From: Mobula hypostoma
Taxonomy: Eukaryota
Direction: 5' to 3'
DNA length: 64,000 nucleotides
Assembly (NCBI RefSeq): GCF_963921235.1
Contig: NC_086097.1
Location: 82,710,001 to 82,774,000, forward strand
The translations under genes and the position numbers were made by a program. Each line of letters begins with the position of its first letter. The stretch's first letter is position 1. Below, piece after piece: positions 1-64,000 of the stretch. Below the pieces are notes generated by a model. The model was not told where the DNA came from and did no database searches. It saw only the letters and a program-made list of their open reading frames with translations.

Positions 1-2493
1 GAAGTCCCAATGACAGAGTGTGCAATGCTTGATCTGCTATTAAGGAATGAGACAGGGCAGGTGACAGAAGTTTGTGTAGGGGAACATTTTGCATCCAGTG
101 ATCATAATGCCATTAGTTTCAAAGTAAAAATGGAAAAAGATAGGTCTGGTCTGTGGGTTGAGATTCTAAGTCGGAGAAAGGCCAATTTTGATGGTATAAA
201 AATGATCTGGCAAATGTGGATTAGGACAGGCTGCTTTCTGGCAAAGGTGTACTTTGTAAGTGAGAGGCTTTCAAAAGTGAAATTTTGAGAGTACAAAGCT
301 TGTATGTGTCAGTCAGAATAATAGGTAAAGATAACAGGTTTAGGGAACCTTAGTTTTCAAGAGATATTGAGGCCCTGGTTAAGGGAAAAAATATGCATAG
401 CAAGTATAGGCAGGAAGGGACAAATGAGGTACTTATGGAGTATAAGAAATACAAGATAATACTTGAGAAATAAATCAGGAGGGGTAAGAGAAGGTATGAG
501 GTTGCCTTAACAGACAAGGTGAAGGAGAATCCTAAGGGACGCTATAGATATTTTAAGAGCAAAAGGATTGCAAGGGACAAAATTGGTCCTCTAGAAGATC
601 AAAATGTTAATCTATGCATGGAGCCAAAAGAGATGGGGGAGGTCTTAAAATGGATTTTTGGTATCTGTATTTACTCAGGAGATGCACATAGAGTCTACAG
701 TAATGAGGCCAAGCAGGAGCGAGGTCATGGACCCTATTCAGATCACAGAGCAGGAGGCGTTTGCTGTCTCGAGGCAAATTAGGGAAGATAAGTCCTCAGG
801 ATGTTCCCTTGGACACTGAGAAGCAAGTGCAGAAATTGCAGACGCCTCAGCAGAGATATTAGCCGTGGGTGAGGTACAGGAGGATTGAAGAATAGCTAAT
901 GTTTAAAAAGGCTCTAAGAATAAGCCAGAAAATTATAGGCCAGAGAACTTGACATCAGTAGTGGGAATGTTATTGGAAGACATTCTGAGGAACCGGATAT
1001 ATGAATATTTGGAGGGACATGGACTCATTAGGAATAGTCAGCATGGCTTTAAGCATGATAGGTCATGTCTAACCAATCTTATAGAGTTCATTGAGGAAGT
1101 TACCAGAAAAGCTGATGAAGGCAAGGCAGTGGATATTGTCTAGATGCACTTTAGCAAGGCATTTGACAAGGTCCTGCATGGGAGGTTGGTCAAGAAGGTT
1201 CAATCACTCGGCATTCAAGATGAGGTAATAAATTGAATTAGGCATTGGCTTTGTGGGAGAAGCCAGAGAGTGGTAGTAGATGGCTGCCTCTCTGACTGGA
1301 GGCCTGAGACTAGTGGAGTACCACAGGGATTGGTGCTGGGTCCGTTGTTGTTTGTCTATCGTCTATCAGGGGTAGGCAACCTTAAGCACAAATGATTTTC
1401 TTGCATGCATTATTCATTAATTTGAGGCAAAACATAACTAGATGTATTTAAATGGCTAATTCCCATATTTCAAGTTTTTTTAATGGCATTTATCTGGCCC
1501 ACCATCCACTCAATAGTACGCGATCCGGCTCACAGAGGCAAAAAGGTTGCCAACCCCTGGTCTATATCATCTGGATGATGTGATTAACTAGATCAGCGAG
1601 TTTGTAGATGCCACCAAGATTAGGTGTGTGGTGGACAGCAAGGAAGACTATCAGAGCTTGCAGCGGGATCTGGACAGCTGGGAAAATTGGACTGAAAATG
1701 CAGATAGAATTTAGTGCAGACAAGAGTGAGGTGTTGTACTTTGGTAGGAGCAGACAGAGGTAGGTCTTACACAGGACATGAGCAGTGTGGTAGAACACAG
1801 GCATCCGGGCCACAGAGCCATAATTCATTACAAGTGGTGACATAGGTAGATAGAATCGTAAAGAAAGCTTTTGGCACATTAGCCTTCATAAATCAATGTA
1901 TTGAGTAGAGGAGATGGGATGTTGAGTTGAAGTTGTATAAGACACTGGTGAGGCCTAATATGGAGTATTGTGTGTAGTTTTGGTCACCTACCTACTGGAC
2001 AGATGTAAATAAGATTGAAGAATACAGGGAAAAATTACAAGGATCTTGCCTGGTCTGGAGGACCTGAGTTAGGAAAGATTGACTTGCTTAGGACTTAATT
2101 TTCTACAATCCAATGAATAGAGGGAAGATTTGATAGAGGTATACAAAATTATGAGGGGTATAGATAGGGTAAATGCAAGCAGGCTTTTTCCACTGAGGTT
2201 GTGTGGGATCACAAGAGGTCATGGGTTAAGGTTGAAAGGTGAAAAATTTAAGGGGAACATGAGGGAAAAATTCTTCACTCAGAGGGTCCTGAGAGTATGG
2301 AATGTGCTGCCAGCACAAGTGATGCATGCAAGCTCAATTTCAACATTTAAGAGTAGTTTGGATAGGCACATGTATGACAAAGGTATAGAGGGTTATAGTC
2401 CCAGTGCAGGTCGATGGGAGTAGGCAGTTTGGCCTAGACTAGATGGGTCAAAGGACCTGTTTTTGTGCTGTATTTTTCTATGAATCTATGACT
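1..2493 (+). mobile_element. Degenerate CR1-type LINE ORF2 and 3' end (runs off the left edge of the window)
   Basis: ORF fragments GEHFASSDHNAISF, KENPK..YRYFKSKRIARDKIGPL, SQHGF..RSCLTNLIEF.EEVT and RGHGLRLKGEKFKGN..FFTQRV; ends in a TTTCTATG-like tail near 2475-2493; many stops and frameshifts. Confidence 0.9.
1367..1559. mobile_element. hAT (Charlie-like) MITE inserted in the CR1
   Basis: Terminal inverted repeats CAGGGGTAGGCAACCTT (1367-1383) and AAGGTTGCCAACCCCTG (1543-1559) match 16/17; GTCTAT flanks both sides (imperfect TSD); it interrupts the CR1 LLFVIYINDLD motif. Confidence 0.8.
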
Positions 2494-5303
2494 CGAGTTT
2501 GTCTCCACATCCCATTGAAATATCTTTTCATTTCAGTTTGTTCCTCCTTATTGCATTGAGCTTTTCTAATAGGCTTGCTTCTTACAATCATCTCAATAAC
2601 ATCCTACTGAAGCTGAAAAGTTCACAGTTTTGCTGACTTTAAAAAAAATAACATCAAGTATGAAGCTGTGAAACGTTTAGTTGTGGCACTGTGCTTTCCA
2701 GGGACAAATCCTTAGCACTGTATGAATGAAGCCTCATTAAAGTGATTAGGAGATTTTACTGACATTAATCTTCTTAAAAAATTTTAATCTGTTGCATTAG
2801 AATAATTAAATAATACGAAGCTAGATTCAAACTATAATGTTGATGAAGTTATTACCTGATGGTCATGAGCAGCCAGATTCTCTTATACCAAGCTGGCCTT
2901 TGTGTGTCCCCAGGTCTGTGTAGATGTTGTTTATTACAATCTGTTCTTAGAGACGACAAAATTCAGCAGACTGACTGGTATTCGCTGAGCACTGGATTTT
3001 GATATGACAAAGGCACATCTTGCCCAGTCATTCATACAAATTCACCCTTGAGTACATTTCAAACCCTCTGCTGAAATTGGGCGAGCTGTTCCCTGGTCAA
3101 CAACAAAATCATTCTGGAACTATACATTTCAAGCCGTGCACCAGACTCCTCCATCAGCATTCCTGGGTGCATCAAGACAAAGTTTACCAAAGCTGATGAT
3201 ACATTGATATACACTTGGCATCATGAACTCATTTGGTATCAGGTCATATCCAAGAATTATCACTGCCACAATGTCTCATTCAAAATCTCCATCTCTACCA
3301 GTTGGAAGGAAAAAGACAAACAGGACCCAGGAACAACATTACCTGTGAATTTCCACCAAGCAACAAACTTCTTATAATTGACTTTTGGGAACAGAATGTC
3401 ACTGGCAAGGCTGGATTTATTACTCATCCCTAAAGGCCCTTGTGAATGTGGTAGTGAGTCACTCAGCCAGCTTCGAGTCAGACAGAATAGAAACAGGCCC
3501 TTCACCCACAGTGACCTTGCTGCCATCAACTGCCTGTCTTTGCAACCCCATTTTCCTGCTCTTGGCTCTTAGCCTTTTATACCAGCATTATAGCTGTTTG
3601 TCTATACATTTAAATGTTGTCAGAATACCTACAACCATACTCAGGCAGTGAGTTCCAGACTTCAATCTCCATCTGAGTGAGCATTTTTTTTTCTCAAATC
3701 CCTCTAAATTTTCTTTCCTTCAAATGAGCTTTTGGGCCAGGAATTCCAGGATTTGGACAATGAAGGACTAAGTCAGGATAATGAGTGATTTAGAGGACGG
3801 CTTTGGAAGAGATTTCATGTTTAGGAGATGCTCTCTGTGAATCTGGGTAAATAACCACAGTGCCATTTGTAGTTAGTACATGCCTGCCTTTCTTGGAGAT
3901 TTCTATACAATCTTTTACTGCTGCTGGTTTAAAATCCAGATACTCCCCTCATAATACTTTTGTAGGAATTCTTTCATCACTTGGTCTGCAGTTGTTTCAC
4001 AAAGCGGCTCATCATTTCCTCTTGATTCCAATTGCGGATGGCCAACAAAGGCTGACTTTTTCAACAGTGCCAAAAATGAATTGATATCTCAGCCCCATTC
4101 TTGCAGGTTTAGTTCCACCTTCTTGACTGATTATAACTGAACACAAACTAGCACTAAACCATTAGTATCAACATGAAACTTTAAAAAAAACAAGTTGTCT
4201 ATGATACAGAAGGTCTGACATGATTTGTGGTGGGTGTAGGGTCAGACTTGAGGGGGCTTGTGCACATTTTCTATATACCTGTGGCTTATGATTTGTTGGA
4301 AATATTGCCTGCACCAGTTGTCCTGCTGTCTGCCTGCTGCCTTTTCCTCTATTCCCATGGCGGCCTTATTCCCATGATAGCTTCTCAAGTGTACTTATTT
4401 TTGGAATGGTGGTATGTGGCAGGAGGAGTCAGCAGAAACAGAGAGGATTATTTGTATGCTCTGATAACAGAACAGCATTTCTACTTTGTGGTTAGAATAT
4501 TAGTTCTACTCTTCTATCCATGATATTTGAATGAAGACTGAAATTATTATGGTTCTAAGAACTGCAGAAGCAAAGTAAAGTATAAATTGAAATATCAATG
4601 CTTCTGGTATTTACTATAGTATTTACAATATTCCACGTTGTCCTGTACTGTTTTGACATATGAAAAGAGCCTGTAAGGGTTCACATAAGTATTTCCTTTG
4701 TGTTCAGAGAACAGTAGCCCTTCTGTTGTTGCCAGTCAACATTTGCACTGATGTATAGTAACCCAGAAACTAAAATAGCATCATCATATTAAATAGCATT
4801 TGATCAATTACATGGCACAAAGGAATCCATGTCATGTCATCTTCATGCCAGTAAGACTTTGGAAGAAATTGACACAGGTTGAGTAATGGAAATTGTATTA
4901 ACAGTTTTGACAAGTGCACTGACTTGCAATCCTTTTCTAATAAATCATTTTTAAGAGTTTATGCCAAATATCTCACTTCAATTTACTTAACAGCTGACTA
5001 CCTTAATAGATTACAAGCCAAAATTGTTTAAATGGTGACTTCAAAATGAACTTGATGCTATTGAATTAATTTCTTGTCTGCGACTTTTTGAACCGTTCTT
5101 CTGGACCATTCTACCTTGATCTGAATGAGAAGTTAGAAATTCTGGATCGTGTTACTTTATGTCCTCTGACATTCAATCTTTGTTTACCCATACATTTATC
5201 CTTTCCAATTAACACCAAGAATGGCTCATTGGAACTGAAACTGTTCTCCTCTGCTACTTATCTTGTGGCCCATCTACTAACTGGAGTGTCAGTTACATTT
5301 GGT

Positions 5304-5765
5304 AATGCACAAAAAATGCTGGAGGAACAGCATCTATGGGAAGGAATAGACAGTTGATATTAGCAGCAGCTACGGAGAGAAATAAAGAGTTGACATTTTG
5401 GCCCAGGACCAGAAAGGATAGGGAGAAAAAGCCAGAATAAGAAGGTGGGGGGAAGGGAAGGTGTACATACTGGAAGGAGATAGGCGAAGCCGGGTGAGCA
5501 AGGGAGGATGAAGTGAGAAGCATGAGGTAATAGATGGAGAAGGTAACAGGCTGATTAAGAGGGAATCAGATAGGAGAGGAGAGTGGCCCTTGGGTGAAAG
5601 GAAAGGAGTAGGGACGAGGTGATAGGCATGTGAGGAGAAGAGACGAGAAGGGGTAAGAGGTAATCCAGAATGCAGAATGGGGGGGGGGAGGGTAATTATC
5701 AGAAGTTGAAGAAATCAATGTTCATGCCATCAGGTTGGAGGCTACCCAAATGGAATATAAGGAGT
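5304..5765 (-). mobile_element. Penelope-like element 3' fragment (end of GIY-YIG region and pseudo-LTR)
   Basis: Reverse complement resembles the 3' part of 35004-35927 (ttgggtagcctccaacctgatggcatgaacattgatttc, pyrimidine tract, decayed pseudo-LTR). Confidence 0.75.
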
Positions 5766-6740
5766 ATTATATCAATTTTTAATTGAAGTTCTTTCATTGA
5801 AACTAATGAAATGGATGTCATGGCCATTATGTCAAAGATCTTACCAAAGGGCTATTAGACCCATTCAAAAAGGCATTCCATCTTTTGGAGTAAAGCGTAA
5901 CACCAGTTTGTCTAACCACAATGTATGAATGAGTCCATCTCTGAGAATGACAACAGCAGCTAATTATGTTTCTTCATTTCACAGGTAACAGCTGTTCATT
6001 CTTAACACCAATTTATGAAGCAGACAAATACTCTACTGACAGCTGTCCTGTCGCAGTGACGCAGCTGCTCCTTACACTTAAAGTGAAGTTTAGTAAATGA
6101 TTAACATCTTACTAATTCAGTCCATTGTCTAAAACAGATTTTAGTTTATAACCCAGGTTTTATGCTGACAGTGCAGACCAGCTTTATCATTTTCTATCTG
6201 TTAACTAACACAAAAGGTTAATTCTTGCTTTGTGAAATGGTTGAGGCATGTGTTAAATACATTATTGTCAATCCATGATTTTTATCTCACTGAAAAATAC
6301 ATTAATCTTAATAAAATCAGTGCAAACAAATTGGATGGCATTTAATAATGGAACAGATGGACTCCTCTGGAACTGATGGTTATGTGAGATAAACATGCCT
6401 TTTTTTTGTGGATTAATCTTGATACCAAACCACCTGTCCCTACATTGACTCAACCCATTGCTCTGTAGAGCCCATTTATGGTACTTATTTGATTCATCTT
6501 TTCTGACAACATTCTGCAAATGTGATCTTTTTTAAAGAGCATATTATGTGGATGAATAACTTTTTACCTGGAACCCAGCCATTTGAATCTTTAAGTGTTT
6601 TGAACAATTGCATATTTCATATTTCCTTACAACTTTGGTAAGTCTACAGCAGAGTTGGGATAATACCACAAATCCCATAAATTAACCCCACACTTGTGAG
6701 CAATCTATTCTCTTTTACACGTCCATCAACTTGCCTCTGA

Positions 6741-7872
6741 TTCACCTTTTTCAAAGAAAGCGGCTTCCGTTCCTCTACCATTAACGCTGCCCTCAACCGC
6801 ATCGCTTCCATTTCACACATGTCTTCTCTCACCCTGTCCTCTCGCCACCCTACCAGAGATGGGGTTCCTCTCATTGTCCCCTATCAGCCTCCGCCTCCAG
6901 CACATAATTCTCCGGAACTTCTGCCATCTCCAATGGGATCCCGCTACCAAGCATATCTTCCCGTCACACCCCCCTCCACTTTCTGCTTTCCGCAGGGATC
7001 ACTCCCTACATGACTCCCTTGTCCGTTCATCCCTCCCCACTGATCTCCCTTCTGGCACTTGTTCCGCTTGCAAGGATAAGGGCTACACCTGCTTCCTCAC
7101 TGCCATTCAGGGCAACAAACAGTCCTTTCAGGTGAGGTGACGCTTCACCTGTGAGTCTGTTGGGGTCATACACTGTGTCCAGTGCTCCTGGTGTGGCCTC
7201 CTGTATATTGGTGAAACCCAATGTAGATTGGGAGACTGCTTCGCTGAGCACCTACGCTCCATCTGCTAGGAGAAGTGGGGTCTCCCAGTGGTGACCTATT
7301 TTAATTCTACTTCCTGTTCTCATTCCGATATGTCAATCCATAGCCTCCTCGACTGTTGTGATGAGGCCTTACTTAGGTTGGAGGAAAAACACCTTATATT
7401 CCATCTTGGTAGCCTCCAATCTGATGTCATGAATATCCATTTCTCAAACTTCTGGTAATGCCTCCCCCCACCCCCACCCTTCTCCTTCACCATTCCCCAT
7501 CTGCTTTCTCAGCTCATATCTTTGCTTGCCCTCTGCCTCCCTCTGATGCTCCTCCCCCCTTTTCTTTATTTCATGGCCTTGTGTTCTCTCCTATTAGATT
7601 CCCCCTTTCCAGCTCTGAATCTCTTTCACCAATCGACTTCCCAACTCTTTACTTCACCCCTCCCCCCTCCTGGTTTCACCTATCACCTGGTGTTTCTCCC
7701 TCCCCCCACCTTCAAAATCTACTCCTCACCTTTTTTTCTCCAGTCCTGCTGGAGGGTCTCAGCACGAAACGTCGACTGTACTCTTTTCTATAGATGCCAC
7801 CCGGCCAGCTTAGTTCCTCCAGCATTTTGTGTGTGGCTTGGATTTCCAGCATCTGCAGATTTTCTCTTGTTT
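6741..7872 (+). mobile_element. Penelope-like (Neptune-type) element, 5'-truncated and degenerate
   Basis: Fragments LQHIILRNFCHLQWDPATKHIF..AFRRDHSL and FTCESVGVIHCVQCSWCGLLYIGET (GIY-YIG); pseudo-LTR with a decayed hammerhead at 7741-7778. Confidence 0.85.
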
Positions 7873-7894
7873 CTGATTCTCCTGCTATTCAACT

Positions 7895-10800
7895 ACAATA
7901 TGAAATACAGGGATGTAGTTGCACCTAAGTTGCAGGGAGGGTAGGTAGCTGGGCGACTGTCAGGAGAAGGAAAGGGAATAGGCAGATAGTGCAGAGTATT
8001 CATGTGGCGATTCCCCTCAACAACGATACTGTTTTCGATACCTTTGGTGGTGGAGAATTGCCTACCAGCAGAAAGCTGCAACAGCCAGATCTCTGGCACT
8101 GAGCCTATCTCTGTGGGTCAGAAGAGAAAGGGTGGGGGAGGGGGAAGAGAGGAGCTGATAGGGGATTCATTGGTTAGGACAACAGACAGGAGGTTCTGTG
8201 GCTGAAGATGAGATTCCTGGGTGGTCCCAGCTGATTCCCAGATGACCAGGTGCCAGGACCAGGGACGTCATGAATTGAGTCCACAGCATTCGTAGGGGGA
8301 CAGTGAGCAGCCAGTGGTTGCAGCCCATATCAGTACCAGTGACAAGGGCAGGAAAGATGAAAAAGTCCTGCAAAGTGAGCTCAGAGAAGTAGGTGCTAAA
8401 TTAAAAGACAGGACCTCCAAGGCAGTGACCTCAGTATTGATACCTGTGCCACAAAATGGGAACAAAATAGGAAGATAATATAGTTTAAAATGTGTCTAAA
8501 GAGATGGTGTAGGAGGGAAGGGCTTCATATTTTGGTGTCATTGGGCTGTCTTCCAGGGAAAGTGGAATCTGAGCAAATGGGATGGTGAATACCTGAACTG
8601 GATGGAGACCTATATCCTTGCGGGAAGGTTTGCTAGTGCTGCTCTGGGAAGTTTACACTACAATTTCAGGGGGATAGGAAGCAGAGTGCTCAGGCAGCTC
8701 GTGGAGTGGTTATGGAGAAAGCGGATGTTAAGCCTATATACAAAGACAGAACCCGAAAGGTTGAGCTGGGTGAGACTAATGTTCTGAGTTGTGTCTATTT
8801 CAGTACAAGGAGTATTATAGGAAAGGCAGATGAGCCTAGGGCATGGATAAGCACATGCGGTTATGACATGGTAGCCGTTAGTGAGACTTGGTTGCAGGAG
8901 GGGCAGGATCAACAGCTCAATGTTCTAGGGTTCTGCTGTTTTAGACATGATAGAGCGGGAGGGGGAGCATTAATTACCAGGGAAATCGTCATGCAGTACC
9001 CGGACACAACAGACTGGAGAGCTTGTCTACTGAAGCTACATGGGTGGAGCTGAGGAAAGAGAAGGGGATGACTTCGTCAATGTCATAGACCACCCAATAG
9101 TCAGTGGGATTTAGAGGGGCAAATTTGTAGAGAGGTGACAGACATTTCCAAGAAAAATAAGGTTGTGATAGGGGGTGATTCTGGATCTAATGATTATAAT
9201 TCTAATAGTTTCAGATAATTATGGAGAATGATAGGTCTGGTCCTCAAGTTGAGATTCTGAACTGGAGAAAGCACAATTTTGATGGCACCACAATTATGTT
9301 TGGGGTAGGTTGTTGTTTAGTAAAGGGATGCTTGGTAAATGAGATGCCTTCAAGAGTTAAATGTTGAGAGTATAGAATTGGTTTGTTCCTGTAGAATAAA
9401 AGGCAAGACTTATAGGTTTAGGGAACCTTGGTTTTCAACAGATATTAAGGGCCTGGTTAAGAAGAAGCAGGCGCATGGCAGGTATAGGCAGCAAGAGACA
9501 AACGAGTAGCTTAAGGAGTATAAGAAATGAAGAGGACACTTGAGAAGGAAGTCAGGAAAGCTACTCATGAGGTTGCTATAGCAGACAAGGTAAAGGAGAA
9601 TTCCAAGGACTTCTACAGATACATTAGGCCAAAGAATAGCAAGGGACAAAATTGGTTCACCTGAAGATCAGCATGGGCATGTATAAATGAAGTTGAAAGA
9701 GATGGGGGAGATCTTAAATGGATTTTTTTTGCACATATTTACTTGGCAGATGGACATATCTCCATCTTCCAAACCAAAACAGTAGTGAGGTTTTGGACTA
9801 TATCTGGCTTATAGAAGAGGAAGTGCTTGCTGTCTTGAGGCAAATTATGACAGATGTCCCCAAGGACTGAGAAGATGTCCCCTCAGAGTCTGTGAGAAGC
9901 TAGTGCAAAACTTGAAGGGCCTTAGCAGAGGTATGAATAAGTTCCTTAGGCACAGCTGACGTTGAGGAGGAAAGTTGTTCTGTTGTTCAGGATTGGCTCT
10001 AAGAAAAAACAGCAAATTGTAGGCTGATGAGCTAGATGTCGATAGTGGATTATTGGAAGGTATTCTAAGGGACAGAATATGTAAACATTTGGATAGACAG
10101 GGCCTGAATAGGGATAGTCAAAATGGCTTTGTGCATGGTAGGTTGTGTCTAACCAATCTAGAGTTTTTCAAGAAGTTTACAAGGAAAGTTGTCAAAGGAA
10201 AGGCAGTGGACGTTGCCTACATGGATTTTAGCAAGGTTTTTGACAAAGTCCCACATGTTAGCTTGGTCAAGAAGGTTCTGTCGCCTGGCATTCAGAATGA
10301 GGTCATAAATTGGATTCAGCATTGACTAAGTGGGAGAAGCCAGAGAATGATAGCAGATTGTTTGCTCTCTGAGCGGAGGTTTGTGACTAGTGGTGTGCAG
10401 TCGGAATTGGTGCTGCATCCATAGTTGTTTGTCATCTATGTTAATTACAGTATTTGGATGCCAATGTGGTGAACTGGATCTGCAAATATGCAGTTGACAC
10501 CAAGATTGGGGGTGTAGTGGACAACGAGGCAAGGCTATGAAAGCCTGCAGCAGGATCTGGACCAGCTGAAAACTGAACTGAAAAATAGCAGATAGAATGC
10601 TACCTGGACTTAAGAGAGGTTGAAAAGGTTAGGACTTTATTCCCTGGAACGTAAGGGGAGCTTTGATAGTGTATACAAAATTGTGATTAGTATAGTTAAG
10701 TTGGGTGAGATTAGAACTAGAGGTTAAAAGTTAAGGGTGTAAGGTGAAATATTTAAGGGACCTAAGGGGGACCATTTTCATTCAGAGGGTGGTCAAGTGG

Positions 10801-10975
10801 GGAACGAGTTGCCTCTGGAAATGGTGAACGTGGGTTCGATTGTAACTTTTAAGAGAAGGTACATGGATGGGAGGGATATGATCCAGGTGCAGATTATTGG
10901 AACTGGGAAGAGTAATAGTTTGGCACGGACTAGATAGGCTGTAAGGCCTGATTCTGTGCTAGAGCACTCTGACTA
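7895..10975 (+). mobile_element. Degenerate, internally deleted CR1 LINE with ORF1 esterase remnant and ORF2 endonuclease/RT remnants
   Basis: LIGDSLVR (SGNH-like ORF1), YDMVAVSETWL (endonuclease), SQNGFVHGRLCLTNL..YMDFSKVFDKVPH (RT); CR1 3' end near 10920-10975. Confidence 0.85.
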
Positions 10976-11844
10976 TTTTTAAAATGCTTTTCCATTCGTA
11001 ATCACTTTACTGCTATTGGATTCCTGATTATCGTGCTGCTGCCCTGTTCTTAATCACTGCACTGCTTTCCTGCGAGTTAACTTGCTCATAAGCTCTGCAC
11101 TTATTACACCGTGCTGCTATTACATTTATAATCATTAAACTTCTCATAATCACTGTACTTTTATCTCATTCTTTATCAGTGTAACCTAGAAATAATCTAC
11201 ACTCTCTTATCCCAGACAAAATCAGTACATTATTAATTCATTCATAATCGCCACACTGCTAACCCAGTTGTAATCACAACACTGCTATCCCATTCATAAC
11301 CACAGCATGGATGAACCAGTTGCTAACTCATTCAAAATCACTGTACCACTATCTATTCCAGGATTTTTTTGTTTTATTGTACGTTGCCTTTGCAATCATC
11401 ACAATGTTGTATTGTTGTCCTATTAGGTTTTCTGATGGTTTAGGGTCACTTTTATAAATGTGCTTCATAATTATACTGTTCACTAATGCTAATTTTCTAT
11501 TGTGCAGTTGAACAGGGTGGCAGTGCATCCAGAAAACACACTATTATTTGAAACAGCATGTATTCCAAAAATGGACAGTCTGAAGTAAATGTTTCTGAGA
11601 GGATGGGGGCAGTTAGTAAGTTAGCAGGTCACATTTATACCACAGAAAAACTGAAGCTGGGCTGTGAAGTTAAACCAAAAATTATCATGGAAGAAAGGAA
11701 AAAGGAAAGCAGAAGGGAGCAAATTGGGGAAAGGAGGCCACTAAAGAATAATTGAAGTAAAAGGCATGTGGTGGTATGGAATTGTTAATTTTTAAATGTA
11801 TTGTTATCATTATTTTAACTACCCTTCTCTCACTCAAGGAGACT

Positions 11845-12150
11845 TACTGAACAGAAACAGACTCTTTAGCCCACTCTGTCTATGCTTACTAACAAATGTC
11901 ACCATGCTTTGATGATTCAATCGATGGTCCAGATGCCTGAATGTTGTGACAGTGCTCCGTCCAGCAGATTTTCAGGCAACGCTTTCATATGAGTGGAAGA
12001 TATTCTTCCTCATACCCCCCTTTAAACATCTTATTCCTCATCTTAAACCTATGCTCACCAGTCCTAGACACCTCTGCCACAGAGAAAAGTTTCTTACAAT
12101 CTTACATATCTAAGCAACTTGTAAATCTTTATACCTTTATTTGTTCTCCC
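11845..12150 (-). mobile_element. Old CR1 3' fragment
   Basis: Diverged similarity to the CR1 3' ends elsewhere in the window (cctttaaacatcttattcctcatcttaaacctatgc). Confidence 0.5.
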
Positions 12151-13289
12151 ATTCTTGAATGCTAATATGATGACTCAGTATAGGTGTAAGAATTGAAAGA
12201 TGTGGTTGGCATAAATATTGCCTGATTGAGAAGTTGGTATTATTATTCATCTAAATGTTTTTTTTCTCTCTGCCTGCTTGATGCTAAACTATTTGAATCT
12301 CTGGAGAAATTCAGCATAAAAGTTCTTCGACATTCAAAAATCAGCTCCGCATTAGAACTTTCTTGGCAAATATTCATGGAAAATTATCCAGGGAACAATG
12401 TGACAGGTTCTAAATAAAGTCGTGCTCTTCAGCCCACCTGTGAAGGAGAGAAGTGCTAGTGGAGCTTTGTTTCAGTTGCTAAATGCTATGGGCAGAAAAC
12501 TGATATCTTCTCTCCACCTCAGTCTGTGCTCCTACTTTTGGATCTGTGCACTAGGAAAAGATGTCCTTTTGCTTGTTCGCATCTCAGTGTGAAAGGCAGC
12601 ATGAGGCGATGGTATTAACTGGCACCATAGTTGACTGCAGTCAACAGAATATTCTGTGCATCCTTTGATAAATGCCAGGCCTGAGCATCAGCATTTATTT
12701 GAGTACACATGCCTTAATTCTGCACATCGAAAAAAATATATGATTTACTTCCCAGCTGGCACTGTAGAGCGTATTTCATTTTATTATTACTTCTGTTTAG
12801 TTGAAAAAAAATAGCAGTGTGCGAGTTGTTCAGCTCCAATCCTTACTGCATGCTTGGTTCACACATAATGATGAAAACATTTTAGCCCTTATTTTTACAC
12901 TTTCCACAATGGAAAAAATAAATAGGGATGGGGGAGCTTAAAAATAAACTTGTATCTTCTGCCACCCGACCCTACCAAGAGACAACGGGAGTGCTGGCTC
13001 CAGGTGTCTGACTTTCTCATGGATATGCCAGTTTAACCACCATAAGCTCAAATGAGAACTGTCTGGCTGGGAAACACTCTGTAGGGCTGGAAAGGCTAAA
13101 GGAAGCAGATACAGTTTGTAATTTTTTTTCCAATTATGCTGCTGTGAGTCCTGTAGGGATAGTCAAGACCTTTCCTGTTCTGGGCCTTTCAGTTTCAGAA
13201 TCCATATTGTCTTCCTGACAACACCTTCCACATACAACTGTCTCCATAACCACTATGTTTGCCTTTCACCATTGTTCCCTTATGGCAAC

Positions 13290-13535
13290 TTTCATGATTC
13301 ATAACTCCAAAACATCAAAATAATTGAAAGAAAAACAGAGTCCAGAATGCATGTCTTAGCTTCATTTTTACTTTAAGCACTATGTGTGCAAATGGCATGG
13401 TGGCATTATGACATATGTCATTCACATACTTTCACATATAGCTCATAATGACTTATTTAAATGAACAAGAATGCTTAATCAAACAATATTTTTACAATAT
13501 TACTCAAATATTACTGAAATATTAAATACACAACA
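13290..13535 (-). mobile_element. Solo LTR, 246 bp
   Basis: 5-bp TSD GCAAC at 13285-13289 and 13536-13540; right end ...ACAACA (TGTTGT on the minus strand); left end reads TT instead of TG; orientation inferred. Confidence 0.65.
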
Positions 13536-14974
13536 GCAACCTCCTGTCTTCAACAGTTCCACTTCCACACATTTGTAAGGTAATAATTTCAATTAGGCAT
13601 GGATAGGAATCTTGCCTTCAACATTGAAATTAAGCCAGCTGTTATCAACTCTGTAGAAGCTACAGGTTCATCTGACATACAAAATTCCTGCTCTTTCTCC
13701 AGTTACAAATTAGCACTTGTATTAAAATGGGTGCATTTGAGGTTTTTTTCATGGAAAGGTTCAGCACTGTAATACACAAATTAACATGGGTCAAGGTTAA
13801 CTGTACAATCTGTATAGAAAATAATCTTTTGCATTATTTGGAGTTTTGTTCAAAAATTTGAGTTTTGGTTAATCAGTTTTTTTTTAAACTTCTGTTTATG
13901 AAATAACTAGACAATTTTACTGGAATATTCATCAAACAATATAATCCATTCAAAAACCATTAAAAGTAATTTGACAGTTTGTCAGTGCTGTAGTTTCAAG
14001 TAGTTGGCTCAAAACCATTAAAAAGTGTGTGCAAAGATGGTGGATTAGAGGGCAAGGAAGGTAGCGATGCAGGATAGGATGGTGCATGTAAAGAAGATTG
14101 TAACACACAGCAGGGTTTTGGATGTTTCTCTTTCATTCTCTTTGGCAGTTGGTTGCAGGCTGGTATTGCAAGGAGCTCAAAAACAAACTGGCTTCGGCTT
14201 CTTATCCAAGAACCGTGTGCTCTTCACGTGCATCACGAAGATGAATGGACTGAGAAAAGGAAGCAGAGAAGATCCAAAATAACCATGAAACAATACAAAA
14301 TTATTTAACTCTCTTTTTTAATGCGTGTGAATACAAAATGTTGGCTTGACGCACACATATCACATGATTTCTGTCATTTAGTTAATGATTGGTAGGATTA
14401 CAGCAGGCACACCTTATGAGTTTTGATCTTCAAAATCTGAGCATCAATTTTTCATTGCACAAATACCCAGGTTGCAAAGTTTATTGGTTGGTGAAAAGAA
14501 AAGAGGTTCAGACTACTAAAAGTTAACTTTAGGGTGCAAGTCTTCCTAGGGAGAAAAATCAGGAAAAAACGCTGTTGGAATGATTTTAAAAAAGCACATT
14601 ATGGATGAAATACACCAGGATGAATAACCTTTGTGAGTCATAAGTATTTTAGATACGAAGCACGTCAGTGCGTGTTTGTTCTGCAAAGATTTCAATGTAA
14701 GCAGCCTTTTTTTCCAGATTGGTGCTGTCATTAGATTCCCTTCAGATTCAGTAAATCTGTTGTCCATGATTTCAGGTGACAGCCTATGACAGTTTTGTTT
14801 TACAGCAATGAGCACAACTGTGCAGTAATCCCTACTTATGGAAGGATCAATTCAGGGAAGGTGAATTTAAGTCTTATCATGGTTATTTGAAATATTATAT
14901 TTAAAATATCTGGAATGACAATTCTGAGTGAGTATTAAAGCAGTTCAGTTGTAAAAGCCTGAAACACTCAAGGT

Positions 14975-15045
14975 CAGGGGTTCCCAACCTGGGGTCCACG
15001 AACTCCTCAGTTAATGGCAGAGATCCGTGGTATAAAGAAAGGTTG
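14975..15045. mobile_element. Truncated hAT MITE
   Basis: Starts CAGGGGTTCCCAACCT, the same TIR type as 1367; only a partial right TIR (AAAGGTTG). Confidence 0.5.
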
Positions 15046-15329
15046 TTTGCAAAGGAAGCCTACTATCTCTACCTGGTCTGGCTTGCATATGACTCCAGTA
15101 CCACAGCAGTTACCTTCTGAATGTTTATTGCCCTCTGAAGTGGCTTAGTAAGCCACATATTTGTCTCAGATTGGTAGAACTAAATAAAACCAGGTTAATT
15201 CCTTGGTTAAACAAGAAAGATGTTCATTTTCATTGGGATGACTTGTAAATTACAAATAATCCAAAACCAGGTATATTCAGAGCACTGATCTAGAGTATAA
15301 TAAATAAAATTTAAAAATCTGCAGCAATC

Positions 15330-17093
15330 AATGACTATGCAATCTAGAACTATACATGAAGTTCAGGTGTGACCTATGGAAGGCTATGTTAAGAGTGTAA
15401 AAACAATTCTGATTGCTGTTAGAGACAGAATCCAATGCACAGCAGATGTGTCTGGATTTGCAGATCATAACTTCCTAAAAAGCAAATCTAACATCATGAA
15501 TGGCTGTGATGTTTCACTCCCAGATGAGCTCAATACTTTTTATGCACGCTTTGAAAGGGAGAATAAAACTCCACCTGTGTGAATCCCTGTAGCATCTGGT
15601 GACCCTGTGATTTCTGTCTCAGAGGCTGAAATCAGAACGTTTTTCAAGAGGATGAACCCTCACAAGGCGTCAGGTCCCGATAGTGTACCTGGTAGGGCTC
15701 TGAAAATCTTTGCCAACCAACTGATGGGAGTGTTCAAGGACATCTTCAGTCTCTTACAGCTACAGTCAAAGGTTACCACTGCTTCAAAAGGGTGACAATT
15801 GTACCAGTGCACAAGAAGAACAGGGTGAAAGGCCTCACCCAGTGACACATATCTATTGTGATAGAGTGTATTCAGAGGTTGGTCATGGCTAGAATCAACT
15901 CCCTCTTAAGCAAGGATCTGGTCCTGCTGCAATCTACCTATTGCCACAATAGGTTTACAGTGGATGTAATCTCACTGGCTTCCCACTCAGCCTCGGATCA
16001 CCTGGACAAGAGCAATACCAACATCAGGCTGCTGTTTATTGATTGCATTCAGCATTCAACACAACCATACCCTCAGTTCTAATCAACAAACTCCAGATAA
16101 TGGGCCCCTGTACCTCCCTCTGCTACTAGATCCTTAACTTTCTCACCAAGAGGCCACAGTCAATGCAGATCAGAAATAACATCTCCTCCTTGCTGACAGT
16201 CAACACTGGCACACCTCAAGGGTGCACACTTTATCCCATTGCTGTTTTCTCTACACCATGACTGAGTGGCTAGGCAGAGCTCAAACACCATCTATAAACT
16301 TGCAGATGACACAACTATTGTTGGCAGAATTTCAGATAGCGACAAGGAAGAGTACAGGAATGAGATAGATCAGCTGGTGGAGTGGTGTCATAATAACAAC
16401 CTTGCACCCAATGTCAGTAAGAGCAAGGAATTGATTGTGGACTTAAGGAAGGAGAAGTCAATGGAACACACACCAGTCCTCATGGTGGGATCAGCAGTGG
16501 AAAGGATGAGCAGTTTCAAATTCCTGGGTGTCAGCATCTCTGAAGATCTATCCTGTTCCCAACATATTGTTGCAATTACAAAGAATGCATGACCACAGCT
16601 GGAGTTTAAGATTTGTTACGTCACCAAAGACTCTAGAAAATTTCTACAGATGTACCATAGAGAACATTCTAACTGGTTGCATATCTGTCTGTTACCGAGG
16701 GCCACTGCACAGGATTGAAATAAGCTGCAGAAAGTTGCAAACTCCATCAGCTCCATCATGGGCACTAGCCTCCCTGGCATCGAGGACACTTTCAAAAGGT
16801 GATGCCTCAAAAAGGCAGCATCCATCATTAAGGACCCCATCGGCCATTACATACCCTCTTCTCATTGCTATATCACAAAGGAGGCACACACCCAATGTTT
16901 CTGGAACGGCTTCTTCCCATCCACCACCAGATTTCTGAATGGACAATGAATCCATGAATACTACTTCCCTATTTTTCCTCTCTTTTTCACTACTTAATTT
17001 AATATTTTTACATATTATGTATTGCAATGTACTTCTGCCACAAAACATCATATTTCACAAAACATGCCAGTGATATTAAATCTGATTCTGATT
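15330..17093 (+). mobile_element. Degenerate Rex1/Babar LINE
   Basis: SLPDELNTFYARFE, KASGPDSVPGRALK, IYKLADDTTIVGRI..EIDQLVEWCHNNNL; 3' tail (CTGATT)n near 17082-17093. Confidence 0.85.
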
Positions 17094-18654
17094 TTGCCAA
17101 AACTGGAACATTTTGATGGCCCTTATCCTGAAATGATTCCTTGGATTCTCTTTTCACAGCCTGGTCCACTGAGAGTAACCCTTTTCACCAGTTCCCATCA
17201 GATTTGATGAGACAAACCCCTGCAGTTGTTTAAGAAGTTGTTACCTTCATTTGAGTAATAAGAACACCCCAGCGTCCATTTCCTACTGTGTATATGTGAA
17301 TAAAGACTCTTATTGTTTCCCTTCAATTAAAGGTGTGAGGTAGATATTGCAAATCTGTTTAGAGATCAAGTATTAAGAACTGAAAACCTCAATATTTTAG
17401 ACTTTCAAATAATAGCTTTTCATTAATTTTGAAGAAGTGGAGGTGCTTTGCGGTTTTAAGGTAGATTTGTAGAAGTGGTACATAACACTGCCAACTCCAG
17501 TGTTGCAAGCAAATGACCAAGGCATGAATCATTGCATAGTTAGAGAGTGACCAAGTGAATGAATGTTCCAATGTTGACTTTCCCTGTTTGACTTTCAAGG
17601 ACTGAGATAGTTAGCAGCTGTTGCTGACATGGCAGTAAGTATGATATTTAAAGTCAGTAGGCAGGAATTCCGCAGCTGGTGTGACACCATCAGTCTACCC
17701 CTAATTCCCGGACTGGAAGGAGTCGGAGCTATGTGGAAATCAGTCTTCTTTCTATGCAGCTCTAACACTGTATTGGGACTGTGGTGGTCCTTTAGCAGCT
17801 GGTCACTTAAGATATTGTGTATTGGCAGTGAGCTCAGTGATACTGTTATCAATGAACCACACCTCTAAGCACTTTCTTAGAAACCCTGAACTACTTTATT
17901 CCTACACACGGTAGTTCTAGAATGCATAATTATCAACCTACGATAGCTGTTTGTCGTGGGAGCAGTTTTATAACCTTATGTTTTTACATAAAGTATATAA
18001 TTTATGGCAGCTCCTTGGTGGTTTATTATTGTTTTATTTCACAACAGTGTGTTTATAAACATTTGGAAGGGACATTTAATGCAGAAGTAGTTGCCTGACT
18101 TAATTCTTTGGGTAATTATCTTTTGCAGTCAGTACTTGCGATATATCAGATATATTTACTAAGCTTCCTAATATGTCCCGCCCTATTATAAAAATCACCA
18201 ATGAAACTTTGTTTCAGGAATTCAAATCATCACACGTAGTTTGTATGGTTTCAATATCTCCTTTTCTATGCTAGCAATAGGAATGTGTTGCAATCCTCCT
18301 TCTGGAATTTCATTCATCACTACTTTTACAAGGTAGACCTTACTAGTCATTTATAAGAAAATATATTTTTAAAATTTGCGCATTTTGAAGTTATAATAAT
18401 ATTTAAATCATTCCAAGTTGCATGACTATTGCAGAAATTAGAAGAATTATAATTATTCTGCATCCTCGGAAGATAATTATTTTGCTACCTTTGAATTGAG
18501 TAATGCAATATGAAGTGTGTGTGCATGTGTGTATATGTATTCATTCCATGGTATAACTTATTAGAATTAAAAGAATTAAAAATTAGAATTACTCAGTTAT
18601 GATATAGAGCTAATAGATGGCAGCAATCAATTTGTCACTTACTATGTCAATAAA

Positions 18655-18775
18655 GTATAGATAGATACTTCATTAATCCCAAAGGAAATTACAGTGTCAC
18701 AGTAACATTACAAGTGCACAGATATACAAATATTAGAAGAGAAGAAAGAAAGAATAATTAATAAGTTACCACAAA
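18655..18775 (-). mobile_element. Short 3' end fragment of a Rex1-like LINE
   Basis: Minus strand ends in a (TATC)n-like tail after a thymine-rich 3' UTR-like segment. Confidence 0.35.
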
Positions 18776-19653
18776 TGAGACACCAATAAGCAAACAAATT
18801 GAAGGCTGAGCTGCAAGGTTAAATCAGTTTATTGAACTGTCGGAAGGCATAATGAAAATTACAGTGGCTTGTTCAAGCTGGATGTAGAGTAGAGTTCTCA
18901 GCAATCAGAGATGATCAAGGTTCAGTGACTGTGGAGATAGGAGATCAGGGCATGGTGTGGGAGAATGCAGTAAGCAGTGAGAGAGGCAAGGTCAAGGAGA
19001 GGTTGGGGGAGAGTGGCAGCAATGAATAGAGTCTGTAATGGACAGATTAGCTTTGAGCAATGGAGATTCTAGTCTTCCTCCTAGACCATAAGCTATGTTT
19101 AAAAATAGTCACCATTTCATCCATCACTTTCTCCTCCATTTAACTTCTCTGAACTTGCATCATACACCAGTGTAGTCTCTTCAGTTACCTGATGAGATAA
19201 CCGTAGCTTTTGGTCCAGCAGATACTGGATCTCATTTGTTTTTTTTTATTGACCACACAGCCATTTGGTAAAATGTCTTGGCACCAATAAGCAACTTCGA
19301 TAATGGCAAAAAAAGTCCAACCTCTGTGGTCCTGCCAGTGCATTCAGAGCTCAAAGCTGCAAAGGGTGAGAGACCATCACACACCTCTTGCTCCAAGACT
19401 CCAGTGCATGGAAAGTGTGGAGATAAATGTATTACTCTGTGTTCTAGTAGTTTGAAATGGCAGAACTCCGTGCTCCACAGACAGTTCCCGGGTGCTGATT
19501 GAAAATAAAACATCCCCTCTGCTGGACGACCATGAACGTATGATAAAGGCCCCTTGGTCTGGTTGAAACCTGTTGGCTTACCAGCAGAATGTGCACCTGC
19601 TTGCTTTGCTGTGATCTGCAGCTGTTATTTCATGCTCTCCCAAACCCGTCTGG

Positions 19654-20839
19654 TGTCACAGTGGTGGGGCATTGGGAGCAAGGGTGGACCCAAATGCAAG
19701 ACACATCTTGTGAGGTTACTCAGATTTAGTTTATTGTTCGATACCAGGAGAGCAAGGCAGGAGCAGGAGTAGCGAACTGGACAAGGACTCAGGACTACGA
19801 CTAGGCTGGGACCAAGGGTCTGGGCTTGGGCTTGGAATCGGCTCCCAGAACTAGAGGAGACATGAAGATTCTAGGGTATGGACTCCGAGCCCGAGACTGG
19901 GCAAGGACCCAGTACCTGGGTCTTGCCTCGGGCTCGGACCCCAGAACCAGGCATGGACATGACATGGGCTAGGGAGAGGAGGAACCTGGGAACGCAGAGC
20001 CTCAGTCTTGGGAGAGCAGGTACATGGAACCATGGATACATACACAGAACACAGGGTCGGGACCCCTCCTTGGCTACAGGACATAGGGCCGGGACTCATG
20101 AACCACCGCGGGACAACGGCAAGACTGCCTGACTTACCACATGGAGGCGAGGACAAGACAAGACAAAACCAACACGAATGAACACCAGACAGTACCTATC
20201 TAGCTCCAGTGATGGAACTAGACTGAAGTGCAGGCGGGGGCTGCAGATGAGGGCTAGAGTCGAGAGGGGCAGAGAAGGGATTCAGACAAGGGGCCAGGAC
20301 TTGACTCAGAACTGGGAAGCCGCCAGGGCCAGGACTTGACTTGGTGCTAGAATGCCGCCAGGGCCAGGACTTGACTTGGTACTTGAATGCCGCCAGGGCC
20401 AGGACTTGACTTGGTGCTAGAATGCCGCCAGGGCCAGGACTTGACTTGGAACCTCCGGGTAGTGGCGAGCTCTCGACTCGACCCGGGAACAGTAGACAGC
20501 GGTTCTTGATTCCCTCCGGCAAGTTAACTGACGGACCCATCTCAGTGAGGAAACTTTGCAGGCTCGCTTTGGCAAGGTAACTGGACAGGGTTGCACCGGT
20601 GAGGAAGGCGAATTACCGGCACTCGCTTCGGCAGAGACTAGGCTTGCTCCGGCCAGATGACATTGCAGACGCTCCCGTGCCGAACGGCTGAAAGCCGGAC
20701 ACTATAAACTAACGGTTCAGCGGAGTGTTAATTGCCTCTAATCACCAAAGTCGAGGGACACGGGAAAACAGGGAATCAACGGTCCGGATCGTAACATAAA
20801 CAAGCTAAATTTAAAGGGACCCCAATCCGGACCATGACA
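19654..20839 (-). mobile_element. Solo LTR, 1186 bp, probably Gypsy-type
   Basis: Termini TGTCA...TGACA; perfect 5-bp TSD TCTGG (19649-19653 and 20840-20844); GC- and CpG-rich against AT-rich flanks; AATAAA on the minus strand at about 19730. Confidence 0.85.
20291..20449. repeat. 35-bp minisatellite inside the solo LTR
   Basis: Unit GCCGCCAGGGCCAGGACTTGACTTGGTGCTAGAAT starts at 20319, 20354, 20389 and 20424, with a partial copy at 20291. Confidence 0.95.
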
Positions 20840-23287
20840 TCTGGGTGCATTCAAGAGAAATCTGACCCATGCAATGGACCTTTTGAGAGAAATCTACTTA
20901 TGCGAAGGAGTCTTGGAGCGCACCACATTAACAAGTGGAACGGAATATGTGGCTGGTTAGCCCATTGTTCTGAACTGAGCCATTGGTTATCTGCAGTGTA
21001 TGTGTCCGTGTGTACTGACTTGTATGTCCAATCATTGCAGATGTATGGAAAGGGCTGGAGGTTAGATGCAGGAACATTCCCACACTAGTTCTTGCGTGGT
21101 ATGATTGGAAATGGGAGACTAATCTCCCAATGCCAAAAAATATTTGGAAAGAGTCTTGCCTTTAGTTTATTTACTTATTTGCTCTGGCTTTCAGATCTGC
21201 TTTAATTCTGCTAACTGAAGGGTTGGGAATTACACCTTCAATCACTCTGCCTTTTTTCTGTTGTGTTCACAAACAATGCAGTGGGGATGAACCATGACTT
21301 GCTTTCAGTGGACATTTTAAACAATAATCACCAATTGTACCTTCAAAGTAAACAAATTAACTGTCCCATCATGTACTGCAAGGGTATGCTAATTGAAGGT
21401 GAATTTTAATGATTAACTTTTAAATCAAGAAATTAAAATTCATCCTTGATTAGAATACAAAAAGTATTGTCTAATTTACAAGTTACAGTCTATGTTGCCA
21501 ACTTTGATTGTTTGACTACTTGTATCTTTGTATCTCTAACCCTCTTTCCTCCTTTTTCCTTAATCTAATTCAATCAATATTATTCCCTTTATAAAGAGGA
21601 TGCAGCCTGGCTTTGCAGCTTTCAAAATTCACCAATGTTAATTCAACAAAATACATTTCTATTACTGGGAATGTTGCTCCTGTACTCCAAAATAATCCAG
21701 GAAAATATTACAGTTCATCTTTGCCTCAGTGTGGCTGCGAATTGGATAAAGAAATGAAAGAAATACTCATGTTTCAAGATGCCAACTGAGAGGATAGTTG
21801 TACACTAGATCATTATTTGCCCAGTGTAGCTATGAATGGGTGTTGTATAGATTCCTAAAAAGATCCCATTTCTCCCAGTGCTGCAAGACTTGTACATTTG
21901 AGCACTGTGCTTTGTAACTGCCCTCTGAACAATAAGCAGCAGACTGTACAATTTGGGCTGAGCACCTGATAGCTGTTTTGTTGTCAGTTGTTGATGTTTT
22001 CAATCATGCTCTTTATAAAGTGACAAGAATGAATTCAATGAATCATCTCCTGGAATAAGTGCTGAGCCTTAATTAATGTAAGAAATTTGACTTCAGTTGG
22101 AGAACTTGGCAACAATAAGCAAAACTTAAACTTTTGACTAGCAATAAAGTTTTACTTCAGAGTTCTTTACTAATTTTCTTTCTGGTAATTCCTCCAGATG
22201 AATTTACTGCAGTTGGGAAGAGTAGATGACTTTCTGAGGTGTCACTAAAATAAATTTCTCCATAGCGTTGAATGAGTAGTTCTGCATCAAAGCCTTTCAT
22301 TTCCATCAAAATGAGAATGAAACTTGATTACCTTACACTAATCTGGCAGCTTCGGCATGAAACATTTCAGTAATAGAAACTCAACTTTGAGTTAATAAGC
22401 TCAGAAGTAAATGATTATATTCTTGTCACCCCAGTGTTTCCTATTTTATCTTACAGTACTGAAACTAAAATTGCTGTGCTGTGATTAGTTCTATTCTGAA
22501 ACAGAACTTGAGTTCTTTAATAAAATGCTGCTGCTCCCTTCTTGAAGACATTTTCGGCATTGGAAGTACATCATCTGGCACTGTGTCTAAATGTAGTGGT
22601 CAGGTGACGGTCACATGCGGCCAGTACAGCAAAACCAGTGAGCTCATGTGACCAGCACAGCTGGTGTCTTACAAGCAGTCAGAATATATGTGTACCATGA
22701 CTTTATTTTGATGCACAAATGCAGATGAGCAAGTCACCCTAGCAACTACAATATATTGTTCCGCAGCCACGAATCAATTAATCTTGATCAAGTCTTGAGC
22801 TTCAAACAAATCCTCTGAAAATAAATTTTGAGACTAATTATTTTATAAAACTTGGACAAACATAGCAGTGAGGAGAGCTTTAGTTTACTTGCTTCAATAT
22901 ACTTGGCAATTAATAGCTTGTTGTATGTACCAGTTTATCTGTGATATCTCTGTTGAACATTGCTGATTCGATAGCTAGACACTAATTTACAGTGTATATG
23001 ATCATGCAAGACCTCCATCTACTGGACAGAGTGTGTTGTGAAATATCCAGAGATGCTTGCACCATTCTTGGTGCATTATTATCACAACAGCCGAACGTCT
23101 CCAGTCAAAAGAAATGTATCATCTTTGGCCAACGCTACCTAAAGTAGTAGGGATCAAAATGTAGCCCATAACCTGCTGCTGGGTTTCCTTCCCCAAGAAA
23201 CACTTCACGTGTGTTACAGTGGATTCTTTTTTTCCTTACAGAAAAGCCTTATGAGAAAGAGAGGAAAACGACAGCAAAAGCAACACA

Positions 23288-23438
23288 ATGACATCGGCCA
23301 CAGATTTTGATAATGTAGAGATTCAACAGCAGTATAGCCATGTCAATGCTCGGTGGGAACTCTCTGATGAAGGTGAACTGGATAATGACAACAGCTCGGC
23401 AAGATTGTTTGAACGTTCCAGGATCAAAGCTCTTGCGG
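23288..23438 (+). CDS. SPTB: First coding exon of a beta-spectrin, most similar to erythrocytic SPTB (exon 23242-23438 including 5' UTR; phase-1 donor)
   Basis: Translates to [50 protein letters not shown], the beta-spectrin N-terminus; MTSAT and ELDNDNSS are SPTB-like. Acceptor ttttttccttacAG (23240-23241) and donor G|GTAAGG (23439), just before the expected DERE codon. Confidence 0.9.
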
Positions 23439-26400
23439 GTAAGGTGTCTGAACTCCAGTTTCTTTTCTGAGAATTTGTTTGGATACTGCTCATGCCCTCA
23501 GCTATTTTGGTTCATGTTCCATATCTTTTAGTTATTTGATGTATATCTTTTTTACTACAGGGAGGTAATTTGTTTCATTAAATGAGTAGTAGTTAATAAG
23601 AAAAGAAAATCTATCCTGAGACTAAAATAAAAAAGGTTTACATATATTATACACGTACATTACATATATTTAAGCATACATGCTTAAAATTGCTTTAAAT
23701 GATCAGTTTTCTGCATGATTAGTAGTAATTCAAATCCTGCAAGAAGTTTTGCAAGCTCCTGTCATCATTTACAAAAACAATTTTTAAGTGACATGCAAAA
23801 GGTAAGTTTTCTAAAATATGCTTTTGTTCTGCCTGTATATTTGAGACTGAAAGTATCTGGACTGTTCACTTCTTCCACTATTTCCATTTTCAATTGTAGA
23901 TTGTTATAAAAATCAATCCATTCTTCTGCATAAAAAGAACCCTGAAAAGATCTAATAATTAACATCATTTTAATGGTACTCATTCTATACACACAGGGAA
24001 TGTTTGCATAATCTAATGCATTTAGGTCTATGTGGAGCTTCACAGTGATCTATTGATTAAATAGCTTATTCACATTGCAGATTTGATTATTTTCTATAAG
24101 GGGAAATGTTCGCCACAACAAAATGTTTGGCAAATTTTTGTGTTACTTGTTCATGCCAACTCGCATCTTGTATCCTAACTGTAGAAAAAAAGATTGCACA
24201 CTTGAAAGTTTCAATGAAAATACCACATTCACAGTTATAAATATTTTCAATACTATAATTTTAGAGAGAAAATAAATCACAGTGTTTCTGATTCCAAGTG
24301 GCATATCCTCATCTGAAAGATTTCAGTCAAACAGTTGTCCAAATAAATTGCCCCACAGCAAATTATCACTCAATGACCTTGGGACCTGTTATTTTGAGTG
24401 TTTGGCCTTTACGAGGTAGGTAATGTTAAGACCAAAGTTTGATTCAACCAACTTATATATAAACCTAAAATATGATCCAAAAATTGGATTCTAAATGGTT
24501 AAATTTTTGAGAAGTAATTCTTGAAATCTTTTTGTAGTAGATTATGACTGATTCTTCTTCCAGAATATGAAAGCTCTCCAACATTTTCAGTACACTGATT
24601 ATATATTCTTTAGATTGTAGTCAAAGCAGTCTTCGAAGGATTCACACCCCTGATAAACTTGGATGCCTTCTTATGTTATGGGTTTGGATATTATACAGCT
24701 TTGATACCCAAATCTGCAAGTTATGATACCTACCATGTATTGTGTCTATTCCTTTAAATTCTGCTTTTACTTCTTCCTGGGATTATGTGTATTGGTGTCA
24801 TTAAAATAGACTGTGACACAGAACTCCAGTCTGTGAGTTAATTTGCATGCTATTCACCTGCTTCAGATATCCCACCTATGTCCAGTCCGGATCTCATTCA
24901 CCGCTCGCACATAGACATTTGAGTCAAAAGCAATTGGAAGCAGCTTTCCCAGTGCAGCACAATGACCATTAAGGAGTCTGTAGAGTACAGCAAGCAGAAT
25001 TTTATTTGAGTGTATGCACAAGTCCCTCTGGGTTAGTTCCAAGAAATTATCTGTAAATCAATATATTTGGGAGATCCTGGGATAAGAGAGATTTTACTTG
25101 CATGTTTGAACTCATGACTTATCTTTATCTCCCAACATTTCCCAGAGTGTCTTCAGAGCCATCGTGAACACTTGTAGCTTTACAGTTGTTCTAGCATATG
25201 TATGTCAAGTAACATTGTGATTACTGACGAAATTAGACATTATTGATCTATAAAACTGGATTATGCCAGCCTAACCAGGTTGCCTTTGACGAGGCAGCTG
25301 GACAAATATTATCACAACCCTAATCTCCTGCGCCAATCCATCAGGATTCTGACCCTCGTACCCTGATCCAACCTCTTAAAGTCTTCATTTCCTTCTCAAT
25401 AATTTTACTAAATTCACCTTACCTTTTAACCTTCACTTCCTTACCTTGCCCTACAAAAGACATCAAAATCACCCAAACCACCACTCTCCCCTGACCCCAA
25501 ATCTAACCCCTTGAACCCTCTCAGGCAAATGATGAACTAGTTGTGAGATGCATTTGTTTTCTGAAGCAGTATGGGGTTTGCTTCAGAGAGGCCATTCGCC
25601 ACCTTAGACTGTGTATGTGACAGAACAAAATAAAGTATTTGTTGCCGAGCACTCAATTGAAACCACTTTTTCAGGTTGCAGGGAATTTTGAAAGTTATAA
25701 GGCTTCTTGTACGATGCCATGCTACACAAAGCAAATGAAAGTGATCAATTTCACCGTTGCTGATCTAGTGTTTATTCTTGCTGTTGCACTTAGGAGTAAA
25801 GGCGATCAATTCCATCATTTCTCAAATAGATTTACATCACCTGTAGGAAGTTATGTTTGAAGCAGTATTTTTCATCGACCCCACCAATATTTTTATATAT
25901 CACCCAGTTATTTATTCTTTTACACCTCATCCTTACCAGCAGAACCCTCTGCGATGGGTGCTAGAGCACCTGCCACGCACCTGGCCCTGACACACCAGAA
26001 AACAAGCATACTTAAATAACACTGTTTCTGGATTCCATTTCAACATTCAACGCTATTGTCCCACAGACCCTGGCGGACAAGCTCCTGCTCCTCAGTCTAA
26101 ACACACCACTGTGCAACTGGGCGTTGGACCTCCTGACCAGCAACCCTCCCCTCCGATGGTCAGGGTGTACGACCGCTCCTCTCTCTCCATCATCCTCAAT
26201 GCAGGTGCCCCCCCTCCCCCGCCCAGTGCTATGTGATGACCCCATTGCTCACCCCTGACAGCATGGCCAAACACCAGAGCTATCAAGTTGTCAAACTTGC
26301 TGATGACCTTACAGTGGTGGGGCTCATCACCAACAATGATGAGACGGCCTGCAGAGAGGAGGTGCAAGAGCTCAAGACCTGGTGCCAGGCAAATAACCTC

Positions 26401-26482
26401 TCCTCAATATTACCAAGGCAAAGAAGATTGTTCTTGATTTCAGTAAAACTCACACCAGTGGCTTGCTTCTTTACATCAGTGG

Positions 26483-26705
26483 GAAAAAAAGGAAATTGCC
26501 TTTTAAACTCATGGGGCACATAGGCCATCAACTTTTAGCTATTGATGTTTCTGTAGCAGGCAATTTCTCTTTTTATGAGGTCGAGTTGCTAGCTCGACGC
26601 TCAACCCAGCACGGATGGAAAGCGTGCCAGGGGAGCCAGCTGGGTTCGAACTCAGGAGACTTCGCTCCAAAGTCTGGCACTGATGCCACCATGCCACCAG
26701 CTGGC
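26483..26705 (-). mobile_element. tRNA-derived SINE with a long TSD
   Basis: Minus strand has A-box-like TGGCATGGTGG (26686-26696), B-box GAGTTCGAACCC (26642-26653) and a T-rich tail; direct repeat GCTTCTTTACATCAGTGG at 26465-26482 and 26704-26721. Confidence 0.8.
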
Positions 26706-27112
26706 TTCTTTACATCAGTGGCAGGTTCAAACTCCTGGGAGTGCACATCTTGCACAAGCTCTCATGGTCGCAGAACACATCCCATACAATCAAGAAAGCT
26801 CACCAACACCTCTATTTTCTGAGGATGCTGAAGAGAGCTGGACTTGGCACATCAAAACTCCCCACCTTCTGCACACGCACAGTAGAGAGCGTCCTAACAA
26901 GCTGCATCACTGCATGGTATGGAAGCTGCACTGCGACGGACAGGAAGGCTCTACAACAGGTAGTCAACACTGCCAATGCATCACTGGCACCAGCCTACCC
27001 AGCATCAAGGAATATCTGCCGAAAGGTACCAGAAAAGGGCCGGTAACATCATGAAGGATCCCACACACCCTGCTCATGGACTGTTTGTTCCATTCTCATC
27101 AGGGAGAATGCT

Positions 27113-29589
27113 ATAGAAACATAGAAACATAGAAAATAGGTGCAGGAGTAGGCCATTCGGCCCTTCGAGCCTGCACCGCCATTCAGTACAATCATGGCTG
27201 ATCATCCAACTCAGAACCCTGTACCAGCCTTTCCCCCATACCCCCTGATCCCTTTAGCCACAAGGGCCATATCTAACTCCCTCCTAAATATCTTAGCCAA
27301 TGAACTGGCCTCAACTGTTTCCTGTGGCAGAGAATTCCACAGATTCACCACTCTCTGTGTGAAGAAGTTTTTCCTAATCTCAGTCCTAAAAGGCTTCCCC
27401 TTTATCCTCAAACTGTGACCCCTCGTTCTGGTCTTCCCCAACATCGGGAACAATTTTCCTGCATCTAGCCTGTCCAATCCCTTTAGGATTTTATATGTTT
27501 CAATAAGATCCCCCCCTCAATCTTCTAAATTCCAACGAGTATAAGCCTAGTCAATCCAGTCTTTCATCATATGAAAGTCCTGTCATCCCAGGAATCAATC
27601 TGGTGAACCTTCTTTGTACTCCCTCTATGGCAAGGATGTCTTTCCTCAGATTAGGGGACCAAAACTGCACACAATACTCCAGGTGCGGTCTCACCAAGGC
27701 CTTGTACAACTGCAGTAGTACCTCACTGCTCCTGTACTCGAACCCTCTTGCTATGAATGCCAGCATACCATTTGCCTTTTTCACCGCCTGCTGTACCTGC
27801 ATGCCCACTTTCAATGACTGGTGTATAATGACACCCAGGTCTCATTGCACCTCCCCTTTTTCTAATCGGCCACCATTCAGATAATAATCTGTTTTCCTGT
27901 TTTTGCCACCAAAGTGGATAACCTCACATTTATCCACATTAAATTGCATCTGCCATGAATTTGCCCACTCACCTAACCTATCCAAGTCACCCTGCATCCT
28001 CTTAGCATCCTCCTCACAGCTAACACTGCCGCCCAGCTTCGTGTCATCCACAAACTTGGAGATGCTGCATTTAATTCCCTCTTCTCAGTCATTAATATAT
28101 ATTGTAAACAGCTGGGGTTCCAGCACAGAGCCTTGCATACCCCACTAGTCACTGCCTGCCATTCTGAAAAGGTCCCGTTTATTCCCACTCTTTGCTTCCT
28201 GTCTGCCAACCAATTCTCTATCCACATCAATACCTTACCCCCAATACCGTGTGCTTTAAGTTTGCACACTAATCTCCTGTGTGGGACCTTGTCAAAAGCC
28301 TTTTGAAAATCCAAATATACCACATCCACTGGTTCTCCCCTATCCACTCTACTAGTTACATCCTCAAAAAATTCTATGGGATTCGTCAGACATGATTTTC
28401 CTTTCACAAATCCATGCTGACTTTGTCCGATGATTTCACCGCTTTCCAAATGTGCTGTTATCACATCTTTGATAACTGACTCTAGCATTTTCCCCACCAC
28501 CAATGTCAGGCTAACCAGTCTATAATTCCCCGGTTTCTCTCTCCCTCCTTTTTTAAAAAGTGGGGTTACATTAGCCACCCTGCAATCCTCAGGAACTAGT
28601 CCAGAATCAAAAGAGTTTTGAAAAATTATCACTAATGCATCCACTATTTCTTGGGCTACTTCCTTAAGCACTCTGGGATGCAGACCATCTGGCCCTGGGG
28701 ATTTATCTGCCTTTAATCCCTTCAATTTACCTAACACCACTTCCCTACTAACATGTATTTCCCTCAGTTCCTCCATCTCACTGGTCTTAACCAATCTTTT
28801 TCTTTTCACATATCTATAAAAGCTTTTGCAGTCAGTTTTTGTGTTCCCTGCCAGTTTTCTCTCATAATCTTTTTTCCCCTTCCTAATTAAGCCCTTTGTC
28901 CTCCTCTGCTTGACTCTGAATTTCTCCCAGTCCTCAGGTGAGCCACTTTTTCTGGCTAATTTGTATGCTTCTTCTTTGGAATCGATACTATCCTTAATTT
29001 CCCTTGTCAGCCACGGGTGCACTACCTTCCTTGATTTATTCTTTTGCCAAACTGGGATGAACAATTGTTGTAGTTCATCCATGCGATCTTTAAATGCTTG
29101 CCATTGCATATCCACCGTCAATCCTTTAAGTGTCATTTGCCAGTCTATCTTAGCTAATTCACGTCTCATACCTTCAAAGTTACCCCTCTTTAAGTTCAGA
29201 ACCTTCGTTTCTGAAATAACTATGTCACTCTCCATCTTAATAAAGAATTCCACCATATTATGGTCACTCTTACCCAAGGGGCCTCTCACGACAAGATTGC
29301 TAATTAACTCTTCCTCATTGCTCAATACCCAGTCTAGAATAGGCTGCTCTCTGGTTGGTTCCTCGACATGTTGGTTCAAAAAACCATCCCGCATACATTC
29401 CAAGAAATCCTCTTCCTCAGCACCCTTGCCAATTTGGTTCACCCAATCTATATGTAGATTGAAGTCACCCATTATAACTGCTGTTCCTTTATTGCACACA
29501 TTTCTAATTTCCTGTTTAATACCATCCCCAACCTCAGTACTACTGTTAGGTGGCCTGTACACAACTCCCACTAGCATTTTCTGCCCCTT
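27113..29589 (-). mobile_element. Young 5'-truncated CR1 LINE (endonuclease to RT) with an in-frame internal deletion and frameshifts
   Basis: 563-aa ORF with GVVYRPPNS, MGDFN, SDHNMVEF, KSPGPDGLHPRVLKE and YLDFQKAFDKVPH; frameshift at the GVPQG motif (about 28138); (TTTCTATG)n tail. Confidence 0.95.
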
Positions 29590-31734
29590 TCTAGAATCCA
29601 CGCCAGGACCACCAGACATAAAGATTTGCTTTCCCCAAGCAGTAAGGCCGATCAGCACCTCCACCCACCAGCACTACTTTATCATTTCCTGTTGGAGTCA
29701 CCTTACGCTTAGCATTACTTAATGTACATACAATCAATCTATCTACATTATCCATCTTATATATTGATATTTATTGTGTTTTTTATATTATTGTGTTCTT
29801 TGTCTTACTGTGTTTTTTATTGTGCTGCATTGGATCCAGAGTAACAATTATTTTGTTTGCCTACTTGCATACTGGAAATTAGGTTAAGCAATATTGTATC
29901 TTCAATATGTTCTCATGTATTACATTTCAAACTGGCTAAATGAACAGTCTGAACCTTGAAGTTTCCCAGTTCAGTTTTATGTGAAATTGGACTGTGTCCA
30001 ATTTCATCTAATTTTCATCCAATTTTCACTTGATGAAAGATTTAACCCTGCAACCAGTCAGATGTTAGGTGAGGAAATAAAACATCACTGGTCTGCGTTG
30101 TTGCAACACCTCCACTGGTACTGTAATACTGACCTGCTAAACTTATTCTACCTGGCCTGGTTCTCCCCATGTATCAGTCCACATGACCTCCACTACTAAA
30201 CAATGCTTTATCTCTGGGCATTAGAAGTACATTCAAGTGATCTTCAGACTGTTTAATCTCTGTTCTGGTTCAGTTTGATTATTTTAATGATTCAGTATTG
30301 TTGAACCAGAAGGCATTTAAAAAACATCAAACTGAAACTCATCTCCTGCTACTTCTTGATTCAGTAAAAACCAATAAATACTTCTTCCTTCAAATAAATA
30401 CTGCTTCCTTGAATCAGAAATTAATTTGCTATCATTAAAATATGTTCGTATTCAGAGATCCCACTTATGGCTATACCTTTGTTTCTGAAGCAGTAATTTA
30501 CACTTGATGTTAAGTAGACCATTTTCTACAGACAATACTTCATCTTATTCTTGAATGGAAAGGTGAACTAGGATTTATGTTAAACAAATAATCTTAGCCA
30601 AATAAATGGGATGAAAGCCTTTTCGTTCAATGAGCCCAGTATAAATAGGTTAACACAATCTTCAGCCAGTTTTTATCAGAAATGGGACTACAATACAAGT
30701 TATCTCCAACTTAATGGGCATTCTTCTGGGAGTGATCCAGTGAAAATGTGGATGGGGAAAAGAGGGGAAAAAAACTACATAAGTACATGAAAGTTCCTTT
30801 TCTGATTTTATATTTGAGACATGGGACAGTAGTAGAGTAAAGGATTCCTTGTATGGGAAGAATTCCTTTTGCCTGCACTAAGCTCACATTGAACAGAAAA
30901 GTATAACAACAAATAAGATTAATTAAGTCCGAGGCACTTGCTGCTTAACCTGACATTGTTAATGGGCGATTAATGACATAGACTAAATGTCTAATGAAAT
31001 GAAATGACCAAATGTAATCCATTTGGAAGGAGACGATGCTACAGAAATAAATGGGAAACTACCCATTCATGTTACTTCCTCGTGCTTCAAAATCTTTCAT
31101 GCTACTTGTGGACATTTGTAGTTTGAATGCTGGCTGCCCAATTGCTTAGGGTCTGGCTAATGAATACTCAATGTGTACTGCATTTAAAGTAGTTGACCTT
31201 AAAATTAGAATATAGAGCAAATGGAATCGTCAGCACTAGACAAAAGGAAATCAATTTCCCCATATTGTTTTTTGAGTGTTGGTAACAAGTGATCAGCCCT
31301 TGCAAGGAAGAGTGCCTGTTGTATGATATAAATAAAGATAGTTTTTTCTAACCAGCAGGAGTCAGCCCCAGAACCAGATCATATGGAAACTATGATTTGC
31401 ATATACAGAAATGTTGAAAGTTTTGGTATACGGAATTAATTAAGGTGGCATTTTTTTGGTTATGGGTCAATTTAACTGAGCTTTTTTTTTATTTTGGGAA
31501 GTAAAGGAGACAATTCTGCAGTAAGATTTGTTGTATTTGGAGAAATCCAGAATAGTAGCTGTTACTTGCTTTAGAGATGAAAAATACTGAACTTGGTCAG
31601 AGAGGCATTTTGCAGGAATGATAAGGTTGCATTCGCAACATTTCTCCAAGTGTAAAATATCAATGAACAGTTAAAATGAAACAAAAGAGACACCTAGGCA
31701 ACCCAAAGGAAGATCAATAGTGAAAAGTTTCCAA

Positions 31735-31736
<2 letters not shown>

Positions 31737-31768
<32 letters not shown>

Positions 31769-31802
31769 CTATGATGTATGTATGTATACATATATATATA
31801 TA
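31737..31802. repeat. Compound microsatellite, (GT)15 followed by (TA)n
   Basis: Read directly from the sequence. Confidence 0.95.
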
Positions 31803-31942
31803 GTTATAATCAATACATTACAGGAAAATCATTAATTCATCAATTTTGGCTCTGTATGAGTACAATTAGAGTGAGGATCTTTCAATACTGTTCATAAGAA
31901 ATCCCTTGTTAATTTGAGAACTTAGGCCCATGAAAGGTATGT

Positions 31943-32418
31943 TACTTTATACTTTATTGTCACCAAACAATTAGTACTAGAACATACAATCATCACAGCG
32001 ATATTTGATTCTGCGCTTCACAATCCCTGGATTACAAATATTAAATATTGAAAATATTCAAAATAGTTAAAATTAGTAAATATTAAGCATTTAAATTATA
32101 AATCATAAATAGAAAATAGAAAAATGGGAAGTAAGGTAGTGCAAAAAAACTGAGAGGCAGGTCTGGATATTTGGAGGGTACGGCCCAGATCCGGGTCAGG
32201 ATCCATTCAGCAGTCTTACCACAGTTGGAAAGAAGCTGTTCCCAAATCTGGCCGTACGAGTCTTCAAGCTCCTGAACCTTCTCCCGGAGGGAAGAGGGAC
32301 GAAAAGTGTGTTGGCTGGGTGGGTTGTGTCCTTAATTATCCTGGCAGCACTGCTCCGACAGTGTGCGGTGTAAAGTGAGTCCAAGGACGGAAGATTGGTT
32401 TGTGTGATGTGCTGCGCC
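31943..32418 (-). mobile_element. Rex1-like LINE 3' fragment
   Basis: AQHITQTNLPSLDSLYTAHCRSSAARIIKDTTHPANTLFVPLPSGRRFRSLKTRTARFGNSFFP, followed by an AT-rich 3' UTR with AATAAA. Confidence 0.8.
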
Positions 32419-33370
32419 GTTATGTTGCGACATAAATCGAAGATAGTGCCACTAAGGCTCATCTTAATGGTTATATGTGAAGATTCACTCACCAAGCACA
32501 TACACCTGACACATTCAGGCACATTGACCACATTTCTCATTTCTCATTTCTCATTCTTTTGAAAAGAAAATGATGGACAGCTTGCTCATAACTTATTGAT
32601 GTGTGTGACTGGTAGCAAAGCTCCCTCCTGGGAGCAAATATTGCAAAAAATTATTGTGTTGTGTGGCTCTGGAACCCCAACAACTGAACTCGGGACATCA
32701 ATACAAATTGATTTTAGTTGATGTCATATTACCATGATGCTGAAATGTTATACTGTTCGATACATCTTGTTTTGGCTACAGCAACAGCAATTTTAACTGT
32801 TTCTGTTCTCATGCTGGGAATCCAAGTTGCTCAGTTTGTGTGTTGAATAAACAGTGATGCAAAACTACTTCTGCTAATGTTACAAAAGCCACGGAAGGCT
32901 GCTGGACCAGACAGTATTCCTGGCAGTGTGCTTAGAGGACCTGCAGACCAGCTAGCTGAGATTCTTACTGACACCTTCAACATCTCCCTGAGCAGCGCCG
33001 TCATTCCTACATGCTTCAAGGCTGCCACCATCGTTCCCGTGCCGAAGAAGTCTTCAGTGTCCTGCCTCAACGACTACCGACCCGTCGCACTGACATCCAT
33101 CATCATGAAGTGTTTCGAGAGGCTCGTCATGAGGCACATCAAGACCCTGCTGCCCCCCTCACTGAACCCCCTGCAGTTCGCGTACCGTCCCAACCATTCA
33201 ACAGACGACACCATTGCCATCACCCTCCACCTGGCCCTAACCCACCTGGACAAAAAAGACATGTATGTTCGAAAACAACAGGAAATCTGCAGATGCTGGA
33301 AATTCAAGCAACACACATAAAAGTTGCTGGTGAACGCAGCAGGCCAGACAGCATCTCTAGGAAGAGGTGC

Positions 33371-33406
33371 AGTCGACGTTTCAGGCCAAGACCCTTCGTC
33401 AGGACT
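33371..33406 (-). ncRNA. Minimal type I hammerhead ribozyme motif
   Basis: Minus strand reads AGTC-CTGACGA-AGGGTCTTGGCCT-GAAAC-GTC-GACT: complete core, stem I AGTC/GACT, short stem II, palindromic ACGT helix III. Confidence 0.75.
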
Positions 33407-33414
33407 AACGAAGG

Positions 33415-33449
33415 GTCCTGACGAAGGGTCTCGGCCTGAAACGTCGACT
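33415..33449 (+). ncRNA. Minimal type I hammerhead ribozyme motif
   Basis: GTC-CTGACGA(33418-33424)-AGGGTCTCGGCCT-GAAAC(33438-33442)-GTC-GAC; predicted cleavage after 33445. Confidence 0.75.
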
Positions 33450-34211
33450 GCACCCCTTCCTAGAGATGCTGCCTGGATTGCTGCGTTCACCAGCAACTTT
33501 TATGTATGTTCGAATGCTGTTCATAGACTTCAGTTCAGCATTCAACACAATCATTCCTCAGAAACTGATTGGAAAGCTGAGCCTACTGAGCCTGAACACC
33601 TCCCTCTACAACTGGATCCTAGACTTCCTGACTGGGAGACCTCAGTCAGTCCGGATTGGAAGCAGCATCTTCAACACCATCACACTGAGCACAGGGGCCC
33701 CCCAGGACTGTGTGCTCAGTCCACCACTGTTCACTCTGCTGACCCACGACTGTGCTGCAACACACAGCTCGAACCACATCATCAAGTTCACCGATGACAC
33801 GACCGTGGTGGGTCTCATCAGCAAGAACGATGAGTCAGCATACAGAGAGGAGGTGCAGCGGCTAACGGACTGGTGCAGAGCCAACAACCTGTCTCTGAAT
33901 GTGAACAAAACAAAAGAGATTGTTGTTAACTTCAGGAGGACACGGAACGACCACTCTCCGCTGAACATCGACGACTCCTCCGTAGAGATCGTTAAGAGCA
34001 CCAAATTTCTTGGTATTCACCTGGCGGAGAATCTCACCTGGTCCCTCAACACCAGCTCCATAGCAAAGACAGCCCAGCAGCGTCTCTACTTTCTGCGAAG
34101 GCTGAGAAAAGTCCATCTCCCACCCCCCGTCCTCACCACATTCTACAGAGGTTGTATTAAGAGCATCCTGAGCAGCTCCATCACTGCCTGGTTCGGAAAT
34201 TGCACCATCTT

Positions 34212-34719
34212 AGAAACATAGAAACATAGAAAATAGGTGCAGGAGTAGGCCATTCGGCCCTTCGAGCCTGCACCGCCATTTATTATGATCATGGCTGATC
34301 ATCCAACTCAGAACCCCGCCCCAGCCTTCCCTCCATACCCCCTGATCTCCGTAGCCACAAGGGCCATATCTAACTCCCTCTTAAATATAGCCAATGAACT
34401 GGCCTCAACTGTTTCCTGTGGCAGAGAATTCCACAGATTCACCACTCTCTGTGTGAAGAAGTTTTTCCTAATCTCGGTCCTAAAAGGCTTCCCCTTTATC
34501 CTCAAACTGTGGCCCCTTGTTCTGGACTTCCCCAACATCGGGAACAATCTTCCTGCATCTAGCCTGTCCAATCCCTTTAGGATTTTATACGTTTCAATCA
34601 GATCCCCCCTCAATCTTCTAAATTCCAACGAGTACAAGCCCAGTTCATCCAGTCTTTCTTCATATGAAAGTCCTGCCATCCCAGGAATCAATCTGGTGAA
34701 CCTTCTTTGTACTCCCTCT
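34212..34719 (-). mobile_element. Young CR1 3' fragment, same family as 27113-29589, nested in Rex1
   Basis: EGVQRRFTRLIPGMAGLSYEERLDELGLYSLEFRRLRGDLIETYKIL..; (TTTCTATG)n tail; TCTT at both junctions. Confidence 0.95.
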
Positions 34720-35003
34720 TGAATCACAAGACCCTGCAGCAGATAGTGAGGTCAGCTGGGAAGATCATTGGGGTCTCTCTTCCTGACATTACAGACAGTT
34801 ACACCACACGCTGCATCCGTAAAGCAAACAGCATTATGAAGGACCTCACGCACCCCTCATACAAACTCTTCTCCCTCCTGCCATCTGGCAAAAGGCATTG
34901 AAGTATTCAGGCTCTCACGACCAGACTATGTAACAGTTTCTTCCCCCAAGCCATCAGACTCCTCAATACCCAGAGCCTGGACTGACACCAACCTACTGCC
35001 CTC

Positions 35004-35927
35004 CCCTCTCTCTGCTTTCCGCAGGGATCGCTCCCTACGTGACTTCCTTGTCCATTCGTCCCCCCCATCCCTCCCCACTGATCTCCCTCCTTGTAAGCGG
35101 AACAAGTGCTACACATGCCCTTACACTTCCTCCCTTACCACCATTCAGGGCCCCAGACAGTCCTTCCAGGTGAGGCAACACTTCACCTGTGAGTCGGCTG
35201 GGGTGATATACTGTGTCCGGTGCTCCCGATGTGGCCTTCTATATATTGGTGAGACCCGACGCAGACTGGGAGACCGCTTTGCTGAGCACCTACGCTCTGT
35301 CCGCCAGAGAAAGCAGGATCTCCCAGTGGCCACACATTTTAATTCCACATCCCATTCCCATTCTGACATGTCTATCAACGGCCTCCTCTACTGTAAAGAT
35401 GAAGCCACACTCAGGTTGGAGGAACAACACCTTATATTCCGTCTGGGTAGCCTCCAACCTGATGGCATGAACATTGACTTCTCTAACTTCCGCTAATGCC
35501 CCACCTCCCCCTCGTACCCCATCCGTTATTTATTTTTATACACACATTCTTTCTCTCACTCTCCTTTTTCTCCCTCTGTCCCTCTGACTATACCCCTTGC
35601 CCATCCTCTGGGTTCCCCCCGCCCAGTCTTTCTTCCTGGACCTCCTGTCCCATGATCCTCTCGTATCCCTTTTGCCAGTCACCTGTCCAGCTCTCGGCTC
35701 CATCCCTCCCCCTCCTGTCTTCTCCTATCATTTTGGATCTCCCCCTCCCCCTCCAACTTTCAAATCCCTTACTCACTCTTCCTTCAGTTAGTCCTGACGA
35801 AGGGTCTCGGCCTGAAACGTCGACTGTACCTCTTCCTAGAGATGCTGCCTGGCCTGCTGCGTTCACCAGCAACTTTGATGTGTGTTGCTTGGATTTCCAG
35901 CATCTGCAGAATTCCAGTTGTTTGCGT
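35004..35927 (+). mobile_element. Young 5'-truncated Penelope (Neptune-type) element with an intact GIY-YIG endonuclease frame and 3' pseudo-LTR
   Basis: Cys-rich linker CKRNKCYTC, then HFTCESAGVIYCVRCSRCGLLYIGETRRRLGDRFAEH..VATHF..RLEEQHLIFRLGSLQPDGMN, stop at 35494-35496; inserted in the Rex1 3' UTR. Confidence 0.95.
35790..35825 (+). ncRNA. Minimal type I hammerhead ribozyme motif in the Penelope pseudo-LTR
   Basis: AGTC-CTGACGA(35794-35800)-AGGGTCTCGGCCT-GAAAC(35814-35818)-GTC-GACT; predicted cleavage after 35821. Confidence 0.8.
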
Positions 35928-36459
35928 CTACTGTGCCTATTGTTTGGTTTATTATTCATTGTAATACCTGCACTGTTTTGTGTACTTTATGCAGTCCTGG
36001 GTAGGTCTGTAGTCTAGTGTAGTTTTGTGTTGTTTTTTTAGGTCAACTCATTCAGTGAGTTTTTGTATTGTTTATGTAGCACCATGGTCCTGAAGAACAT
36101 TGTCTCATTTTTACTGTGTACTGTACCAGCAGTTATGGCCGAAATGACAATAAAAATGACTTGACTTGACTTGAAAGTAGGACCTAACTTTGTCACCAGT
36201 GTTGTACTTTACACAGAATGTTGGTCGAATAATGTCATTTTAAATCATATTATTCAAATTTCAATAAAACCTAGTATAAGGAAACAGCACATATCTTATT
36301 TAAATATAAAAACACCTAGTTCTGTGGGAGTGAAAAGGAGAACTAATCAGAGGCATCCACTTTATGTTATGTTCGCTTTGCAGCAGTGATTTTGCTACGA
36401 AGTGATTTCATCTATTGATTTCATAGTGACTTCATCTACGAAGTGATTTCATCTATTGA

Positions 36460-37000
36460 ATCATATCGCAAAGGCACAGAGTCTTCAGCCCACCCTGTCC
36501 ATGCCAAACATCAAGCATTCATCTATTCCTAGTCTTCAACACATCATAGCTTTAGCATTGGCAATTCAAGTGCTTGTTGAGTTAGTCCCTGCCTCCACCA
36601 ATAGATTCAAAACTCCAACCATTCTCTAGGTTCATCTCCCCTCTGAACCTCTTACTCCATACTTTAAACCTACACATCCTGTTTACAGATACAGTACATT
36701 TGCTATGGGGAAAAGCTGACTGCTGTCCATCTGATCTATGACCCACAACTTTTGTGTATCTCCCTCAAGTCCACTCTCAGCCTTCCCAGCTCCAAGGAAA
36801 ACAAACAGAGTCGACTAATCTCCAGAAGCCTCTCTTTATAAGCGAGCCACTCAATTTCAGGTAAAATCCTGGTGAATTTCCTCTGCATCTTCTCCAGCTC
36901 TATCATGTCCTTTCTTTATGAGACTTCCAAAACTGCACCTGGTATTTCATTTCTGACATTGCAAATGTTTTATAAAGCAATGGCATAATTTTCTTGCTCT
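36460..37000 (-). mobile_element. Old CR1 3' fragment
   Basis: Diverged CR1 3' motifs (ctccaaggaaaacaaac, aaaatcctggtgaatttcctctgca). Confidence 0.65.
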
Positions 37001-38924
37001 TAGACACCCAGTGGCCACTTGATTGGGTCCAGGAGTGGAACCCACATGGTCTTCTGTGGCTGTAGTCCATCCACTTCAGGGATCAACATGTGCATTCAGA
37101 AATACTCTTCAAGATCCAGGCATTTGCATAGGCAGGAGTTAACTATAGCCAACCTCTCAAAGTACTTGATCATAGAAGTGATGAGATGAGAAGAGAAGAG
37201 GAAGGTTTCAAAAATTTGTTCATGTTTGATGGCAGAGGCCAGTATATAGGTTTTAAAGACAAGTTGTAGAACCATTCATGCCCATGTCATGTCAGAAGTT
37301 TGTGTGGATCATTTATTTTACCTTCTTTCTGAAGTCCCATACTTTACAGAGAGCAGTATTTAACCAAAGCAATTGCACATCAAGAAACTGCTGACAACAC
37401 TGGATTGAGCAAAACCTATCAGAGAAGGCAGCATTCTGGCTGAGGTACAGAAGTCTTACTATCCGGAACTAGTTATACCTTTTACACTCATCAAGGTTGT
37501 TTTATGGAATGTGGCAACTTGCCCATGGATGCCCTGGTCACAAATCCTATCTATCCTTTACAATGGATCACGTCATTGCCTTTGACTGACTTTGTCCTTC
37601 AGTTACACCCTTCAGAGTTCGGCCTACTTGAGAGTGATGGATATTGATAGCTCTCTCCCGGAGTACATTCTATGCCTTGGCCAACCTCAGTGCAACTCAC
37701 AATTGGTATCAAACTGGGGGAGTGATGATTCAGTAGCTGTAAGGGAGCAGTAGGATGTAATCAGCAGGAGATTTCTTCGTAAGCATTCGACCCAATACTA
37801 TGTGGCTTCAAGGTGACTGGAATCAATATCAAAGGTTGATTTATTATCAAGGTGCACAATTCTGAAATATTGAGGATGTGTAGAACTTCTACTCCCCAAA
37901 TATGGCACCATGCGTAGTGGGTCTGCCCTCATAAGAGAATAAGGTGTATTTGCGAAATTAGCTGTATTGGTGTTTATGTTTGGCTGTTGCTTGATTAATC
38001 TAGAGGATAACACTTCCAGTTCTGGCATTAATTCCCAGATATATGTATATTAGAAAGACTTTGAAGTTTTTACTGGACGGTACCCTTGTCTTGTTTTTCA
38101 TATTTTCAAGGTTAATATTGGGTAATCTATCTGCTCTAATCCTTATATTGACTGATGGAGGCAGAAATCAAATGATCTCCTATATTTTTCACTATGTACA
38201 AAACTTAAAGATGTTTAGACAATGGATATCGATTGGTGACTCATCCCTGTTGGAAAGTCAACATGTTACATTGTCATACTCTCACCAGCCTCTGAAATCA
38301 ATTTTGCAGTCAGAGCCCAATGCACTACTGCTACTAGAAGCTGTCGCTCACTGCCGACTGCAGATGAATTTCTCTGCAACAGACGGGTCTTGCCCAAGTG
38401 GGTTAAGAGTCAAGTATGCCATTTCTAAAGGCAATTAAGAGCCAACCTCTTTTCTGAGTATCTGGTGTCACAAAGACCATAATGAATAAGAATGGTAGAT
38501 TTCCTTTGCTCAAGGACATTTCACTAAAATAAATCACTTATCCATGTAAAAACTGGCGGCAGTAAAAGAGCTGTGTCCAAGAACTAAGTAATAGAGTGGC
38601 TTTTAATAATGCCATTCCATCATCATGGCCTGGATATGAACTTTTTCAGTGATCTGGGTGGCATTTACCTTTGCATCAACTATTGGGGCATTAAATGCTA
38701 TGAATTCTGAGTAGCAAGTAAGTTCAAAATTGGCATGAGTCTGTGACAAAATATTGCCAATTATTTGATATTAATTCTGAAATGTTCTTTCAAGGGGGAA
38801 ATAGAAATTGATGTTCAGTGTAATGTTGGCCGCCTTTAAATATAGATTTGACCTCCATGGCCTGGTATTTTTAAAGCAGAAGGGCTCTTATTAACAGTTG
38901 TTAATTTAGTTGTGAACTCTTAAG

Positions 38925-39429
38925 ATAGAACATAGAACATAGAAATCTACAGCACATTACAAGCCCTTCGGCCCACAATGTTGTGTCGACAATGCAACCT
39001 ACTCTAGAAACTGCCTAGAATTTCCCTAGCGCATAGCCCTCTATTTTTCTAAGCTCCATATACCTATCTAACAGGCTCTTAAAAGACCCTATTGTATCCA
39101 CTTCCACCACCTTCACTGGTAGTGCATTCCATGCACCCACCAATCTCTGTGAGAAAAACTTACCTCTGACATCCCCTCACTACCTAATTCCAAGCACCTT
39201 AAAGCTATGCCCCCTTGTGTTAGCCTTTTCAGCCCTGGGGGAGAAAAAAGCCTCTGGCTATCCGCACGATCAATGCCCCTCATCATCTTATACACCTCTA
39301 TCAGGCCACCTCTCATTCTCTGTCGCTCCAAGGAGAAAAGGCTAAGTACACTCAACCTATTCTCATAAGGTACACCCTCTAATCCAGGCAACATCCTTGT
39401 AAAACTCCTCTGCACTCTCTCTATCCACT
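38925..39429 (-). mobile_element. CR1 3' fragment
   Basis: IERVQRSFTRMLPGLEGVPYENRLSVLSLFSLERQRMRGGLIEVYKMMRGIDR; (TTCTATG)n tail. Confidence 0.9.
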
Positions 39430-39976
39430 TGTACAGAGTATAGATACAAAAGTAAAGATACATTTGTTTTGAATTTTACAAAAACACCCTTTGTTGTAGG
39501 ATGTTGTGAATTATTCAGAGATCTTCCTATCTTTTTCATTAATGAAATATTTAATGCTGACAGCATTCTTGATGGAGGAAAAAATAACATATATTTGACC
39601 ATTTAGTGCTGCTAAGTTGTGGAACTACGTTGGTGTTGCATTAGTCTGTGAGTGATCATTTTGGTTGTATGAACCGGGTTTGAAGTGTGTGTGTTGGTGG
39701 GGTGGGGCGTAGGTAGAGTGGGAATAGGTAGAGGATTGGGATTGTTTTTTTGAATGGGCAATGGATAAAGGGGGTTGGGAGGGATAGAGAGTTCAATGAA
39801 AGACTCAAGGCCACTGGATGTTAATGAGTGGCTAGGCACTTGGAAAAGTGGGGAGCTTGGAGAGGGAAGTAGATGATTTGATGGTCAAGTTGATGGAATG
39901 TCAGTGGACTGGGAAATTAGATTATCAGAGGGTCAAGCGGGAAGATAGATTTGGCCTTGTGCTCTGAGTGTGTTCC

Positions 39977-42220
39977 CATAGAAACCATAGAAACTACAGC
40001 ACAGAAACGGGCCTTTTGGCCCTTCTTGGCTGTGCCGAACCATTTTCTGCCTAGTCCCACCGACCTGCACAGGGACCATATCCCTCCATACACCTCCCAT
40101 CCATGTATCTGTCCAACTTATTCTTAAATGTTAAAAAAGAACCCGCATTTACCACCTCATCTGGCAGCTCATTCCATACTCCCACCACTCTCTGTGTGAA
40201 GAAGCCCCCCCTAATGTTCCCTTTAAACCTTTCCCCCCTCACCCTTAACCCATGCCCTCTGGTTTTTTTCTCCCCTTGCTTCAGTGGAAAAAGCCTGCTT
40301 GCATTCACTCTACCTATACCCATCATAATTTTATATACCTCTATCAAATCTCCCCTCATTCTTCTATGCTCCAGGGAATAAAGTCCTAATCTAGTTAACC
40401 TTTCTCTGTAACTGAGTTTCTCAAGTCCTGGCAACATCCTTGTAAAACTTCTCTGCACTCTTTCAAACTTATTTATATCCTTCCTGTAATTTGGTGACCA
40501 AAACTGAACACAATACTCCAGATTCGGCCTCACCAATGCCTTATACAACCTCATCATAACATTCCAGCTCTTATACTCAATACTTTGATTAATAAAGGCC
40601 AATGTACCAAAAGCTCTCTTTACGACTCTATCTACTTGTGACGCCACTTTTAGGGAATTTTGTATTTGTATTCCCAGATCCCTCTGTTCTACTGCACTCC
40701 TCAGTGCCTTACCATTAACCCTGTATGTTCTACCCTGGTTTGTCCTTCCAACGTGCAATACCTCACACTTGTCTGTATTAAACTCCATCTGCCATTTTTC
40801 AGCCCATTTTTCCAGCTGGTCCAAGTCCCTCTGCAGGCTCTGAAAACCTTCCTCACTGTCTACTACACCTCCAATCTTTGTATCATCAGCAAATTTGCTG
40901 ATCCAATTTACCACATTATCATCCAGATCATTGATATAGATGACAAATAACAATGGACCCAGCACTGATCCCTGTGGCACACCACTAGTCACAGGCCTCC
41001 ACTCAGAGAAGCAATTCTCTACCACCACTCTTTGGCTTCTTCCATTGAGCCAATGTCTAATCCAATTTACCACCTCTCCATGTATACCTAGCGACTGAAT
41101 CTTCCTAACTAACCTCCCATGCGGGACCTTGTCAAAGGCCTTACTGAAGTCCATGTAGACAATATCCACTGCCTTCCCTTCATCCACTTTCCTGGTAACC
41201 TCCTCGAAAAACTCCAATAGATTGGTCAAACATGACCTACCACGCACAAAGCCATGTTGGCTCTCCCTAATAAGCCCCTGTCTATCCAAATGCTTGTAGA
41301 TGCTGTCTCTTAGTACTCGCTCCAATAACTTACCTACTACCGACGTTAAACTCACTGGCCTATAATTTCCCGGATGATTTTTCAATCCTTTTTTAAACAA
41401 CGGAACAACATGAGCCACTCTCCAATCCTCCGGCACCTCACCCGTAGACAGCGACATTTTAAATATTTCTGCCAGGGCCCCCGCAATTTCAACACTAGTC
41501 TCCTTCAAGGTCCGAGGGAACACTCTGTCAGGTCCCGGGGATTTATCCACTTTAATTTTCCTCAAGACAGCAAGCACCTCCTCCTTTTCAATCTGTACAG
41601 TTTCCATGATCTCACTACTTGATTCCCTCAATTCCATAGACTTCATGCCAGTTTCCTTAGTAAATACAGACGCAAAAAACCGATTTAAAATCTCCCCCAT
41701 TTCCTTTGGTTCCGCACATAGCCGACCACTCTGACCTTCAAGAGGACCAATTTTATCCCTTACAATCCTTTTGCTCTTAATATACCTGTAAAAGCTCTTT
41801 GGATTATCCTTCACTTTGACTGCCAAGGCAACCTCATGTCTTCTTTTAGCCCTCCTGATTACTTTCTTAAGTATTTTCTTGCACTTCTTATACTCCTCAA
41901 GCACCTGATTTACTCCCTGTTTCCTATACATTTCATACAACTGCCTCTTCTTCTTTATCAGAGTTGCAATATCCCTTGAGAACCAAGGTTCCTTATTCCT
42001 ATTCAATTTGCCTTTAATCCTGACAGGAACATACAAACTCTGCACTCTCAAAATTTCCCCTTTGAAGGCTTCCCACCTACCAATCATATCTTTGCTAGAG
42101 AACATCCTGTTCCAATTCACGCTTTTTAGATCCTTTCTCATTTCTTCAAATTTGGCCTTCTTCCAGTTCAGAACCTCAACCCAGGACCAGATCTATCCTT
42201 GTCCATGATCAAATTGAAAC
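39977..42220 (-). mobile_element. Young 5'-truncated CR1 LINE with an uninterrupted 696-codon ORF2 segment (40051-42141) covering the whole RT domain
   Basis: KSPGPD, NYRPVSLTS, QHGF, YMDFSKAFDKVPH, SGVPQGSVLGPLLF and KFADDTK all intact; (TTTCTATGG)n tail; the endonuclease domain is missing. Confidence 0.97.
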
Positions 42221-45084
42221 CATGGAGGTTCACAGGATGCTGAAGCACTACCCTAGTATTAAAAGCTTCATTGCTGCTTGAGTGGTTAACAAGCGTTGCT
42301 GCCAAGCCCTTAATTCAATTTCCTTGAGAGGTGCTGCAGCAGAAGAGTTGTCTATTTGATGGCATCATCTTGTGTGTAATGAGTGTAGAAGTTGCGTCAG
42401 ATGGGCAAGGAGAAGTAACTTAAGGAAGGGCCTAGTTGATGTTTTGGAGTGACACTGGAAATGGTTTGTTATCATGTTTCACTCTGGAAAAAGTCAATAA
42501 TGAATTAGAAAACACTGAGAAAAACTATGCTGTTTGAATGAATATGTTACCGTATTTTCACTGGAAAGGAAGCAGTCACTTACACTGGAACATACGGGAT
42601 AAAACCAACATTTAGCAGCATTGGAGAAACAACAGCAACACAGCGTCTGGAGTACAGCAGGGAAAGTAAGGATAAAACTGTTAACTTGAGCAGGTTCAGA
42701 CAAATACGAATGTATATTTTCCAGTTTCTTTTTGTTCTTCACTACAATTCCGTTGTTATTGAGAAGTTCACTGTGCCTAGCTCATGCAGTTTGTCTGGAA
42801 ATCTAGACAAACAAAGACTATTCAGTAAAACTCTCAACAATACCTGCAATTCCACTAACTTGTAACTCTCTTACACAGGGTAATTTCCACCCAAAATTAA
42901 ATGGATTACAAATGTTGTTTCAGGCAGGATTAAGGTTAATCATTAATTGAAGACCGTAATTTTAATAGGCTTTGGATTTAAAACTGTTGATTTCCAACTT
43001 TCTAGTTATCATTGAAAGATTGAAACTCACACCATTTGATTGCCTGATTAGTTGCAAATATTTTACTTTATTATTAATTTATTTATGGTAATATTACTTA
43101 ATGTGCTGTAATATGCTGTAATGTTATATGCTGAATTATATGTACTGTGTTGTGCACCTTGGTCCAGAGGAACATTGTTTCATTTGGTGGTATACATGTA
43201 TGCAGTTGAAATGGCAATCAGCTTGAACTTAGCTGACCAATCAGCTCTAAGTCACTTACTATGGCTGTTTTTATTTTGTTCCAGTTTATTGTAAGACCTC
43301 TATTTGGCACATAATATTTTATCTTGTTTAGCTATCAGTCACAAATAATGAAACTGATTTGAAATTGAAACTTGAGCAGGATGTGAGGTAAAAGACCTGG
43401 TTTCTGTTCTGTTTGAATAAGTGCTGGAGAAAAATCTACAGTCCTCAAGTATTTTTGGTTGTGAGCAGGATCAATCTTTAGCCTATCTCAATCTTGTGCT
43501 TTCCAGACATTTAAAAGCATACAGGGTCTTCCAAGCTCAAGTTTTATTGGTTCCTAGAATTCACAACTTTTTCTTGAGGATGACTACTTCTGTTGGGCGC
43601 AGCCTCGGGAGAGATGAAGGTTATGTGAGTAAACTCAGACAGCAAATCTGGAGCAGAGTCTCTAAAGTGGCTGGACAACATTGAACATCCTTCCAGCAGC
43701 TCCTGCAGCCAAGCTGGTGCCAAACTTATTGCTTCATAAGCTTTCCATTGGACTACACTGGTGAGGCCGAGAGAGGGATCTTGATGACCCGGCATCTCAG
43801 GGCCTCCATACCTTCCGGCCAGGCTTGTGATGAAGATGACGATCACCCATTGTCCTTCAAGACAGATGGATGCCAAACAACCATCACTACTTCTGTTGGC
43901 AACTTGCCTTCAGAAGTTGAGGTTAGGTGCAATAAAACAATTACTAGTGATAAAAATTACTAACTTCTGTAAGCAAATAATCATCAATCATGGCGATTCA
44001 GTTGTAGTCTTCCCTTGTCTTTATAGATGCTCTCCAGGCAGTCCTTGCCAAGCTATCAGTTCTTGGGGAAAATGATAATCAAACTTTGGCCAATTTTCTC
44101 ACTCTGCTAAGTCCTCTCTTCCTGCTATATTTGCATTATAGCTACTGCATGGGCGTTGTCTTTCCATAACCTCTATGCAGTATCAATTGCTTATTTTATG
44201 CTGTTGTTTTCATAAGCACATGAAGTGAAGCATCTTTTTAGTGTAGGAAGCAAACCTCACTAGATAGGCAGTGTTTGGTTCAAGGCATCAAGGTCATGTT
44301 ACGTGATATATTTTGCCCTTAAAGAGACACATACACTTATAAACACTACACTTGAATTCCAGTTGATTCTCCTATAGGATGGGCTACTACTCTTAACCCA
44401 CCACTTGCTGCCCAGTCACACTGGAGAAAGTGAGCCATTACTAAATCACTGAACTGCTATGATTCTCCCGTGCTACATTAGGTTCATCCTTAAATTCACC
44501 GTCTCAAATGGCGACAGGGTGATCTACTCCCAGTTCTGTATTTAGTGAACATTGATTTGTTGAAGGTGGTTCCAGAAAACTGGGCTGTGCCACCTATTTG
44601 GAATTTTTAAGTACAAAGTTTATTGTGGCCAAGCTTCACCTCACAGTGTCAGGAAATGCCTTTAACAATCAACAAATATTCAATCCAAACTTATTGTTAA
44701 AGGTCCTGGCTATCATTATTGTGCCTTAACAAATTATGTTGGCAAGGCGATAATACGTACTGTGGATAAACAAGAGGCAGATTATACACTACGCTTGCCT
44801 CCCCAGAAGGTATTTGTTAAGGTAGCATGTCAAAGCTTATTGGGGAAAATAAATGCCAAGCATAGGGTGGAAGAGGTAATATGGAGAGAAGATTGACTGA
44901 CAAACAGGAAACAGATTTGGTCGTTTTGAAGTTAGCCAAACATAAAGAGGGCTGGATGTCTCAGGGATTGGCAACTGGGAACTCAATCACCTTTCAATTT
45001 CTATGAATGGTACAAGGACCCAAGATACTGGTTGCTAAGTATGCTAATGACTCAGATACCCAGAAGGGTGTCTTTGACAGCCTT

Positions 45085-46803
45085 GCTGTGAACATGGAGG
45101 AACCTTCACAAACTCCCATGACCCCTGATGACCCTGTAATTTCAGTCTCTGAGGATGACATCGGAGTATCCCTCAGGAGGGTGAACCCGCTGAAAACATC
45201 TGGCCCAGATGGCTGAGTACTAAAGACCTGTGCTGACCAACTGCTAGTGTGTTAATTGATTTTAACCTCCCACTTCAACATCTGAGGTACCCACCTGTAT
45301 CAAGCAAGCTTCAATTATACCAGTGCCTAAGAAGAACATGATAATCTACCCCAATGACTATCATCCAGCAGCACTGTACATCCACAGCGATAAAGTACTT
45401 TGAGAGATTGATGAAATATATCAAGCTGAGAAGTGACTTGGATCCGCTCCAACTTGCCTACAGGCACAACAGGTCCACAGAAGATGCCATTTCATTGGCT
45501 CTTCACTCAGCACTGGAACATCTGGCCAGCAAAGTTAAGTATATCAGGATGCTTTTTTATCAACTACAGCTTGGCATCCAATACTATTATCCCCTCAAAG
45601 CTAATCAATAAGCTTCAAGACCTGGGCCTCAATACCCCTTTGTGCAACTGGATCCTTGATTTCCTCACTTGCAGACCCCCCCCCCCCACCCCCCAGTCAG
45701 TTCAGATTGGCAACAACATTTCCTGCACAATCTCCATCTGCACAGGTGCACCATGAGGCTGTGTGCTTAGCCCCCTGCTCTACTTGCTTTACACTTATGA
45801 CTGTAAGGCTAAGTGCAGCGCCAATGGTATATTTAAATTTGCTGACAACACCCTTGCTATTGGCCAAATCAACGGTGGTATAAATTAGCGCTGAGGCTGG
45901 ATATTGAAAATCTGGCTGAGTGGTGCCATACCAACAACATTTCACTCAACGTCAGCAAGATCAAGGAGCTGTATGTAGACTTCAGGAGGAAACCAGAGGA
46001 CAGTGAGCCAGTTCACATCGGGGGATTAGAGGAAAACTTTAAATTCCTCAGTGTTATCATTTCAGAGGATCTTTCCTGGGCAATTTTGAAGAAAGCACAG
46101 CAGCACATCTACTTCCTTAGAAGTTTGCTAAGATTCGGCATGATACCTAAAATTTTGACAGATTTCTATAGATGTGCAGAAGAGAATATATTGAGTGCAT
46201 CATGGCCTGGTATGGAAATGCAAATTACCTTGAATGTGAAATCCTACAAAAAGTAATGGGTACAGCCCAGCCGACGAAGGGTAAAACCCTCCTCAACACG
46301 TCTACACAGATTGCAGAAAGCAGGAAAGCAACATCCATCATCAATCGCCTCCACCTCCTTGACTAAGCTCTCTACTCACTGCTGCCATCAGGAAGAAGGT
46401 ACAGGAACCTCAGGACCCAAACCTCCAGTTTCAGGAACAGTTTTTACTGTTTAACCATCAAGCTCGTGAATCAGTCGGAATAACCTCTCAAGTTCACTTG
46501 ACCCATCGCTGAACTGTTCCCACAACTTATGGATTCACTTTCAAGGACTCTTCATCTCATGTTCTTGATATTTATTGCTTATTTATTTATTTATTTATTT
46601 ATTTATTATTTCCTTTTTCTTTTGCATTTGAACAGTTTGTTGTCTTTTGCACCTTGGTCGTTTGTCTGTCCTGTTGGATTTATTCTTTCATTGACTCTAT
46701 TATGTTTCTGAGATTTTCTGAGCATGCCGGCAAGAAATCAAATCTCAGGATTGTATTCGGTGGTATACATATATTTTGATAATAAATTTACTTTGAACGT
46801 TGA
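45085..46803 (+). mobile_element. Degenerate Rex1/Babar LINE
   Basis: VISVSEDD..RVNPLKTSGPDG and [30 protein letters not shown]; (ATTT)n in the 3' UTR; tail actttgaacgttga. Confidence 0.85.
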
Positions 46804-47306
46804 AGAGAGAATAAGGAAACTATAAATGGATACAGATAGGTTGTGAGATAACAAACATCTGGCAAATGTAATATGAAGGAGGAAAATGTGTAATCATCCA
46901 GAATGGTGAGAGATGAAAGAGTTCTGAGATGCAAAGAGATCTGTGTGTCCCAAAGCACTGAAGGCTAGTATGGAGGTAAATAAAACTAACAGAATGTAAG
47001 TCGAATTAAAAATAAATGTAGAGAGGTTCTACTATGTGGGCACCGGTGAGTGAAAATCTAAAGAGCTGCGTAATTTATTCATCTCCTTAAGGAAGGAGAT
47101 TTATGTGCAGGAAGTAGTTCAGAGAAGCAAAGGTTCGACTGACTAGGCTTATTTCTGCTGGAGTTTTAAAAAGAGAGGCAACATGATTGCAACATATTGA
47201 ATTCTGAGGTGTCTTCGCATTGTGGTTGTGGAGAGAATGCATCTTCTAATTAGAGAACTTAGAACTGTGGGCCACTGATTAAAAATAAAGGGTTTCCCTT
47301 TAATTT

Positions 47307-47959
47307 TTAGATTATGAGAACACTCAGTCCTCTTTTATTGTCATTTAGAAATGCATACATGCATTAAGAAATGATACAATGTTTCTCCGGAGTGATATCA
47401 CAGAAAACAAGACAGACCAAAGACTAACACTGACAGAACCACATAATTATAACATATAGTTACAGCAATGCAAAGCAATACCATAATTTGATAAAGAACA
47501 GACCATGGGCACAGTAAAAAAAAATCTTAAAGTCCCGAGTCGATTGACTCCCGAGTCCACGATAGCAGGTGGCAAAAGGGAGAAACTCCCTGCCGTAAAC
47601 CTCCAGGCACCGTCAACTTGCCGATACCTTGGAAGCAGCCGACCCCAGCCGACACTGAGTCCATCTGTCCAAAAACTCCAAGCTTCCGACCAGCCTCTCC
47701 AATACAGCTCCTGACCGTCATTGTCTGCTGAACGCCTTCGACCTCTCCCCGGCCGCTGAAACACGCAAAGCTGAGGATTTCGGGGCCTTCAGCTCCGGAG
47801 ATTCCGGTTACCACACAGTAGCAGTGGCAGTGAAACAGGCAGTTCAGAAGTTTTCCAGATGTTCTGCTGTGCTCTCACGTCTGTCTGTATCAAATCAGAA
47901 TTGTGCACAGTCCCCTACTTGACAGATAACAGATATTCATCACCGAAGCGGCCACGCAC
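47307..47959 (-). mobile_element. Non-coding retroelement of about 650 bp, same family as 50553-51183
   Basis: Reverse complement shares the 5' block (caattctgatttgat..gaacatctgga) and the 3' end (aataaaagaggactg..tcataatctaa) with 50553-51183. Confidence 0.8.
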
Positions 47960-48819
47960 TTTAGAGAAGAAGTGATTTTTTTTTTCTCTTTCTGAAGGCA
48001 GAGGAAGTAGAATTTTGGAATTTTTTTAAGGCAGAGATAGATAGATTGTTCATAAACAAAGCAGTGGTATGAAGGGGTTGCTATGAGTTAATAAGATTAT
48101 GGGTCTTTTTAATCCCTGATCTTTTAAATGATGGAGTTGACAAATCCTGTTTCTAATTCTTAGATTCATACAAAACAAATGTATGAATTTCACTAAGTTT
48201 TCTTTCCCTGTGTTCTTTCATGTTAAAAATAAGTAACAGGATTTGATTTTGGTTCTATTTACAGATGGGGCAGTATTCTGATTACAGAAGGTGTGGAAAC
48301 CTGGATCCCGTTTTCATGGCTTAATCCATATTGCCCATTAATTGACTTTCACTTTCAAATTTTGTTGCTATGGTGAAATGTACTTTTTCACATTTGAGTT
48401 GATGTTCAAAGTCCAATTAACTTAATCACATCTATGACTTTTGATTTTCTAATCTCCTGCTTCTAGTGGCCTGTGTGAATTTTTATTTACAGAATTTCAG
48501 TGGCATTTCAAGGAATGCTGAGTAGTACTATGGTAGCTGCTCTTTAGAACATTGTTATTGCACTATCAACACAATGGCTATTAATAGTGGGACATTTACA
48601 TTACTAATTTTGAAAGTGAGCATAACACACTAGCAAACTGTGCACTGTGATGATGTCAGGGTGTTGGAGAGTGGAAGGGATGCAGCATACAGGATATTTT
48701 AAATTACATTAGAACTTTTCCTTGCATTCAGTGAAACGTGCCTGATTTCTGTGTATCTGAGATTTCTAACATAAATGTGATTATCATCTAAGTAACTTCA
48801 GAGCTAACAATCCTTAAGA

Positions 48820-49100
48820 TGTAGAAGGAGGCTACTCAGCTACACAAGCTCTCACGGCATTTCCAATACCCCACGAATCTCCCTGTAACCTCTCTCATGC
48901 CCATTAACTCTGGCCAAATCACCCATCATCTGCCTACACTGAGCAGTAATTCACAGTAGCCAATTAACCAACTAGAATATCTTTGGGAAGTGGAAGCAGG
49001 TGGAGCACCCCAGAAAAACCACGTGGTCATCAGCAAAACTTTCCAAATCCACCCAGGAGGCAGATATTTACAGTTGTGATCAGAGAAACCACAAAAGAAG
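48820..49100 (-). mobile_element. Old V-SINE/HE1-like SINE
   Basis: Minus strand tgctccacctgcttccacttcccaaagatattctagttggttaattggctactgtgaatt resembles the V-SINE core. Confidence 0.55.
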
Positions 49101-49813
49101 ATGTGATCAATTCTACAGTGCTCATATTTTCTCCAGAAATGTACTGTATCTGCCTCCTCCACTTTTATGCCCCTAAAAAAGATGATCCGACCATAAGCCA
49201 TAGGAGCAAGTTTAAGCAATTTGCCCATTGAGTTGGTTCTACCATTCAATGATGGCTGATTTGATTTTCCCTCTAATCTCCCTTCTCCTGTTTCTCCCTG
49301 TAACATTTGACACCCTTACTAATCAATAACTTAGCAGCTTCTGTTTTTAAGTATACCCAATGACTTGGTTTCCACAGCTAGTGGTGACAGTGAATTCCAC
49401 AGATTCATGGATTCACCTTCCCCTGGCTAAAGATATTCCTTCTCTGTCTTTGTATTCTGAGTCTATGCCCTCTAGTCCTAGATTCTCCCACCATTGGTAA
49501 CATCCTCTTCACATCCATGCTATCTAGACCTTTCAATATTTGGTAAGGTTCAATGAGATCCCCCTCATTTTACTAAATTCTAGTGAGTACAGGTACAGAG
49601 CCATCAAACACACCTCATATGATAACCTATTAATTCCTGGGCTCATTCTTGTAAACTGCCTCTGGAACGTCTCCAATGTCAGTACATCCTTTCTTAGATA
49701 TGGGGGACCAAACCTGCTCAATCTACACTGAATGTGGTTTGAACAATGCTTTATAAGGCCTCAGCATTACCTCCTTATTTATATTTCAGTCCTCTCGAAA
49801 TGAATGCTAACAT

Positions 49814-51319
49814 GCAAAGGATTCAAAGTACATTCATGATCAAAGTACACATGCAGTATACAACCCTGATACTCATCATCTCCACAGACAGCCACGAAAC
49901 AAAGAAAACCATAGAACAAGTTCAAAGAAGAACAACAGCCCCTCCCCACACACAGTAAAACAAATAGCACAAAATAGCATCAAGAACATCAACGTCCCCA
50001 CATGCAAAAACAAAGCAAATTACACAAAGGACGATATGTAAGTACCAGTGAAAACACAGAATATAAAAACAAAATTGAAAAAGTCCATATTTAGTTCAGT
50101 CCAGTGTTCATTATCTGCAGGCCAGCTTGATTCAAAGTTGCCCAAAATAGCAAAATAGCAACAGATAAAGTAGTCACCTGGAACTACAGTCCAGTCCACA
50201 AACTGCAGGGCCAGAACTTCGATTCCATTTTCCGACAGCGCCGAGGGAGAGAGAGGGAGAGAGGGACCTTCCCTCAGGAGCAGCGAGTGAGAGGGAGAGA
50301 GAGACCATCACACGTAGCCACCTTCCTCCTGCAGCAGTGAGTGAGAGGCTGGTAGACAGTACTGAACACTCGTTCACTTTACGCTCTCACCTCGATGCTT
50401 CAACCTCCTTCAGGATTTCAATCGGTGAGATCAGCAAGAAATGGAGTCAATCATAGTGTTGCGCCCCATCTCTAAACTTCCTGGCCTCAAGGCTGCTCTC
50501 CTCCCGGAACATTCTCAGAGACAATAAAGTGCCAGATCGCTCAGTCAGCCTGAGGCGGGAGGAGAAGATGGCAGCGCGACGTAGCACGCACAGCTCTCCC
50601 GTGAAATGATATCGTATCTGTTAAATAGGGGCCGTGGACAATTCTGATTTGATGAAGACAGATGTGAGAAACAGAGGAACATCTGGAGAAATTTCTGAAA
50701 TGCCTGGTTCGCCGCTGTTGTTACTGTGCGATCGAGAATCTCTGGAGGGTAGGCCCCAAAATCCCCGGCTTTGCCCGCTGCTGGCGACCAAGGCTGAGGT
50801 CGAAGCGTTCAGATAGAGATGGTGCTCGGTACTCGGTGTCGGAGGGCTGATCGGAGCTCGAAGTTTTCGGACGACTCAGAGTCGGACTGTGGTCAGGCAT
50901 GGCAGGGAGAGTTTTCTTCCTTCTCCCGTCTGCGTGAGATGTGGGACTTTCGAGAAACTTAGAACTTTTTTACTGTGCCATGGCCTGTTCTTCATCAACA
51001 TATGATATTGTTACACTGTTGTAACTATATGTTATAATTATGTGGTTTTGTTAGTTTTTCAGTCTTGGTCTGTCCTGTGTTTTGTGATATCACACTGGAG
51101 GAATATTGTATCATTTCTTAATGCATGCATTACTAAATGACAATAAAAGAGGACTGCGTGTCCTCATAATCTAATCTAATCTAAAATGCATCAACACACA
51201 GTAGATTGCAGGCTGCAGCAGTACCGGAATCATCTTTAAAAGAAAAAGAAGCCATAAAAGAAGTGAAAGAAATACTTTTGTGACTATCTGGAGAATGTTG
51301 CCTGTAGTAACGTTGTTTG
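49814..51319 (-). mobile_element. Non-coding LINE-derived element nested in the CR1 and itself interrupted by 50553-51183
   Basis: Splits the CR1 phrase gaatgctaacat|tgcatttg with CAT duplicated; minus strand ends tgtactttgaatcctttg, a Rex-like tail. Confidence 0.6.
50553..51183 (+). mobile_element. Non-coding retroelement of about 630 bp with an (AATCT)n tail
   Basis: Starts GGGAGGAGAAGATGGC, CpG-rich, AATAAA followed by ataatctaatctaatct; no RT-like ORF; second copy at 47307-47959. Confidence 0.8.
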
Positions 51320-52478
51320 CATTGCATTTGTCTTCTTTACTACCAACTCAACCTGTCGGGAAATCTGCACCAAGACTTCTCAATCCCTTTGTACTTCTGA
51401 TTTCTGAATTTGTTCCCCTTTTTGAAAATAGTCTAAACCTTTATTTCTTGTACCGAAGTGTATAACCACACACCTCACTGCACTCAATTTCATCTGCCGC
51501 TTCTTTTCCCGTCTCCTAAACTCTCCAAGTTCTTTTGCCAACCCCCTACTTCCTCAACACTACCTGACCCTCCACCTATCTTTGTATCACCCTCAAACAT
51601 GGCCACCAAACCAGCAATTCTGTCATCCAGTTCATTAACATACAATGTGTAAAGTAGAGTTCATAACACCAACCGCTGTGGAACACCACTCGTCCACGGC
51701 AGCCAACCAGAACATGTCCCCTTTTCCCCATTCTTTCCCTCCTCCCAATCAGCCAATCCTCTGTCTATTCTAGTATCTTTCCTGTAATGCCATGGGTTCT
51801 TATCTTGTTTAGTAGCCTCACGTGTGGCACCTTGTCAAAAGCCTTCTGAAAATTCAAGTACACAGCATCCAATGATGCTCTTTTGTACATGCTGCCTGTG
51901 ACCTCCGTAAGGAATTCCAACAGATTTGTTGATAAGAGTTCGCATGAGGGAAACCATGCTGTCTTCACCCTATTTCATTGTGTATCTACAATTCCCTGAA
52001 ACCTGCATTCTACCATCTTGCTAACCATCAATGTCATGCCAATGGCCTATGATTTTCTGCCTAGTGCCCCCCTTCCCTTCTTGAAGAGTGGAGTGATATA
52101 GACTATTTTCCAGTCCTCTGGGGCCATTCCAGATTGTAGGGATTTTGAAGGATTCCTATTAATGCCTCCATAATATCTTTGGCTATCTTTTTCAGAATCC
52201 TGGGGTGTGGACAAGCTGGTCCAGGTGACTTATCTGCCTTCAGACCTTTCAGTTTCCCAAGCACCTTTTTCTTAGTAATAGTAACTTTACCCACTTCTGT
52301 TCCCTGACACTCTCAAATTTCTGGCATGTTGCTGATATCTTCCACACTGAAGACTGAAACCAAATACCTATTCATTTCATCCACCATTTATTTGCTCCCC
52401 ATTATAAGCTCTCCAGCATCATTTTCCAGTAATCCAATGTCAACTCTTGCCTCTTTTTTGCTTCTTGTATATCTAAAG

Positions 52479-53970
52479 AGTTAGATGACACTTGGAGTAT
52501 TATGTTCAATTCTGGTTGCCTCATTAGAGGAAGGATTTGGATGCTTTAAACCAACGAATTGTTTGTTATGTCTTCCCTCTCACTGTGAAATGGAGACATC
52601 TCTTTCTCCCTCATTAGGGAGAGAGAGAGAGAGCCTGTGGTATGTCGAAAGCCAGCTGAACAAGTCGTCTTTGGAGTACTGCAAGTCCGTGTCTTTGCTG
52701 TTGCGTGAGTGCTTGGTGGCGGGTTCCGATGCTTTTTTTTGCCAGTGGGGGGAGGGGCGATCGTTGCTTGTTGCCACTTTCACACGGGGAATGGGGAGCT
52801 GGGGGGTACTTTGGTGTTCTAACATTTAACTGTCGTTCATTCTTTGGGGCACTCCTCTGTTTTTGTGGATGGTTGCAATGAAAAAGCATTTCTGGATGTA
52901 TATTGTATACATTTCTCTGACATTAAATGTACCTTTGAAACCTTTAGAGAGGATGCAGAGAAGATTTATCAGGATAATGCATAGATTAGAAAACATCTTA
53001 TAAGTGAAGGTTGACTGAGCCATGGCTCTTCTCCTCAGAGAGGAGGATGCCTTCATAAGAACTTCATAAGTATCAGACCACACTTGAAGTACTGTGAGCA
53101 GTTCTGGGCCTCTTGTCTTAGAAAAAATGTGCTGGCATTGGAAAGGGTCCAGAGGAGGTTCACAAGAATGATTCCAGGAATGAAAGTGTTAATGTATGAG
53201 GAGCTTTTGATGGCTCCGGGTCTGTACTTGTTGGAATTTAGAAGGTGGGGGGGGGGGGGACTCATTGGAACCTCTCAAATTATTGAAAGGCCAAGACAGA
53301 ATCAATGTGGAGAGGATCTTTCCAACAGTGGGTGTCTAGGACCAGAGGGCACAGTCTTAAAACTGAGGAACATCCATTTAGAGTAGAGATAAGGAGGGAT
53401 ATCTCTAGCCAGATGGTAGTGAATCTGTGGTATTCATTGCCACTGACGACTGTGGAGGTCAAGCCATTGAGTATATTTAAAGAGGAGGTTGATAGGTTCT
53501 TGGGTTAGTCAGGGAGTCAAAGGTTCCAGGGAGAAGGCAGGATAATGGGGTTGAGAGGGATAATAATGATGGAATGGGGAAGCAAACTTGATGGGCTGAG
53601 TGGCCTAATTCTGCTCCTATGTCTTATGGTCCAAAGTGTACAAAATGATAAGAGGCATTGATTGAACTGGAGACTTTATCCCACTAAAATGGCTAATACA
53701 AAGGCGCACAACTTTAAGATGTTGGGAGGAACATAAAGGGGGATGTCAGAGGCAGGTTTTTACATAGAGCGTGGTAGGTGTACAGAAAATGCTACAAGGT
53801 GCGGTGTTAGAAGAAGATACACTAAGGAAACTTAAGAGACTCTTAGGCACATAGATGAAAGAAAACTAGATGACTATATGGGAAGGAAGAGTTAGTTTGA
53901 TCTTAGAGGAGGTTAAAGTGTAGGCACAGCATCATGGGCTGAAACACTTGTACTATATTGTTTTATGTTT
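52479..53970 (+). mobile_element. Composite of two CR1 3' fragments, one (about 53048-53630) nested in the other, inserted antisense to the host CR1
   Basis: KYCEQFWASCLRKNVLALERVQRRFTRMIPGM and SRTRGHSLK; two separate CR1 3' tails at about 53630 and 53970. Confidence 0.75.
52549..52941 (+). mobile_element. Short non-coding retroelement fragment
   Basis: CTTTA duplicated at 52544-52548 and 52942-52946; ends attaaatgtacctttgaaaccttt. Confidence 0.6.
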
Positions 53971-54007
53971 TATCTGAAAAGTCTTTTGTATCTTATTGAG
54001 TTGCCTA

Positions 54008-54788
54008 CACTGGACAACAAAGGTTTTGCTTCCTGAATACTTTTGAGTGTATCTTATGGATTTTGGGCTGCTGATCATGAATATCACCATGAAATTTCCC
54101 TATTGTACATCATTTATTTGAAATCATCTCTATTTGCTATTTCAATCCATAATTCAAGTCAGAATAAGTGATGCCAAGATTAGGGAAGGCATTTTTGTTG
54201 GTCCGCAAATCAAACAGGTCATCAACAACAGGCAATTTGAAAAACTTCTAGTGAGACTGGCAAAAATCACATGGAAGATCATTCCAGCGTGTTGTTGAAA
54301 ACTACAGAGTACCTAACTACGTGCAGCTGGTTGACAACATGCTTCAAGCATACACAACCATGAAGTACAACACGTCACTGGAGATTCATACTCTGCATTC
54401 CCACTTAGACTTCTTCCCTGCAAATCTCGGCAATTTCATTGCAGAGCATGATGAAAGGTTTCACCAGGACATTACAGTCATGGAGAAGTGGTATCAGGGT
54501 AACTGGAATCCATCAATGCTGGCTGATTATTGTTGGACATTTAAGCAAGAAGCCTCAGAGACTGAGTACAATTGAAAATCATCACCAAACATTTTTAGCT
54601 TAATTGATCAATTGCAAAGTGTCAGCACCATTATGCAATTGAAAGCCTTATTTTCAATAAAAGATAATTTCTTGTTTCTACATGATACAAGTAGTCTAAA
54701 ATTATATGTGTGCTCAGCTTCAAGCAGTCTATGTGAACAAAAAAAAATTAGAGTAGCAACACCATTGGAAAATTTTTTTTGTCCAGTA
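54008..54788 (+). mobile_element. Internally deleted Chapaev3-like (CMC superfamily) DNA transposon
   Basis: TIRs CACTGGACAA and TTGTCCAGTA, flanked by CTA and TTA; transposase C-terminal remnants ISDAKIREGIFVGPQIKQV and IHTLHSHLDFFPANLG..EHDERFHQDI..YQGNW..MLADYCW. Confidence 0.75.
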
Positions 54789-55731
54789 TTACCTTCATAT
54801 TTCATCTTTTAGTTACCTTCTGTTGGTTTTCAAGAGCTTCAGTCCTCAGCTTCCCAATAATTCTTGCTCTATTGTGTGCCATTTATTTTGCTTTTATGCT
54901 ACTTTGACTTTCCTTCTCAGCCATGGTTGCCTCATCCTCCCTTTAGAGTTCTACTACTTCTTTGGGGTGAATAGTTCCTGAATCTTCTGAATTGTTTCAG
55001 GAAACTCCAGCTATTGCTGCTCTACCGTCATCACTGCTAGTGTCTCCTTCCAATCAACTTTTGTCAGCTCCTTTCTTATGCCTCTGTGGTTACCTTTACT
55101 CAACTGTAATACCGACAGATCCAATTTTAGCTTCTCCCTCTCAAACAGCAGTGCGATCCTATCATATTATGATTAAAAGTTCCTTTATTATAAGCTCCCT
55201 GATCAAATCTGGTTCATTACATAACACCTAATCCAGAATTGTCTTTTCTGTCGTGGGCTCAGTCCGCTAGATGCTCTATAAACCCATCACAGAGGCACTC
55301 CACATATTCCCTTTCTTGGAATCCAGCACCAACCTTATTATCCCAATCTACTGCAAATTGAAATCCCCCATGACTATCGTAACATTGCCCCTTTTACATT
55401 CCTTTTCTATCTCCCGTTGTAATTTGTACCCCACATCCTGTCTAATGTTCGGAAACTTGTGTATAATTCCAATCAGGGTCTTTTTTATCCTTGTAGTTTT
55501 TTAATTCTGCCCCTAAGGATTCTACATCTTCTCATCCTATGTCATTTCTTTCTAAGCATTTAATTTCATTTATTACCAATGAAGCCATCACATCCTTTGC
55601 CCATCTGCCAGCACTTTTGATACAGTGTGTATTATTGATGTTAAGGTCCAGCTGTGATCTTCTTTCAATCACATCTGTGATGTCAACACAGCATACCTGA
55701 TAATTTATAACTGCAGTACAAGATAATCCAC

Positions 55732-56500
55732 GTATATCATTTGTGAAAGAAGGCTCCAAGTCAAGGGTGTACAGCGCAGGCTCACGAACAAGCATACTTT
55801 CTTCAGCCAATGATTGGTGTGTCAAGGCCGACCTGGATGGGAAAGGCAGTTTCCAGGAGCAAATAGCTTTCACCACATTGCGTCCAGATATAATTATATG
55901 GTCTGACACCAGTCGAGAAGCGGTTATTGGTGAACTCACAGTCCCCTGGGAAGACAACATCGATGAAGCCCATCAGCATAAGTTAACCAAGTATGCAGAA
56001 TTAAGATCAGAGTGCAAAGACAGAGGGTAGAAGGTCTCATGCTATCCATTCGAAGTAGGCTGCCGTGGGTTCATTGCATTCACTCTCCAGAAGTGGCTGC
56101 GTGACCTTGGCTTCACTAGTAGAGAGATCAAGTCAACCAGCAGGGCTGTAGCTGAGGCAGCAGAGGAAGGATCAGCATGGGTGTGGACCAAATATGTCCA
56201 GAGGGGCAGATAGTCAGTCAGTGTATACATCTTTTGCAAACCCTTCAGTAGTTCCATAGACACTTGAAGAGCAGACTATCTGATGGATGGAAGCAACCAA
56301 CAACTCTGATAGAGGCAGATGCCAAGTTTTTAAGCTCACCAGTGGGAGGTTGTGCTTTAGCACTGCTGGCCCACCACCTTGAGGGAGTCTTGATCATAAG
56401 CGGACCGAAACTCCTGAAGACAGGTGGCAGATCAACTGATGATCCCACTGGTGATAGCAGAGGACAGTTAATATCTTAGTCCACATATATTTTCAATTCT
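55732..56500 (+). mobile_element. 3' fragment of a Hero-type (R2-group) non-LTR retrotransposon, restriction-like endonuclease domain
   Basis: DWCVKADL..TTLRPDIIIWS..ELTVPWEDNIDEAHQHKLTKYAEL..C..G*KV..PFEVGCRGF, with one in-frame stop at 56028-56030. Confidence 0.85.
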
Positions 56501-59500
56501 AATTATTAAATACTACCTGCATTCAAATATACCACTTTTCATACTCTATTCACCATCCTTCTTCTCAGTTTTGTGTCTCTGTTGATTGAAGATAAGTTCT
56601 TATCACTTTCGAAACTTTCTGGCTTATTCTTTATTCCTGAGATTTCAGCAACCTCTCTTGCAGTCTCCTTCCCTTTTACTTTATCCAAATTTTTCCAAGC
56701 TGCTGAATCCACCCACCATCCCTATGATTTAGTAAAAGCCCTGTCAACAGTCTTAGTTATATGATAAACCAGGACCCTGGTGCCAGCTAGGGTCAAGTGG
56801 AGCTCATTCCATCAGAACAGTTTCCTTCTTCTCCAATACTGATGGCAATATTCCTTAAATTTGAACCCACTTCTTCCATACCAATCTTTTGAGCCATGCA
56901 TTTAACCCTCTGATTTTATTTACGCTGTCCCAATTTGCACAAGAATCAGGTAACAATCCAGAGATTATTACCTTTTCGATTCTGCGGTGTAATTTAGTCC
57001 TTAGCTGCTCAAATTTCTTTAGCAGAACTTCTTTGCTTGTTCTTTCTATGTTGTTGGTACCCATATGGACCACAAAATCTGAATCTTTCCCCTCGCACAT
57101 AAAATTTAGACAAATACAGGTCAGATGAGATGTCCTGACCCCGGATAAAACAGCCTGTTGGTCTCTCAGTCTTTGGAACAGGGAATTGTGTCTATTCCCC
57201 TGACCATAATACCCCTAACTATAATATTCCCAATTACAGTTACATTTCTCTTCTCTCTTCCCTCTGAAGCATTCAGTTGCTGATTCTTCCTACAGCCCCC
57301 ACTCTCATCCTCTCACTTCAGACCTGTTAGGCAAGCTCTAGGGCTGTGACTCCTCTAGCGCTATCTCTTGGATCTCCCACTTGCACCACTTGCAGCCACA
57401 CCCTCTTGTCCCTGGCCACAGACCGAATTTAAGTCGCCAACCTTTCTCTTGAAACACTACCCAATGAATTTGGAGAAGCTTTGCCAAAAAGAAATCATTC
57501 TGAGTGTAGCAACAATATTTGGCATTTGTTTTCATTTCAGAATTATAAAAATTGCATTTTTTTGCTGTTTAATCTGGCCCAAAACTCATGTTACACATAT
57601 GAACTGAGCTACACTGTAAGTTTGTTCTTATTTTTCCTGGATAAAGCTTCATGTAGAGTACTTCCCTGATTTTTATTAACATGATGGCAACGTGCTGCTT
57701 CATGAGGCCTCCCATGTTGTAAGTTAGCTGTTGTGTTGGATCAGTGGGGAATTCAAGCTGTGACTGTCAGAATGTGCCCTGCTATTGAGAGAGCTGTGAA
57801 ATTACTTCAAACAGAGCAATCACTAAAAAATCATGAAGGCCACTGACATGCAGAAACATTTGAACTATTCTAAAACTGCTGAAGATCAAACAGTTAAATA
57901 ATTCATGAATTACAGTCCCTTGCAGCTGTACCTCTCTGGCAAAATGCATGAAGGCGATTTTTTTAAATGTTGTGTTCAACATGGAACAGATCTTGTGGAT
58001 ATAGATCTTCCGTAGTTCATGTTCTAGGGAATTGCTGTCAACTTCCCACTCAGCTGCTGGACCCCAGTTTAGTAAAGGTTGCCAACTTCTGGCCAGGAAG
58101 TTCAGCCCTTGTGAGCATATATGGGAATCCCAAAATTGACCATATTTACATGGAAAAAAATTGATTTTTCTCCATGGAACAGCTAGCCTTTCCTGCAAAA
58201 CTGACATGTAATTCTGCTTATGTTTAGTACAACTGAGTTAAAATGAAAATTAAGGAACTAAATATGTAATAAATATCAACAACAGAAACAATGCTGTTGC
58301 CATTAAGGTAATCATAGCTATATAAATACTTATCTCTCTGATGTAATGAATTGCCATTAAGCTTTTCCCATTGTGCTAAGTTTCTAATGCAAAAGCTAAT
58401 AGGTAATAAGGGCCTTACATTGACTTCAATAGAGTGAAATATTTCTCAACATGTAAGTTTTTGGAATGAACCATTTGTGAACTGAAATGGAGCTGAGCTG
58501 TGAAATTTGCCATTATGGGTAAAAGTTTTTAGCTATTTGTGTTCCTGCAATTTCCTCTCCCTTAAAGTTAAGTTTGTTGCAAATTATTATTTTCATAGAT
58601 CTTTTTCGAACTTAAAAGGATCTGGCTCCCACATTAAAAATACTAAATAAAACAGTTTTTAGCGTAAACTTATTAATCCTTCCTCAATTTATTGTCCTTA
58701 ATTGTAGTGTTTCTATCAATAGTGATATTTCGGTTTCATTTTATACCCAAATGCTTCTGTTGCTGAGTTCTGAATTCTGCAGATAAATGTACGTTTATGA
58801 ATAGATAAGAAAATTGGAACGAAACAGATCAGTGATGTATAGGCTGGCTGTTTCAGCAGCCTGATATCACATTTACACTTCTGAATTCCCGGCACTAGAC
58901 TTGAAGCATTTCGGTTAGCTTTAACCAATTTCTGTCTGCCTTTTTTCCTGAAAAAAAAATATGATCAGAAAATGTTGTTGCAGAAGTGAATATATTGACA
59001 TCATAGTCAATGAAAGCTAAAATCTCCAGAGTGCCAGAGCATAAACGTTAGAAATGTAGCAGCAGCTAAGTACATGAGTACTGCTTACTAAGCACAATAT
59101 CCAGCCGCGTTATAACATACATATTTTCTCTCTTTTTTCTGGGACATAATGAGGAAGAAACTTGCAAGTTCTTTCATATATTTGAAGGTGCTGGTGAGCT
59201 ATTTTAGGTGTCAGCAAATAGCTGTGATTATTGCATTAACCCAAGAATCTACTGACTAACTGTGATGGTATAGGATTGAGCTATGAACACATACGGTTAA
59301 TTAGCATCCAGTACAGACACAATTAAAGACTGTATTCACAGAAAGTATGTCATGATATAAGCAATCGTTCTCATGTGGAAAAAGGGGGTTCGAAATCCAT
59401 CAATCCAAGTGTTACTGATGTAACTTGCAACTGCACCACTGCTCAAAAAAGCACTATTAATCATTAAATTTACTTTAGAAGAGATTTTTAAGATATATTT

Positions 59501-59934
59501 TATTAGTTTTTCACAGTTGCAAATAAATTTTAAACTATTTGACCTTAAATGAAACTTGCTCCACAGTACAGTTGATTTAAAATTTGTGATGGTGCACCTT
59601 CAGTAATTCCATCCTGCTGGTCATTTGTACAACTGGGCTTTCTACTTGAGAGAGTGTTAAAAACTGAGCAAAATAGCATGGTTTAAGAAGGCAAATACGT
59701 AACAGCATCAGATTTTCATGTGGTGTGTAGGACAGAATTCAAGGCATGAAATGTAAAGTAAGGAAAGTATTAGCTGCTTCGAGAGCATTCTTGTCTAGTT
59801 CTGACTCACCTTCTCTATTTGAAATTATCCTAACCCATTTTCTGACCACTACATCCCGTGGAGATGGTACTTGACCTGATGTTGACCTTCTTCCAATGTG
59901 CACCCATTCACTTTTGTTGTACACTGGCTTAAAT

Positions 59935-60400
59935 TAGAAAAGTAAATGGCATGGTGGCTTTCATTCTGAGAAGATTTGGGTGCAGGAGTAAAGACGGATT
60001 ACTGAATTTATGTAGATCCTTGGTGAGACTGTGCCTGGAGTATTGTTTGCCATTAAGAGAAGGCACATTTGCCATTCAAAGAATGCAACAAAGCTTCACC
60101 TTTAATGGTTCTTTGGATGTTGGAATTTCACTATGAAGAAAGATTAAGTAAACCAGGTCTACACTCTAGAACAGAAAATTGAGAAGTGATCTGAATAAAA
60201 CCTACAGAAATCGAGCAGGTCTTGACTGATTGGATATGAGAGGATGTTTGCCCTGGCAAAGAACTATGAAAACATAGTTCATGGTTTCTGAATAAAAGGT
60301 AAAGCATTTAGAACTGAGCTGAAGAGAATTTTCCTTTTTAGTAGGGTGCTGACTATTTTGAATGATCTATCCTGATCTGTTGTGGAGGCATGCTCATTAA
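59935..60400 (+). mobile_element. Old CR1 fragment
   Basis: MVAFILRRFGCRSKDGLLNLCRSLVRLCLEYC. Confidence 0.7.
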
Positions 60401-60609
60401 CATTTGGTTATGACACATACATACTTTGAAATAAATGTACTTTGAAATAAATGGCATTTTTTTCTTTTATATTTTAATACTGTAATATTGCTACTGTTCT
60501 ACTTCAAAGATTTTCTTTTGGAAACAAAGATTCAAAATGCCAAACTTCAAATATTTGGTTAACGTTTGAAAGCTTTTGCATGAACCAGAGTGAATCATCC
60601 CTGTACATA

Positions 60610-62035
60610 AGAGATTCTACAGGTGGTGGAAACCCAAAAACAACGCACCACAAAATGCTGGAACAACTCAGCGGGCCAGGCAACATCTATGAAAATGAAT
60701 AACCAGTCAACATTTTGGACAGAGAACCTTCATCAGGACTGGAAAGAAAGGGGGAAGATGCCAGAATACGAAGTTGGGAGGAGGAGGAGTAGGACAAGCT
60801 AGAAGGTGATAAGCAGTGAAGAGAAGGGGTAAGAAGCCAGACTCGGGAAATGAAAAAGAGGGAAGGGGGAGGGAAGGAATTACCAGAAGGAGGTGAAATC
60901 GATATTCACACCATCAGGTGGAGGCTACCTGAACGGAATATGAGGTGTTGCTCCTCCAACATGAGCGTGACCTCATCGTGGCAGAAGAGGAGGCCATGGA
61001 TGAAGGGGAATGGGGATAGGAATTGAAATGATCATCCACCAGAAAATTCAGCTTTTTGCAAATAGAGCTGAGGTGCTCAACAAAGCAGTCCCCTGATCTA
61101 CACTGGGTCTCACCAATACAGAGCAGGCTGCATCATGAGCACCGCATACAATAGATGACCCCAACGGATTCACAGGTGAAGTGTCGCCACACCTGAAAGG
61201 ACAGTTTGGGGCCCCGAATGGAGGGAAATGTGCAGGTGTAGCACTTCTTCCATTTGCAGGGATAAGTGCCAGGAGGGAGATTAGTGGGGAGGGTAAAGGG
61301 AATGGTCAAGGGAATCATAGAAGGAGTGATCCTTGTGGAAAGCGGAGAGTGGGGGAGAGGTAAAGATGTGTTTGGTGTAGGGCTCCATTGAAAATGGCAG
61401 AAGTCACAGAGAATGATGTATTCGATGCAGAGACTCATGCAGAGACGGGGGTGTGGGTGGTAGGTGAGGACGAGGCGAATTCTATCCACGTTGAGGTGGC
61501 GGGAAGATGGGGTGAGCATGCATGTCTGGAAAATGGAGGGGATGCGGGTGAGGGCACCAGCAATAGTGGAGGAAGTGAAGTCCTGCTCTTTGAAGAAGGA
61601 GGATGACTCTGATAACCTGGAAAGAAAGATTTATCCTAGGAACAGATGCGATGGAGGCAAAGGAACTGAGAAAAGGGAATAGCATTTTTACAGGATACAG
61701 GGCGGAAAGAGGTATTGTCAAGATAAGACTGGGAATCGATAGGTTTATAAAACATGTTTGTTGACAGTTTGTTTCCAGCGATGGAAACAGAGAGATTGAG
61801 AAAGGGGAGACAGGTGTCAGAAATGGACCAAGTGCATTTAAGGGCAAGGTGGAAGTTGGAGGTAAAGTTGACGAAGTTGATGAGCTCAGCATGGGGCATG
61901 AAGCAGTATCAATGCAGTTGTCAATGTAGTGGAGGAAAAGTTGGGGAGGATTATCGCGGAAGGGTTCAATCATGGACTGTTCCATATAGTCAACGAAAAG
62001 GCAGGCATGGCTAGGGCCCATGGGGGTGCCCACCT
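60610..62035 (-). mobile_element. Degenerate Penelope element (RT, GIY-YIG and pseudo-LTR)
   Basis: MGTPMGPSHACLFVDYMEQ..LFLHYIDNCI (Penelope RT), LPFLNLSVSI..FYKPIDSQSYL, HFTCESVGVIYCMRCS; decayed hammerhead at 60703-60742. Confidence 0.9.
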
Positions 62036-62580
62036 AGAGTCTATTGTTTCTGCTGCTCCTGATGCGGCCTCATCTACATTGGGGTGCTGCTTTGTCGAGC
62101 ACCTCTGCCCCATCTGCCAAAACATTCCAGTGGCCAACCATTTTAATTCTTATCTCCATTCATATTCTGTCTAAGCAGCCACCAACCAGATGCCACGAAC
62201 ATTGATTTCTCCAACTTCTGTTAATTTTTTCTCCTCCGTTTCCTTCTTCCTTCCCTCTTACACCTTCTCCTTGCCTGCCTATTACCTCTCCTGGTGTCCC
62301 TTCTCCTTCCCTTTCTCGCATGATCCACTCTCCTCTCCTATCAGATTCCTTCTTCTCCAGCCCTTTACCGCTTCCACCTATCACCTCCCTGCTTCTTACT
62401 TCATTTCCCCTCCCCCACCCACCTGATTTCACCTATTACCTTCTAGCTTGTCTTCCATCTCCTCTCCCCCGCTTCTTATTCTGGTATCTTCCTCCTTCTT
62501 TTCCAATCTTGATAAAGTCTTGGTCCAGATTCATTTCCATAGCTGATCTGCTGAGTCCCTCCAGCATTTTGTGGATTGTC
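62036..62580 (+). mobile_element. Inverted Penelope 3' segment joined to the 5' end of the minus-strand copy
   Basis: CFVEHLCPICQNIPVANHFNS (GIY-YIG C-terminal part), pyrimidine tract and decayed pseudo-LTR (ctgctgagtccctccagcattttgtg). Confidence 0.75.
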
Positions 62581-62814
62581 CATGTCCAATTTTGAAGAAC
62601 ACATCTATAATATGTACCTGCTGATGTTTGATGAGATAGCAAATAACATAACAAAATAGGTTTGATTTTGTTAACGTGACCTAGCTCTGCCATAATGCAA
62701 GAGAATATCACACAGTAATATTTCTTTTGTGGAAGATTATGATCTTCTTAATAAAACAAAAGACATTGTAAAATTAAAAAAAACAAAATAAATCAAACTA
62801 AACTGTCTCATGAC

Positions 62815-63152
62815 ATAATGATGCAACTGACTCGCAGGTCCAGTGAAATGGGTTTAATCCTGATGTCCAGTGCTGTTTGTATGAAGTTTCCAAGTTCTCT
62901 TGTATTGGCTTTTCTTAGGCGATCCAGTTACCTCCCACATTCCAAAGATATGTGGGTAGTTATGTTATTTGGCCACTCTATATTGCCTCTAGTGTATAGG
63001 TAAGTAATCGATTCTTGAGGGAATTGATGAAGATGTGGAAAGAATAAAACGTGATTGGTGTAGGATTAATGTAAGTGGGTGCTTGATGGTCTATAGGGCA
63101 AGTTTCAAAGCAAAAGGCTAAAGGGCGACTTTCAATAATGTGTGGCTCTGAC
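62815..63152 (+). mobile_element. V-SINE/HE1-like SINE
   Basis: Decayed B-box (ggtttaatcc), V-domain-like tccagttacctcccacattccaaagatatgtgggtag..ttggccactctatattgcc, and a CR1-like tail. Confidence 0.7.
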
Positions 63153-63679
63153 TACATTTCTTACCATTTGGTAGATTAGGGTGACTGGTTTGATTACAGT
63201 GGTATGTACTTGCAGTAACTTTATACATTGTGAGTCCATATCAGCAGCTTTAGAAGCATGTTCATGGTGGTGAAGGGGATTGAGTAATTGTAGTTACATA
63301 ATGATAGACAAATAAATCACTAAGTTGATGTAAGCAACACAAATCCATCATCAGCAATAATATTGTCAGAATCACGACAGCAGTATGCTAATAGTTGTAA
63401 ATCATGGTATGTTGACTGGCTGTTTTCATCCTTATTTGCAATGCTGTATAGTATAACACTTACAGCTATGTCTCTGTTTTTATTTAAAGGATTTTCTTCT
63501 CCATTTCCAATTAAAAGACCTTGTAACCTTAGCTATCTTTGGACAGTTTCTTCCAAACACTCTGGATGTCTAGCATTTCCCACTTTTCATCCAGATTCTG
63601 CCATCAGCAGTATCTTGACCTCATATTCGATATTTCAAACCTCCCTCTTTTCCCTATGTCCCAAAGATTAGAGACGTAT

Positions 63680-64000
63680 ATGTGTGTCTCAGCCACCTTT
63701 GTGACTGGTCTTCTAACAGAACATAACAGTCACCTCTCTCGTCAAGAGACCCTTTTCAGCAGCAGTCTGCTGTGTGGTAAGTCCCACAGGTGGATTGGGT
63801 TTCCCAACGGACGTATCATGTTTTGTTGAAACATCAGCAGGCATCCAATGAATCAGCTCAGCCTGAAGGTTTTCCACCTCGTTCCTCAGAAGCTCCATCT
63901 CTGTGGCATCAGGGGCTACGTTAGCAACAGAGGCTACCACTGAAGACACTGCATGGCTTTTGAAAATGCCCTGCATCTCAAACATGTTTTCCTCCTCTCT
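63680..64000 (-). mobile_element. Possible degenerate LTR-retrotransposon gag remnant (runs off the right edge)
   Basis: Coiled-coil-like ELLRNEVENLQAEL followed, with one frameshift, by C-Y-V-C-*-K-T-S-H, which resembles a decayed CCHC knuckle. Confidence 0.3.

Follow-up and report, generated by a model that had tools for sequence, protein, structure and literature searches.

A 228-bp insert (33274-33501) splits the reverse transcriptase (RT) frame of a LINE, folds back on itself over most of its length and carries a hammerhead motif in each of its two halves, raising the question of whether it is the trace of one severely truncated Penelope integration or a copy of a mobile ribozyme hairpin. 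A first-pass annotation of the window (the whole 64-kb stretch of DNA analysed) had left both readings standing. We examined the insertion site, the parts of the insert and their relatives in the window, the two hammerhead motifs and the junction at the centre.

The insert is flanked by an exact 13-bp direct repeat, ATGTATGTTCGAA, found at 33261-33273 and again at 33502-33514, with a chance probability of ~2e-8 for a fixed pair of sites. The repeat, which serves as the target-site duplication (TSD), lies within the frame of a LINE that we take to be Rex1 or Rex1-like:

33261-33273, plus strand: left copy of the TSD, identical to the right copy at 13/13 positions
33502-33514, plus strand: right TSD copy, which over its first 9 nt matches the continuation of the element at 8/9 positions
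32847-34218, plus strand: RT frame of the host LINE (presumably Rex1-like), split and frameshifted by 241 added bases

Pfam matches to RVT_1 and ALKBH8_N in the host fit a LINE RT, and the RVT_1 match is divided at the insert, with positions 1-67 mapping to its left and 70-205 to its right. After the 241-base frameshift, a stop lies at 33318-33320. Once the insert and one TSD copy are removed, the host frame is continuous without loss or gain, and two LINE relics elsewhere in the window (15780-16607 and 45378-45599) align gap-free across the insertion point; the empty site is judged from this frame continuity and these paralogue alignments, not from an empty allele. The insert itself has no ORF. 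The first-pass annotation had described a 228-bp insert without coding sequence that splits an RT frame and is framed by a 13-bp target duplication, and in each of these respects it was borne out.

Within ~3 kb, the same LINE relic (32847-35990) has taken up, besides the hairpin insert, two more younger insertions: a CR1-like 3' fragment (34211-34719, minus strand, 94% identical to 27114-27626), with the host frame resuming past 34719, and a solo Penelope 3' fragment (35000-35922). Elsewhere in the window are a CR1-like RT stretch (40498-41592, minus strand), ~370 codons of which aligned stop-free in the displayed tblastn match, and a tandem repeat (20291-20452) with a period of ~70 nt and 92% identity.

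The insert itself resolves into two Penelope copies in opposite orientation and the junction between them:

33274-33414, minus strand: sense, 5'-truncated Penelope copy of 136-141 nt, made up of pseudo-LTR (pLTR) and tail (blastn, 94.4% over 142 columns against 35781-35922)
33274-33309, minus strand: Penelope tail of 36 nt (45 nt if 33310-33318 is counted), at this end only; it ends at the 3' terminus that recurs in the family
33405-33430, plus strand: inversion junction, with 5 native nt, 8 complementary nt and a restart 13 nt back
33415-33501, plus strand: inverted, tail-less pLTR copy of 87 nt (to 33510 with the microhomology), 95% identical to 35791-35876

Read along the minus strand, the order is the inverted tail-less pLTR (87-96 nt), the junction, the sense pLTR and the 36-45-nt tail. 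The inverted arms, 33310-33405 and 33415-33510, are 96 nt long and 94% complementary across a 9-nt spacer, and 87 nt of each lie within the insert proper. The spacer had been given correctly at first pass, whereas the arm length of 91 bp reported with it included four letters of the TSD. The description of the insert as palindromic likewise holds for its near-perfect inverted arms but not for the whole, because the 36-45 nt at the left end, the Penelope tail, are unpaired. Either strand was expected to fold into a long hairpin, and this was confirmed by z-scores of -22 (plus) and -28 (minus), with 0/200 shuffles folding as well on either strand; the tail is unpaired in the minus-strand fold.

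The arms differ from each other at 5/87 positions, in 4 events, and both have two letters that are absent from a neighbouring copy of the element (35000-35922, described below). One of these letters accounts for 5.3 of 21.9 million depth in sequencing run X1, which was compared with the neighbour (35000-35990), not with the insert, and the organism of which may differ; the second was not among the 40 rows listed for that run, 281 more being outside the listing. The shared letters fit a single donor, but one active master would produce them just as well.

Relatives of the insert in the window include a young copy nearby and an older pair of copies:

35000-35922, plus strand: neighbouring 5'-truncated Penelope copy with GIY-YIG, 3' UTR, pLTR and tail, and no inverted arm
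60606-62585, copies on both strands: older head-to-head Penelope pair, composed of a minus-strand copy with tail (60606-62040) and a tail-less plus-strand copy (~62040-62585)

The neighbouring copy lies 2.3 kb from the insert, which is 94% identical to its terminal part (35781-35922). Its GIY-YIG domain scores just below the Pfam cut-off (E=1.4e-4; 22.5 bits against 22.6), but cysteines of the CCHH type are present. The frame has a CX4CxxC linker and a CxxC between GIY and YIG. The linker, CKRNKCYTC in the frame 34840-35496, conforms to the CX2-5CxxC pattern that is described as preceding GIY-YIG in Neptune and Nematis and as absent in Penelope/Poseidon (Craig et al. 2021, PMC8557442). On this sequence evidence, we assign the arms to the pLTR, the 3' end, of a Penelope-like element (PLE) of Neptune type; the linker motif by itself would admit either Neptune or Nematis. 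The RT of this young parent family is absent from the 64-kb window; the old copy at 60.6-62.0 kb has a decayed RT-like peptide, recognised by eye only.

Among the seven Penelope 3' ends in the window, four have the tail (33274, 35922, 7872 and ~60606), with the same terminus in the insert as at the other three, and the remaining three (33501-33510, ~62585 and ~5309) stop in a GT-rich stretch before it. The old pair has the geometry of the insert with its junction elsewhere, far from the pLTR; its arms, of 1.43 and ~0.55 kb, are ~69% alike. A loose search allowing up to 2 mismatches found no TSD for the old pair or for the neighbouring copy, and since the arms of the pair are so dissimilar and its TSD was not found, it may represent two events. 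The same search returned a 14-nt candidate with 2 mismatches for the 7.8-kb copy and a 10-nt candidate with 2 mismatches for the 5.3-kb copy, which may be chance. These last two copies are old Penelope 3' fragments (5309-5768, minus strand, without tail; 6745-7872, plus strand, with tail) that lie 1 kb apart and point away from each other, with non-Penelope sequence between them. No other short two-armed copy was found within the window.

In PLE insertions as laid out by Craig et al. (2021, PMC8557442), an inverted 5'-truncated copy lies next to the 5' end and a 30-40-bp tail is found at one end; Arkhipova et al. (2013, PMC3846280) describe inverted pLTRs, a 31-bp tail and 9-10-bp TSDs. The insert shows the corresponding features of an EN+ PLE: its sequence belongs to a pLTR whose parent element has a C-terminal GIY-YIG, its 5' truncation is accompanied by an adjacent inverted copy, a tail of the 30-40-bp kind is present at one end only (36 nt; 45 nt without the microhomology), and a TSD goes together with an empty site supported by frame continuity and gap-free paralogues. 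It is a real, young, dead and minimal instance of the standard inverted PLE insertion, a very short copy in a known layout, and therefore an ordinary example rather than a new kind of element.

Each arm contains one hammerhead motif:

33371-33406, minus strand: minimal type I hammerhead of the left arm, predicted cut between 33375 and 33374
33414-33449, plus strand: minimal type I hammerhead of the right arm, predicted cut after 33445

Inspection agreed with the first-pass annotation that the core is intact in both arms, each on its own strand (C3-A9, G12-A15.1, U16.1 and C17). Both motifs have 4-bp helices I and II, one additional A following position 9 and a palindromic helix III that lacks a loop, so that core, short helices and helix III are those of a minimal PLE hammerhead (min-HHR). 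At the G10.1-C11.1 pair of that description, both arms and the neighbour have G.U; a C allele at this pair makes up 12.6 of 31.2 million depth in run X1. Because an Rfam search at E<=1 returned no hammerhead family at the insert, the motifs were assigned by inspection, with the published description of min-HHRs as the reference. Three sub-gathering matches from that search were discarded, mir-297 as a microsatellite, mir-3547 as the hairpin itself and SOX2OT as chance.

Each strand has a single motif, transcribed after its own antisense copy. To judge from their structure, the hammerheads of the insert are of the minimal, dimer-only type, for which Cervera and De la Pena (2014, PMC4209133) describe a single motif as being without cleavage. 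The pair probabilities of helix II, 0.72-0.80 in the isolated right arm, drop to <1e-15 in the insert on both strands and also in prefixes ending just past the motif; the minus-strand sense unit taken by itself, with part of the junction still attached, already gives values of <=0.002. The hairpin is predicted to sequester both hammerheads. A cut at the predicted site, 33375, would release a 101-nt RNA without the inverted arm, so that an active hammerhead would take the unit apart and could not be what defines it. A match between the truncation and the ribozyme cut site was also considered and rejected, as both copies begin 30-40 nt upstream of the cut. As modelled, the insert is inert, having no ORF and one dimer-only hammerhead per strand buried in a ~90-bp duplex; read-through as part of a host transcript would supply double-stranded RNA only.

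At the centre, 33405-33409 are native sequence and 33410-33417 are the exact complement of 33390-33397, after which the right arm restarts 13 nt back and generates a 13-nt tandem duplication (33405-33417/33418-33430). With 8 nt copied across a weak palindrome and a 13-nt slip, the centre is thus explicable without a single untemplated base. A simpler alternative for the spacer is possible from the sequence, namely native sequence with one base lost. Tested as a strong self-priming hotspot, the centre proved weak: its palindrome folds back with -2.4 kcal/mol and ranks 34/880 among the possible cDNA ends in the neighbour (65/880 with a 40-nt window), while the exact end required by the slip model has +2.5 kcal/mol and ranks 538/880 with a 30-nt window, or -2.5 kcal/mol and 61/880, via a different fold, with a 40-nt window. 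The self-duplex ranks at the centre were 187-497 of 880. Near this weak palindrome, junctions may arise repeatedly. Among the 880 positions, the strongest hairpin at a cDNA 3' end is at 35018-35020, 15-20 nt inside the 5' truncation point of the neighbour; it may be an RT pause site or due to chance.

At the tail-less end, the single mismatch between the first 9 nt of the right TSD and the continuation of the element would be a G.T wobble; the first-pass suggestion that part of the TSD may be microhomology with the end of the element proved right. Matches as good were found for 409/20,000 random 9-mers of the window when allowed anywhere in the unit, and for 27/127,982 window sites at this specific position. 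Such rarity suggests that the tail-less end was fixed at this locus, and in combination with a centre that can be explained from its template, it makes it most likely that the palindrome was built during integration. The inner, tail-less end (35850-35895 in the neighbour; 33305-33330 in the insert) falls within or next to the loop of a 6-bp stem-loop predicted for the element RNA; the fold is not significant (z of -1.4 and 0.3) and recalls the stem-loop at the start site of Poseidon from Anolis carolinensis (PAc).

We regard it as highly probable that the insert derives from one retrotransposition event of a young Neptune-type PLE, in which both copies were trimmed to approximately the pLTR. 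What was observed comprises the parts and how they are oriented, the TSD, the frame of the empty site, a tail on one side and a junction that can be fully templated; from these, we infer the remaining mechanism as follows. The GIY-YIG endonuclease would nick both strands of the LINE target, 13 nt apart, and the top-strand end would serve as primer for reverse transcription that starts where the tail of the RNA ends and stops after ~136 nt. The second arm would be made within the same event as the first. Granted a single event, we lean towards double priming, in which the bottom-strand end would pair with the RNA over 9 nt, including one G.T, and prime at the second, internal start site of the family. 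Joining of the two short cDNAs would follow at the weak palindrome with which the hammerhead begins, their 3' ends pairing across it: 8 nt would be copied, the end would slip back 13 nt and copying would resume. On the same premise, a fold-back version is a serious though somewhat less probable candidate; here the first cDNA would fold on the palindrome, copy itself and join the target by the same microhomology.

Double priming would explain why the arm ends at a recurrent inner site and must assume that homology aided the priming, whereas folding back would explain the homology and would make the position of the end a coincidence. According to Frangieh et al. (2024, PMC11167929), priming does not depend on homology with the target, so double priming does not require the microhomology. 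In the same study, the PLE tail is the stretch between two RT start sites; in vitro, a PLE protein both cleaves and extends the two strands of the target, and insertion does not require hammerhead cleavage. Palindromes at inverted junctions have been read as self-priming (Arkhipova et al. 2013, PMC3846280). We put forward only tentatively that junctions like that of this insert record double target-primed reverse transcription from two internal start sites. The first of the two possibilities raised at first pass, an extreme 5'-truncated, inverted Penelope insertion, was supported by every test that we ran; the second, a ribozyme-hairpin family, gained no support and has mechanistic problems, with one dimer-only hammerhead per strand that is predicted to be sequestered.

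Under that second possibility, the insert would be a fixed palindromic unit from a master locus, copied whole in trans by the Penelope RT/GIY-YIG as a member of a non-autonomous fold-back family. We consider this improbable. Such a unit would keep the tail end where the RT starts, which the minus-strand fold leaves unpaired; pLTR sequence alone can mobilise cargo in trans (PMC3846280), non-autonomous PLE derivatives have been published, and the Penelope family is very abundant in a related organism, with 259,645 contigs of run X1 matching the neighbouring copy (35000-35990). However, the hammerhead cannot define the unit, as its cut leaves 101 nt without the inverted arm, most of the pLTR would be locked up in a -171 to -183 kcal/mol duplex, target microhomology is found just at the right end, no second copy exists within 64 kb, and the junction was not among the 24 distinct joints listed for run X1, a weak test in that 378 and 188 more rows were outside the listing and the run possibly comes from another species. 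Summed depth in that run reached 26-34 million in the pLTR core, 14 million in the tail and 2.5-20 million in the body; this is not a copy number and includes older subfamilies, and the difference between core and tail is in line with many tail-less ends. Among the joints listed, those that start from 35863 and 35900 (depth 118 and 310.5, respectively) both arrive at 35790, where hammerhead helix I begins, with one letter between; the deepest one listed (698) connects 35394 to 35549 and contains a TA run. The pattern of the insert had 0 matches in viral contigs, metagenome contigs and prokaryote genomes, which are not expected to contain the host. Besides X1, three raw-read runs (X21-X23), none of the four being RNA, were compared with the neighbouring copy; these three gave 0 reads and carry no weight as a test. 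A family of this kind, if real, would amount to an RNA-mobilised, MITE-like hairpin seeding double-stranded RNA across a cartilaginous-fish genome, and a shared junction would mark a new form of non-autonomous PLE derivative.

A two-step origin, in which a truncated solo end of Penelope would have been in place before the mirror arm was added by replication or repair fold-back or by an adjoining second insertion, is very improbable. It could draw on the differences between the arms (5/87 positions, in 4 events) and on the solo Penelope ends seen in the window at 5.3, 7.8 and 35.9 kb, yet both arms sit inside a single exact TSD, with the host frame recovered without loss or gain, the arms share the two letters absent from the neighbour, and the geometry is that of the published single-integration product (PMC8557442, PMC3846280). 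Least credible of all is an assembly or library artefact from a chimeric fold-back read. PLE hairpins do trouble short-read assemblies (PMC8557442), and no run held the whole locus, the best word share of 32900-33900 being 0.59 among the 24 runs listed; but such an artefact would give identical arms, whereas these differ at 5 positions, and it would not leave a TSD from which the RT frame can be recovered, as is the case here.

As a single locus, the insert matters little, being a dead and tidy example of a published insertion pattern. It is useful as a mechanistic fossil, with a clean TSD, two near-identical arms and a junction that can be read base by base. Junctions of this type are what is needed to tell fold-back self-priming from double target priming, a choice left unsettled in the portions of the PLE literature drawn on here (PMC8557442, PMC3846280, PMC11167929, PMC4209133). 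One insert cannot decide between the two; thousands of young copies could.

Outside PLEs, the insert resembles the products of LINE-1 twin-priming, which have an inverted 5' segment within one TSD and microhomology at the junction; LINE-1 inversions, however, join non-overlapping parts of one RNA, whereas both arms of the insert are the same segment. Like non-LTR retrozymes (Li, Clavereau and Pollet 2026, 10.64898/2026.07.22.740005), it is non-coding, derived from a PLE pLTR and equipped with a type I hammerhead. Retrozymes are described there as head-to-tail tandem arrays with at least two hammerheads on one strand, whereas the insert is arranged head-to-head and is not counted among them because it has one motif per strand. 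Metazoan PLEs carry dual min-HHRs ~100-700 bp apart and on opposite strands (Cervera and De la Pena 2014, PMC4209133); compared with the motifs described in that work, helix II of the insert has only 4 bp and closes with G.U in place of the conserved G10.1-C11.1, and the motifs are predicted to be sequestered.

Closer parallels are found among the PLE insertions themselves. With PAc, as described in PMC11167929, the family shares two recurrent 3' ends 30-45 nt apart, an AT-rich target and an inner 3' end in a predicted stem-loop downstream of the hammerhead. It departs from PAc in that the parent has the CX2-5CxxC linker of Neptune/Nematis, which is absent in Penelope/Poseidon, and in that the inner end matches its target at 8/9 nt, whereas PAc primes without homology. 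When set against the EN+ PLE inverted-repeat insertions, namely Pen2a_Av and its relatives (PMC3846280, PMC8557442), the insert differs in being cut down to the pLTR (228 bp, no ORF) and in having a TSD of 13 bp and a junction with a 13-nt slip duplication. In common with them, it has head-to-head pLTRs, a one-sided tail, a short TSD, a palindrome at the inverted junction and a non-LTR retrotransposon as its target.
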